Of a stretch of 64,000 bases of DNA, positions 1 through 64,000 are shown one piece after another. The notes under the pieces were generated by a model. The model was given only the letters and a program-made list of their open reading frames with translations. It was not told where the DNA came from and made no database searches. Position numbers and translations under genes: made by a program. Numbering within the stretch: the stretch's first letter is position 1; each line of letters starts with the position of its first letter. Source of the DNA: Okamejei kenojei (lineage: Eukaryota); assembly GCA_035221665.1 (NCBI GenBank), contig CM069138.1:73532001-73596000 (forward strand). Reading direction: 5' to 3'.

Positions 1-400
1 TACACTTCATACCCTTTAGGAAAATAGGCAACAACATCTCAGACTATTTTCATCCCGGACATTTACTTCACCTGCCTCTCCTGTCAGGCAGACGAAACAA
101 AAGCCAGATTCAACAAAGCTTCTTTCGCAACATTATCAGATTATTGAACGGTCTTTCCATAAATTCAGGTGCAATTTCCCAATCTACCTCTTTGCGATAT
201 CATACTTTAGTTTTTTACTTGCACTTTCTCTATAACCGTAACACGGCAAGCTGTAACACTATATTCTGCACACATTTCTCTTTGCACTACTTGTCGTACC
301 TGTTTGTGGCTTGATTGTCCTCATATATATGATTTGACTGGATAGCACACAGACAAGGTTTCACACTGTTTTTCGGTTTGATTGGTAATAATAAACTAAT
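1..400 (+). mobile_element. Degenerate Rex1/Babar-like LINE 3' end
   Basis: catccc...cctctcctgtcaggcagacg...ttcaacaaagcttcttt...atcagattattgaac resembles the 3' part of the Rex1-like copy at about 7000-7660. Confidence 0.45.
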
Positions 401-744
401 ACCAGTAGGTAGTGCATATGTATGTGCTGTTATCTTCATAACTATGATGTCTTGTGCAACTCTGGCAGACTCTGCCTACAAGATCAATTGTCACTATAAC
501 AAAAAATGTCAAATAATCCTTAAACAACGTCAATAGCAGAGCCCAATTTCATACCTGCTATTTCTAGGCTATACCTTCCCCCTCAATATTGCCTTAAGGT
601 CCAATCCAACTAAAGGAATAAGACAAGATAACAGATTGTGGCATTGCTTAGTCTATAAATGTAAAACTACAAATTACATTTGTATTATAGTTTGGGAAAG
701 AAAAACAAAAAAATAAATAAATAAATGAAGTGATTAATAACATA

Positions 745-1280
745 GGCACCTCAAGGTTTGACTCCACTATTCATTTCGCGAAGAGGAGGCTTTGGAAAGG
801 GTGCAGAGGAGGTTTACCAGAATGTTGCCTTGTTTATGGGGTATTAGCTGTAAGGAGAGGTTGGACAGACTTGGTTTGTTTTCTCTTGAACAGCGAAGAT
901 TTCAGGATGACTTGATAGATGTATATAAAATTATGAGAGACAGATAGAGTAGATGTCAGAACCTTTTCCTACGATGGAGAAATCAAATACTACAGGGCAT
1001 AGCTTTAAGGTGAGTGTGGCTATTTAAAGGAGATGTGCGGGCAACTTTTCTTTTTACACAGAGGGTGGCGAGTGCCTGAATGTGCTGCCAGCTGTAGGTG
1101 GAGGCAGATACAATAGTGGCATTCAAGAGGTTTTTGGATAGGCATATGGCTATGCAGGGAATGAGAGGATATGGATTATGCGCAGATAGATGAGAGAAGG
1201 TCTTAGCCACAGGTTTGGCAGGGACACAATGGGCTGAAGGACCTGTTCTGGTGCTTTACTGTTCTACATTCTATGTTTTA
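745..1280 (+). mobile_element. CR1-clade LINE 3' fragment
   Basis: Decayed ORF2 C-terminus (ALERVQRRFTRM-like gtgcagaggaggtttaccagaatg) followed by the CR1 3' UTR ending gggctgaaggacctgttctggtgct...ttctatgtt. Confidence 0.8.
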
Positions 1281-2663
1281 TGACACTTTCAAATTTGAGC
1301 CATATAAATCATTTATTTGCAATTAGTGCTGGAGTACTTTGCTGGAGTACTTGGCACACCTATACATAGGTCTTAATACACAGTATTAATATGCCAGTTT
1401 TTGCAAATTTCTCTTTGTATTTTTACAAAACAATACAAGTGCCACACTGTTCCATTAAATATGGTGTGACACCAATTAGTGAAGTTGGGAGTTCCAACAG
1501 CCTTACTGTAATCACTTAGGAACAAAAGAGGAAATAGCTCCTTTAAACTTCCTGTGCCTCGGGAAGCCATTTCCTTCCTGTTACCCAGATGCAGTTGTAC
1601 CTCTGCAATGTAAAAGGACATTTAAAAAGTAGCTAACACATTTTAGGCAAACAGATTTTCCTTTAACATCCTATGCACTATTACTCTATCAGTACGAATT
1701 GTAAAAAGAAATGTGGCTTTCATACAATTTCTGTACATCGTGACTCAATACATAGTTTATTATTTATTGTCTGTAATTTTTGATTGTTACATTGGAACAT
1801 ATCTTTTAATTACAATTCTGTTCCTTGGTGCGATCGTTGCAGATTAGAATACTCACAGATACAGATGGGATAGCAGACAGTAAAGAATAATGCCAAAAGA
1901 TTATTAAAGCCAGATAAGCTCCAAAAAAAAAAAAAAAACTTGTTTGAAATGTTTCTACTAAAATCACCATGTGGGACTTCTTAATGGCATAATCTACTTA
2001 ATAGCATTGATGCCTCTAGAGCTGTTGATGTGCAATTATGTAGTTATTTTTCGGGAGTGGAAATCCCACAGGAATTTGATGAAAATTATATTATGAAAAC
2101 AGCTTTATGCTATGCAACAACTGACAGAAAAGTCATCTGGTTTTCAATTGATTCCTGATAATACAAAGATGGTGAGATTATTTTTAAATTGAATTTACTA
2201 TTTCCTCTTTTCCCCCTCTAGATTTTCCAAGATCATCAATATGTCAGGTGCATTTGCTGTTAAAAATACATATTATTTGCATCCCACAGCTTTAACTTTG
2301 TCTAATGAGGCAATTTAAAACTTAACAATTAATCTAGTTCATTATGAACTCAAGCTATCATTCCTTGAACAGTCCCAACTCCCAAATGGTACCACTTGTG
2401 AGCTGAGAATTCCAGTCAATATCTATTAGATTGTTGATATTCCTAGAAATATACCACTTGGTCTAATTTTTTAATTTGCACAAATATCCTGCAATTGAAT
2501 AGACAGATACAATTAAATAGCCTCCTTTTATTTGTTTAGTTACTGAGTCAGGTGCTTCTGGTCAAATTTCTTCTTTGCACAATTTAAAAGAAAAAAGAAA
2601 AAAAAACTCAAATGCAAATCTAGCAAGTTCTCACCTGATTCGTATTAACAATATTCCTATAAT

Positions 2664-2775
2664 AGTCATTGTCATAAAGCATGGAAACAGGCCCTTTAGG
2701 CCAACTTGCTCGTGCTGACCAAGATGCCTCATCTATACTCGTCCCACCTGCCTGCGTTTGACCCATATCCCTAGA
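2664..2775 (-). mobile_element. CR1 3' tail fragment
   Basis: Reverse complement of the shared CR1 terminus (ggaaacaggccctt...gtcccacctgcctgcgtttg...ccatatccc). Confidence 0.65.
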
Positions 2776-3709
2776 AATTTTTTTCACATGATGCACCATT
2801 TTAAAAACATTACATATTATTCCACCAGGAAATCCTTTAGGTGTGAATTTTATTTAAATGGACTTTAAATATACTTCTATCTAGTCATCCTACGACTCAT
2901 ATAAAAGGCTATATGATAAACAATTTAATATTACAGAATTGAAATGACTCTTCGGCACAGAATCCTTTCAAACTGAAATGGGAGATCAACTATTTGATTA
3001 CTTTGATTTGGAAAGGATTTTTCAAATAATGCAAACCAGCAAATAATTTTTCATAAAGTAAGTACGGTAATAATGCGGGGTCTTCCAATGCATATAAACA
3101 GTCTATGTGAAGTTAAAGAAAATGTTTTTGCTGGGAAGCAGTATTAATTTACATCTCTAAAGTAATCTCAGATATAGTGTTAGGATGAAGAGTTTTTTTT
3201 TAAATTCTGTTCATTCATCAGAAGCCCCTTTCTCCAACATTTGCCTTCATTAATCATTGCTCAAGTTAAATTCCTGACTCTAATTTTGCTGTCCATCAGA
3301 ATATGATGTATTCTTTACTCAGGAAAATTGAAATATAGAACATATTCATGTACGTAGTATTTCAAAAATGTTCACCCTGAATTCCCATCAGCTTTCAAAG
3401 CACTAAAAAGTTGTCAGATTTACCTTTTTAAATGGTCAAATTATTTCCTAAAAGTGACCGATTAGAATCAATGCTTGACAAGGAATTAAAGTCAGGCCAG
3501 TAATGGCCATTGTGTGTTTGGGCATCTTCTGAAATGCAATATACAAACAAGAGGCTGGAAATCAACCCAACAAGAAAGCACCAGATGTCCAGTATTCAGC
3601 CAGATTTGTGTATATAAAAAGGTTGTGGCTCTAATGAAACCCTGCCTACAATTTGATGCATTTGCAACTTGCAATATTAAGTTACGTGAAATAAACATTT
3701 GGTATGAAA

Positions 3710-4330
3710 ATGAGTGGTGAGGGGATGTGAAATGAGTGAGTGAGCGAGCGAGCATCTGGATTTGGTGTGAGTTGGTGAGGAGTGAACGGGTGTGAGTGAA
3801 TGAGGGGTGAGTGTGAGGGGGGAGTGAGCAAGTGAGCAGTAAGTGAAGGGGATTGGGTGAGCAAGTGGGTGTGGTGTGAATGGGTGAGGAGTGAACGGGA
3901 GTGAGTGAGGGGGGAGTGAGTGCAGAGTGAGTAATTGTGCGGTGTGTGGTTGGGTGAGGGACGAGTGCGTGAGGTGAGCAAATGAGCGGTGAACAAGTGA
4001 AGGGTGGATGTGGAGTGAGTGACAAGTGAGCACCTGGGTGAATGAGGAGCAAACAGGTGAGGAATGAGCAAGTGCAGAGTGATTAAGTTGGTGAGTGGGT
4101 CAGGGGTGAGAGGATGAGTAGCGAGTGAGTGGAGGGGGAGGACGGGTGAGGAGTGAGGAAGTGCATGAGTGATGGGCGAGGGGTGCGTGGGTGAGAAATG
4201 AGCAAGAGAGAAGTGAGCGAGCAGAGGGGTGGATGTGGAGTGAGTGAGTGAGGGGTGCGTGGGGGAGAATGAGTGGGTGGCAGTGAGTGGATGTGGAGTT
4301 AGGGAGGAGTGAATCAGGAGTGAGTGAGTA
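3710..4330. repeat. Degenerate (GTGA/GAGT)-rich low-complexity tract
   Basis: Repeating gagtgagtgagg-type units with strong G/A strand bias. This explains the spurious His/Pro/Leu-rich ORFs. Confidence 0.85.
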
Positions 4331-6349
4331 GTTCTGCTCAGATTTCAAAACAATTAATGCACAAACAAGGGTCACATGGTCAAATTCTGACTGCAAGCAG
4401 GCAAGTGACCCCCCACCCTTCCTCCCTCCCTCCACCCCTTCCCCACGCACACATATTCAACATCTCCACAACGCAAAACAAAACAGTGCAATATACTAGC
4501 AGTCCCTAAACTGTGAACATTTTTTAATTCTGGTTCGCGAGTGGGCAAGGTCACAGTGAAATCAATGGGTTAAGAAGTCACCTTGTTTTTATTGTGTGAG
4601 GTTGTGCTTATGCAGGCAGAAATCAGGACATCTGGAACATGGAGCGAGAACAAGGAAAGGAGGTACATGAATAAACCAATCACAGGCGCTGACAAGGGGC
4701 ACAGCATGGACAATGCAGAGGGGAGGCAGCTCGGAGCCGGCCGCTTTGTCTGGTGAGGGCCAGGCAGCGATGACTAATGAAGCATCGGGGATGTGGGCCG
4801 TATGCCAGTGCTGGAAGAAGATGTGCAGCAGCTTTGCAGATGTGTCAAAGCCCCCTTGAGCAAAATAATGACATAATCACCATCAGTGTCACAGACCAAG
4901 CTGCATACAAGGTGACATGGGAGACAACAAAAAATGAAAGCAAATCCTTCGGAGGTTCTGAATACACACTGCAAGATTGGTATCTCTAGTGGGAAAGAGT
5001 TGAGCAGCAGGGAGAGGCTGAATCAAAGATACTTATGAACAAGGAAAACTAAAACTGAGGTTCATGTACAGGAGTTAAACAGTGGATTAGACACAAATAA
5101 AAACTGAAAAGAGAACTCTTTTCAAGTGGCACTAATTACTTGCCAACAGGCTTTCTGTGTGGCAGAGGTGTTTGTGTCACTACAGCTGTCTGAGCCTCAA
5201 GTGACTTTTGTCAGCTTTAAGTGATTGTGCGCTTGTGAAGGTGGAAGAATAATAGCAAGTAACCAATGAGGAATGATTGTTACAAAGCATTTGGCTCCAG
5301 TCGTTCCCTTTTCATTGCTTCTAATTAAAGATTCATAAGAACAGTTTCAATTTTTCATGAGTCCTTTTGCATTATCAAATCGACAGCAGTTACCTCTATT
5401 TTCACAAAGTTTCATGTATATGCATGCACTGCCAGACAGAACACACACATTTTATGGTGTATCTGTGAATATATGAAGGAAAGACAAAGTGGAAAGTGTA
5501 TTGTTTGATTGATAACTTTGCCTCAATTCCATTCAGAGTGCCACAAGAAACATAGCACAACAAGTGTTTTTTTTTTTTATTGACCCAAATGAAATATCGT
5601 ATTTACCAGCTGTGGCTTCTTCCATTAGAACGAAGAATAAAGTTGCAGTAAACACATGGATTAACCGCAGAATTGTACAACAAGAGCTGCTGTATGATGG
5701 GTAGAAAACTACATATCATTTACTTGGATCTTGTTTTTAATGCAGGCATTCTTCCAAATGTGAATTATTGTTTGCTGTTGAACACTGCAAATATAAATAT
5801 CATACTTCACCCAAGAGAACCCAGTGATATCAGGAGAGGCTAAGACCATCAGAGATGTAATATTCTCAGGATTATCCTTTACTTTAATAGCAATTCAAAG
5901 ATAATTTTCTTACCAATTCACAGAACATATAGAAGTGATTAAAATGTCTATGATTTATCATCTCCTCTTCACTGACCATCAACGCATGTGCCCCTCAAGA
6001 CCGTTTGCTTATCCCCCTGCTTCACTCTCTTTACAACCACCCGTGTGGCTAAGCATAGCTCCAATGCCATTTATACATTCACCGATTATATGCCCGAATC
6101 ATAGGTATAATGAGTTGTCTTCAGAAGGGGGAATTTGAGAGATTACGCATCTGTTTTCATTGCTGGATCGGTGGTGGGGAGAGTTAGCATCTTCAAATTA
6201 AGGCGTTAATATCTTGGGTAACCTGCCCTGGGCCCAGCACACAGATGTAATCACCAAGGCGGTATGCCAGCACCTCTACTTTCTTAGAAGTTTAAAAGAT
6301 TTGGCATGGCAACAAATAATCAAACAAACTTCTACATATGGCAAATCCA

Positions 6350-6830
6350 GGCAGACTGAGCGAAGGTGTTTACTGAACACCTTCGCTCAGTTAGTCTTGA
6401 CCTCCCGATCTCCAGTTGCTAAACACTTTAATTCTCCTTCCCAGTCCCACAAGACCTTTCTGTCCTAGGCCTCCTCCATTGTCAGAATGAGGCTAAACGC
6501 AAATTGGAGGAACAGCACGTCATATTTCACTTGGGCAGCTTACAACCCAGTGGTATGAATATTGATTTCTCATCAGGTAACCCCGGCATTCCCTCTCTCT
6601 CCATCCCCCCCCACGCAAGTCGCACCAGCTTCTCATTTTCACCCAACAAACAGCAAAGAGTGGCCTGTTTCTTTTATCATCGTTACATTTTTGCATCTTT
6701 TATTCATTGGTCTATATCTCTCTATGTCATTGTCTATATCTATAGTCTGAAGAAGGATCTCAACTCAAAACTCCTTCTCTCCAGGGATGCTGCCTGTCCC
6801 TGCTGAGTTACTCCAGCTTTTTGCGTCTCT
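6350..6830 (+). mobile_element. Penelope-like element 3' fragment (GIY-YIG endonuclease C-terminus plus terminal repeat)
   Basis: SPVAKHFNSPSQSH and EEQHVIFHLGSLQPSGMNIDF fit the PLE endonuclease C-terminal pattern (PVA.HF...H...E...I..L....P.G.N). A degenerate CTGAAGAAGG motif follows at 6747. Confidence 0.75.
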
Positions 6831-7089
6831 CTTCTACTTATGCTACAATATATCCTGATTGGTTGCATAATGGCCTGGTATGGCAATTCTAACATGCAGA
6901 AAAGCAAGAGGTTGCAGAGAGCGGTGGACTCTACCCTTTCCCGCATGGCTGCAGTCTTCCCCACCAAAGGCATCTATGAAGCACTGCCTCAAGTAGGTGA
7001 CATCTATCATCCCGCCATCCAGGTCATGCTCTCTTCTTGCTTGGTACCATCAGGCAAGAGGTACAGACACATGAAGTCACACATCACCA

Positions 7090-7393
7090 GGGCAGCATAG
7101 TGGCACAGTGGTAGAGTTGCTACCTTACAGTGCCAGGGGCCTGGGTTCGATCCTGACTGTGGGTGCTGTCTGTATGGGGTTTGTACATTCTCCCCGTGAC
7201 CTGCGTGGGTTTTCTCCGGGATCTCTGGTTTCCTCCCACACTCCAAAGACATACAGGTTTGTAGGTTAATTGGCTTGATATAATTGTAAATTGTTCCTAG
7301 TGTGTAGGATAGTGCAAGTATGCGGGAATCGCTGGTTGGCGCGGACTATGTGGGCCAAAGGGCCTGTTTCTACACTGTATCTATAAATTAAAC
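7090..7393 (+). mobile_element. tRNA-derived V-SINE (HE1-like) with a CR1-type tail
   Basis: A box TGGCACAGTGG, B box GGTTCGATCC, central V-domain-like ttctccccgtgacctgcgtgggttttctccggg...ttcctcccacactccaaagac, and tail gggccaaagggcctgtttc...ctgtatct. Confidence 0.85.
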
Positions 7394-7879
7394 AAGGTTC
7401 AGGGACAGCCATTTTCTGAAAACTCTTGAACCAACTGCATAACCTTCATCCACTTTGACAACAGATCATTGGGAACCACCTCTTATAATACCACCGTCCT
7501 CTCATTGTGCTTTGTACAAATGTTTTGTTTTATTTTTGCAGTCTTCTTCCTTCTTACTGTCTTGAAAAGTGTGGGTGCAATTTATGTATGATTTATGTTT
7601 TTGTGTGTTTATCTGAGTTTATATGCCTGTGATAGTATTGCGAGCAAGTTTTAAAATTGGACCTATACTTCACCGCACTTGCGCACATGATAATAACCTA
7701 TCATTCTAAAATACGGGAACTTGGGGGGGGGGGGGGGGGGAGGGCAATCCCAAGTGCAGACGATATGCAAGTGAAATATGCATCTACAATTTTTCCCCTC
7801 AAATAGACCTGTTATATGCTGATTTCCATTGAAAGAATTGGTCAAGTGTGAGAATATCAACACCTTTATATTATGAATG

Positions 7880-8045
7880 AATGCACTGGGGTGGAAGATT
7901 GCAACCTTCACATGGACCGCCCTGTTTCGACTAATGCAATCAACCCGGCGTGCACAATCAAATAAGATCAAATAGAACAAGTTGTCCTACAACTTTAGGC
8001 TGTGCACGCCATACGCAAGAAGAAGAGGAAGAAGACAAAGAAGAA
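7880..8045 (+). mobile_element. Possible RTE-type retroelement 3' end
   Basis: CpG-containing segment ending in an (AAG)n-like tail gcaagaagaagaggaagaag. Family assignment is tentative. Confidence 0.3.
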
Positions 8046-8129
8046 TGAATGCACTCAGCATACCTATACCCATTTTCACCAATCATTGAAAAACCATAAT
8101 ATATAGACCAATACCATGAAAAGAAAAAT

Positions 8130-8370
8130 CTGAAACTAAAAGCTGGCAACTGTGCCCATCTTGCCCACACCACCCATCATGTCCCAGCTGCACTGCGTTT
8201 TCCCCCATATCCCTTGAAACCCGTCCTATCCATGTACCTGTCTAATTGTTTCTTAAACGTTGCGATAGTCCCTGCCTCAACTGCCCTGCCTTATTGCATA
8301 TACCTTTTGTGTTAAAAAGTTACCCCTCAGATTCCTATTCAATCTTTTCCCCTTCACCTTAAACCTATTT
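8130..8370 (-). mobile_element. CR1 3' fragment
   Basis: cccatatccc...ctatccatgtacctgtc...cttaaac...cccctcagattcctatt...cttcaccttaaacctat. Confidence 0.7.
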
Positions 8371-8521
8371 GAGTTGTCAGAATTTACATTATCGAGTTAT
8401 TTTCCAAAAATAATCCCCAAACATGATTAAGCATCACATTATTTTGATAGACAACTATTATCCTGTGTCCTCTCTGCATGTTAAAATAAATAGAAATTAA
8501 TGTTTTGAAAGCAGAAATTAT

Positions 8522-8880
8522 AAGACAGAGAGGGAGACAGAGACAGACGGAGTGAGNNNNNNNNNNNNNNNNNNNNNNNNNNNNNNNNNNNNNNNNNNNN
8601 NNNNNNNNNNNNNNNNNNNNNNNNNNNNNNNNNNNNNNNNNNNNNNNNNNNNNNNNNNNNNNNNNNNNNNNNNNNNNNNNNNNNNNNNNNNNNNNNNNNN
8701 NNNNNNNNNNNNNGCGAGAGAGCGCGAGAGAGCGCGAGAGAGCGCGAGAGAGAGCGCGCGAGCGAGAGAAGCGGGAGAGAGTTAAGAGAGTGAGGTGAGA
8801 TAAAGTGAGGCAAGAGAGAGGGAGAGAGGCAAGAGAGGGAGCGAGTGAGGTGAGAGACAAGGGAGCGCGAGGTGAGAGAG
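8522..8880. repeat. (GA)n/(GAGC)-type microsatellite spanning an assembly gap
   Basis: gagagagcgcgagagag repeats on both sides of the N run. Confidence 0.85.
8557..8713. other. Assembly gap (157 N)
   Basis: Run of n. Confidence 0.99.
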
Positions 8881-9807
8881 ATACCAATAGTACCAGAACA
8901 TTGTCAACTAATGACAAAAAACAGCAGAATATGCTGATTGTAAAGAACTGTTAATTCTGCACCCAGTCTGTGGTCAGAATGAATACGATACAATGCAACA
9001 ATGCTCCTATGAGCTGCCCTCTGCAGCAGGCCATTTGCCGTCTTAGGTTAGTAGCTGCAGCTCCAAATAACACTGGTAACCTTAACGCAAAACGGATAAA
9101 AGAACATTGAAAAATACCTTAAGAAGTTCTCTTTGATTGATTATTTGTGTGACATTTAGAAAGCACTAATCTGTGTCATGTAGAATTTGAAAGGTCTATT
9201 ACATGTAGGCATAAAAACTCAAAAGGTTATTCACGGAATAATTTGCGCTTTGTCAGTATAGGTTTCCTTTTTACTCAGCTTGCTCACTGAAATCCCTCAC
9301 ACCTTTGCTTTTGATCTATTGGCTTCTGCATTTCAACGTTATTGTTGGTGGGAATACATGTTTCACCATAGGCTGTGACCCCCAGCAGTTGTTTGAAGAG
9401 TCCAGTCTTTGCTAAAATTGATAACCCTCTCTGGAATGAAAAAAGAACTAAGCTGACAAAGCTGTGGGTGAGGGGAACTGAATGTCAGACAATAGACATC
9501 ACCACATTCCGCCTTTGAACTTCTTCCCATCTCTGAAGGACGATTAATTATGAAGGCTTTGGGGTAGGTCAAAGCAAGGGAGAAGCTACTGCCGGCCGAG
9601 CTCTCCTGCCAGTGTTCATCTTTGTTAAGTGGCTGCTTCTTGTGGGGAACAGTAACAGAGGCAACATCCAAAATAACCAATAAATCATTTGAAAGGAAGA
9701 GAAGGTTTTTTTTTTTTGATTTGTGACCCACTTGATCATCTGCTCACTTGAGAACACATTTTATAAGAGCCAGGGGGTTGGTCAGAGTTGAAGATGGTAT
9801 TGCAATA

Positions 9808-9940
9808 GTTCAGTTTATTGTCACGTGTACTGAGGTACAGTGAAAAGCTTTTGTTGCATGCTTTACAGTCAATGGAGAGACTATACATGATTCGTACAGT
9901 CTAGCCGTCCACAGTGTACAGAGATACAGGATAAAGGGAA
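9808..9940 (-). mobile_element. Rex1-like LINE 3' tail
   Basis: Minus strand ends ...aagcttttcactgtacctcagtacacgtgacaataaactgaac, similar to the tail near 350-400. Confidence 0.5.
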
Positions 9941-10508
9941 CCTGCTGGTGGAGTAGAGTTTTAAAAGAGTTGAGCGATTGTCATGAATTATGGCAGATCC
10001 ACTTCTGGGACTAGCATGCAGAGGGTCACCTGACGGGCGCCATCTTAGAATACTGCAATAGTGCATTAGAAGGGACAATCTTTTCATTACAGCAACTGAG
10101 GGAGGCAATAGTCCAATCACAACACCTCGGAGACTTCGCAAATAATAAATGGAGTCATCTATAGAGTTAGATACATGGTATCCAAAGGCACAAACACCAT
10201 ACATATACAAATAATGTTTCTATGTTAATATGGCACAGAGGCATCATTCAAATATCACAGCAATTCATCAAACCTTTCAAATTAGAAGCAGAAGAAACAT
10301 TTGCAGGACACAGCAACACAGGACAAAAGTGTATTCAATGCTCGAGGTAAGATGCCACCCCTCAAACCCAACAAACCTCTGCTGAACTGTTATATTCCAA
10401 GGTACAGCCATTGAAAGTAATGCCAGTTTGTTATACTGGCAGTTAAAGTAAAGCTATATTCATTGCAACAAACACCATGGCTCTGTATCATTGCAAATTA
10501 CCAAGGCA

Positions 10509-10566
10509 CACATACATACATACATATACATATACATATATATGCATACATATATGCACACACACA
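10509..10566. repeat. (CATA/TA/CA) compound microsatellite
   Basis: cacatacatacatacatatacatatacatatatatgcatacatatatgcacacacaca. Confidence 0.85.
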
Positions 10567-10714
10567 AAAGAAAAAGACAAATGATCAGTGAATCCTGCCC
10601 AGATGCAAATATATAAAATATCCTGCTATAAATGATATTCTGCTTTCCTACAGTAATGCTCCCAATCTGAGTATCAGTGAGTGTGTGCAAGTTATCGTGG
10701 AGATAAAGAATGAA

Positions 10715-11078
10715 AGGAGACAGGGCATAAACAGGCCCTTTGGCCCAACTTGTATATGCCGACCAAGATACCCCAAATACGCTAGTCCCACTTGCCCATG
10801 TTTGGCCCATATCCCTCTAAACCTTACTTACCAACAAACCTGCCCAAATGTTTTTTTAAATGTCGTTGTGTGCCTGCCTCAACTACCCTCTCCGGCAGCT
10901 CGTTTCATATACTCACCAACCTCGGAGTGAAAAAGTTGACCCTCAGGTTCCTATTAAATCTTTCCCCTCTCATCTTAAACCTATGTCCTCTGGTTCTTGA
11001 TTCTCCTACCCTGGATGAATGACTGTGTATTCGCTCTATCAATTCACCTCATGATTTCATAAACCTCCACAAGATCAC
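10715..11078 (-). mobile_element. CR1 3' fragment
   Basis: aacaggccctttggcccaac...ttggcccatatccctctaaacc...ttaaacctatgtcctctggttcttgatt...ctcatgattt. Confidence 0.8.
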
Positions 11079-14000
11079 TGACGGAGAGGGGTAGCAATGG
11101 AGGCAATTGCTGGGGTGAATGGGAAGTAGAGAAACAGGGGTCAGTATGGAGAGAATGAGAAGTAACAGTGGATGGGTAAGAAAACGAGGCTGAATTTTTG
11201 GAATAAAATCATGCACAATGATAAGAGAACACTCACTTCCAGAATATAGAACAAGTGCTAAAATATTTGATGACTCAAAATTTGGCAAACATATAATTTG
11301 CTGAATCTGTTCGACTTAATATTTCATATGCTGTTCATATAGTTATTACTTGTCAGTCAAAGAAGCACTTTGTTATATATACACACATTTAAAGGAATTG
11401 CTGATGCCACTGAAATTAAATGTCAGAATAACCAAAAAAAAGACGTTTCAAACAGTCAAGTAAAACGACTACATCTACACAGTACATTGCAAATGATTAA
11501 TGGTCGAGGATGCAATTAATTAACTTTGGTTTACACACAGAAGTTCTATATGTTATTAAGCAAACACCAACTCTCCCCAACCACTCCACCCAAAATAAGT
11601 CCACTTGCCAAAAAACAGTGACCAATGAAGCCAAGAATTATTTTAGCCCCAATCTGAGCCAAACCTAAAATAGTGTAACTTCAGAGCGTGATGGTAGATC
11701 ATATTTGGTGGCTTTTGTCAATATAGTCCATAACTAGCAGGGAATTGAAGATAGATTGTCTAGCACTCCATTATATTTGGAGGAGATCAAGAGTAGTGTT
11801 TGGTGTTTATTTGGAGTGTGACCCCATATGTACAGTCCATTGTCTGAGGTCAAATACAAGAGAAAAAACAGCAGCATGATGGGGATAGTCTCAAAGGCTC
11901 AGGGAATGAAAATGACATTGAAGCAAGCTGAAGTGATCTGTACTGAAGTGATCAGGGAGAGGTCAGGGAGGGAATGTTGCAACGTCATTTTGACCATAGA
12001 GTTTGCTATTCATGATTTTTGGTTTGGAACACTTCAGTGTGGTGCTTGTAACAGAAACATGTTAAGGAATCTAGGCACAATTGAAGCAATTGATGTGAAC
12101 CTGATAATCTGTTCAAAATTTTTTGAAGCAAAGCAGGTTAGAGGAAAGAGAGACTGAAGGTAGGACATAGAGTGAAGTTCATTACACTATCAGTAGAGGG
12201 ATTGTTACACGTTTAGCTTCACCTGATTGGGTAGCCAAGATATTTTTCCCTCGATTTAAAAATACAATGCATCATCCTCCCCGTGAATACTAGGACTAAT
12301 GAGGTCCCTAGGATGTACCTTAAGATCCCTGCCAATAATTATAAGCAATGCTCACCACTCGACGTGCTACAAAATGTTGCTGGAATCCATACATAGACAG
12401 ATCTGGCCAATATAGAAACCAACTTAAGAGCTAGCAAAAACTAGGCAACAGCTTCTAAACTTTAGTAATATACCTCAGTCCCAGAAACAAACAACAGTTG
12501 TTCACAAGAGAGAATATGAGCTAGGAGATGTAAATTGCTTTCCTGGCCCCAAAGTAATTATGCATGCATATAACTACCAGTAAGCAAATCACAGTGAATA
12601 AAAGAAAGAGGAAGCCAGGGTGAACATGGAATAGTTCACATGAAAAGAAAATCATTGGACCATAAAGTAAGAGATAGAAGGTGTCATTCTCAAGACATTC
12701 TGTTCACAAGAAGAGTTTTGATAAGTTTTACAATACAAATTGGAATGCGAGGGAAGCAGGTATTTAAAGCATGAAGAATGATTAGCATCTTGTTATTCAG
12801 CCAAGCATGAATTTTAAAGGTTTACGGTAGTCTAATAGTCTGCAGGTCTATAATTAAGACAGGATACAGATTGATCAAAAGGGCGCTGTATACTGCAGAA
12901 CTATAATGTTGAGAGGTGCAAATATTTCAGCATTTGTCTGGACTTTTGATGAAAGTGAAGAATGAATCAACCAGCAGGTTAGAAGAAGTCAGAGTGGTCA
13001 AGAGTTGTCACAGACGATGTGTTGGTGCACCACTGCCCGTTGTTTGGTCTGACCTGATCTGTTAATGCTGCACTTGTTTGGATTGTCTGTCTGCTTTGTT
13101 TAACATTGATATACCATTCTCGTGATAAATGAATAAACTGGTTCTGAAGCTTTCTCCCACCAGGTTGGGCTTGAACCACAACTATTCTAAAATTTAACAA
13201 TGCGTATGAATCTGTGGAAGTGGCAGAAAAGAGTTAAAAAGTGATTAGAACCAAGTAAGACTCAGTGATTGGGCAGAGAATATAAAAGCACGGTAGCTAG
13301 TGCTGAAACAAAATACTGGTTTTGTGCACTAGAGTATTGTGCACAATTCTGGTCACTGTGCAGAAGGGAAGATGAGAAGACTCAAGAGTTAGCGGAAAAA
13401 TAGATTTGGAAGAATGATCCAGGAATGAATGATTCCGTACCGTCAATAGACATGATCTGTTCTCCTTTGCACCAAGAAGGCCAACAGGTAAATCAGTAAA
13501 AGTATTCAATCAAGGGCCAAGCCAAAGTGAATAAAGGGAATCAGTTGCTTTGGACAGAAGGGTCAAGGACACAGATATAAGTTGATTGATTAAAAAATGG
13601 AATATTTTCCTACCTGAACAGGGGTTGTGAAATAGTAAATATAAATTTTAATGTAATGTTTGAATGAGAATTGGATAGACACTTGGGAGAGAGAGTTATC
13701 TGGCAAGCATATGCAAGTGGGTCTGAGTGGATATTGTTCAGTGAAAGACAGATCAGGATCCTTACACAGAGTGGGTGCCATCCACAATAAAAACAAGTAT
13801 AGCACATAGAACCATATAGCAGAGGAGAAGGCCCTTCTGCCCACATGGTCTGTGACGAACATGATGCTAAACTAAACACGCTGACCACTAGATACGTTGC
13901 CCCCTCAGAGAGCTAGTAGTAGAAGCAAGGCCTCCTGTAAACTTTGGGCTGGAGTTGGCTGATTGCAGAACTCATTTGGTCTACACTACTATTCATGATT

Positions 14001-14299
14001 CTGCTGGACACACGAGGAACTATTCAACACACCACGGGGAAATGTGCCGGGAAAGTAGATGATGTCCGCCACACTTGTGCCATGTACAAACGATCACCAG
14101 TCTTTAAAGATACACCGTGAAACCCACAGTGAGGTATATACAATTATCTTGAATGGGCAACATTTTTTTTTGGGAAACATGATTATCTGTTGAGTCAAAG
14201 CTTCCAAATACACAATATGCTTTAAAATAGCTAGGAGGAAAAAGTTGATGAGATGTTTTACTGAGAAGGATATAGCAGCGTGCATTGGGAGCTGTTATT

Positions 14300-14532
14300 C
14301 ATAGAAACATAGAAAATAAGTGCAGGAGGAGGCCATTCGGCCCTTCGAGCCTGCACCGCCATTCATTGTGATCATGGCTGATCGTTCGCTATAAATAACC
14401 AGTGTCTGCCTTCTCCCCATATCCCTTGACTCCACTAGCCCCTAGAGCTCTATCCAACTCTCTCTTAAATCCATCCAGTGATTTGGCCTCCACTGCCCTC
14501 TGTGGCAGGGAATTCCATAAATTCACAACTCT
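14300..14532 (-). mobile_element. Young CR1 3' end
   Basis: catagaaacatagaaaataagtgcaggaggaggccattcggcccttc... is nearly identical to the terminus of the copy at 34586-34815. Confidence 0.85.
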
Positions 14533-15120
14533 TTTAATAGGTGAGTGGTAAACCAGAGGTGAGCTCCCCTAAATATTCAAAGATTTACTTTTATTGGAAT
14601 ATATAAATTGACTTGGCAGACAAGACAAAACATGAGAATAGTGTTATGGATTATAGTAGCAGATATGAGGAGGGCATATACAAGCCAGATACATCTACAA
14701 AGTAATTTATGCATGAATGACAGAGGGAAATCATGAAATCTAACTGGTCCTATTTGTATGAGGTGTGTGGAGCAGAGGGGCGTCAAATATAAGACGAAGG
14801 GACATTGGAGCGAATATTCATAAATTTCTGAAGTTGGCAAGGAAGTTGAGAAAATAAATTATTTGAATTGTAAGTAGGGTCAATTAATACATAAACAAAG
14901 AAATCATGCTATATCACACTGACAGGCATCTTCTTAATTAATGCTCATGATTCTCACCATCATTTTTAAGCAGGGAAATCAAGATTCAGAGAAGATACCG
15001 TGGAAGTTTTCTTAGATGTTTATCTTGGATGACTGGCTATAGTAGTCTGAAGTGACTGGAAACACTTGCAGATGGTTTAAGAGACACCCAAGCAGGGTAT
15101 TCAAAATTCTAAGGAGATTT

Positions 15121-15158
<38 letters not shown>

Positions 15159-15390
15159 GGGAGGGGCGGAGGGAGGGGGGGAGGGAGGGGGGGGGGAGGG
15201 AGGGTATCTGAATGGCCCCTATACAAATATCTGAAGGGGCTGCACCTCAAGTTTGGACATAAGCCAGGGAGTGGGGAGGGCCGATCGGGGGGAGGGGGAG
15301 AAATCTCCCTGTTGGTTTGTTCCTGGGCTTGGTCAAGATGCTCATTTGCGGGTCCTCCCGATCCGCCACACCCCCCCCCCCCCCCCCCCC

Positions 15391-15427
<37 letters not shown>

Positions 15428-15429
<2 letters not shown>

Positions 15430-15513
15430 CTATTACCGTAATTCTCCGAGTTTGAATCAGGGAAAACTCGGGAGAACTCTTGAATTACCTCGTACAGTGG
15501 GACAGGCCCTTTA
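15428..15513. mobile_element. Single arm of a Harbinger-like MITE
   Basis: Ends gtgggacaggcccttta, the same terminus as the element at 39680-40012. The other arm is not recognisable because the adjacent sequence is G/C homopolymer. Confidence 0.55.
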
Positions 15514-16069
15514 CCATTACCTATGACTCTGTCATCAGTGCAGCAAGCTTTAATAATCTGGATGGGCCAAATAATTACAATGAATATCATACCAGGTCAT
15601 TGCCTGTGTATCCTGTGGCGAATGAGTCACTTCCTAACAGTACAACACCTTTCCACTGCCTACATGAAATCATTCAGGAGCATGATGGAATATCCTCTAC
15701 CTGCTCCAACAACGCTCAAGCAACTCTGCACCATTCACACCAAAACACTGCACTTGGCTAGAGTCTTAAACAACACGGCGAACATGCCACCATCTGCGAT
15801 GCACAGTAGCTTCAGTGGGTCCCCTCTACAGAATGCACTGCAGGTACTCACCAGGCTAATCTTAAGGCGACCTCACAAACGTGCAATCTTTATGACCCAG
15901 AATAATGTTGAAGAAAGAGCACGAGGCCACCACAACCAACAGTTTGCAAGTCCTCTCCAAGTTGCACTGTATCTTGCCTGACTATAAACCAGAATGTTTT
16001 TTTGGCCCCTCAGATCCAGTCAGTTCCCAGCAAAAAAATTCCTGCAAGTCCCTCTCACCCTCTGATGGA

Positions 16070-16400
16070 ATTCAACAAAATTATGAGATGTGTCAATTGG
16101 GTTGATGATAAGATGGTACAGATGTCGAAGGCCAGAAGACATAGGTTGAAGGCGAGGAGTCAAAAGTTTGCAGGAGAACAAAGGAATATTTTTTGTCACT
16201 CAGCAGTTGATTGCAATCTGGAATGCTTTGCAGGAGAAGGTGATGGGGGCAAGTGTGCACACAATGCTTAAGCTTGTGGGAGAGCACATAATTACCTAGA
16301 CATAGTTGGCTTGGTAAATGTGATGTGTAAAGACAGGGCTTATTGATCAGCAGGGGCATGAAGGATCATGTACTATTCTGTACTAAATGATTATATGACT
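16070..16400 (+). mobile_element. Old CR1 3' fragment
   Basis: aaaattatgaga...gacataggttgaaggcgaggagtcaaaagttt...ctggaatgcttt...tactattctgtac...tatgact. Confidence 0.6.
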
Positions 16401-17132
16401 CGGGGTACTAAAAAGTGGAGGATTGATTTGAGTGAAATGTTGGGAATGCAATAAATGGGACACGACATTCACCTTTCACAAACAACTCTGCGTACAGACA
16501 TCTCGGATTGGGATCCTCCTTCCCAACCACTTCCCCATTAAAGCTTTCATGACGGGATGCTGCCCGAAGCCATGTTTACTAACTCAAGTGATTATCAATT
16601 TCAATCCAGCAAGATTCTGAAGTGCCTCAAGAGTTTGCCAAATACTGAGGTGAAGAAACACTGGGTTGCGCAATGATGAGAATGAATTGAAAACTGGTTT
16701 TTAATTGTTGTGATCCTTCATGCCTTTATAAAATAACAAAATAATTTCTCCTTTCTGAATTGCAGTGACAAAAGTACATATCATCGTGTGCTATCATTTA
16801 CAATGCTGTAAGTAAAGGGTTGTTTCCATCATCGAAAACAATTCAATATAATGTGTAAAACTGTCCAAACCAAAACCACAGTGTCCTTTAGCAAGTTTCT
16901 CCATTGCGCATTCACTTCTCCTTTAATTGTGGATGTATACCAATAAATATGAAGAGAGAGTATATAAAACACACCGCAAAGTTATCTCAAAACTGAACTA
17001 AACACAAGAAGGCCAATGAATAAGTGCGGTTTTTGTTCCTTTGAAGAGCGGCAGTGTATCCTGCGTTAGATACTCTGCGGAACAGCAACGAAGGGCAGCA
17101 ATGATGATCACTGTTAGAAAAGTCTTACTGGA

Positions 17133-17384
17133 CACGGCAGGGTGGTGCAGCAGTAGAGTTGCTGCCTTACAGCGCCAGAGGCCCGGGTTCGATCTTGACA
17201 GTGGGTGCTTTGTATTAGTTTGTAATTTTTCCCTGTGATCTGCCTGGGTTTTCTCCGGGAGCTCGAGTTTCCTCCCCCTCTCCAAAGACGTGTAGGCTTG
17301 GTTAAATTATAAAGTGTGTGTGCGCGTGTGAAACACTGGTCAGTGGGCCAAAGGGCCTGTTTCCGCACTGTATCGCTAAACTAA
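17133..17384 (+). mobile_element. V-SINE (HE1-like) copy
   Basis: ggtggtgcagcagtagagttgctgccttacagcgccagaggcccgggttcgatcttgac...ttcctcccctctccaaagacgtg...gggccaaagggcctgtttccgcactgtatcgctaaactaa. Confidence 0.8.
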
Positions 17385-18002
17385 GGTGCTATGCTGAAAT
17401 ATTAGTTAACAGCAACAAAGGGCAGCAATGGTGATCACTGTTAGAACAGTCTTACAGAAATATCCTGAAGTAACCACTACATTTGAATACCTTGCATAAT
17501 GTCTGTGTGATATGGTCATAGTTACAGCAGCCATCAACCTCATTGCTGGATGATAATAAAACTGACTGAAGCTTTGTTCTTAGTTTCACTTTAAAACAAA
17601 ACTTTAAAGTTTGCCCTGCAGCTCGATTATGTTCAATGCTCAACTGTCTTCAGCTGGCAGAGCTCCTGAAAGTGAATGGGATGCTCAAACTTAAAATGAC
17701 TAAACTGCAATTAAGATTAGAATCTGGCTGGAATCAATCTTCACTTTAACCATTTTGGAGTCATGAAACATATCTGCTCAGTTTTGAACATTTATGCAAC
17801 AATTGCAAGCACAAAGCGAGTTGACACATACGTTTATTAAATGCAAAAGGACAGATATTGTCGTGCGGGAATTTATTTGTCTTGGAGCAGACAAATAGGA
17901 GGTAGGGTTAACAATACATCCACATAGTCCTGTAGTCCCAGGTAGCTTGCTAAATTCAGGCTGGCACCTCATGGCAGGAGCATTTCAGTGGGTTAGGCAG
18001 CA

Positions 18003-18135
18003 GAATGAAGAAAGGTCTTGACCCGAAACATCTATTCCTTTTCTTCAAAGATGATGCCTGACCCGCTGAGTGACTCCAGCATTTTGTGACTATCTTCAGT
18101 GTCTATCTGCAGCATCTGCAGTTCCTTCCTACACC
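18003..18135 (+). mobile_element. Penelope-like terminal-repeat fragment with degenerate hammerhead-like core
   Basis: atgaagaaaggtcttgacccgaaacatc...gatgatgcctgacccgctgagtgactccagc...cagcatctgcagttccttcc. Confidence 0.65.
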
Positions 18136-18589
18136 TCATTAAATGATTCAGGTGTTTGCTTTGCATCTATTTGTGCTTTTCTATCACTGCAGTAAAGGAG
18201 GAAAGAGATGCAGCTGTGAGGAGTGACAAAACTAGTGCTCAGAGAAAGGCTTCATATATAGAGTTTTTACTCTTCTCACTTCTGACTCTTTGTACAGAAT
18301 ACGCATGATGAATGGGAGCTGGGTTTTCACGAGGTACACATTCCTTGCATGCATGTTCACACTATAATCCTCGCATTCCCGAAAAATAAACCTGACAATA
18401 GTTTTGCAGGATCCTAGTCGGTATGCAGTATGATGCGTGCCTTCTGTTCTCAGCCTACTTCCCTCCCACTCTAATCAAGTCTTCCCTCATAAATGTGGGG
18501 CCTGCAAGTCCAAAATGGAAGAGGAATCATTGATGCTGGAAGTGAAACATATGTATGGACTCCACATTTCATTGAGTGCAAGCACCCAT

Positions 18590-19347
18590 GGTTTGAATGA
18601 GTTTCCACCAGGTCAACTGCTTCTTCAAATATCTCACCAATTTGTGATAAATGTCTTTCTCAAAATGCCAATCTTCCGTTTCTTGCATAAAACTTCAAAG
18701 TTTTTGGTGCGATATATTTGATATATTCACTAGTTTATTTAAGATAAAAATGGAACACAGCATGGTAATGATTATCTTTGGAGATGAAACTAAATTAAAT
18801 ATATCCCAAATCTAATTTTTTAATTATGGTTTAATAATAGTGAAAAAACTCATACTTAAAAATTTTGGAAAAAGGCTACTATACAAACACTCAAAATGTG
18901 GATTGGTAATATATTGGAAATGGCACATTTGGAAGAAATGAGACTCCTCCTAATAGAAAAAAAGACCACTTCTTAACGAGTTGGTCTCCATTTATTGACG
19001 TTGTGGAATGTGGTGTAATATCATCATAAAATTAAACATTCTGGGTTTGACTGGAAATTGATTAAGAATATTAAAAAAAAAACATCGACTGGTTGTGTGG
19101 GAGAATCTCCTTTCTGCTTTACTTTCTCACATTTCTTTCTTCACTCTACACTCACTAGTCTATTCTTCACTCTTCACGACTTCTTTCTTTCTCATTTCTT
19201 TCTTTAAAAAAATGTTTTTAAAAAAAAGGAAGCTGTACAAATAATGTTTTAATAATTCTGGGAACCTGTAAAAAGGTACCATTAAAATGTAATGTACTCA
19301 CTTCTAATAAATAAAATCTTTGACTCAGAAAAAAAAAAAAAAAAAAA
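18590..19347 (+). mobile_element. L1/Tx1-clade LINE 3' end with poly(A)
   Basis: Decayed ORF2 C-terminus (SPICDKC..., FNYGLI, KKLIL, FWK, TLKMWI, HLEEMR), a pyrimidine-rich 3' UTR, AATAAA and an A-tail at about 19329-19347. Confidence 0.7.
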
Positions 19348-20029
19348 CTTCTTCGAACAGAAGCTGCTCATCGAGCCACACCACGGTGCACAAACTAATT
19401 TGTGTGTGTCTACGTATAAGGTTGATAAATAGCAGAACCGGGGCATAGACGTGGAAATACGACCTAGAATAAGCGGTGCTGCAGCCCTACTTCTTCTATT
19501 GAAGATTGTGCCCATTATTAGAGCATAAATTTATCATATATACGCTAGTGCAAGTGAACTTTGCACAACTAGAAAAGACTGTCATCATTCATAGCTGTTA
19601 CTGTCTATTTTGCTGTTGGACTCTAATGCCTCTCATTTGACCCAGACAATCACCATTAATTGATGGTAGGAAAGAGAAAGAAAGGATATTCCCAGCTGCC
19701 TGAGCCTATTCGATAACCTGGAGTACTGGCATAATCAGGTCCAAGAAGCAGGTTAGGAAATAATTCCCAAAAACACACAGGGTCTACTGTGTGAAAATTT
19801 TACCTGCTCACAGAAGACATCAGAAGCACCCTGCAAAAAGCACCTTAAAGGCACCTAATCGAAGAACAAAGAGAAACAGTTAGATGGTTAGTTCTTGTAT
19901 ATAGTCCTAACCATTCTTCAAGTTATTAAGTAAATCTAAATTATACAGCAGAGCTGTATAAATAAGGGACATTCATTTGATATAATTTTTCTAGGTGTTT
20001 AAACTCAATTAGATAAGAATATAAGAAAA

Positions 20030-20235
20030 TAGGGAGCAGGGCTAGGCCACTGGGTCCCTTGTGGTTTATCTGCACCCGGCTTCACCTTCTCTGCCAATCC
20101 CCATAGCACTCAACTCATTGATCTTCCAACAATTTTCTATCTACCCTCAACTATTGTAGCATCTACAATCCTCTGGAGCAGAGAAACGCAACAGATTCAC
20201 CATCCTGTGTAAGAAGTTGTTCTTTGCAACGGTTT
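20030..20235 (-). mobile_element. Old CR1 3' fragment
   Basis: ataagaaaatagggagcagggctaggccac...ccccatagc...ctctggagcagag...agattcacca. Confidence 0.5.
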
Positions 20236-20699
20236 TAAATTAAATACATTGAAAACAAAACGTGGAATGTGAATAAAATCTTTGTTATATATTGAGGAAA
20301 TAATGCTACATTTTGGATTTTCCCAGCTACAGCAACAATTAACTGCTTGGAGGAAGTGTGCATAGTCACCATTGTCAGATTATTGGTTTATTCTTGACAG
20401 AAATGCACAAAATACTTAATTCTGCAAATTAAACTGCTAATTCCTGGGGGGGGGGGGGGGGGTGTTGGGGAGAAAAGAGCAAGAGGGAATGCAAGCACAG
20501 GAGAACACGAGAGCAAGAGAGTGCGACTGTACGTGCCTGGGCCCTTGCACAGCAATGACTGACTGGCATTGTAGTTGGGGTAGTCAATCATTGTCTTGGT
20601 AATAATAGCCTTCTCATGTTTCATAAGCATTCACTGAGATATTTGATCTTTCCCCCACATTCGCCAACCCACCCTACCATTCTGTGGCTCCGACATCCA

Positions 20700-21180
20700 T
20701 CATCATGAAGTGCCTCGAGAGGTTGATCATGGTGTACATCAACTCCAGCCTCCACTGTAATTCACCAACTACTGCAACAGGCCAAGGGCAGATGCCATTT
20801 CCCTGGTGTTAGACTCATTCCCGAAGCAAGTGGATAACAAGCAACACCCAGTTCAGACTCCTATTTATTAACCATAGCTCCGGCTCAAACACCATAATTC
20901 TGACCAAACTCAGCAGCCGCACCGGCCCCACAACTGGATCCATAACGTCCTGACCCATAGGCTGCAATCACCAAAGATAGATGACAAAGCATCCTCCACA
21001 ATTATTCTCTAACACTGGTGCCTTTGTGTTCTCAGTCACTTACAATACTCTCTAAACATTCACCGCTGGGCAGACAAATTATGCATTAACTCCATTTACA
21101 AATTCTCCAATGATACCACGATCTTGGGCAGGATCTCAAACAACGAGGCTGAGTACTGGAAGGAGATAGAAAGCACATGA
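20700..21180 (+). mobile_element. Rex1/Babar-like LINE reverse-transcriptase remnant
   Basis: Decayed RT motifs: agactcctatttattaaccatagctcc (RLLFI.YSS), aacaccataatt (NTII), aactggatc (NWI), aacactggtgcc (NTGA), aaattctccaatgataccacg (KFADDTT-like). Confidence 0.65.
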
Positions 21181-21829
21181 AAATAGTGAGGGGCGGAGGA
21201 TCAACTGCAATCTTGATAAATGTCTACGCCATCTCAAAATGGGCTGGGTGACTTCTCCTGCTGTTATTGCATATGTTTTTAGATAGGTTTAAAACCGGTT
21301 AAGTTTGTTTGTAAGATAGAGGCTTCAGGCTTTGAAAGGTTTTTAAAGGAGAAAGAAGATTTTTAGAATTATAAATTAGCCCAGGAATTATGCCAATAGC
21401 AAAATCAAAAGATGCTTAAGCCCCAGTACATTATTTCCACCACTGCAAAGTAATCATGCATGCACAACCTGACAAATCTACCAGACACCCAATTTAAGAG
21501 AATTAAACTGACCATAAATGGGAAAGGTTACCACAAATGTGAAGGGAACATGAAACTGAGGCAGTAAAAGGCATCACAAGGAGTTGTTAAGATATTGTCA
21601 CAACATTCTGTTAGCACTAAGAGTTGTAAGAAGTTCTGCAAAGTGAGCTGGAATGCAAAGAAAGCAGAGGTTACAAACAGGGAGAACTGATAATGCAATA
21701 TCCATGCAATGGATGAGTTTCACGGCATTGAATGTCAAATATTCTGTAGCTCCATAATTAAAAAACAGGAAACAGATCAATGTGCGATAGCACCAAGCAA
21801 CAAAACTTTAAAAGTTCACATATATAAGG

Positions 21830-21950
21830 TCATAAGTCAAGGAGCAGAATTAGGCCATTCAGCCCATCGTCTACTCCGCCATTCAATCATTGTTGATCTA
21901 TCTCTCCCTCTTAACCCCATTCTCCCCATAACCCGACACCCATATATTTC
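21830..21950 (-). mobile_element. CR1 3' tail
   Basis: cataagtcaaggagcagaattaggccattcagcccatcg...cttaaccccattctc. Confidence 0.65.
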
Positions 21951-22464
21951 AGCATAAGACTGTGTCTTCCCTGAATGGTGGGGTTCTCTCCAAACTTTCA
22001 CCTGGGTACAGGAAACAGAGCTATCAGAAAATGGGGGCAGCACAGATACAATGCAGCCAGCAGTTTGGACCAGTCTGTTAATATTGTAATTTCATAGATC
22101 ATGAGCCTGCTTTGTTTAACATGTGTTTTTGCAACTGTCATGATAATTGAATAAACCAATGTAAAATCTAACAGCACCAATTCTAAATACACAGCAGCTA
22201 CTATTCCAGTGACTCTGCAGTCACATCAGAGTTTGTCACCTGCATAAATAGGTTATCACATCCATTGCAGCAAGCTAAATAACCAACTGCAAGCACTATT
22301 TCATTAGCTACCGTGTACCTAATATTTAAATAAATTAACAACTAATAGGGAGAAGATAACTACAAATGTTACTTGATATATATAATGGGTAAGATTAATG
22401 CATTGCTAACTTTTGCAACAAGCTGGCTCTTAAGCTCTCACTCAAGTTGGTTTGCACTACATCT

Positions 22465-22820
22465 GGGACGCAGGAGGATGAGGGGGTGATCTAATGGAGG
22501 TGTATACGATCATGAGGGGAATAGATTGGGTAGATGCACAGAGTGGCTTGCCCAGAGTAGGTGAATCGAGGACGAGAGGACAGGGGAAATATTTAATAGG
22601 AATATAAGCGGCAACTTTTTCACACAAAGGATGGTGGATGTATGGAACAAGCTGCCAGAGGAGGTCTTTGAGGCTGGGACTATTCCAACATTTAAGAAAC
22701 CGTTAGGTACATGGAAAGGACAGATTTGGAAGGATATGGACCAAATGCGGGCAAGTGGGACATGTTGGCCGGTGTGGGCAAGTTGGGCCGAAGGGCCTGT
22801 TTCCTCACTGTATGACTACA
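22465..22820 (+). mobile_element. CR1 3' fragment
   Basis: aggaggatgagggggtgatctaatggaggtgtatacgatcatgaggggaatag...tggaacaagctgccagaggagg...gggccgaagggcctgtttcc...tatgact. Confidence 0.85.
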
Positions 22821-22861
22821 TATCATTTTAAAATCCAACATCGCCGATTCTACCTTTAGTG

Positions 22862-22965
22862 AAGGCAAGAAACTGCAGATGGTGGTATATTGAGCAAAAA
22901 AATATGCAAACTGCTGGAGGAACTCAGCAGGCCAATGGCAGTTGTGGAGGGAAATGGAGGACAAT
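22862..22965 (-). mobile_element. Penelope-like terminal-repeat fragment
   Basis: aagaaactgcagatggtgg...ctgctggaggaactcagc, the reverse complement of the shared tail. Confidence 0.55.
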
Positions 22966-23654
22966 GTTTTTCATCACTCTTGTTTTTTTTTTTAAAAAAA
23001 CTGCTAATGAATTTAGATCCCTTGATGTCTTTTAAGGATTCTGTGATCCTGTTGTCCTTAAATTGTTTATTCCATGCAAGCTTCACAAGTGTTACCGACT
23101 GTGGTGATTATGCCAAACACAATTTTAAATGAAACTAGTGTTCCTCCATCAGAGTACATATAAACACTGATGAAAATAATGACTATATAACTGATCGTCT
23201 TTTTCCTCCAACCACTTATTTTATAAACTTAATAATATTCTGTAAATGCATTACACAAATGCAGACAATTTTGCAAGGTTTGTGGAGAATAATGGATACC
23301 TGGAAATGATTACAAGGCAGTTATTTGATTGAAGCCTTGACATGGTAACATAAAGTGCGAGAAAAATGTTTGAGTGGTTTATAACAGACATCTGAATCTC
23401 TAGATTAGATTACCGGCCAGTAATCACTTTTTAAAATATATACAGTTTTAATTTTAAATGGAGCTTTATTATATTTTCTGTTTGCCATGCTTGTTCATGC
23501 CAGTACCAACTGTCAATGCACTCACTGTTAATTAATCTAAAGGATTAATTACTGTGATGTAGTCCCTTTGGCTGGAGTTTCTTACGAAGGTGCAGATCGG
23601 AGGTTAGAGCCAAATATGTCCTGATGTTGTGTTTGTATCCCCCTAATCTTTTAA

Positions 23655-23835
23655 NNNNNNNNNNNNNNNNNNNNNNNNNNNNNNNNNNNNNNNNNNNNNN
23701 NNNNNNNNNNNNNNNNNNNNNNNNNNNNNNNNNNNNNNNNNNNNNNNNNNNNNNNNNNNNNNNNNNNNNNNNNNNNNNNNNNNNNNNNNNNNNNNNNNNN
23801 NNNNNNNNNNNNNNNNNNNNNNNNNNNNNNNNNNN
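23655..23835. other. Assembly gap (181 N)
   Basis: Run of n. Confidence 0.99.
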
Positions 23836-24384
23836 ACCTATAGCAATGGAGCCCCAAGGAGTAATCTCAATATCTAGATTTCAACTAAAGCCACAAACAT
23901 TTATTCATCTCAGACTTTTCACAAATTTCTAACAGAGAAGCCTTTGATATATCTTGATGTGATATAACCAAGCCAGAAAAATACACTAAAAGAAATAAAC
24001 CATAGAATAGTTCTGCTAATTTTCAGATGATAAATATTTCAAAATGCTCAAAACATTTTAAATTAAAAAGCAGAAAAATCCTGCACCAGTAAAGCTGGAC
24101 ACATTATTGCAAGTTCGCCCTCCCCCTTGCAAGAATATAATTGGAGTGCTATCATAATTAAGAGTTGGAAGCATCATCAGCTTTGTGTAACATTTAATTG
24201 GAAGAAAGTTCATGGAGCAAAAATATCAAGGAGTTTGGACTGTATTGTGGTTGGGTACATGAAATGAATATAATTAATTTGGGCCTAGTTTACCTTGGTT
24301 GCCTGGGGGCTGTAGTGCGGAGAGAAGTCCAGCCCTGGAAATGGTACAGCAAAATTAACTTCCCATACAATTTGTTTAATATCC

Positions 24385-24575
24385 CTCAGAGTGTGGTGGG
24401 TATATGGAACAAGCTGCCAGAGGAGGCAGCTTAGATTATACCATAACAGCTTTTAAAAGACAATTGGGCAGGTACATGGATAGGAATGGTTTCGAGGGAG
24501 ATGGGACAAACACTGGTAAATGGGACTAACTTAGATGGGGCATCTTGCATGACCCGTTTCCATTCTGTATGATGT
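24385..24575 (+). mobile_element. CR1 3' fragment
   Basis: cagagtgtggtgggtatatggaacaagctgccagaggagg...aggtacatggatagg...ctgtatga. Confidence 0.75.
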
Positions 24576-25916
24576 CATTACTAAAAATGTCAATAAAACC
24601 AAATGATCAAACTCTAATTCCAGTTAAATGTCATTCTTTGAATTACTGTAATTTTCCAGGCGATCTTGTGATCTTATAAAATGTAAAAATGTAAGATTAG
24701 GCTCAAATCTAGATATATCCTGAACAAAATGTGGATGTTGGAAATCTGTAATCAAAGTTTTTAAAACAGAAAATGCTGGAAACAGCAAACCTGAGATATC
24801 TGTTGAGAGTACCACAGATGGAGGAAATGGAGATAATTATTGGCAATAACATGTAATATGCAATAAGAAGGGATGTAAATAGAACGCAAGCACAGCATAA
24901 CAGAAGAAATGAATGATTGTAAAGGTAATAAGTGAAGAAAAGGGATTAAAACAAAATCAATTGCTTCCAATCCCAACATTTATGCACCATGCCCCAAAAC
25001 ACCAAAGGTAGTTGATTCAATCTTATTTCTCATGTTTAATATATCCTTTAGTTTTTTTTCTCTCTAGCTTTTCTCATTAATGCATCGACCAGGGAGTTCT
25101 GTACGTAGCAGAATGTGTTGTCCCTTTATCAAATATGTTGTCTTTCTACCTCTTATCCTAAAAGTCCATATTCACATCAGTTGCAGCATCCCTATTTACA
25201 CTATTGGTTACAATCTCAACAAGTTTTAGCAGATTTATGTTCTTTCCCAAACCCACATTGAATCTTGCCAAACTATTTTTTTCACCAAGGCATCCTTTTT
25301 TCTAAGAACTTCTTTAAAATGAGACTCCAGCATGTACCTGGCTAACATCAGACTAATTGGTCTGTTGTTCCTCGTTTCTCACTCCTGTTGTCTTAATGTT
25401 TCATCTTCCAATCTTTGGAAACTTATGCAATTTTAAAACATGACACCTTGTTCTTCACAATTCTCCATAGCTACCTCCCAAAAAGAACCTTAAGACACAG
25501 CTCGCCATTTTAGCAGCTTTCACATTCATTAATTTCACCAATGCCCATTTTCAGGAGACCTTTATTCACCAATTCTGCAGATCTCTTTTCTGGGAGGCTT
25601 TCTGTGTCTTCTTCCACAAAGACAGACAAAATGTTCAGTTTGTTTAACAGTTAACATTTCTTCCTTCAGAGTCATCAGTATGAAGAAGTGCCCTGACCCA
25701 AAATGTAGTCTGTCCATTTCCCTTGACAAATGCTGCATGACCTGCTGAATTCCAGCAGTTTCTTTTTTTGCTCAAGATACCAGCATCTGAAGTATCATGC
25801 ACATCAAAATTGCTTTAAACCTTTACATAAAATGCTTTCATATTTGTTCTTGAATCGCCTCTTATCCACCATACTATCACCTAACCATTTCTAATTACAC
25901 AATACTAGCTCTAACC

Positions 25917-26028
25917 GTTATGAACATTTGATTTTCTCATTTCTGTTATGAACATTGAATTTTCTCAATTCTGTTATGAACATAGAATTTTCTCAATTCT
26001 GTTATGAACATTGAATTTTCTCAATTCT
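25917..26028 (+). repeat. Tandem repeat, 4 x 28 bp (gttatgaacattgaattttctcaattct)
   Basis: Units start at 25917, 25945, 25973 and 26001. Confidence 0.92.
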
Positions 26029-26350
26029 GTTAACCTTGCTGTCTCCTCCCCTTCCCACCTCTCCCTCAGCCCTCGGGCCCTGGCATTCCCTCTCTCCCCC
26101 CCACCCTAGTCGCACTAGCTTCTCATTTTCACACTACAAACAGCTTCAATGGCTTGTTCCCTTTATCATCGATACTTTTTTGCATATCTTTCATTCATTG
26201 TTCTTTATCTCTCCACATCACCGTCTATATCTCTCGTTTCCCTGATCCCCGACCAGTCTGAAGAAGGGTCTCGACCCGAAAAGTCGCCCATCTCCTTCGC
26301 TCCTTAGATGCTGCTGCACCCGCTGAGTTTCTCCAGCCTTTTGTGTACCC
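26029..26350 (+). mobile_element. Penelope-like terminal repeat with hammerhead-like core
   Basis: Homologous to 6580-6830. CTGAAGA-A-GGGTCTCGACCC-GAAAAGTC lies at 26258-26285. Confidence 0.75.
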
Positions 26351-27543
26351 TAGCTCCAACCCTTCCTGGTTCCACAACATATTGATCTACAATACCATCC
26401 CTTACACATAAACACATTCGTCCTCGACAGTATTTGAACTATTCATTTTATACTTAGATTAAAATCTCCTCGATCATTCTGTTGCACATAGCTCTAAATT
26501 CCTGATTTATCCTACACCCTACATTTCCCAATTTATACACAGGCCGTCATTTATATTTTTTGAATCATTTTTCTCTGCCTTGCCTTTGATTAGAAGTATT
26601 GTTCTCTGCTGCTTCCTAATATAGTCAGCTATTTTGCCATCCTACAAAATATTTTCCTTTCCGAATTTCCAAGCACCCCCTCACCTGAAGCCACCCCCAC
26701 TCGTTATTCTAATCACACACTGTTCATGGTCCAATCCAAGCAAAGCCTATTATCACCAAAATGCAAATCATCTAATCTACAACCCTTCCTCACTTCCTTC
26801 TCATTCCTTGCCCATAATACTGAGCAACACACCAGACTTCAGCCATGAATGCAGCATTTCCCCATGATCACCAACAAGATGGTCTTGCAGTGGTCCTTAG
26901 ACTATTACATTGCATCTTGCACTATAGAGAACCAAGAGATAAGCAATGAACCGGAATTCTTCATATCAGTACAGACCACAGATAGAAATGCGTTTTTAGA
27001 TATTTTCCCAAGCGCAATAAACTGAAAGAATAAATTTAAATTTATTCATGGGCGAAAGGTTGGTGAGTAAATGTTGGGCGGAGAGACAGCAAGAGACAGT
27101 GAGAAAAACACGTGAAAAATGTATTGAATGCAGGAATGAGATCGAAATGGTACAATTTCCAGACTGGTAAGGTTGGCTGCTATTGGTATCATAATATGTT
27201 ATGAAAAGAGGCATACAATTTCTATAGCAACCAGATTATAGCTGCAAACCTGAATAATGATACTCCTTATTCATTCGTACTTGGAACTCAAAGTGTGATT
27301 ACTTTCTTAAAATTACCAAAATATCTGGAATGCTGCAGAAAAAAAAGACAGTACAGCTGATTTGTTTCAGAGTTCCATCAGGTACAGTGGCTAACATTTT
27401 AGCAGCATCTGAGGGAACTGAGATTTTTTTTTTGATTTGTATACATGTCTCTATTCATATCGTTATTTGAAATTGTGTTATTCACTATTAAGATGTATAC
27501 TATAATCTTTTTTTAATATATATATAATACTTAGTTTTAATGG

Positions 27544-27546
<3 letters not shown>

Positions 27547-27603
<57 letters not shown>
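27547..27603. repeat. (AT)n microsatellite
   Basis: Perfect dinucleotide run. Confidence 0.95.
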
Positions 27604-27604
<1 letters not shown>

Positions 27605-29192
27605 CACATTTTTTTCTCTTTCTTTTCCCTTTCTCTCTCTATATATTCAAAATTATTATTTAATCACTGATTAAAATCTATTCTTTTCTTTTTTCTAAAA
27701 AATAGAAGGTTATAAGAATTATTCGTAATATCCGTATACTTATTGAAATAAGTTGGCTGTGTATTTGAAAAGTTGTAATGCCGTTGTTATGATGGATTAC
27801 TTCTCTAATAAAAATATTATTTAAAAAATATATTTAGTTTTGCCTGAGAGGTTTTTGTTCATCACAATTTTACATTTGTGTTCTGCACTTAAAGGATTTT
27901 GATTAATGAACAACTTGTTACCAATCATTAGAGCATTTTACAACCTGCAGACCATGAACTATAGCTTGACACTTTGAATATCTTCAGCTAACAATCAAAA
28001 ACATCTACATTTGCACAAGCACCAAATGCAGTACATGATAATATACAGGTACTAGAAATTGATTATGTTTAATGATACAATTAGATTCTTAGCTCATTGA
28101 TCTGACAGGCTAGCTCCATGTCTTTCTCCACAGTTGCTGCCTGATGCCAAGTACTTCCCAACTTTCCTGATTTTATTTCATGGAAATGTGCAACACTGTT
28201 ACAAATCATATTCCCAGCTGTAAATCATCAGTTTAAATACAGAAATAAAAATCTTGGTCAAAAGAAATTGCAACATTTTAAAAATTTGGCCGCTCATGTG
28301 CACTGCCAACTCTGATAGATAATTTAGAATTTTAAACACGATAGTTTCTCGTTTGCCTATCATTTGCTGATCCATTGTTCTTTTGTTGATACGTATGAAT
28401 AACGTATTCCTAACAAATACATAGTCGAATGTGATTACGTAACAATAACGAATACGAATGTTGATTCGTGATAAGTATGAACTTTCAGAAAGTTAGCTGC
28501 AAATCTGTATAGATAAAATTGTGATATCTCCCATGTAACACCAAGTCTCAATTAAAGAATGAAAACTAGCTTAGGGTATGAATTTAATTTATTACAGACT
28601 CTTCAATGAGGTTCATTTAACATCATTTTTCTATTCTGCCAGACTGAAGGCAAATGAAATTCCAAGAGGCTTCTTCTGGGCAATTTATGGGCAAAGTTCA
28701 TTAATTAATTACCTTATTTGAATTTAGCCAAGGCTAGAAAGCAAAAACTGTATATTTCAGGTCAGCGAGAGCATTGCATAGGCGGAGTTAAAAACAAATT
28801 GAGAAGTGACAGCTTAACATGTGCTTGGAACAGTGGTTTTGTGCATCTTATCAGGAGTATATTCAAATAATGGTGCTGCATTCAGAAGAACAAAAAATGC
28901 AAACAAGTTAGCACAATATCATGTTTTGTAGAACAGAGTTGCCTAGCTTCCATTTAACGCAAACATTGAACTCGCTTCCTCGCTGTATCTCAAAACCAAA
29001 ACGAAACTGAATTAAATACACAGGGCGCATAATATTGCCATTTCTCATTAAAGTCTAATTGTGAGTCTGGACTTTACAGTGGAAGACAATGATTGTCTAC
29101 TTGTCAATTTACCGGGTCATTCATTATTTTGCAGGGAATCACACAAGGTCTCAGGCCAAACTTCCTGTAAAGCAGACCTGTATAATATTCAT

Positions 29193-29278
29193 GGGTACAC
29201 AAAAAGCTGGAGAAACTCAGCGGATACAGCAGCATCTAAGGAGCGAAGGAGATAGGCGACGTTTCGGGTCGAGACCCT
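29193..29278 (-). mobile_element. 86-bp Penelope-derived insert with a 12-bp target-site duplication
   Basis: Minus strand agggtctcgacccgaaacgtcgcctatctcc...ctccagctttttgtgtaccc, flanked by tataatattcat at 29181-29192 and 29279-29290. Confidence 0.85.
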
Positions 29279-30309
29279 TATAATATTCATAATCATTTAT
29301 TGAAAGGAGCAAATCCATTTTTTTTCTAAAATACCTTCCCTTCCCTGTCCTGCCTCATTTAAATCTTGTGGATGACAAAACTTGAGGATTAAATTGTCCA
29401 TTGAGGTTGACGCTAAAGAGTTCAAAAATGGCACGCAATAGCAAATCATGGATTAATTCACAGATGTAACCATACTTCTACCTCTTGTTCGCATTAACCT
29501 ACGCTGACCTGCCTCAAGATTCCTGCTCATTTATGCTCCAATTTGCCTATTGTTTTAAAGCCAATATAACACAAGACATTTCTACAGCGAGGCTCATGTG
29601 ATGAATGAATAGAATTTTCATAATATTGGGCACTACATTTGAATAAAAATACCTATGCCCTCAATATTCAAAATATTGCAGCAAAGTGAAACAATGTGTG
29701 TTACTGACATTAAGTTCATAGCCTCTAAAAAGAGAAGAGCATCTATTTAAAGACAGCTGCACATATTGTTTATGTGTTTCAAGGCAGTAATCATGTACTT
29801 GTTGTTTCTTTATATAGTTCTACAGCAACAAAAAAAAATTCACGCAGAAGAATATTGAGGATCGGTTTTACTTTCTTTTACTCTATCTCTTTTGGTAACT
29901 AATTCTTAAAAAGCACTAAATAAATGTAGTTTAAAAAAAACTTTCAATTACTGCAATGCTTTTCTGACATTAGCTCCAAAAGAAATGTACAAGTTGAAGG
30001 CTGAGTATTTCTGGTTTGGTTCAGATGCAAAGTAGGTTCATCTAGCTGGGTACTTCCAGTCTAAAGCAGTCAGAGTGACTCCAGAACAAAAGGATGCACC
30101 CACCTGATTATAATTTACCATCTTCCTTGAGCTGTTGAATTATACTCCTCCACCCTGGATAGTACTGCAGGACTGCTGCATTATAAGGGACAAATTAACA
30201 GTTTACAGGAAGATTCCCATCATTTTCAGCCAGCGGCATTGAATGGATAATCTATTTAGTCTTATTTCCACACAAAGTCCCCACCACAGAAGAGGTCAGT
30301 TTCTAAATA

Positions 30310-30500
30310 AAGGTGCTGTAGTAATTCAGCAGGGCAGGCAGCATGGCTGAAGAAGAGAACATGGAGAGGCAATGTTTTGGGTCAAGAAAAATCACAAAAT
30401 AAATGTAGTTTAATAGAAAAATTGTCCCAAAACATTGCCTATCCATGTCAGTCTGAAGAAGGGTCTTGACTCGAAACAATACTTATCCATGTTCTCCATC
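30310..30500. mobile_element. Penelope-like terminal-repeat fragments in opposite orientations
   Basis: Minus-strand tail at about 30310-30385 and plus-strand gtcagtctgaagaagggtcttgactcgaaac at about 30447-30477. Confidence 0.6.
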
Positions 30501-31074
30501 TATACTCCCTTTTTCCATGTTCTCCATCAATACTCCCTTTTTCCTTCAGTTTCCAACCAATTTGAATAAATTCACATGATATTGAAAATCACTGAGAGCA
30601 ATGGGTACAACCAAATACTTTTGGTATAGAACGACATGCAGATGGAAAAGATGTGCTCCAGAAGTAGCCACAACTTTAATTAAACTGTTTCATCCTGTTG
30701 GTTGCAAGATGTTAATAAACATGGCAATATGGAAACGTCCAGATTTATCCTATCATCAAAACAACACAGACAAATTCAATCCAATCCAGTTTCTACCTAG
30801 CTAGTATTCTCTCATTTGCCAGAAAGTAATGGAAGGTAGTGTTCGTAGTACTATAAGCTGCATTTCCTCACCAATAACATGCTCACTAACATTCATTTTA
30901 GGTTTTGTCAGGGCTTGCCGACTCCAGACCACATCACAATCATGGCCCAAGAATGAAACAAACAGTAGAATTAACAAGGCACGGTGAGAGTGCTCATGAC
31001 ATCGAGGTCACTTTTATCCGAGTGTAACGTTACAACTCCACAATGAAAAAAAGTCAATGAATATCAATATCAAT

Positions 31075-31430
31075 TCATGAGGATGTTGCCTGGAATGGAG
31101 TTCTTCAGTTCTGAAGAGAGACTGCTGAGGCTAGGCCTGTTTTCTCTGGAGCAGAGGAAGTAGTTAGGAGATTGCATTATTGAGGTATTTAAAATTATGA
31201 AGGATATTGATAGGGTAGACTGTAGAGAGGTGAACACCTGGAATACGACCTGAGAGTGGTGGAAGCAGAATTGGTGGCTTAAGAAGTGCCCTAGTGAGCA
31301 CTTGAATTCCCTAGGTCTAGAAGCCTCTGGGCCAAGTCCTAGAAAGTGGGATTAATAAGGATGGGTCCCCATTTGTCAGCATTATCAGGTGGGCCGAATG
31401 GCCAGTTTCCACGCTACATGGTTCTGTTAC
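31075..31430 (+). mobile_element. Old CR1 3' fragment
   Basis: aggatgttgcctggaatggag...tttctctggagcagaggaag...aaaattatgaaggatattgatagggtagac...gggccgaatggcc. Confidence 0.7.
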
Positions 31431-31799
31431 TATCCTAATAATTGGAATCATGCATTACACAAAGGAAAATGATCGTGGATGTTGGAAGCATAGTTATCCC
31501 ACTCGGGACATCACTGCAGGTAGTCTCATGAAATATCCTATCACCATTTTTCTTTACAGCTACATCAATGAACTTTCCATTATAAAAGGTCATATGTGGG
31601 GATGCTTGTGGTTAAAATGCAATGTCAGGTAATGCTGACCAAATAATATTAGCTACAATTGTGAGGTAAGATACCAGGTGATAAATATCTCTAAGGGTTT
31701 TAGGACAATGGTTGACCGCATAAAGGTACAGTAGTAACACATTCCCAGGAAAATAACGAAACGCATTAGAATCAGAACCATATTGCACAAACACAGGCA

Positions 31800-32005
31800 A
31801 CATTAGCCCAAATTATTCATGCCTATAGCTAGTCCCATTCGTCTGTGTTTACCCCATATCCCTCGAACCCTTTCCTATACATGTACCTGATCTAAGATCT
31901 TTTAAATGTCATAATTACACCTGCCTCTTACAGGCAGCTCTTCCCATTTTACCATCACCCACTCTGTGAAAAAGTTGCCCCTCAGATCCCTTTTAAATGT
32001 TTCCA
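31800..32005 (-). mobile_element. CR1 3' fragment
   Basis: gctagtcccatt...cccatatccctc...ttcctatacatgtacctg...gtgaaaaagttgcccctcagatccc. Confidence 0.65.
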
Positions 32006-32519
32006 TTTGTAGTAGGAATACAAGTTCAGATCACAAAACAGGAATAATAGGCAAGATTAAAGAGATGATAGGTTAAAAAAAAGTCATTTGCTTCTAAAGT
32101 ACAGAAATTTGGAGCTGCAGGGTTTTAAACAGATACAAAGATGAGATCTTTAAGCAACAGCTCAGCCTAAGAAGAAAGCAGCTCTATTACTCACAAGAGA
32201 TAAGACACACATTTCCTCTCCTGCTATGAGTATTAGTTTATTTACTGGGAAAATAGGATAAATAAATCCACCAGAATTCAACAGAGGGGAATCAACAGAG
32301 AATCTGAAGTTTAAGCAAATATAATATATGCCATTAAAATCACGTCAAGGGATTATTAAAAAAGAGCTAGTCAGAAGCATTAAGAGAGTTTATATAGAAA
32401 TTCTCAGAATATTCTGCTCACAAGAGATGTTAAGAAGTTTGACAATGTGACATGGAATGCAAAGTAAAACCAAGTATAGTGAAAATAATTCAGCTATTGT
32501 GGATTTCTAAGTTTTGTTC

Positions 32520-33600
32520 ATTTTGTAATTACTAATTAAAGACAGAAAATGGATAGTTCAAGAGAGTCCTGCACTGCTAAAAGATACATATTTCAGCCCA
32601 AGACTATTTCTACTGAACATTGGTGGACAACTCTAATTGCCAGTCTGAGTTATAAGATTCAGGGCAGTCAAGATGCAGTCACAGAAGACATACAAATATA
32701 CCACTGTCATTTGGTTAAGACTGGTCTGGTAATGCATTCATTTGGATTGTATCTGTTTTGTTTAATGTATGTTGTGTCATACAGCTGTCTTGTTATTTGA
32801 ATAAATTGGATTCTAAACTTCCTCAACAAGCAGCTTTGCACTTGGAATCACTTATATCAACCAACCTTGTTTATCCAAATTCCATCCACAGCTCCTCAGC
32901 AAATATAGTAGTCAGCATTCAAATGCAGAAGCACCTAAACAATATTCAAACTTAAGCTGATACATTCAATAGCATTATCATCCAAAATCCCCCACCATTT
33001 ATATTCTAGTCAATATTGAGGATAGGTGGTAACCCGTCTTTGCCAATGGCACCCTGACTGCATAAAAACAGAAAGTTATGGGCAAATCAGTTTATGAACG
33101 GATACTAATTTAGAGACAAAAATTGAAATGTTGCTAATCTGCCATTGGCTATGCAAAAGTACCATCTCAACCTTAGGCTCCCAAGTTCTGTAGGAACTTG
33201 CAAAACAATGCAACAAGTTAATTCTTGCATTGTACCTGCTGAGCTGCAAATGAATGATCACTGTGCAATAAATAGTGATGCTAGATATAAAAACGATTCA
33301 AAGTGCAAAGCAGCTTGATGAGGAAGTTTAGAATTAGTTTATTCAAATAACATAACAACAACATTGTACTACACACATTAAACAAAGCAGGGGCAAACAA
33401 AATAAGCACTCAGGCAGGCCAGATCTAACCAAAGAACCAGAAACAGTGTATGACTATTCTCAACATCTCTTTCTCCTAAATCGAACCTGCAATTGGACTG
33501 GTCCTCCACTCATCAGCAGCAATTGGCTTAGGCTGAAATATTTAAACATCTTAAAGTTATATTTCTGCATTATTTTCTGTCTATTAATTATTTTTATCTT
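32520..33600. repeat. Approximately 1.1-kb diverged palindrome (fold-back or MITE-like)
   Basis: 32791-32849 is close to the reverse complement of 33295-33352. Outer arms (atatttcagccc/ggctgaaatat; agacagaaaat/attttctgtct) and inner arms (gccaatggca/tgccattggc) also match. Confidence 0.75.
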
Positions 33601-33711
33601 TTACTGACATAATTACTGTCATTCAACCCTTCTAACATTGGATAATTAAATGTTACAGACAAATATTTTGTTCCTTCCTGCGTCAATTGCTTGCAGAGAT
33701 GGTAAAGAAAG

Positions 33712-34390
33712 AAGGAGACATGAGAAACTGCAGACTCTGGGATCTCGAGCACAAGGCAAGCTGCTGGAGGAAGTCAAGTGGATCCGGCAGTGTCTGAGGG
33801 GAGACTAGTCAGATGACGTTGTCGGTCGGGACCCTTCTTCAGACTGACGTAGTGGAGGGAAAAGCTGAAAAAGAGGGGTGGGGGTGTGGCAAATCTTGCC
33901 AAGTCATAGTTGAATACAAGTGAAGGAGGTGATTGGCAGATGGGTGGAGTAAGTGACCAAGGCTTGAGGTGAAAAATAGCCAAAAAGGTGTAAGGCAAGG
34001 AAAGAAGATGAGGTGTGAGATGTTAGGCAAGAGGCAGAGATGTGGGTGGAATGGGACAAGGGGGATGGAAATGTGGTGAGGGATGAAGGGAAAATATGGG
34101 ACTCGGGGATGGTAGATGTATGTACAGAGGAGTGGAAAGGAGCATGGTGACAGGGGTAGTGGGAGATGGTGGAAGAAATGTGTGTGCATATTTGGATGTG
34201 CACACATAGAATACAAAGTACTGTTCTGGATCGGTTACAACCCAAAGGTATGAACATTGAATTCCCCAATTTCAAGCAATAGCCTCCACCCCACCTCATC
34301 ACCCCCTCTCTTTCCATTGGGCCCCACCTGACTATGGTGCACATGCATTTCTCCATGACCTTCATCACCCTGCATCTTCCCCCCCATCAT
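33712..34390. mobile_element. Penelope-like remnant: minus-strand terminal repeat plus a plus-strand endonuclease end
   Basis: Minus-strand gtcagtctgaagaagggtcccgacc at about 33824-33848. Plus-strand ttacaacccaaaggtatgaacattgaattccccaatttcaag (LQPKGMNIEFPNFK) at about 34235-34276. Confidence 0.65.
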
Positions 34391-34460
34391 TTGCTTCAAA
34401 TCCCTGCAGAATCAGAATGTAATCTAGAGTTTTCCTCCTTTGGATATTAAGCTGTCAGAT

Positions 34461-34587
34461 CACTGGTCCATGATATACAAACTCGATTCCCACCCTACAA
34501 CTTGCAAAATACATGAGGTAAGTAAGATCTTTCCATTATATATTTTACAAGTTGTGGGGTGGGAATGAGAATTGTGTACCATGGATC
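34461..34587. repeat. Imperfect hairpin of about 125 bp (MITE-like)
   Basis: ggtccatgatatacaaactcgattcccaccctacaacttgcaaaata pairs with tattttacaagttgtggggtgggaatgagaattgtgtaccatggatc. Confidence 0.7.
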
Positions 34588-35559
34588 ATAGAAACATAGA
34601 AAATAGGTGCAGGAGGAGGCCATTCAGCCCTTCAAACCAGCACCACCATTCATTGTGATCATGACTGATCGTCCCCCATCAATAACCCGTGCCTGCCTTC
34701 TCCCCATATCCATTGACTCCACTAGCCCCTAAAGCTCTATCTAACTCTCTCTTAAATCCATCCAGTGATTTGGCCTCCACTGCCCTCTGTGGCAGGGAAT
34801 CCCATAAATTCACATCTCTGGGTGAAAAAGTTTTTTCTCACCTCAAGTCTTAAATGACCTCCCCTTAATTCTAAGACTGGGGCCCCTGGTTCTGGACTCG
34901 CCCAACATTGGGAACATTTTACCTGCATCTAGCTTGTCCAGTCCTTTTATAATTGTATATGTTTCTATAAGATATCCCCTCATCCTTCTAAACTCCAGTG
35001 AATACAAGCCTAGTCTTTTCAATCTTTCCTCGTATGACAGTCCCGCCATCCCAAGGATCAATCTCGTGAACCTACGCTGCACTGCCTCAATCACAAGGAT
35101 GTCCTTCCTCAAATTAGGAGACCAAAACTGTACACAATACTCCAGATGTGGTCTCACCAGAGTCCTAAACAACTGCAGAGGAACCTCTTTACTCCTATAC
35201 TGAAATCCTCTTGTTATGAAGGCCAACATTCCATTAGCTTTCTTCACTGCCTGCTGTACCTGTAAGTCAACTTTCTGTGACCGGTGTACAAGGACACCCA
35301 GGTCTCGCGGCACCTCCCCCTTACCTAACCTAACCCCATTGAGATAATAATCTGCTTCCTTGTTTTTGCCGCCAAAGTGGATAACCTCACATTTATCTAT
35401 ATTATACTGCATCTGCCACGCATCTGCCCACTCACTCAACCTGTCCAGGTCACCCTGCAACCTCCTAACATCCTCTTCACAGTTCACACTGTCACCCAGC
35501 TTTGTGTCATCTGCAAACTTGCTAGTGTTGCTCCTAATTCCCTCTTCCAAATCATTAAT
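34586..35559 (-). mobile_element. 5'-truncated young CR1 LINE (RT C-terminus, 235-aa open frame)
   Basis: ORF 34843..35550: SKFADDTKLG...LQGDLDRLSEWADAWQMQYNIDKCEVIHFG...VRPHLEYCVQFWSP...VQRRFTRLI. 3' tail ttctatgtttctatg. Confidence 0.92.
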
Positions 35560-36799
35560 ATGGACCCAGTGCTGCTATTGCTTAATGAACCAACAACATT
35601 TTATGCTATGGTGGCTTTAACAGTCACTGGTCTACGCAGCTGATTGCCTTATAGAGTCAGTAGGTGAAATGCACCTCCAGTCTGATGTTCGTAGATCATT
35701 TCCGTTTCAAATGCACCATGTACTCCTCTAAATTTCCCTTTCTGCATAACTTCTCTTTCTTCCAATTACATACTTAACTCCACTATCAGCAACCTCTCCC
35801 CCTGAGCTGCAGTTCCTTGTCTTCCCCTCCTACTTCCCTCTTGTTAAGACCAGAGACTGTGCAAGACCCGAGACTGTGCAACCACTGTTGCAGAGGACGA
35901 GTTTGATTTCTTCATGAGCCACGCAGAATTGTGCCGTTAAGGGTCGAATGCTTTCTTGGTGCGATTAAATTGGCTGCTTTAGAAAATAATGAATCCCTGA
36001 TATGCTGGATGTATTTTCCCAATAGAAGTTTCATCAATATGGTCAATCCAGACATAGACCATGGCAGTGAAAGTTCATTGTTGTGCCTCAAAACTGAATT
36101 GCATACACCATGTCAAATCCAATTTCTACGAAAAATTAAAATACATGAATGTAAATCTGTGACTTACCACCAAGATTGTAAATTCCACCATGTTCATGCT
36201 GGGGTCCTCTGTGTGGCTAACCTGGACTGCACACCAAAGACCTTTGATAGGCAATGTGATATTCCATGACGTGCAAAGTGTGTCTGTATACCATCTCTGT
36301 GATGTCTATGAGATTCAGAAGCTCCTCATACAGAAGCAGGGTATGAATGGTCAGTGACCCATGCTTTTGTGGAGGCTCACGGCAGACATTCCCAAGCATG
36401 GCCCAGGCCAGAGCAGGAACCCCAATTGCAGTAGGTCACCTTTAAATTCTTGACTTGATTTGTGACGTTCCCACATAATTCCAAAATCTAATGATTCCCA
36501 AACACTTCCCAAGCTTGTGGAACTTCAGTATTTACCAAACACTCTGCTGACTGACGATGACATAATACCAGTCTCAAACACCCCATTGATTTCAAACCTT
36601 CCCAACTTTCAAGAATACACTACAGCCCTTGCCAATAACTTCCCACTGACTATTGATTGTGCTCCCCCATCTTCAAGATTCAAAGCAGCTGACCCCTCTA
36701 ATGGCACAATTCACAACTGCCCCAATCATCCACAAAGCACACGATTGAAAAGAGGGCATTACTTAAGGCCATTGGGTCTGAGACAACTTTACCATTGTG

Positions 36800-36894
36800 G
36801 TCTGAAGAAGGGTTTCGGCCCGAAACGTTGCCTATTTCCTTTGCTCCATAGATGCTGCTGCAGCCGCTGAGTTTCTCCAGCACTGTTGTCTACC
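36800..36894 (+). mobile_element. 95-bp Penelope-derived insert with intact hammerhead-like core and an 11-bp TSD
   Basis: gtCTGAAGAaGGGTttcgGCCCGAAACGTTgcct...; ttaccattgtg at 36789-36799 and 36895-36905. Confidence 0.85.
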
Positions 36895-38049
36895 TTACCA
36901 TTGTGCTATCATGGTCTCAATTTCATATGTTCAACCAAAATGAACGAGCATTTTATTTACAGCCAGAAATTTCATTAGGAAACAGGGTGGTGTTAAAGCA
37001 GGTGTTGTTACTTCAAGTGAATATTTTGATCCCTATTCCAATTTTGTTCACGGCAGATTCAATTCATGTTAACCTTTTTCAATGCAACTTTTTATTCACT
37101 GGTGCAAATCATCAATTTTCTCTTCACATCCAAGTTGCCCATCCCTCTTCTGAATTATTGCTGTCATTGGCACTTGTTTTCTATATTTCTCCTAAATTGA
37201 CCCAATTCTTTGGAATTGTTCCTATTTTAAAAAAAAACCATTGAATTCCCCTTCCTTACATTTTCTTTTATAAATTTGTTAAATGAGATCATTCCTAGCC
37301 CTTAGCAGCAATACACTTTATATTTTTTTCCTAATGTGCATTTTCTTTGGAAAATTAGATATGAAACTAATACAACTATATTCCTGTACCATTACCTATA
37401 CGTACCAGAATTTTTACAAATCTGCTGAATAATTTAGTAAACATGCTATAAACAAGAAAGTATAATCTGTATAAAATATTGGTCCATGTGGTGTATATTT
37501 AAAAATTAGTTTTACTTCCTTCCACATTGCAGGCATGGTCACTACACGTTTAAATATTTTAGTTCGGGTGACCTCTAAAAAGAAGATTGCGTCATACTAA
37601 GAGTTTGGTGACACAGTGGAATTTAAATTTCACTGACATCAAAGACGAACTGCTGAGAACACCCAAGGTCAAAGCACAAAATTAGCAGACAACAAAGAGT
37701 GATCCATAAACTTTCAACACTAGGACCTCGAGCTATGAATTTAATTTCATTTGCTTGGATCGCAACATAATTTTAGCAGGCACAAATTGTTAGGATGTGT
37801 TGCTTAGGTTTCCAGTATCATTTTCAACAGTATTATTGTAACTAATCTTTCATCAGCTTGTACTTTCAGTAGCTCACAATGTGGGAGCAATAAAACAGAC
37901 AGCCGGCCAAAGATTCCATTGTTTTCAAAGTTTAAAAAATATACATTTCTGCGTGAAATATGATAAACTAGGGTTGCTGCCCAAACAATGTTAACATCAG
38001 TCTTCACACTCATTGTTGAATGCTCACATAAAAACAAACAAGCCCGTAC

Positions 38050-38244
38050 CTCAAAATCATTTGCTTTGTTGTAGTGCATGTTTAAGGCTCTGAAGAGTTC
38101 AGAGTCACGGGAGACAGTCAGCTCCTCCGTGCTTGTTGTTCCATCGTTAATAGACTGACGAGCAAACTTCTCCATCTGGATGTAGTAAAATTCTCGGAAA
38201 TTGCTGAACCACTTGATAAGCTGTGAGGTGATGCACCTATTAAA
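38050..38244 (-). CDS. PROX1: PROX1 coding exon 4 (195 nt, homeodomain C-terminal half and start of prospero domain)
   Basis: FNRCITSQLIKWFSNFREFYYIQMEKFARQSINDGTTSTEELTVSRDSELFRALNMHYNKANDFE, flanked by the ttggcAG acceptor and GTACGG donor; phase 0. Confidence 0.96.
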
Positions 38245-39679
38245 CTGCCAATCGAAAAATACAACAGGATGAGCAAATTCAGTTTCAATCAGCCACTATG
38301 CTTTAAGTTAATAACATTTAAAATAAAATATTATGTTCCATAATAAATCCAAAACTATTTTATGTGATCATACATATATACTACATCCACCGCAGATGTA
38401 TTGTGCAATAGAAACTGTATATGTCTCAAACTAAATGAAGTAACTTTGCTCTTCAATATATAACTATGATTAGTAGATCGATGCCAACCAACATTTAAAA
38501 AATACTTTGCACAATCTCTTCAGTTAATATATTCTTCCAGTTCAGCAGAATCAAATTTTTCCATAAACTCAATCCATCTTGGGAAAAGTTATTTAAAAAC
38601 TTTATTTTTCTTCTATATTAGCATGTATAAGATGCAACCATTATTCCACCCAATTGCAACAACGCAAAATCCGCACGAGAACTAAATCTTAAATGATGGA
38701 CTTCAAATGGATATGGTAAATTTTCAGCATTGTATAGGTTGGAATGAATATTTATAATCTTGGCTTCTTTTTCATTTCTGTAATGAAATAGTTTAGATGG
38801 GACTATAAAATTACACTTTTGTATATTAATTTCCCTTTCTTTTATTTTACCTAAACATCCGATTGTGGATAAGTAGAGCACCACAAGAAAGTGCAGAGAA
38901 ACAAACGTCCTTTCCTAATGGAAATATATATAGGACCCCAAGATACTTCTCTGTCAGACTTAAATAAGAAAAGGTCTGGAAGGACCACAGCCTTTTCAAC
39001 ATTTGGTTCTTTGTTTCAACAAAGGATGTCACCAAAAAAAAGGAGAGAGAAAAGCATACATAAATACTGTGGCTTTATATCAACAATCACAATCGTCTAA
39101 TTCCATACAAATAAAATCATCCGGGCAATCATGTTTCAAAGTGATGAAATGTTATTGGGTAAATTAACCCGTTGAACATCCCATTTTAATACAGCCATCA
39201 GCCTTAATGTTCCCTGTAACTGTTTCTCTAGTTTACAGGTATTGTAGTGAAAAAGACTACAATGAAGAGGTATGGACTTTGAGGGATTCTTTCTGTTTAA
39301 CTGAACTAGGTCAGGCACGAAGTCTTGGAAAAAAAAACAAATATCAGAGTCTGCAGTACCAATTGTGCATTAAAGTAATTGGCAATGCTACATTCCACTT
39401 TTGGATACAAACAGTATACAGCTGCTAAAAATTTAGATATTTAGTGCTTGTGAGAGGACAAATTTCTCCCCTCTGAGCTCCAAATTTTCATTTGCGTTCT
39501 GAGCTCAGCATGTGTGGAGAAGATGTTAAGAGAAAATTGTTGGGTACTTCCTCAGCAAAACATTCAACCATCCAAAAGGAGGTCCTCTCTCCCATAGGGA
39601 CCGATGATTTCAAATGCTGAGGTCACTACTTCAACCTCAATGAGATGGAGTGTATTAGGTTGACCCCAAGGAGAATTTA

Positions 39680-40012
39680 GGGCCTGTCCCAATTACGTGA
39701 CCTTTACAGGCGACTGCCAGCACCCGTGATAGGTTGCCGAATTTTTCAACATGTTGAAAATTCAACGGCGACCAGAAAGATGCTACATCTCTTTGGAGAC
39801 ATCTCTTAACCATAGGAGATCTCTCACGACCATACAGGCTGTCGCCGGGGTCGCCTGTATGGTCGCGAGAGGTCACCTGTGTGGTCGTGAGAGGTCTGCA
39901 ACGAGTCATAACGTCTTTCTGGTCGCCGCTGAATTTTCAACGTTGAAAATTTTGGCGACCTATCACGGGTGCCGGCAGTCGCCTGTAATGGTCGCGTAAG
40001 TGGGACAGGCCC
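39680..40012. mobile_element. Palindromic Harbinger-like MITE (333 bp)
   Basis: Termini GGGCCTGTCCCA...TGGGACAGGCCC. The arms are complementary over more than 100 bp, with TTA/TTT-type flanks and high CpG content. Confidence 0.8.
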
Positions 40013-42323
40013 TTTAGGATGCAAAAGGAGCCTGGTCGCCACCGGGCAAATTTCAAAAAGGAAGGCAAGGGGACATAAAAGTGTCAAAAAGTACTCCCGT
40101 CTCCCAAAATCTCTGACAAACAACCAAAAGGCACCCGCTGAGGAGAAGGCTCCAATTTTGCAATTGCAAATATTCTTGCTGTCTCAACTTCGAAGAACAC
40201 AACCATATAGCAAGGGTTGGACTGTTTCCAGTCTACCCATTTCATGAAGAAAACTAAAGCTTGCATATCCAAGCCATTAATTTCAAACTGAAAATTAATG
40301 TTTAGTAAAATAGTTATTGTACGTAAACTGACTAAGAACCTCTGCCTCTTCTCTGCCCCTCAATAACATTACCATTTATATTTCAAGAACTATTAAAAAA
40401 TGTTAAAGGTCAAGGCTTTAGAGCTACCTTGTATATTAGCCACAGCTGGCAACTGAAGTGACCAAAGTGGATGGTTTTCAAAGTAGTTATTCAAACCACT
40501 CTCGCTCCATAAAAGTGTCAAGGTCATGGACAATCTTCCAGACATAGCTATTGTCAAACTATTTGGAAGTTGGATTGCTCATGGTAGCTGACTTCAGACC
40601 TAGTTGCTTGATGACCCTGATCATTTATGGGGACCCACTAGTCTATAACAAATGTTGGCGTCCTCTCCAATAGGATTTCCTGTATGTTCAAGGTCAGCTA
40701 AATCTCTATTAGTCAAGTTAAAACCAGTAAATTTATACTGCCTGTACATCAGAAAGGCTTTTCTCAACATCGGCATCTATCATTTTTCTTCCCATTTACG
40801 GCACAAAGTGTGCATTAATCAAAAATCACAGTGAGCACTTATCAAGCACTTGCTCTGGCCACGAAGAGGGCTGCCTGCTTCTATCAAGCTGACAGTTAAT
40901 GGGTGTGTAATTACAAAGCAGAAAGTTGTTTCTATTCCAGTGAATTTAAGATAATGAAGTGAATGAAAATTCATGGCAGTGAAGGCTAAGTAACATGGAA
41001 ACAGAAGTGGAAGCTGGTGCAGCTCCTAAAGGCCAGCTTGCATCATAATTGCCTTCCAGTTGCAAGGGTCCTCACAGATAATTGACCAGAAAATGATTAA
41101 GTCATCATCAAATCACTCTGACTGCAAGAGTTCAAACATGTACTTAACCTATCCAAGAATTATATTTTCACTCTGTGTGTCTGTTCTGTCTCCATTCAGC
41201 CTTGCGGGGACCTGATTAAAAAGACAACTGAAGGACCCCATTATCTGATTTGCTGTTGATTTCAATAGAACTTAAACCCATTACTATTTGCTGAACTCTG
41301 AGTTCTTTCCATGTTATCTCTGCAGCAAAATACACTGTCCAAATTTCCAGACACTGAGATAAGAACTGCAGGCCCCATGACGACTACTGTTCCTTTTTAA
41401 TTCTTTTAGTATAAGAAACAAAACATAACAAAACGATAGCAGCCTGCGCACCCGGGAATGAAAATTGCTTTGACATGGAGATTAAGCTTCAGTATTGTCA
41501 CAAGACATTGTCTCCTACATGCAAGAATAGAGAAAAAAGAAAGGGTATTTTTTCTAGAATGGCCTGTAGATGACCTAATGGGACTACAAAAAAAAAAAAT
41601 AAGTCCACATGACAGTGTTTGGTAGAAGGGTATAAAGGGAGATTTAAAACCTATTGTTACAGAATTGAAATACCAGAGATGCACTGGCCAAAACAACAGA
41701 GCCACTCAAACATGAGGGCTCAGCATTTAAGACTTGTGTCACTTTTTGCTTATCAAACATTAACAGTTCCTGAATTAGTTTTTTTTTAAAACAAACATAG
41801 TAATCTTGATCTTTAAGGTTTTCGGTGGTGCATCACAAACAAGTGACAGGAACAAGAGAAGGCCTCTTCTTTTTGCAACCTAGCTGTTCCCGAGACGGAT
41901 TAATGCTTCCCGTGGGACATGTCCAATCCCAGTGTTTGCTGAAGAAACTTCCTAAATATTCAATGAGCACAGTCAAAAGACCCATAAAGAAAATCACTTT
42001 GACACCTTAATCTAGTTAGGCAGTGATCGACTAGTCAATGTTTGGGGGTTGGTGGGGTTGCGGTTGGCAGACAACAAGAGGGTAGGTAGAGAAAATTAGA
42101 TTTTTAATATATTGATGAAGTCCGCTCTGGGTGATCATGAGTGATTCTAAATATTTTGGTTATTTTAAGCAATAATATAAATCACATTACCTTATTAATA
42201 CAAAAATGGCTCTTTATTTAATTGTCTTAATCTTAAATGCTGTGCTGGTTCCGTTGCAAATAACTTCACCTTAGCAATTAAAATTTAACAGCAGTGTTGC
42301 AAAACATCCCAAATATATAACAT

Positions 42324-42507
42324 TTAAGAAGGAACTGCAGATGCTGGAAAATCAAAGGTAGACAAAAGTGCTGGAGAAACTCAGCGGGTGCAGCAGCATC
42401 TATGGAGCGAAGGCTGAAGAAGGGTTTCGGCCCGAAATGTTGCCTATTTCCTTCGCTCCATAGATGCTGCTGCACCAGCTGAGTTTCTCCAGCCCTTTTG
42501 TCTACCT
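42324..42507. mobile_element. Penelope-derived inverted (head-to-head) insertion
   Basis: 58-bp arms at 42356-42413 and 42450-42507 (2 mismatches) enclose CTGAAGAAGGGTTTCGGCCCGAAATGTT. Confidence 0.85.
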
Positions 42508-42639
42508 ACAAAATATATAGCAACTAGGTGCAGCATTAGTCATTCCAGTTGCCATTTCTGCTTGCGAAAAACTGATATAGAATAGGAACATTGTCCCATG
42601 TTGACTGAAGAAAATGCACATAACTGGAGTTTAAAAAAC

Positions 42640-43090
42640 ATAGAATTAGTGTGAACGGCTGATCAATGTTCAGCGTGGACTCTGTGGGCTGAAGTATGGT
42701 GTTTCCATGCTGCATCTTTCAATCAATTAAAATTAGGTATTTCTGCAACGTTATATAAAAATGTAAAAAAGGACATGCTAGTTGCAAAGAAGCCAGTCCT
42801 TCGAGAAGAGAATCCAACACCAGGAAGTGTAATCTCAGAATAAGCAATTGACTGTTTAATACTGAGGTTTTTTTTAAACAGAGGGTTGAAAATGGTTGGA
42901 ATTTCCAATATTGTGGATACATAAACATCAAGTATATTCAAGGCTGAATATACTCAATGACTGAATGCACTAAAGGAACAGAGGGATAGGGAGCTCAGGT
43001 GGGGATAGTGAATGATGCACAGAATCAGGGTTTGGAGTATTGAACCATAAAGTAGGTTCAAAGGGTTGTGAGCCCAATCTTGCTACTATT
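42640..43090 (+). mobile_element. SINE/CR1 tail and old CR1 3' fragment
   Basis: gtggactctgtgggctgaag...ccatgctgcatct, followed by agtccttcgagaagag...cacaccaggaagtgtaatctcagaataag...acagagggttg. Confidence 0.5.
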
Positions 43091-43097
43091 ACATAAA

Positions 43098-43320
43098 GAC
43101 ATAAGAGACTGCAGGTGCTGTAATCTGGAGCAAAACAATAACCACTGGGAAAACTCAGTGGATCAGGCAGCACCCATGAAGGCAAAAGGTTGATCAATGT
43201 TGTGGGTTGAAACCCTTTCATCTGGACCCATCCACCCACCATGGTGTCAGCCCACAACATTCATTTAGCCCATACCTCCTCCGATGCTGCGTGACGCGCT
43301 GAGCTCTTCCAGCAGTTTTG
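43098..43320 (-). mobile_element. Degenerate Penelope-like terminal repeat with a partial inversion
   Basis: Minus-strand ggtccagatgaaagggtttcaaccc... and plus-strand gatgctgcgtgacgcgctgagctcttccagcag. Confidence 0.55.
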
Positions 43321-46300
43321 ATATGCTCTTGCTAATGATATCTGCTTAGATAAATGGCTATATTGGCTAGAAATTGTTCAGAATCCAAGGGAATTAATTT
43401 CATAAACTGGGAAAATTCACTGTCTCTACCTCAACTTTCCCTTCAAACCCTGTGAAGCATTTCAAGGCATTTACATGAGAGACCAGTTGAAGCTCAGGAT
43501 TATTTTTTAAAATTGGTGATAAAGCCAGACCAAGTGATATTCGGTGCTGCAAGTAATAGGTTTCCAGGAATACAACAAATTAATTAATCCAGAAGCAAAC
43601 TTTCCATTACACTATCCTACGTAAGCCTGGCATTACATCAATATTGAAGTAATAAAAAGATGTCATTAAGGAAACTAAAAAAACTATTGGGTATTATGTT
43701 TTCTAATTATTTAAAAACATTCCACTGAATTCATTTTTGTGCAATAATAGTGATTGTATCAAGTACAGTCACTGGAGAATAATAAATAGTATTTGTCGTG
43801 GTTGTAAATTCACACCACCTCACCCCACTTCTGCATTACAATGCATGGTATTACCAGCAAAAATAAAATCATTTTAATTCTGGGGGAGCGAAGAGAGTGG
43901 TACATAATTGGACTAGAAATAACTCAAATGCATATTGGAAATTGCTAAGTAGCAGCAAGTCTGATAGCCACCCATAACTTCACTGCACCATACTTGTCTT
44001 AGAGTTCATCGTTAAGATTCACACACTTCATTTGGTGAGGAACTCCAAATATATAGCTGGCCATCATTCAACTACATGGAAGCTTACAATGACATCAATC
44101 CAAAGATAGGATTTTGTCTTGTATCAGAATCGTAAACTGTCCAATTAATGCATAGAAACAGTTGACCAAAGTTAAATCCATTTTAGACAGTGCATGTACC
44201 TCTTGTGGAAATAGGGTTCGGGAGTTAGATTTAACAGGAAAATTTAAATTAAATAAAATATGTTTTAACACAAGCTTCTGAAAAAAAGTTCCAGTGTTAT
44301 TTCCCTTTATGAAATCTTTGTCCACCCTTTTTAATTATCGTGTCAAAAGTTTACTTTTACAATTAGCTAATCTTTAGTGATCGAGGCATATTAAAATGAT
44401 AAAAATTGTAAGTATTCCTTCGAATATTAGGGCACACGTTCCTTCAATTGTTGAAGAAAAAAATGCCATTAAAACCTTCCATAAATAGATCTTCCTCGTA
44501 TACTTCAATCTACAAACTGGTTTTCAGATTTTTTTAAATGACCCCAGGCACATTTAATGGATCTTAAACCATGCAATCACAAGGTAGTTTTATATTATCA
44601 ATCTGCCATTGAGGGTTGCCCTGTGTGCCTGTCAACACTGATGGTGCATCAGAATATAAATGAACTTTGAATGTCACACTTCCATACGTCTCAAGTGTAG
44701 CTGTCGGAAGGATAGAAAACAAACAGATGTTCTTTTTGCCCTCTAAGAGGGAGAAGCAATGCATGTGCAGCAAAATTAGGAGGGCAATGTTTGGAATTGA
44801 CTGGTGTTCACATTTGTACATATTTTTTTCTCATTGTTAATGTTATCTATTTGCTCTCATTGTTAACATTAACTAATGAAATAACATTGTTATGTGGCTA
44901 TTAAAGTTGCCAGGGGTAAACGGGATGAAAAAGGTTGGGAACCCCTATTCTGGCCTTTCGGGTGATAAATACTGTTACTAGCACGGAACCACATCCACTG
45001 GTATCTTGTGATTTTCACTCTTAGATTAAAAGGCCTAGTTGGCCAACAATGCTGTTTATCACTTCCAGTGATGGCAATTTCAAATATGTAAAGTTTTCAC
45101 ATTTACATATGAACACCTGGTCTTATTGGTGATACCCCGCCATTAGAAAGATGGAAAGCAAAGCTCGCAGTTGAGGAAGGAGCTTACAGAGACCTTCCTT
45201 GTCAGGTCCACTATTTTAATACTCAATGTAAGAAAGCAAAAAATTATTCAATCCCCAAAATAAATTCAGAACAGTGACTATCACCTTTATTACTAATTTT
45301 CTTCAAATAGGCTGATAATCCAGCCATCTGTATGATAATTTTTAGGAAAATATCTACAACTGATGATAACTATTAGCAGTATAAACATTTATAACCTGTT
45401 AGTCTGTGAAAACCAGTGGAAATATCTTAATGGAACATGCTACTTTCTTGGAGGGGTGTGGGTGAACAAGGGGAAAAAACAGCCATAACCAAGAAAGACT
45501 GTAGGAAAAATTAAATGTGGATATAATGTTAAATTGAAGCATTAATAGCACTGTTACTTTAGACAGTTGTGGATTCAAGCCCTTTTTCCAGAATTTAAAC
45601 ACACATTCTTGGCTGATACTTGTTCAGTAAGTAATAATGCTGTTATAGTTGTCACTGGTGCAATTATCTGATTGACTAAAAGAAAAGGGATATTCAGAGG
45701 ATGTGAAAGGCTCTTGTCAATTGCTTGTCATTTCATTATTTCACTCCATAATTCTAAATTCTCTCTTTATTCCAGGTGTGTGTTGATAATCTAGCTTCCA
45801 GAGTGCATTTGCGGTAGTTATCTAATATGGGACGTGATTTAGCCCTAACAACTCCCAAAGTATAAATGGTATAAGTAGATATATTATGAAGATACATTTA
45901 GAAATATGCAATGTTTAAACATGAAATTGGTCTTAACATATATTTTGTTTTAGAGAAAGATTGATAAAAAAGTACATGAAATTATGAATGCCCATTAAAT
46001 GCCCTGTCAAAAACCTCAACCACATTAGTCTTCATGGAAGTAACCTGGAAGTTTAACCTTTGATTTAAATAAAACATCACTTAGTTGATATTGTGTCGTT
46101 GGCTTCTAAAATTTGGATCACATACAAAAACAGTTGTAATTTCCAACCCTAAATGAGACTTCTCATAATTAAGGTAAGGGGATACAATGAATGATCCACA
46201 AATTGTAATTATTCTTAACTAAGCATTAATAATCTTCACACTTTGTATCTTGATGAAGGACTGCTTTTGCAGTTTTCAGAGGGTTAAAGTAACTTAGTTA

Positions 46301-46323
46301 TGTACAGTCCAAAATCTGTACTT

Positions 46324-47041
46324 AATAAGCGAGTTCAGTATTCCGACCGTGCATGCCCAGGTCATACGTCACTCGCTATAAACATTCTCGGCAACTGTGG
46401 TGCTGCGTTATGTGCAGGCTTGCGTTTCGTCCGTGGTCTGTGTCGGGTCGTTGCTGAGTTGCTGCTAGGCTGTCCCCGTCCCCTCCCGGGGGTGGCCCTG
46501 GCAGCCCCAGACTTGCAGCCGGCACGAGGGGGGGGGGGGGGGGGGGGGGGAGACTGGCTCCAGCTCGGCTCTGCCTGTCCCGCCAGGATGGCAGGCAGCC
46601 CTGGACTATCCCGCCGGGTTGGCCAGCAGTCCAGGGCCAGCCCAGAGCGGTGGCAGCCCTGGACTTGCAGCCGGCGCAGGGGCGATGACTCTGGCTCTTG
46701 GCAGACGGGGACCCGGTGGTAAACAACGCTTGTGGTGCCGGGGACTCGGGTTCGATCCTGGCTGTGGATGAGGCGCGGGTCTGTGTGCGTGCAACTGCCG
46801 TGAATGTTTCTCCGCTGCTCCAGTCTCTCCCCCTCTATCTCGCTGTTACACCCCGCTCTCCCGCTACCTGGCACCCCTGTTCCAAAGATTAAATAGATTT
46901 TTACACATAAATATTGAATAAAGATAGGAATTTATACACAGTTTATATAGCCAGCGCTTTCTTCGCTTTTTCTTTATAGCAAGTGACCTTTGACCAATCC
47001 CATGATTCCTTGCGTTTTTCAGAATACTGAATTTGCTTATT
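46324..47041. mobile_element. Possible TIR-bounded GC-rich element
   Basis: aataagcgagttcagtattc (46324-46343) vs gaatactgaatttgcttatt (47022-47041), 18/20 inverted match. The interior is GC/CpG-rich with a GGTTCGATCC B-box. Confidence 0.45.
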
Positions 47042-47950
47042 CAACATGCACTTCTAATAAATTGGAACATCAATAAAAATGGAAACCACTCTCACGATTA
47101 GATTTTTTTTAACATTAAAAAAAATACATCAATGATACTGAACATGGTTATTAATATGCCACTTACAGCAAACCATGGGAAAATGTCAGCTGCAAAAGTC
47201 TTAAAAGCTCAGTAGGCAATAATTCTTTAAAGTTTGCCTAGTTTCTACATAATATTCTTAAAATTATAAAATGTGGAGTTTCACTTTATATTGACCGATA
47301 TCCAAACTACAGTTTATCACAACTGTGATGTTGTTCATACTCTGCAGGAATGTGTCTCATTGAATGTGCAACAATCATTAACAAGTAGGAAAAAATATTT
47401 CCAATCCGAGGGAGGGAAATGAGGATCTATCCATTCAGACGCTGTGTGAAGAAGACACTTCTGCTGAGCAATGTTTTACTGATTCTCCAAAATGACTAAA
47501 TGGAAAAACGACGAACCAATATTCCAGGTTTGATGAAAATTATCTGATGTAGTAGTTCCACAATGGTCTCAGACTGTTTTTATTAAGATAATTTCGAACA
47601 AACTAAAACTTAATATTCCAAGTGTTTATAACAAATTTAATAGTCATTCTGCAGGTGGCAGTGGGAGTTGGTCGAAGAACGACTAGTTCAAATCAGAAAA
47701 GCGAAACTGGAGATTAGGGGTAAATATACGAGGAGCAGAGGGAGGGTGCTGCTGCTATTGGACAGCCTTCATATTCTCATTTGAATAATGCGGACTGAAT
47801 CCGTCAGTTTACTCACCATCCCTGTGCTCAGTCTATAACTACATCAAGAACTATTTAAATAGTACATAGAAGACAAAAACCATCATTGTTTTTTTGTTCT
47901 TGTTGCAATAGGCGTGACCACAGAAAATGCAATAATCTCCTCAGACTTAC

Positions 47951-48058
47951 CTTCACGTCAGAGAAGAACATCTTCAGCATGTTTGAACTGGGGTACCGCG
48001 TGTAGAAGAACATCAGCTTCGCCTTTTTGAGGTGGTTGGGTGACAGTCCCTCCTGTAT
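47951..48058 (-). CDS. PROX1: PROX1 coding exon 3 (108 nt, start of the atypical prospero homeodomain)
   Basis: Read manually on the minus strand: [36 protein letters not shown]. Preceded by ...catAC and followed by GTAAGT; phase 0 at both ends. Not in the ORF track. Confidence 0.96.
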
Positions 48059-48072
48059 GTATGATGCTGAGC

Positions 48073-48083
48073 GTCAAGGAAAA
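48073..48083 (-). promoter_or_regulatory. U12 branch-point sequence TTTTCCTTGAC
   Basis: Matches the U12 consensus TTCCTTRAC. The A at 48074 lies about 15 nt from the terminal AC. Confidence 0.9.
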
Positions 48084-49764
48084 TCTACGGAGCATTTATG
48101 GGAAACAACACTGTTTGAAGAGAACACTTCTGCTGAGCAATGTCTTGGTGACCCTCTGAAAAGACTAAATAAATTAAAACTAACCAACATCCCCACATTC
48201 AAAGTTGAAAAGAAGGTACACAACATTTTAATTATTTTGAATGTGCACTACTATTACCCCCAGACATAAATCAGGAGAAAACAGAAATAATGCACTGTCT
48301 ATAGATTAATAATAATGGATACAACACTTACAATCATCACAAGTCTTACAGTGTTGTTACTTCACTGATAAAAGCTGCAATATTCGAGAAGAAATGAAAA
48401 CAACTATTATATTGTGTCAGAATAAGACAACTGACATTACAATTTAACAAGTTAGCTGGCGATGCAAAAGAAACTCACAAAACAAATAAGGGCATTATTA
48501 TAAAGTTAAAAATTAAACATCTTTGCTCATAGCAGAGAACACAGTATGCCTAGAAACCTTGCACAGAGAGGTTAGCGAGTAGATCTGGAGATATCTGACC
48601 TACGCAGGGGTACTGAACCAAGATGTATGAAAGGTTCGTTTTCTGACAGACAAAGAGCCCCCAGGGGCCAGCTGATAATTTTTTTTTCCTTACATTGATA
48701 AAGAAACCTATTTATCTGCAAATATTATTACCCTTCAGCTCTGTAGACAGAAGCTTCCTAAAATAGTTCCCAGGAGAAAGTTTAATGCGAGGCTAACTGT
48801 AACAATCTAGCAATTCTGTTTTTCAAATAGCTTCCTTGGCACTCTTTTGTGCTTTGTGCATTAGTAGGGTTTTGGCACATCTGCGCTGCTGTTTGCCCAC
48901 CATTTCCTCCACAAATTAATGGCTTTATAATTTATCAGAAATGAAGATGCATGTGGAGAAAATCAATATGGGCCCCGGAAGGTCAATTAAGGGGTGCTTT
49001 CCAGAAGTTATTCCAAAGGGTATTATATTGAAGATTACATTTAAGAGCAAAAATGTTGTTAACTTCCATGGCTACACAAGTCATTTTGAAAAGATCTACT
49101 AATTTATTTGAGGAGAAATCATTGTAAATGGAGATCCTATCTGAGTGAACAAACTCTTAAGCAACTCGATCAAGCTGATGCTTTGTATTTCGAAAGCTTA
49201 ATGATGGCTAAGATGATAACTCATGATTGACATGCTTCTTGTACCAAGAGGGAAGAGTTGAAAAACCTTCTGTGACCTCCATTAGACTGATAGGGAAGAC
49301 TAAAAGAGCATTACACTCTCCACCGCCATCTGTCATAATGCATAAGTGAAATGACGATGGCAAATGAAAGGAAGTATAGCAAGCTGTTCTGCAGTGGCAC
49401 ATGAAGTGCCGAGAACTAAAAGAATCAATGCCTGCCTGCGCTGAAGGAAATAATGGAAGGACGGGAAACAGATAGAACTTTCAAAATGCTTTAAAGATGC
49501 AAACTAAATATTGCAAGGTAGACATTACCATATGGAAAACTGCTGACTTGCAAGGATATCATCTTTTGAACTATATCCCAATTTAAATTCCTATTCAGGA
49601 ATGCACTCCTTTAGAATCCATTTGTCAGTTTCAGTTCAAATACAATAATTTAAAAACCAACTGGTGAATTCTGACGTACCCAATCCAGATTACTGAAGGA
49701 AGACTACTGGGAAAGAGAGATTAGAGTTGAATGAATTGACAATATTAGAATATTAATACAGGAA

Positions 49765-49942
49765 NNNNNNNNNNNNNNNNNNNNNNNNNNNNNNNNNNNN
49801 NNNNNNNNNNNNNNNNNNNNNNNNNNNNNNNNNNNNNNNNNNNNNNNNNNNNNNNNNNNNNNNNNNNNNNNNNNNNNNNNNNNNNNNNNNNNNNNNNNNN
49901 NNNNNNNNNNNNNNNNNNNNNNNNNNNNNNNNNNNNNNNNNN
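49765..49942. other. Assembly gap (178 N)
   Basis: Run of n. Confidence 0.99.
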
Positions 49943-50719
49943 NTTTTTGTGTGACAATATGATTTCAGCATCCTTCTGTTCATTTTAAATGGAATATGCA
50001 GGTTCACGCCAACATGAAACAATGTTAACATTTTACATTAAAAAAAATTAAGATCAAGAACAGTTCACAATCTGCCCTCTAATGTATATTTAGCACAGAG
50101 TTAAATTGATAAAGTAATAATGGTTTATGTCGAATCCACTTAGTTAAAACATACAATTAACTAAACTATAATTTGTCACTCTCTCTCCCTCTCTGGTTTG
50201 GAAATACAAGATCATTCTAATCATGGCGTCTCAACCTCTCAATTATATTCCCAACCAGCTCTCTATGTTGCGGGCATGAGCCTTCTCTTTCAACTACTTT
50301 AAAAACTGGTAAACTTTGTTATCCAGTGTTCCTTACTACATTATTTTTAAATCAAGCATGATGCATCAGAAAAAAACTCCACATCTAAAACAAAAAATTT
50401 CTGGTGGAAAATAACAATGATCATTAATGCCTAAATTATTATTACAGATTTGCCACAAGGCTAAAATCCCATAAGATCATGAGTTGCGCAAAGCAATTTT
50501 CCAGGCTTACATCTGTTATGCCAGTGGCACTTTGGCAAACAGAAGATTATATTGCATTTACCAGGCTAAAATCTCCTGGAAGATAAAATTAATATAAATG
50601 TTACATCATTGCATCTAAATGATGTGGCTTAATTGATCTACCAATGAAATTTATAAAATGTGATGGCCAGCTAATTAATAAAATGACTATCAAATAAAAA
50701 AGAAAATGGAGGTGGATAA

Positions 50720-51000
50720 CACCAGAGGGACAAGTTAAGGCAGGGTATAAGAAGTTTACTGAGCAACCTACTAAAGAGAGGTTGGAAGCTGGAACCTACT
50801 GCCTGAAGGGGTGGTACTGGTGGAGATTCATGCAACATTTATGAAGTATCTGGACAAGCACCTGAATCACCAAGACATGGAAGGCTACAAGCCAAGTGTT
50901 GGTAAATGAGATTAGTATAGATACAAACTGTAGGTACTTGATGCTCACATGGACATGGTGAGCTGAGGGCCTGCTTCTAAGCTCACTGATTCTTTGACTG
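50720..51000 (+). mobile_element. Old CR1 3' fragment
   Basis: accagagggacaagttaagg...ctggaacctactgcctgaaggggtgg...gacatggtgagctgagggcctgcttct...tgattct. Confidence 0.65.
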
Positions 51001-54000
51001 CCTCAGGTACTTCAGTACAACAGTTTTTCCTACATTAGTTATTATCATGAAAATTACAGCAACCCACATAAAAATATGGCCATTAAGAAAGTAGTGCATT
51101 TGCAGACTTGATCTTGCTTATATTTTCCAAAAAAACCTATATTACTATAATATTTTCCAGGTGTCCACAATTTGTTCTTGGGATGCAGTGATGTGATATT
51201 TATTGTTCATCCTTACTTAATTGCTCAGAAAGCATGCTTTATTCAGATTTAACCCTTATGTAGGACATGTTATTTTATAAATAGAAACTTCATGCAAGCT
51301 AAACTTCATTTAGTCACAAATCTGTTATTGACTAAATTACTAAAGTTAATATCAAAATTTAAAGTTTTGAAGGGATATGTATTAACTAATTTGATGGGCA
51401 GATTCCATGTCAGCAACTTGCTCTGTGGGTGTTTCTAGGAAGGGCAGATGTGATTTGAGGCCTCATGCTGTAGCAAAGCCAAGTAAAACTGCTCGCCATG
51501 GAGTTGAAAGTGGCATTAACTCAATTTTACACGGATATATTGTGCAAACCTACAACTTGTGAAGCGTTCAAGATCCAATTTTAGAAAAATTTATTACAAA
51601 AACACTTAGTCTATTTCAATTTGTTAAATGACCCCGTCTGTTGTGAGCAACCACAGGTGAAGAAATCAGCTGCCTCCAATTTTTTCATCACCTAACAAGC
51701 ACTGCTCAGGTAGCCACAAGAGCAATATGTAACGCAGATGAATTTGCTCCAGATACTTTGAGAATGTTTAGCAGTAACCGTTTACATTCTCAGTTAGATG
51801 GGAAACAATGATGCAGGTTACCCCTGGCCTCCACTCACCTTTGGCTAGTAATAGAATGCAGGAGGAAGGGTAGCATGCCTCTAACCCCTCCCCCACCACA
51901 TTATCTTTATTTACCTTCACATTCAGGCAGGGTAATTCTAACATGGAGCCGTATTTCTATTAATGAGCCCGCACAGTTAACCTTGACAACAGAACAATAG
52001 GTGGGGTCGTGGACTTGCCACTAGAGACCAAAATAAGTGTAGAAAAAGTCACTTCTGTGGAATCCTCTGGGAATGGTGGAGAAAGTGTTTTCTCGCAAAC
52101 TTCACTTGGAATTTTTGGCCTCCAGCCCTGACCTTGGTCTGCTACTCCAGCTACATCCACCCCCCCCAACCCAACCCTGCCCAAATAATTTTATGGTAGA
52201 GATCATTCCCATATTTATCAACTTTCAATGTCATTTTTGCTCCCACTTACCGGTTCCAATGTCATACTTCTCAGATTCCTGTGAAAATCACCCCCCAGAT
52301 TTTTACATCATTATAAAAATCACAAGGCGGCAATTAATTTATCTATGCCGCAGCAAGTTATATCTCTATGCCAAATACCCGCACAATTGTGTTCTTGGGC
52401 TAAGAACACTTTCATTTTCCGAAGGAATGAAACAAGTGAGCACACAAATAATGTGTTTCTGCATCTTCAATTCCGGGATGTATTAAAAATGATTGAAAAT
52501 CAGTCCGACCGACAACAGAAAATGTTGTTTATTGCGGATCCATTCTTCTTTAGAGTTCAGTGGGTTGGATGGGGTTGGTTAATGACAATTAACAGTGTAC
52601 ACCTTCAGAAGAAGAATTTCACTACCTAAAGAATTATTAATTTATTAGCATTTAATAAAAATAACTAAATGAACTTTAAAGTTTTATTGAATTATATGAA
52701 CTCCGTTAATTTGGTTAATGTTTTGTGACTTTATAAGATAATTTAAAGCTAATGGAGAAAAATGTGTTATTTGTTCGATCAGTGGATATGTTTACTGTGT
52801 TCTTCCAAGAATTCTATAGCAGAAACATATCTGCTCTGTTATTCATTCAAGGAATGATTTTAAATAAAACATTGACACAAAGTTAAATGTTTATTCAAAT
52901 ATTATCCATTATAGAACATTTATTTAATTTGTGTTTTCCAGATTTCATTATCTATAGCCCCTTTTGTCTACTTTTAAAATATAAAACATTCAAACTTAAT
53001 TTGATCCTGTACGTTTTTTCCTTCTTACCCACTTCAAACAAATGGATCATGATGTAGTTTTTTACAGTAACTAAAGTTATTCTCTATCTATTTACGTCAT
53101 TGTGGTGTTAAAAGGAACATATGTTTTTATATTGCCTGCAATGGATAAGGAAAATGTTAATCTGTCTTCCCAGGAATTTCAAAAAGTATACCCACTTTAC
53201 CATTTCTAAACAGACTGCCTACGACCTCTTTCAAAGCTGTTCAGCAAAGGGATGCATCTTTGCAGCCTGTCAACATCCTCCTGCTACAATGCATTCGCTG
53301 CTTACATTCTAATCTCTTAATATTATCATTGGACCCCCTTGTTTAAAAGGCAACAAAAACAGATGAGGAGCATCGTTTGAAAGTAAATGGTATCAAGTGC
53401 TGTGCTTTCATTATTTGTGTCTAACCAGCATTTCAGAGATCATTCTATGTGGGGAGCTGTGCTTGCTGAAAAGGCATTTAAAGAGCCAGGACAGCTCAAT
53501 TTAATATCTGCAGTTCTTGGTAGTGCTGATCCATGGCGGATGTGCCCAATCACCATGTAGTATACAGAGCATTTGCAATTACTTAAAACTTTATACTTAA
53601 AATGTATTTCCAATTTGTGGACGATGCTGGTAAAAATAATATTTGTTCAACCTTGCACTAATAATTCACATAACTAATTATAACCACCCTTTAATAAGAT
53701 TAACATTCCATAGTTTAATATCCTTGCACAATTGTTTAGAAATATATTCAAATTATATCTGGTGTAGAAATGAATTGTTTATTTCTATCTTATTTCATTC
53801 CAGACAAATTTTCCTCTTATCTTAAAAGAGAGTTAGAATAAACTGTATTTTATATTCTGCAAAATATCACAGCAATAACTGACATGACTGCACCACAATA
53901 CAGAACAACGACATTAAAGAGCTACATTAAACATTAATTTTATTAATTAAACATGAAAGAACATTTAGGACCGCATGTGTGTTATTTTTAAAGTGAATCA

Positions 54001-57000
54001 CCTGCCCAATCTCACTTTGTGGAAAAGAAATGTCAAAGAGGGAGCGCCCAATGCTTGAGCTACCAAATGTACACCATTGTTATCGAGTCATCCCAGCTGG
54101 ACTCCAAATTTAATCCCAGGTCCCTCTTGAAATTATCTGGTTAGAGTTATGTTGGCAGTTGAAATACCACCATTGGTCTCAGTGCTCCAAGCCAAGGGAG
54201 AAAACAAATCAAGCAAATTTGCCGCCTGCAGCAAAAAAAATATGCATGATTGTTAAATGAAGACAGTATAGGGTTCTGCAATGATCATGAAATAACATGC
54301 CTGCACATATTACTCAAGCTGGTTCAAGAAGAATGGTTATTTTCCATCGCACCATTATTGTCCTTGGGACTATACCTCAAGATGAATAATTATATTTAGA
54401 GATGACAGAAAAGGAAAAAAATGGTAGACGACACAAAGCAATGTAAAGAGTGAGCATATGAACAGCTGCTGACATGTTATGTCATTTTGATTTCCTCAGT
54501 CATTTATAGGATTTGGAATCTGCGTAATACATTTGTAAAAATTACATTTGACAAAATTGCAAATTTATATGTTCGTTCTTTAAATGCTATGACATATGAT
54601 TATCAAATCATATTAAATGCAAACGGAAAAGAAAATTAAATCACAGCATTTTTGAGAGTTCTTATAACAACCTTAATAATTAATAAATACATCGTATTAA
54701 TGAAATACTTCATTTTTTAAACAATGTTGGGTAACTGCTACTTTGCCCAACTTGCTTCTAATATGAACTACAAAAAGCAGCTTAAAATCATGCTACACCA
54801 AAATTGATGTCACTGCTTCTCACAATAATGTAAAGCAGAACTGACCATTTTCCCTTTTAAGTGCTTACGCTAAAAGCAACTGTTCTCTCAAGAAAGCTCT
54901 GGCTGTTTCTAGGATACTTACACACGCACAATGACTCATGTTGGAATAGATTTTGTAAACATACAGCTGCACAGAATGTGAGCACAGCCCATTCAAGGCC
55001 AGAAGAAATGAGCACAAATAAATATTAAGGAGGTAAGAAAACGTACAGCTCTGTCCCAGCAGCTCATGTGGCTCACCTCATTCTTTTAGCTTCAGCTTTG
55101 TTAAGACAGATGACATTCAATTCTACATGTCATGCAAAATAGACAATAACTGCTGAAACTTGAGCCAGCTGCCAGGTGTAAAAAAAAGAAAAGATGATAA
55201 ATCCATAAATTAATGAAAGACATCTGCTCAGGAAAATAAAAGATCAGAGAAATACTGCACTGCAGCTGAACCTAAAGCAGTATTCAAACACCACACGAGT
55301 TTGTGTGTAAGCTGCATACAGAGTTTTTACAAGGCAAATATGTAGAATTACCTGAGAGGCAGATGAGTTATGTCAGTGCAGGACAATATAAAATTGTACA
55401 ATTGGATTAAAGACAGCAGCAGTGTAACTGGAACATTGCCATTTTTCAATTCAGCCTGAGAAGACTTTTTAAATCCATCCTTGAGATGGACAATAAAGTT
55501 TTGTTTAAAAAAAATAATCAAAGCAGCATTTGCTTTATGTATCACTGTATGTCTATTGCTGCCAGAAAATAATTATTACAAAATTTGTGATCGAGTAGAT
55601 AATTGCAGAATTTTAAGTACAATTTCTAAATTCCATCTTGTTCAAGTTATCATCTTTTGCATTATTCCATATCATATGTAACATAATCTTAGTTACCAGA
55701 TTACTCGCAATTAAATATTTTGGCACGGGACCAATGTTTGAAAGCATTAGAACTCGATTGTAGTTTCACTCCGCCTGGTTCCTATTTATTATATTTTAGT
55801 TTATAACTCTAGGTGTCCTCTTATTTTTTGTTAGCTCCATGGAGATTGAATGTACTCATCCACTAGCCTTGCCCCAAGCAGTAGCTCAGCTCCAATGTGC
55901 TGTGTATTCTACAAGGTTATTTTCTTGAGATGCAAAAGGAGGGTTGTGTCATGGAGGATCAAGGCTGAAATCTTGAGACAGCCATTCAACTGTTTCCTTT
56001 AACATTAGGGTTTGGGATGGTGGTGGGATGTGGTGGGATAAGGAGGGGACGGGGTACAGTAAAGAACCCCAGTCTAATTACTATGGTTCTATTCACGAGC
56101 TTGCAGAATATTTTGCCATTATGTTAAAGTAACTGAGATGCAACTGTGTGCAGTTGGACGTAATGGGTTTTAATACAATCATAATCTTTCTAGTTCAATA
56201 AGTACAAAATAGTACACAGTAAAAGTAATTTCTCTTTTTGAGGACAATAAATTATTACTATGGGAGTGAAATGGCTGAGCATCCTCTATTAGCTTAGCCA
56301 AATACCTGAAAATTCCTACAACATACTCCAGTCCAAAATTTGTGTATAGAGTAGGTCAAAATAAAGGGCAAGCAATATGTATCTTAATGTAACTTTCAAG
56401 GTAAGGTAATAAATTCATAGTTGCAATTTAAAAAGTGCATTTTCGTCACCTTTGAAATATGTAACTGGCCATTAAATTCACGAAACACCACAGAGTGCTG
56501 CTAAGCAACAATAAATGGTGCCGTATGTTACTGACTCCTGTCAACAAATCTTTATAGCAAAAATAGAAGCTCTATTACTTCAACAAAGTGATAGGATAAA
56601 ACAAAAGGAAAAGCTGTTTTGAAAACTGGCACTGAAATAAGAAAAATTGCAGTTGATGCACCATTTTGATACTTCATGAAATATTTTTGAGAGTTATCTG
56701 TTTGAAAAAGGGGGAAAAAAAGTACAGTAAACCTTGTGAAAGAAGTTCAGTTTAGCTGAGCCCACTCTGATTGTGCTCACAAGCTTTTAAAATCATTTGC
56801 TTTGTATATACAAGGACAAAAGATTTCTGTGTACAGCTGAACAGAGGTTAATCATGCATAGCAGGCAGCTGCACTGAACTTGCAGAACAGTAAAGGGTGG
56901 GGGTGATGCACTTGTTGCATCTTCAGTGTCTGGGTTATCCAAAAACAGGTAATAACAGTTTAAAAAAAAAAAAAAAAAGACTGGACCCCTTGCTTAAAGT

Positions 57001-57118
57001 TCAACTCAATTCTATTGAGTCTTTGCGATGCCACGGGGACAATATGGGTGAAAACTTGGAACTCTTTTTAGTTGCATATACCTATTTAAGACACTAAAGA
57101 ACAATCAGTAAAGGATAT

Positions 57119-58831
57119 TGTATTTCCAGAGTATGGTGAAATGTCCGCCATGTCTTGCAAGTCACTACACTCAGATTTAATGAGAGATAACGAGAGACCT
57201 TCCGCTGTGCTGGATGGATGGATTGGTGAGCAGGGGCGATGGTTCATGTGGTGTGATGATACTTTGGTCCGCAGACAGGCAGTTTCCCTGGTCAGGTCCA
57301 AGGACTCGGGAGATGACCTGTCTTTCCCAGATACTGCACTGGAGGCATTGCCTATCGAACTCTGAAAGGAATAGGCCATGAGAGGAAGAGGCAGCGGATG
57401 GCGAAAGGCAGGGGATGAAAACCCTGCTGCGGCTGAGAGCGGGGACTGGTGATGAGAAACGTGGTGGCCTCCCATGGACGGGGTGGACGCAGATGGCTCG
57501 GAGGAGTTTTTGCGTACTACGAGAGGCAGTGCTTCCGTCTGGTCCGAGGAATTAGACACGTGCATGTTGGCAAAAGTATTCAACGGGTTCGAAATTATAA
57601 CGTCGCCAAAGCATTGAAGTCGTTGATTTGTTGTGTGGAAGTTGTGGTTTTCTCCATTCATGGCAAATCTCGCCTGTGGAATCTGGATAGGGGGGAAGAC
57701 CTGAGGAAGCTGGTGGGAGGATTTAGAGAACATTTTGACGACAGAGTCCACTACTTGTGACATGGTGGAATTGAGTTCCTGTTTGAGAGTCTCAGCTAGC
57801 TGTTTTCCTTCAGCATGCAAGGTGGTTAGGCCTTGGCCTTTCCTGGAGCGGCCATCTCTCTTCAGTTTTTCATTTTCTGCCGCCATTTCCTGCTCCCTAA
57901 TAAGAGCTCGAGCACGATCAAGGAAGTGGCCTGGATCCAACTCTGATATCTCATGGTCGGACCGGGCTCGTGCTCTAGTATCAGTGGTTTCTGACTGCAA
58001 GCTATCTTCAGACAGATTACCATCTTCATCGTTCTCAGAGTCCGTACTGTCATATATTTGGTAGAACTTTTCCTGGAGCTGACGCAGTTGCTTCTGCATG
58101 TCTTCCAGTTGTTGCTTCAATTGCCGTCGTTCTTCTCGTTTTTGCTCTTTCCGGGCTGTAACCAGTTGCTGAAAACTCTGTTGCTGCTGCTGGGGAAGCT
58201 TCTGCTTGCGTTTATTTTCCCTGTAACTTTCTCGGGGACTCACAGGCAGCTGAACCCCATCTCGATCGTTCTCTCCACCCCGCAGTGCCACGTTCGGCGA
58301 ATGACTCATGCCTCGAATTATGTTTTCAACTCGTGCACGTTTGGCCCGCAAATGTTCATCACAAAGCCGATCCACATCAAACTGACTCATGTTAGGCCTG
58401 CTAAACGGTGACAGGCATTCTTGGCCACTTTCCCTTGAAGAGTTGCTGCAAGCATCCTCCTGATTTGCCTCTGACCCCGTGCTGGAGAGACCACTGGTTT
58501 GCAAATTGAGCTCTGTGCTTCCGTTCTTAGTTGCATTGTTTTTCAGTAGCTGGGAAATTATGGTAGCTCCAGGAAAAGGCATCATGGCATCTTCATAAGA
58601 GTTTGCCCTCTTCAGCAACTTGCGGAGCACGTTTGATTTGTCCCCATCTGTATGCTGAACCACTGAGCACTCAATGTCCTGATCTGAACTTTGGGAATTC
58701 ATGACACTATATAGCTTCCCTTTTGCTTTAGTTAACACCGTAGTTGTCCCTACAGTTCTCTTCACTCCAATGTCGACTCTTCGTCTCTTAGTATGTCTGG
58801 TTAGGAGGGCTATGCTGTCATGGTCAGGCAT
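57119..58831 (-). CDS. PROX1: PROX1 coding exon 2 (first coding exon, 571 codons)
   Basis: ORF 57086..58834 reads MPDHDSIALLTRHTKRRRVDIGVKRTVG...LRKLLKRANSYEDAMMPFPGATIISQLL...DISPYSGNT, the Prox1 N-terminal region. It has a KRRR NLS, the LRKLL and ISQLL NR boxes, a Q-rich coiled coil and the LKQE/IKSE SUMO motifs. The true ATG is at 58831 (the ORF track starts at a GTG). The exon ends at the ATATCCTTT U12 donor. Confidence 0.97.
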
Positions 58832-58898
58832 CACTGGTTTGTTATTGTGCCATCTTCAAAGGCTTGTCAGCTGGGCACAGCTCGAGAATCCCGGGACC
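58832..58898 (-). other. PROX1: PROX1 5' UTR part of exon 2 (67 nt)
   Basis: Acceptor gtccttttgttctattggctAG is followed by GGTCCCGGGATTCTCGAGCTGTGCCCAGCTGACAAGCCTTTGAAGATGGCACAATAACAAACCAGTG-ATG. Confidence 0.85.
58842..58853 (-). promoter_or_regulatory. Minimal uORF ATG-GCA-CAA-TAA (M-A-Q-stop)
   Basis: Context gaAgATGG has A at -3 and G at +4. The stop ends 10 nt upstream of the PROX1 ATG. Confidence 0.7.
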
Positions 58899-61800
58899 CT
58901 AGCCAATAGAACAAAAGGACCGATGAATCATTTTCTTTAATTTTCTCTAAATTTCCTGACCTCAAATCTGCATAAAATAGGCAAGTGCTGGTAAAGGGGG
59001 TTATGGGACATTACATTTATCACAGTTCATTATGCATTTGATGCAAAATGATTTTTACAAATATTTATTTTCACATGGTTTGGGATAGATTAAGCTTTTT
59101 TTTACAAAGCAAAGCTCCTTGAGCATCAATAATATAATTCATGTAAAAAAATGTTAAACGTTATCATTTACCTTAAGGGGAAAAGTGTAAAAAAAAACAT
59201 GCAGACAAATATTTTGATTAAGTCATACATAAATCTGAAAATAATTCAAGAACAAATCAATATAGTTATAAAACACTGGTGTTTTATGCATTTCTATTTT
59301 GCATCATTACAGTTTGATGCAAAAGTCATTTACTGAAAAAGCCATGCCGACAATTGTGCGTAATTTGTTCAGATTTAGCTTTGTTAATTTTGTTCTATGC
59401 ACAGTTAACATGAAGTTTCTAAATTGCACTCATTTCTTCTGCACTTCATTCAAAGAATGCCACGAGATATTACATTACCGACTGCACAAAATGAAAGACA
59501 GCAGAGCAAACCTAAATATAGATTTACGCTGTCCACTTATTCTTTTTAAACCTATATATAGTTAATTGTTGGCAAAATGTTTTCGAATGCTATAGTGATA
59601 AGAAATTGCTTCCAGATTCATACTGTACATTAAAAAAACACCATTGACAATGACATTACTAAATATTTACATCACTTTTCAAATGTTATGGTAATATTTA
59701 ACTAATCAAAGGTCATCAGTTAAAAACTTTATATACAACAATAAGCGTACTAATCAAAGGAAATGTTGTTATATAATATCTACCGAGAGGTTCAGCTGCA
59801 ATGCAAGTGAGAATTCCTTTATAACCTCAAAAATCACATTAGAAATTAATTAGACAAAGCAAGAAAACATGAAGCACAAGCGTGGGAAAGGAAGGGAATG
59901 TATTTTCTTTTATGTCAGAACTCCCAACTTCCCAAGATCAAAAATACACTAATGAACTTAGAAGTGCTCCATGCCTGGTTAACTCACATAGATGTAATCC
60001 CACGGATGTTACATGTGCAGAAACAAGGGTTTAAGTTTTTAACCTACATAAACAGAAAATCACAAAATATTTTTCATGCTAGATTTACTCTATGTGAAAC
60101 TTTTGCATCAACTCAACAGCACTCATCTCCACAATAGCACGGCTGCTTGCCAAAGGCAGCATGCAGACATTTTGGATTTGCTCCGTCCCTTTCAACTCAC
60201 CTGTAAAAACATCCACATATTCCACAGCACCACAGCTGTGAGTGATTATCTCTACAGAAACAAGCTTTGACTAAGCAACTTTCAACCTGCTGATATTTGG
60301 AAATGGATTGTCACGATTTTAAATAAAAACAGCCTGCTTCCCTCCAGAAAGATTTGATATTTAGGCTTGCAATGTGTTCATCATAATTCATAATTAATAT
60401 GAGACCGGAGCAAAATTTAATACTTAGGGTAACACCGTTGTGAGAATTTAGTCCTCCTGGTTAATCTGCATCCAATGTAAGCTGTTGCCTGCGATAAGTT
60501 TAAACATTTAGGGCAGCTAAGCAGGAATTCAAACCTGCAAAATCAAATGTTCATTCCTTACTCTTCCAAAAGCAAATTTCTATATTTATCTTTAAAGACT
60601 TCAACAGTTAAAAGCCAAAGTATTTTAAAATTCCATCCAAGTCTTTACTAGTTAAAGGTCATTTTAAACCTCATCAATAAATATGCTTCATAAATTAAGA
60701 GAGTTAACGTCATCAATATATATTTTTTTAATTTAAGTGTCGGTGTTGCATATGTGGAGTATTGTGTAGAGGGAAACGACTGACTGTATGAGATGCATTT
60801 AAACATAAATTACTTCTAATTATCGTCTTAGGTAAAGAAAAATGGACGTACAGTCTTCAGCTCATAATGAATTGGGTGAACACATTCTCAAGAGTTATTT
60901 TCTTAGGGAGTAAGGTGACTGGTTACCCGAAGCAAGAGCCATCTTCCTCTACATGCTAATTCACCTGCGGTTTCAGGAAATGTTTGCGTTAGTGCAACTG
61001 TTTATTAAGCTGCATTTACAATCAAGACAGCAGTTGCTGTTTAGCTGTCTTGTTGGGGATGTGGAAAGAATGAAAAAAGGGAAAACGGAGAAATTGGTTC
61101 AAGTGGATGTTGATGCCTCCGAGTTGATTAACAGAACTGTGCATGGATAGACAGCACTCTTTAAAGAACAATTTTATGATTCTAAAATAACTCCTTTTTA
61201 ATTTCTCACAATACAGCCATGCATAAAAATATTGAAGCACACCTAATTGGTAAAAGGTTCCAATTCTATACCAGAATGAAATGCACAATAAATAACTTTA
61301 TCTTTAATCCACCCAACAATTCTCAAGCAATTTCTGTCACTCTCATGAAAGGTTAATTAAAACAGTGACCGAATCTTTCGAGGAGTTTTGCCTAATTTTC
61401 TTCTAGAAAGCTGAACCCAGTGCATAACAATCTGCACACCTGCAATGCCACAAGGTATCTAATCAAGTATAATCAAGCAAAAACAACTTGAATAATCTGC
61501 TGTAGAGAAAAATAAAACGTGAATAATCACAGATGAACGACTTTATAATCTCACTATATGTAGGTTTCCTAGGTATATTAGGTATATTCAGTTTTGTGTT
61601 TTCCTATATACGCAGGGTCAATATATTATGGAAAATTTAAATAAACGTTATTTACCTATAATTGGTACAGAGGAAGCACTTCGGGAAATTAAACTTTATG
61701 GACACTAAGGGACTGGAAAGATGTTATCGAGGAAAACGCCGTTGCAGCTCAGTTATTAATCTGAATTATTTCTACAGATACAAAATGATACTTCAACCGA

Positions 61801-63715
61801 CTCCCAAGCATCAATCTTTCTAAAGTTTTAATGGGGATGTTAAGCGAAGTGTGATCCTGGCCGCGCTGCGTGCGCTTAGACCGGATTGCTGTGTGCAGCA
61901 TGTTTCCCAGATCAATTCATTCCTTTTAAACGGAGATCTTTATCGTGATTAGAAAACAAGCTTTTGCAGATTCTATAATACTCCATATTATAATTTTGTA
62001 AACAAAAAGAAAATATGCGTACCAGCAATGGACAATACCTTTTGTTTGGAGAGAATAAACTGTTTCGTCTCTGGAGGGCGTTCAATTTGATATATCGTGA
62101 TTTTCATTGGGATCTGATGGCAGGCTCTCTTCATAAGGCGAGACGCTGCTGAGCCCTTGTAAGACGCTGCACCTGCCCTAGACACAGCACACCTGTCTGT
62201 CGGTGCCCATGCGCACTGTCCGATTACTGCCAACACCATTCAACACCCCTCACCATCCTGAAACTTCGCCTTTTTGAAAGAAAACAATCTGCCTTGAAGT
62301 GCTTTACCAGTTCACTTTCAGCCGGGGTCTGGCGTTTGAAGGGAGGGGGGGGGGGGGAGGAGGGTGAACCTTCAGGAAAACATTAGCAAGGCGATCCTTC
62401 CGTTGCTGCGCCTGTGTTTCAGGCATCCAGCAGCTGGCTGGGTAAACATCAATTTCGGGAACAATGTACAAGACACGCGGGGATGCCAGCGACTTTGAAT
62501 TGTCTGTAAACAATTAAAAGGCAAATCCTAAAAAGGCCACAGTCACGGGAGGACAGACTCAGATCTCCACCAAGCTCAAAGTAAAGAAAGCAATGCGCAA
62601 ATAAAGAAGGGCAGCACCGGCAACAACCGTTTTGGGGTTGTTTTAATGAAACCACAAAACTACGTTCCCAAGATTCGCGATGCTGCAAAATTCACTTTCA
62701 GAAAGTTGATTTCACTTTCCCGGTAAGGCCAATGCATTTCTCTCCCTCCTCTCCAAGTAATCTACAACCTGCTTGCATTAACACAAAATGCACCTTTTTT
62801 TCCGCACACATCATCATTCCAACTGCTTCCAAACGCAGCTTCCAATTATATGTTGTTTACTGTTAATCAATCCTTGCCAATGCAAAGCCGACCGACCATT
62901 CGATCTGACAGCGCACCTCCACGTTAAGTACAATCAAGAGCGAGGTCGGAGTTTCGTGCGTTATTACTATGAACACAAGATTAATTCCCTGAGATTTCAG
63001 AACAGAACAGAATAGAACAAGGGGGAATTGTTGACAAAGGACACCTTGTGACGACAACTTCTTTGTCCATATCTGACCATCAATACAGCCGCCTTGTGAC
63101 CATGTATGTGTATGTGGGGGGTGGGGGGGGGGGGGGGGGATGAGGGGGCTGGGGAAGAGATAGGAGCAAATACTACAACCAACATGACCGTGCACTTTAG
63201 AATACCTTTAATTGAATTATTATTTATATTAAAGTTTCAAGAAGAGACCAGCGAGAGCACAATGCAAGACGAACCCAACTGCACAATAGCACGTTTATTA
63301 ACTAAATTATATCCCAAAAGAAGGCAAACTGAAACTAACACATCTGCACTAGATCTGGGGGGGGGGGGGGGAAGAAAGTATCCACACAAATGAAAAACAA
63401 ATCCGTTGCATGATGAGACACGAAATACCTAGGATACTACACTTGACTAAAGACAAAGAGGCAGCAGATTATGGGACAAAAGAGTACAATGCAATATTTG
63501 GAAAACAAGCAGCGTATTGTGTACAAAACAAAAAGGGGTTAGAAATACTTCTCCACTCTTCCTCTCTTTCCAAAACACACATGGAAATGTAAGTTAAAAA
63601 AAAAATAAAACCCTCTGCAGGTATGGGAGCGAGCTGCAAGCAGCCAGTAAAGTTTCTGAAGGACGTAGTAGGGAGGAGAGAAAAAAAAAGGTAAGCAAGG
63701 AGCGAGGTTACTTAC

Positions 63716-63930
63716 TGTGCTTGTAGTGTGAGTGGGCTGCGAGGAGCAGAGCTTGCAGCTTGCAGCTTGCGGCTTGCAGGCAGGCAGGAGGGAGAGGGGG
63801 CAGAGATGGTGAGGGCTGTATACCTCCAGGAGGCAGGGCTTGGCGCCGCCTTCCTCTCTCGCTCTGCCCCTGATTGTTCATGCAGCGCGAGCCGCCGAAG
63901 ATGCACTTCAAGACGCGGGGAAGGAAACAG
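63716..63930 (-). other. PROX1: Probable non-coding exon 1 of PROX1 (5' end uncertain)
   Basis: GC-rich segment ending at GCACA|GTAAGT (GT at 63715-63714), about 4.8 kb upstream of exon 2. Vertebrate PROX1 has a non-coding first exon. The TSS cannot be determined from sequence alone. Confidence 0.55.
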
Positions 63931-64000
63931 GAAGAACGCGCGTCATAGTCTTTGTGACGTCGCCCCCCCCCCCCCCCCCCCCCTCTCTCCCCTCCCCTCC
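63840..64000 (-). promoter_or_regulatory. CpG-rich promoter-like region of PROX1
   Basis: High CpG density in an otherwise CpG-poor window. Contains a CRE-like TGACGTCG (63955-63962), a second TGACG half-site near 63941-63945, clustered GGAA motifs and a C-tract. Confidence 0.55.

Follow-up and report, generated by a model that had tools for sequence, protein, structure and literature searches.

Inserts at the predicted hammerhead cut of an abundant Penelope-like element in Okamejei kenojei suggest cleavage in the living animal

Minimal hammerhead ribozymes have been described in the pseudo-LTRs (pLTRs) of metazoan Penelope-like elements (PLEs) (Cervera and De la Pena 2014, PMC4209133). They share the core, an extra base between positions 9 and 10.1, a G10.1-C11.1 pair and a palindromic 15.2-16.2, and they occur in both pLTRs, as many solo motifs from truncated copies and as opposite-strand pairs; the repeats described here have all of these traits. 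In the accessible text of that paper, evidence of cleavage in vivo is absent, and the available part of its supplement file 2 has no shark or skate entries. Whether PLE minimal hammerheads cut in vivo is the open question addressed here. EN+ PLEs display partial tandems, an inverted 5' copy and a 30-40-bp tail, and their RT and EN are joined by a CX2-5CxxC linker (Craig et al. 2021, PMC8557442, accessible sections). The element of O. kenojei shares these features, but, unlike the EN+ PLEs of that account, it is flanked by clear target-site duplications of 8-25 bp. In PAc, a Poseidon element from Anolis (Frangieh et al. 2024, PMC11167929), initiation is internal, at two tail sites, both strands are extended, and the hammerhead cleaves only with protein. 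The present element resembles PAc in a hammerhead near the ORF start and, in all likelihood, in its tail-defining double internal initiation and in the extension of both DNA strands, and can be likened to it in the weak priming from RNA 3' ends and the protein-assisted cleavage reported for PAc. In contrast, the first ATG of its long frame lies ~165 nt after C3 rather than in stem II, its Cys linker suggests Neptune/Nematis rather than Poseidon, and the available parts of PMC11167929 mention for PAc neither genomic scars at the cut site nor entries of jumps at +240/+262.

Junctions of the R2 retrotransposon preserve a record of cleavage by its ribozyme (Eickbush et al. 2013, PMC3774820, accessible text). 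As is proposed here, genomic junctions mirror the self-cleavage site and run-off of the reverse transcriptase adds untemplated bases; the R2 ribozyme, however, is HDV-like and sets the element's 5' end, whereas the cut predicted here is internal, rare and bridged. Non-LTR retrozymes are type I hammerhead units derived from PLE pLTRs, with one chondrichthyan case in the part of the preprint available (bioRxiv 10.64898/2026.07.22.740005). A few short arrays recall them, but, unlike their tandem monomers, the copies in the window are solo or inverted and grade into full-length elements. The literature search returned no description of template jumps or scars in PLEs, subscription papers being mostly beyond its reach, and, in the sources accessible to it, nothing specific on hammerheads or PLEs of cartilaginous fish.

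The window is a stretch of 64,000 nucleotides of the O. kenojei genome. A pattern search recovers three cores in it, against 0.00 expected from 100 shuffles: one exact at 36802, and two with one change each at 26258 and 42414, where the earlier note had placed them. The degenerate copies that it listed are all present, as are the truncated minus-strand copy near 29278 and the GIY-YIG C-terminal remnants upstream of the 6747 and 26258 copies (Table 1). A profile search brings the pieces of the Penelope-like repeat to 14 (8 on the plus and 6 on the minus strand, with no strand bias), four of them absent from that note: 22867-22970, 30310-30387, 42328-42437 and 43243-43320, the last three being inverted partners.

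Table 1. Repeat pieces in the window, with one PROX1 exon for orientation (positions in the window; TSD, target-site duplication)
Position	Strand	Feature	Details
6375..6835	+	older truncated copy	GIY-YIG C-terminal remnant, pLTR, decayed hammerhead at 6747
18002..18133	+	long-tailed older solo stub	decayed core at 18005
22867..22970	-	old stub, core missing	profile search
25676..25796	+	old stub	decayed core at 25680
26005..26351	+	5'-truncated copy, C1 subfamily	GIY-YIG frame end, pLTR, hammerhead at 26258 (C15.2 to A), short tail; 93.9% identity to full-length unit; EN end repeated in short tandem ahead of it (about 25920-26030)
29193..29279	-	solo stub, C1 subfamily	truncated within core (29260-84), without CUGAAG; 12-bp TSD 29181-29192 / 29279-29290
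30310..30509	both	old head-to-head pair	decayed core at 30453 (+)
33723..33940	-	old copy with ~90 nt upstream pLTR	broken core at 33842 (33817-42)
36800..36894	+	solo pLTR stub, young C2 subfamily	starts 2 nt upstream of core, ends at short tail; core 36802-36829 intact, with cut predicted after 36829 (GUU); 11-bp TSD 36789-36799 / 36895-36905; competing hairpin in predicted fold
38050..38244	-	coding exon of PROX1 (homeo-prospero domain)	context only
42323..42506	both	head-to-head insertion	long-tailed inverted piece (42323-42413) joined to short-tailed direct piece; hammerhead of direct piece at 42414 (C15.2 to U, without U2.1); imperfect duplication near 42311-42319 / 42511-42519; single long hairpin in predicted fold
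43103..43320	both	old head-to-head pair	decayed core at 43224 (-; 43198-224)

These repeats are the 5'-truncated, decaying ends of a transposon whose kind is known and very common. Their Penelope-like origin, already proposed from the sequence, is not in doubt; the proposal of a distinct family of tiny inserts is not upheld, the copies being ends of an autonomous element. Its unit is 3,955 bp long, with the motif in both pLTRs and a single 1,197-codon ORF carrying RT and, at its C-terminus, GIY-YIG, as in EN+ PLEs (Pfam RVT_1, E=5e-6, and GIY-YIG, E=0.004, both under the gathering cut-offs). In the full-length copies L151 and L152, which hold the 1,197-codon frame, the motifs lie 3,955 and 3,954 bp apart, and in these two as well as in L154 and L170 the motif and the upstream EN end are repeated on either side of the ORF, forming pseudo-LTRs through a partial tandem arrangement. 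The C-x4-C-x2-C linker between RT and EN in the L151 protein fits the motif quoted in PMC8557442 and suggests the Neptune/Nematis clades. Exact motif copies number 60,086 genome-wide (control 0), against ~4,000 descriptor hits in coelacanth and ~9,000 in Xenopus in the part of PMC4209133 available, counts that are not like for like; remnants amount to roughly a million, and sampled genome stretches gave 235 profile matches in 590 kb.

The minimal type I hammerhead architecture proposed in the earlier note holds. The CUGANGA / GAAA / NUH core, the extra base after A9, the G10.1-C11.1 pair and the palindromic 15.2-16.2 are all present. The four subfamily consensuses share an invariant core and differ in the 13 nt downstream of the cut; the core is still intact in 39 of 87 scored copies. 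Helix I is as short as had been remarked, 2 bp against the 4-5 bp typical of the hammerheads of PMC4209133 (accessible text), and equals the 2-bp variant of D. virilis; its third position is A-C in 49 of 57 cases. Other expectations fared less well. Copies change at 6.2% of non-CpG core positions versus 8.1% (p=0.035), with G12 changed in 24%, so that the expected preferential conservation of the core among copies is not supported; copy decay is nearly neutral. The helices display no compensatory covariation, only a one-sided U-A to U-G change, possibly because the subfamilies are too close, and this change lends the structure none of the support claimed for it, the accompanying loop change adding a competing hairpin that buries GAAA. 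A covariance-model search with Rfam yielded 22 matches at E<=5, none of them to a hammerhead. In fold predictions for young copies, the probability of helix II does not exceed 0.04 and other hairpins compete with it; the naked RNA is not predicted to fold as a hammerhead.

The ends of the copies bear on how they were made. Two 3' ends are found, one ~92 nt and the other ~127 nt downstream of C3, and the resulting 30-40-bp optional tail and the inverted 5' copies are those of an EN+ PLE; of the 184 inverted pairs found, 141 could be classified, and 107 of these combine one long and one short tail. At the other side, 5' ends cluster just upstream of the core: in 90 loci bearing the ORF start, their hazard per nt is 0.022 at +2..-10 and ~0.004 at other positions. 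They grade continuously from stubs to full-length copies, and, of 124 sampled copies with a core, 93 carry <20 nt of templated sequence upstream. In serial jumps, the 5' base of the second segment equals that of the first in 8 of 42 loci (permutation mean 0.8, 0 of 20,000), a set that leaves out five tandem arrays and two duplicates and a count that includes one hand-corrected locus (7 without it); the second segment passes the 5' end of the first in only 2 of the 42 (mean 6.5, p=0.0025). Jumps enter at +240/+262, and their junctions vary by locus, with microhomology or untemplated bases. These patterns indicate that, in serial-jump copies, the enzyme would run to physical RNA 5' ends and jump to RNA 3' ends. 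G precedes AGT in 2,909 of 7,594 non-C cases (38% vs 27% background), many of them from inverted partners, and 9 of 24 raw insertions at jump junctions end in G (about 9 of 13 without reference-variant cases), figures that are only suggestive of a cap-derived G at the 5' ends. A candidate 5' exon, GTGG, whose splicing to the motif could have extended helix I, was discarded as a query bias, as it is absent from the unbiased set. In public RNA runs (contigs only, mostly presumed RNA), depth tracks DNA copy number, and these contigs gave no sign of transcript starts, ends or splicing.

The element family is an ordinary one; the new finding is a set of inserts at the predicted cut. One of them (L426) was first spotted by eye and prompted a genome-wide search for the core followed by A8 within 0-9 nt. 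This returned 17 matches at 13 loci: four clean inserts at the cut (L426, L427, L431, L433), one expansion of an existing A at +32, and eight truncations or unrelated cases. With L445, L446 and L447, seven copies, all outside the window, have 3-33 nt consisting of A alone or of A and T inserted exactly between nucleotides 17 and 1.1, with both flanks intact; two more inserts, at L454 and L498, are trimmed. The insert loci differ in subfamily markers, ends and duplications. Clean scars are rare, seven among tens of thousands of copies, and the background is low (one A/T-only insert >=3 nt in 362 copies x 80 positions). Where AA precedes the junction, A/T-only inserts occur at 5 of 35 loci at +28 (L454 being trimmed by 1 nt) versus 0 of 28 at +31, where two loci have mixed inserts; this contrast is modest. 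An excess of 5' ends at the cut was rejected as evidence: +28 (234) exceeds +31 (159) and +25 (109) only 1.5-2.1-fold, and many of these ends belong to fold-back palindromes.

The scars suggest that the hammerhead likely cleaves itself in the living animal. We hold with fair confidence that the copies are truncated ends of an autonomous EN+ PLE whose pLTR hammerhead probably cuts rarely, presumably with the help of protein in the transposition particle. Reverse transcription would start internally at two tail sites, each serving one of the nicked DNA strands, which would yield the inverted pairs with one long and one short tail, and cDNA synthesis would proceed to the RNA 5' end, in many cases a start site shortly upstream of the core, from which the enzyme could jump to an RNA 3' end. 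At a cut hammerhead, it would copy to nucleotide 1.1, then jump to the 3' end of the upstream product, leaving a tailed or untemplated A-run. With somewhat less assurance, we lean towards regarding the inserts as a fossil record of germ-line cutting by a hammerhead with a 2-bp helix I, in which the particle would keep both halves, the upstream one would be tailed, and a template jump would heal the cut. If so, cut-healing and jumps to fixed 3' ends (+240, +262) map the template RNA, and linear RNA accounts for the origin of the pseudo-LTR and of retrozyme-like arrays. With tens of thousands of young copies, rare transposition intermediates become countable in one genome, and inserts at the exact cut, together with the equal 5' ends of serial copies, yield sharp and cheap predictions.

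The same element could instead carry a vestigial hammerhead that never cuts; the reverse transcriptase would stall at a hairpin edge near G28 (or where a protein nuclease has cut) and add the untemplated bases before synthesis goes on. We judge this rather unlikely, although it would suit the 2-bp helix I and the low predicted folding, and the competing hairpin of the C1 subfamily is predicted to end at G28, so that a stall there could mimic the cut site. Nearly all cDNAs also cross the site unaltered, 174 of 199 spans being of normal length. The accessible parts of PMC11167929 report that no RNA-seq reads were found to end at the site and that cleavage was unnecessary in vitro, and those of PMC8557442 note abundant PLEs without hammerheads. 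However, a stall fits poorly with inserts of 10-33 nt at the exact NUH position, neither flank losing bases, and with breaks at the same site in L454, a C2 copy with a different hairpin, and in L498; nor does it explain a core invariant in four consensuses next to 13 variable nucleotides.

That the stubs form a non-autonomous family, SINE- or retrozyme-like, that replicates independently from small circular RNAs, closed through hammerhead dimers or back-splicing, is very improbable. The very high copy number and narrow size of the stubs, and the short tandem arrays at 5 of 47 jump loci, would agree with it. So would a donor-like site at the ORF start joined exactly to the CAG before the core at two independent loci among 21 matches, which hints weakly at back-splicing; AG microhomology could explain both joins. 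On the other hand, 5' ends form a continuum that passes through longer truncations and reaches full length, and they fall at neither the cut site nor one fixed junction, junctions vary by locus with microhomology or untemplated bases, and the window copies are solo or head-to-head.

PROX1 lies on the minus strand, with coding exons near 57.1-58.8 kb, 47.9-48.05 kb and 38.05-38.24 kb. Neither a motif scan nor a Pfam search of 37 pre-filtered frames of that strand located its last coding exon in the window, so that an intronic position, claimed for the whole set, stands only for the copies at 42.3-43.3 kb, and those below 38 kb probably lie in PROX1 introns as well. The claimed link to the gene itself is not supported: density in the window is 2.2 pieces per 10 kb, below the average of 3.98 in 59 sampled stretches, and the repeats are neither a PROX1 feature nor a separate mini-element. 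As had been noticed, the three best copies are antisense to PROX1, because the gene is on the minus strand, and the stub at 29193..29279 is sense with an incomplete core. That the host has recruited the copies as ribozymes which act on the pre-mRNA of PROX1 or on an antisense transcript is hardly credible, as only position in the locus speaks for it, against the low density, the mixed strands, the antisense best copies, the lack of an intact core in sense copies, and a decay that matches the rest of the element. The window copies are predicted to be inert passengers with no effect on PROX1 RNA.

The window family belongs to a published type of Penelope-like element (PLE). Its 28-nt hammerhead-like motif occurs at the three sites claimed for it (chance expectation 0.00), and decayed forms are detected at every other position where the earlier note had placed them. 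Searching with a profile derived from copies in the window and in the genome sample identifies 14 PLE pieces in the window, eight on the plus strand and six on the minus. Longer copies carry GIY-YIG endonuclease and reverse transcriptase (RT) remnants upstream, and a genome search with the RT piece retrieves frames of up to 1,197 codons. Among 20 loci fetched, L151 and L152 each hold a complete element whose frame is open; L154 and L170 likewise bear the motif on both sides. These findings uphold the proposed Penelope origin. The unit spans 3,955 bp, in the order hammerhead, tail, ORF (RT, Cys linker, GIY-YIG) and pseudo-LTR (pLTR). The "tiny inserts" are not a family of their own: they are 5'-truncated ends of this element, flanked by target-site duplications, with 3' ends near +92 or +127 that correspond to the PLE tail (numbered from C3 of CUGA as 0, with cleavage predicted between +27 and +28). 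All loci collected, a partly selected set, yield 184 head-to-head pairs, 141 of them classifiable; 107 of these 141 combine a long tail with a short one. Priming of each nicked DNA strand at one of two internal sites, a scheme suggested by PMC11167929, would produce such pairs.

The copies do lie in the PROX1 locus, which occupies the minus strand. The last coding exon was looked for in the window and not found, so those below 38 kb are only presumably intronic. None of the copies sense to PROX1 has an intact core. A special link to this gene is not borne out, as PLE pieces show neither enrichment nor strand bias, with 2.2 per 10 kb in the window vs 3.98 (sd 2.9; 235 matches) in 59 stretches of 10 kb picked at round coordinates. 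Extrapolation from these stretches gives ~1.1 million pieces genome-wide; exact motifs number 60,086 in 2.76 Gb, vs 0 for the reversed control.

Locations of individual features in the window and at loci fetched elsewhere in the genome
Location	Strand	Feature
Window 26258		28-nt motif
Window 36802		28-nt motif
Window 42414		28-nt motif; copy buried in its own fold-back (naked-RNA folding)
Window 29193		Short copy, 12-bp target-site duplication
Window 36800		Short copy, 11-bp target-site duplication
+64..+79 (e.g. window 36866-36881)		Small tail hairpin in all folds, conserved across subfamilies as much as the core; may bind protein or signal initiation
L151:3790-3820		Donor-like site (AAG/GTA.G) overlapping first ATG of long frame; polypyrimidine-CAG before core; exact donor-to-CAG joins at two loci (L174, L184/L185)
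L151:4300-5200		~300 proline-rich codons between N-terminal domain and RT; unusually long PLE frame
L335, second copy	-	7-nt microsatellite inserted at cut site with GTC duplication; kind also found at other repeat ends
L443 (C2:137651883-137652104)		Short tandem array, 64-nt unit beginning at cut site
Window 14299-14532		234-bp piece, 92% match to 34586-34819
Window 32585-33544		Inverted segments (32585-32857 vs 33287-33544, 77-78%); perhaps a MITE or other old DNA transposon
Window 34843-35574	-	243-codon LINE-type RT remnant, weak RVT_1 match
Window 39679-40013		335-bp inverted repeat, arms 82% identical; unrelated to PLE by profile

The core is preserved in four subfamily consensuses (drawn from 59, 32, 28 and 9 of 146 members), which differ in the bases after the cut. 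Preferential core conservation among copies is not supported: non-CpG change amounts to 6.2% for core positions vs 8.1% for the invariant tail (p=0.035), with detection favouring intact cores. The core is kept in 39/87 copies, and together with helix II in 21/87; G12, within a CpG, is changed in 29/119. The check for covariation across copies returned one-sided pair changes only, none compensatory. Helix I has 2 bp, and in naked-RNA folding of young copies helix II reaches a probability of at most 0.04, with rival hairpins present. Given this core decay, one-sided pairing change and poor predicted folding, inserted copies look unselected; any selection would act on master elements.

PLEs with hammerheads in their pLTRs, with tails and with inverted copies have already been published; the part worth following is the evidence from scars (inserts exactly at the predicted cut) and jumps. 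Apparent 5' ends number 234 at +28 vs 159 at +31 and 109 at +25. Inspection of those at +28 revealed a complete upstream half, a 33-nt A-run and a complete downstream half (L350/L426), which prompted a genome-wide search. In it, A8 starts within +25..+34 at 13 loci. Apart from L426, these comprise three clean inserts exactly at 27/28 (10, 19 and 33 nt), one lengthening of an A already present at +32, and eight loci that are truncated or unrelated. Of the four newly found runs inside the element, three share one of ten positions (chance ~0.004 if uniform). Sixty further loci add three clean (3, 3 and 13 nt) and two trimmed inserts; the +31 control gave two mixed inserts and none of A/T only, and the background, taken over 362 copies x 80 positions, is a single insert of A/T only. 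Scar loci are unlike one another in their subfamily markers, their ends and their duplications, so a single ancestral event is unlikely. The rival source of A-rich inserts is a stall at a hairpin edge near G28. The A-run may be an RNA tail or untemplated cDNA, the latter known for R2 (PMC3774820); either way, it points to a broken RNA at the hammerhead position.

Templated upstream sequence is shorter than 20 nt in 93/124 core-bearing sampled copies, a count for which old-subfamily references may be incomplete. Of 466 loci, 90 contain an ORF-start word; in these, 5' ends arise with a hazard of 0.022 per nt at +2..-10 vs ~0.004 elsewhere. The ORF-start piece terminates inside the locus in 62 of the 90 (15 at +236..241, 22 at +255..267), and in most cases a tail-primed stub (a short 5'-truncated copy) follows immediately downstream. 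After removal of two duplicates and five tandem arrays, and with one end hand-corrected, 42 serial-jump loci remain. Both segments share the same 5' end in eight (0.8 expected), and the second extends past the first's in only two (6.5 expected). We infer that the enzyme reaches a physical RNA 5' end, then jumps to a 3' end of the same RNA; the comparison of ends thereby supports reading the fixed start as the start of the RNA. Several junctions show short A-runs and an extra G.

The preferred ORF-start ends (L246-L335, G000 C1-C3) include a smaller group at +551..578, and some carry short A-runs; could they be trimmed or terminated RNA 3' ends? Five loci (L276, L305, L313, L315, L330) hold short tandem arrays of ~280-330-nt hammerhead-bearing units with repeated junctions, resembling, like the L443 array, nascent retrozymes.

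Follow-up and report, generated by a model that had tools for sequence, protein, structure and literature searches.

The prospero/PROX1 AT-AC intron in the skate Okamejei kenojei and its relation to the homeo-prospero domain

Introduction

PROX1 acts in fate decisions of lymphatic, lens, liver and neural cells. In the skate Okamejei kenojei, an intron of about 9 kb with AT-AC termini directly precedes the exons that encode its DNA-binding domain, which raises the question of whether this intron acts as a gate on PROX1 or is simply an old minor intron that is spliced as a matter of course. If the gate reading were true, minor-spliceosome activity would be tied to a major developmental regulator. 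We analyzed the locus in a window of 64,000 nucleotides (contig CM069138.1, positions 73,532,001 to 73,596,000), in which PROX1 lies on the minus strand; positions below are those of the window unless a locus is given. The reading that we favor, with a probability of about 0.93 on the sequence evidence set out below, is that 48059-57118 is intron 2 of skate PROX1, the local copy of the ancient prospero/Prox AT-AC intron, and is likely spliced routinely by the U12 spliceosome.

Results

The PROX1 gene and its AT-AC intron

The large first coding exon of PROX1 (exon 2 as Lin et al. number the human gene) occupies 57119..58898 on the minus strand, with an open reading frame of 571 codons from the ATG at 58831. 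It is preceded by an AG acceptor ending at 58899 and, over the whole exon, shows 99% identity to PROX1 of Amblyraja radiata and 98% to that of Rhinoraja. Exon 3 (47951..48058, minus strand, 108 bases) begins the homeo-prospero domain, covering positions 1-33 of PF05044, and is followed by an ordinary GT donor. Its product aligns to the solved human PROX1 domain (2lmd) from residue 13 with an E value of 6e-18, and also to the fly structures 1xpx and 1mij. Exon 4 (38050..38244, minus strand, 195 bases) carries PF05044 positions 34-98 and has GT-AG introns on both sides, the one separating it from exon 3 being 9.7 kb long. The last exon was located ~23 kb beyond the window edge (G000:C8:73508541-73508726).

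The last PROX1 intron also contains a 51-base, in-frame cassette exon bounded by AG and GT (19804..19854, minus strand), which matches the isoform X1 model of A. radiata. The cassette is intact, and its inclusion would add 17 residues within the Prospero domain. A match to a cassette exon of the Rhinoraja model is found at ~30116-30175 (minus strand), yet it has an in-frame TAA in the O. kenojei genome. An open frame of 243 codons at 34843-35574 (minus strand) resembles the C-terminal portion of a reverse transcriptase from a CR1-like LINE. Finally, a stretch of ~40 bases at ~48145-48105 (minus strand), just upstream of the branch site described below, has by eye a near-identical copy at 47490-47445 in the next intron, ~660 bases away.

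Between exons 2 and 3 lies an intron of 9,060 bases in phase 0 (48059..57118, minus strand), delimited by its splice signals and by the joins in homologous proteins. The U12-type 5' splice site ATATCCTTT (57110..57118) begins at 57118 and abuts the exon end at 57119 exactly, the branch site TTTTCCTTGAC occupies 48073..48083 with the likely branch A at 48074, and the terminal AC acceptor (48059..48060) is read directly in the sequence. Twelve bases of mixed sequence separate the branch site from the AC, placing the intron end 15 bases from the branch A. U12-type introns are described as having a 5' splice site of the form (A/G)TATCCTT, a branch site complementary to U12 snRNA, an optimal branch-to-acceptor distance of 11-13 bases without a polypyrimidine tract, and AT-AC or GT-AG termini (PMC3584512). 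The PROX1 intron agrees with this description in its donor, branch site, spacing and termini, and the host genome carries minor-spliceosome genes. The donor, branch, AC acceptor and in-frame join proposed in an earlier sequence-only reading were all found on the minus strand at the positions it gave, in phase 0. The intron is 35% GC and holds a 179-base run of N, within which the bases are unreadable.

The 3' end is well constrained. Nine candidate ends (AC, AG or AT) occur within ~30 bases, three in frame and six out of frame. Exon 3 regains the residues aligned with the solved human domain, starting at residue 13 of that domain, only if it begins at 48058. The in-frame AG acceptors at 48052 and 48049 were rejected as intron ends, since they would lose two to three residues that are retained in PROX1 proteins. 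The junction has a 3-base repeat, so that aligners can slide it: a shift of 0-3 bases leaves the mRNA unaltered, and AT...AC termini appear only at the unshifted placement. The location in the PROX1 gene, in phase 0 and right ahead of the homeo-prospero exon, is that of the prospero/PROX1 intron-2 orthology group.

We compared the signals with chance expectations from 40 order-3 Markov simulations. The 9-mer ATATCCTTT occurs three times in the window on both strands against an expected mean of 1.1, so this motif by itself proves little. A complete branch-plus-AC pattern was found a single time, where 0.075 were expected, and the rough joint chance of both signals falling within 10 bases of homology-defined exon ends is 4e-8. 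The two other exact 9-mers, at 19689 (minus strand) and 25041 (plus strand), are tied to no known exon and are probably chance occurrences. The context of the other ATATCCTT motifs in the window, these two positions included, was read (19689, 49559, 31207, 22737 and 14273 on the minus strand; 25041 and 53718 on the plus strand), and they were taken as chance, none being tied to an exon.

Minor-spliceosome machinery

Searches of the O. kenojei genome above the Rfam cut-offs returned one match for U12, four for U11 and 46 for U6atac (best E 2.9e-30); an Rfam scan of window positions 50000-59500 gave 0 matches. The U6atac-like matches are spread over several contigs (the best being L015-L017) and are mostly weak; the weak ones may be pseudogenes or repeat-derived. 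Predicted pairing of the skate's own snRNAs, computed without a shuffle control, gives 11 bp between U12 and the PROX1 branch site with one base bulged, 7 bp between U11 and the donor including one G-U pair, and 6 bp between U6atac and the donor. From the established minor-spliceosome mechanism, the donor would pair with U11 and later with U6atac, the branch site would pair with U12, and the AC 12 bases downstream of the branch site would be selected by distance. Removal of the intron would then place the homeo-prospero domain in frame behind the long N-terminal exon.

The join in homologous protein models

We surveyed the join in the best 120 of 749 homologues found, of which 116 could be anchored and four could not. 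The predicted six-residue join is present in 74 of these 120, other joins occur in 34, and eight read through or lack the join. Among PROX1 proteins of cartilaginous fish, 21 of 25 have the predicted join, and in the remaining four, including Leucoraja erinacea, it is two residues longer. Half of the ten Logan-only proteins (691-738 residues) also have it. Their contigs, at 2.5-6.4 kb, are too short for such an intron, and we therefore infer that the five come from transcripts of other vertebrates after splicing.

Among the deviant joins, six teleost models are shortened to KG, and in four bird models translation continues across the apparent branch region, a pattern that would fit forced GT-AG predictions. 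The junction is thus often wrong in gene models, with 42 of the 116 anchored models among the best 120 homologues deviating from the common join. The warning that GT-AG-only predictors would mis-annotate this intron is accordingly plausible, as judged from protein models rather than from DNA. In frogs (homologues P0028-P0031) and other amphibians, the standard join coexists in the models with one that is longer by two residues, which suggests a second acceptor six bases upstream. One frog has both joins among its annotated isoforms; thus, an alternative acceptor is either real or mis-called in some species. The minor-intron data of Olthof et al. (PMC6717393) score mouse Prox1 at 100% for both alternative 5' and alternative 3' sites, which may reflect aligner slippage at the ambiguous junction.

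The paralogous intron in PROX2

The same genome contains a PROX2 paralogue, 93% identical to PROX2 of A. radiata, with a U12 intron of ~11.1 kb in the same place and phase (G000:C9:14898293-14887188, minus strand; L004, L002). The two introns share position, phase, the U12 donor core (TATCCTTT within the PROX2 donor GTATCCTTT) and a U12 branch site, CCTTAAC in PROX2. They differ in length and at both termini: the PROX2 intron starts with GT, and at its old end CA stands where AC stood, with the first usable AG six bases further on, a shift that would cost two residues. Predicted pairing with U12 is also weaker, at 6 bp against 11 bp for the PROX1 branch site. The skate PROX2 intron is therefore likely of the GT-AG subtype of U12 introns, whereas the PROX2 minor intron of human and mouse keeps an AT donor in the data of Olthof et al. 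(PMC6717393).

To judge from protein models, this state has a patchy distribution. Among 31 PROX2-like proteins of cartilaginous fish, 11 have the shortened join (seven in rays and skates, four in carpet sharks) and nine the full-length join. Four show a VSF read-through that corresponds to a GT-type donor (three proteins of the skate cluster and Rhincodon), and three an ISF read-through of the AT type (Pristiophorus, Heptranchias and Heterodontus). The remaining four comprise three aberrant Callorhinchus models and one more full-length join. The models suggest one or two switches from AT-AC to GT-AG. They also hint at the same change in carpet sharks, perhaps independent of that in rays, with AT retained in other sharks. 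The pattern is not clean, because full-length joins also occur in three rays (two Mobula and Pristis) and in one carpet shark (Hemiscyllium). Subtype switches of U12 introns are described as uncommon (PMC2831892, PMC3584512), and our literature search found nothing on the U12 subtype of PROX2. With PROX1 as AT-AC and PROX2 likely as GT-AG, the skate genome would offer a tidy natural example of such switching.

Consequences of intron retention

Read-through of the PROX1 donor reaches an in-frame TAA at 57086..57088 (minus strand) after 10 codons. The product has 581 residues, ends in ISFTDCSLVS and matches no Pfam family. PF05044 is encoded wholly in later exons, and the sequence-only reading was correct that retention would add ISFTDCSLVS and a stop and lose the whole homeo-prospero domain. 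The stop precedes at least two later exon junctions, as is typical of transcripts targeted for decay, and unspliced copies would likely be retained in the nucleus or decay. The tail starts with ISF because the donor ATATCCTTT encodes these residues in phase 0. A read-through starting with ISF was seen in nine of the 116 anchored models among the best 120 of 749 homologues. Past ISF the homologue tails diverge in sequence and length, and the tail therefore shows no signal of selection.

Discussion

Without removal of the PROX1 intron no DNA-binding domain can be made, as would be true of any intron in this place. A stronger reading is that the intron forms a regulated gate, in which retention or intronic polyadenylation, under tissue or signal control, turns PROX1 off or yields the 581-residue protein without a DNA-binding domain. 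Its position directly ahead of the entire homeo-prospero domain would suit such a role, as would the proposal that minor introns are rate-limiting (PMC3584512). The sense strand of the intron also carries 13 AATAAA hexamers, the first ~1.3 kb past the stop, although such hexamers are expected anyway at 35% GC (an expectation without a control run). The read-through tail is not conserved beyond the ISF that the donor itself spells. In the mouse data of Olthof et al. (PMC6717393), neither Prox1 nor Prox2 is among the 150 retained minor introns, whereas the control Pcyt2 is, and Prox1 is absent despite expression at ~7-9 units in cerebrum, liver and testis. That list demands more than 95% intron coverage, a filter that disfavors long introns, so the absence of Prox1 is moderate evidence; the same source reports that longer minor introns are less retained. 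A pan-eukaryotic survey favors the neutral persistence of minor introns (PMC10639083). Our literature search, with subscription papers largely outside its scope, returned no account of regulated retention of the PROX1 minor intron and nothing linking prox1a with rnpc3. Taken together, we consider a regulated gate very improbable, and the term "gated", as applied to this intron in the sequence-only reading, goes unsupported. A more specific version is, in our estimate, a shade less probable still. Here, limiting minor splicing in vertebrate development would lead to intronic polyadenylation and to a cofactor-only or dominant-negative PROX1 of 581 residues without the DNA-binding domain. Such a form would keep the N-terminal LxxLL-like motifs LRKLL and ISQLL seen in the sequence, which we take to be nuclear-receptor boxes.

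A different route to a second product is known from insects, where the fly prospero orthologue is a twintron (PMC2831892, PMC3291851, PMC3584512). Were a GT-AG intron to lie within or next to the skate U12 intron, a further isoform would result whose homeodomain starts differently. The in-frame AGs at 48052 and 48049 could serve as acceptors, and some homologue models do show other joins, although these look like forced GT-AG predictions. By a simple 9-base match, the sole U1-like donor in the 460 bases scanned (6/9, at 57081) lies past the stop, and no U2-like donor of at least 6/9 was found near the junction ahead of it. The twintron form is, moreover, restricted to insects according to Janice et al. 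(PMC3291851). We therefore rejected a prospero-type twintron in skate PROX1, where the 9-base match gave no nested donor before the stop, and regard the wider idea as the least probable of those considered. Routine splicing of an inherited AT-AC intron thus remains the preferred reading, under which any influence on PROX1 output would come from the general slowness ascribed to minor introns and not from a dedicated switch.

Comparison with known orthologues

The skate intron is known biology, in that its orthologue is already published for human, mouse and fly. Fly pros and human PROX1 are an orthologous AT-AC U12 pair in Table 2 of Lin et al. 2010 (PMC2831892), which bears out the earlier suggestion of an ancient intron shared with prospero. 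The human intron also appears as U12 in the supplement of the TALS study (PMC6800510). In U4atac mutant flies, prospero intron 2 serves as a positive control for retention (PMC13550442). According to Janice et al. 2012 (PMC3291851), only two minor introns, the PROX1 intron being one, occur in every insect and vertebrate genome of their analysis. The implied rarity of the skate intron is not supported, since the human and mouse orthologues are catalogued at ~7 kb. At these lengths, and next to a neighboring intron of similar size, 9 kb is ordinary for PROX1; across species, minor intron length follows that of major introns (PMC10639083). Finding it in O. kenojei places a textbook intron in a skate, and the value of this lies mainly in annotation.

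Intron 2 of human and mouse PROX1 resembles that of the skate in gene, place before the homeodomain exon, U12 branch site, several-kb length and the ATATCCTTT donor, which the MIDB of Olthof et al. 2019 (PMC6717393) gives for both species. It is shorter, at 6,904 bases in human and 6,998 in mouse compared to 9,060 in the skate. The human branch site reads TTAAC where the skate has TTGAC, with G for the first A, as in the MIDB entry for PROX2. In tetrapod proteins the join reads SA|MQ, in contrast to NT|IQ in the skate. Drosophila prospero intron 2 is likewise an orthologous AT-AC U12 intron at the homeodomain start. In contrast to the fly twintron, we found no nested in-frame U2 intron in the skate, and read-through there stops after 10 codons.
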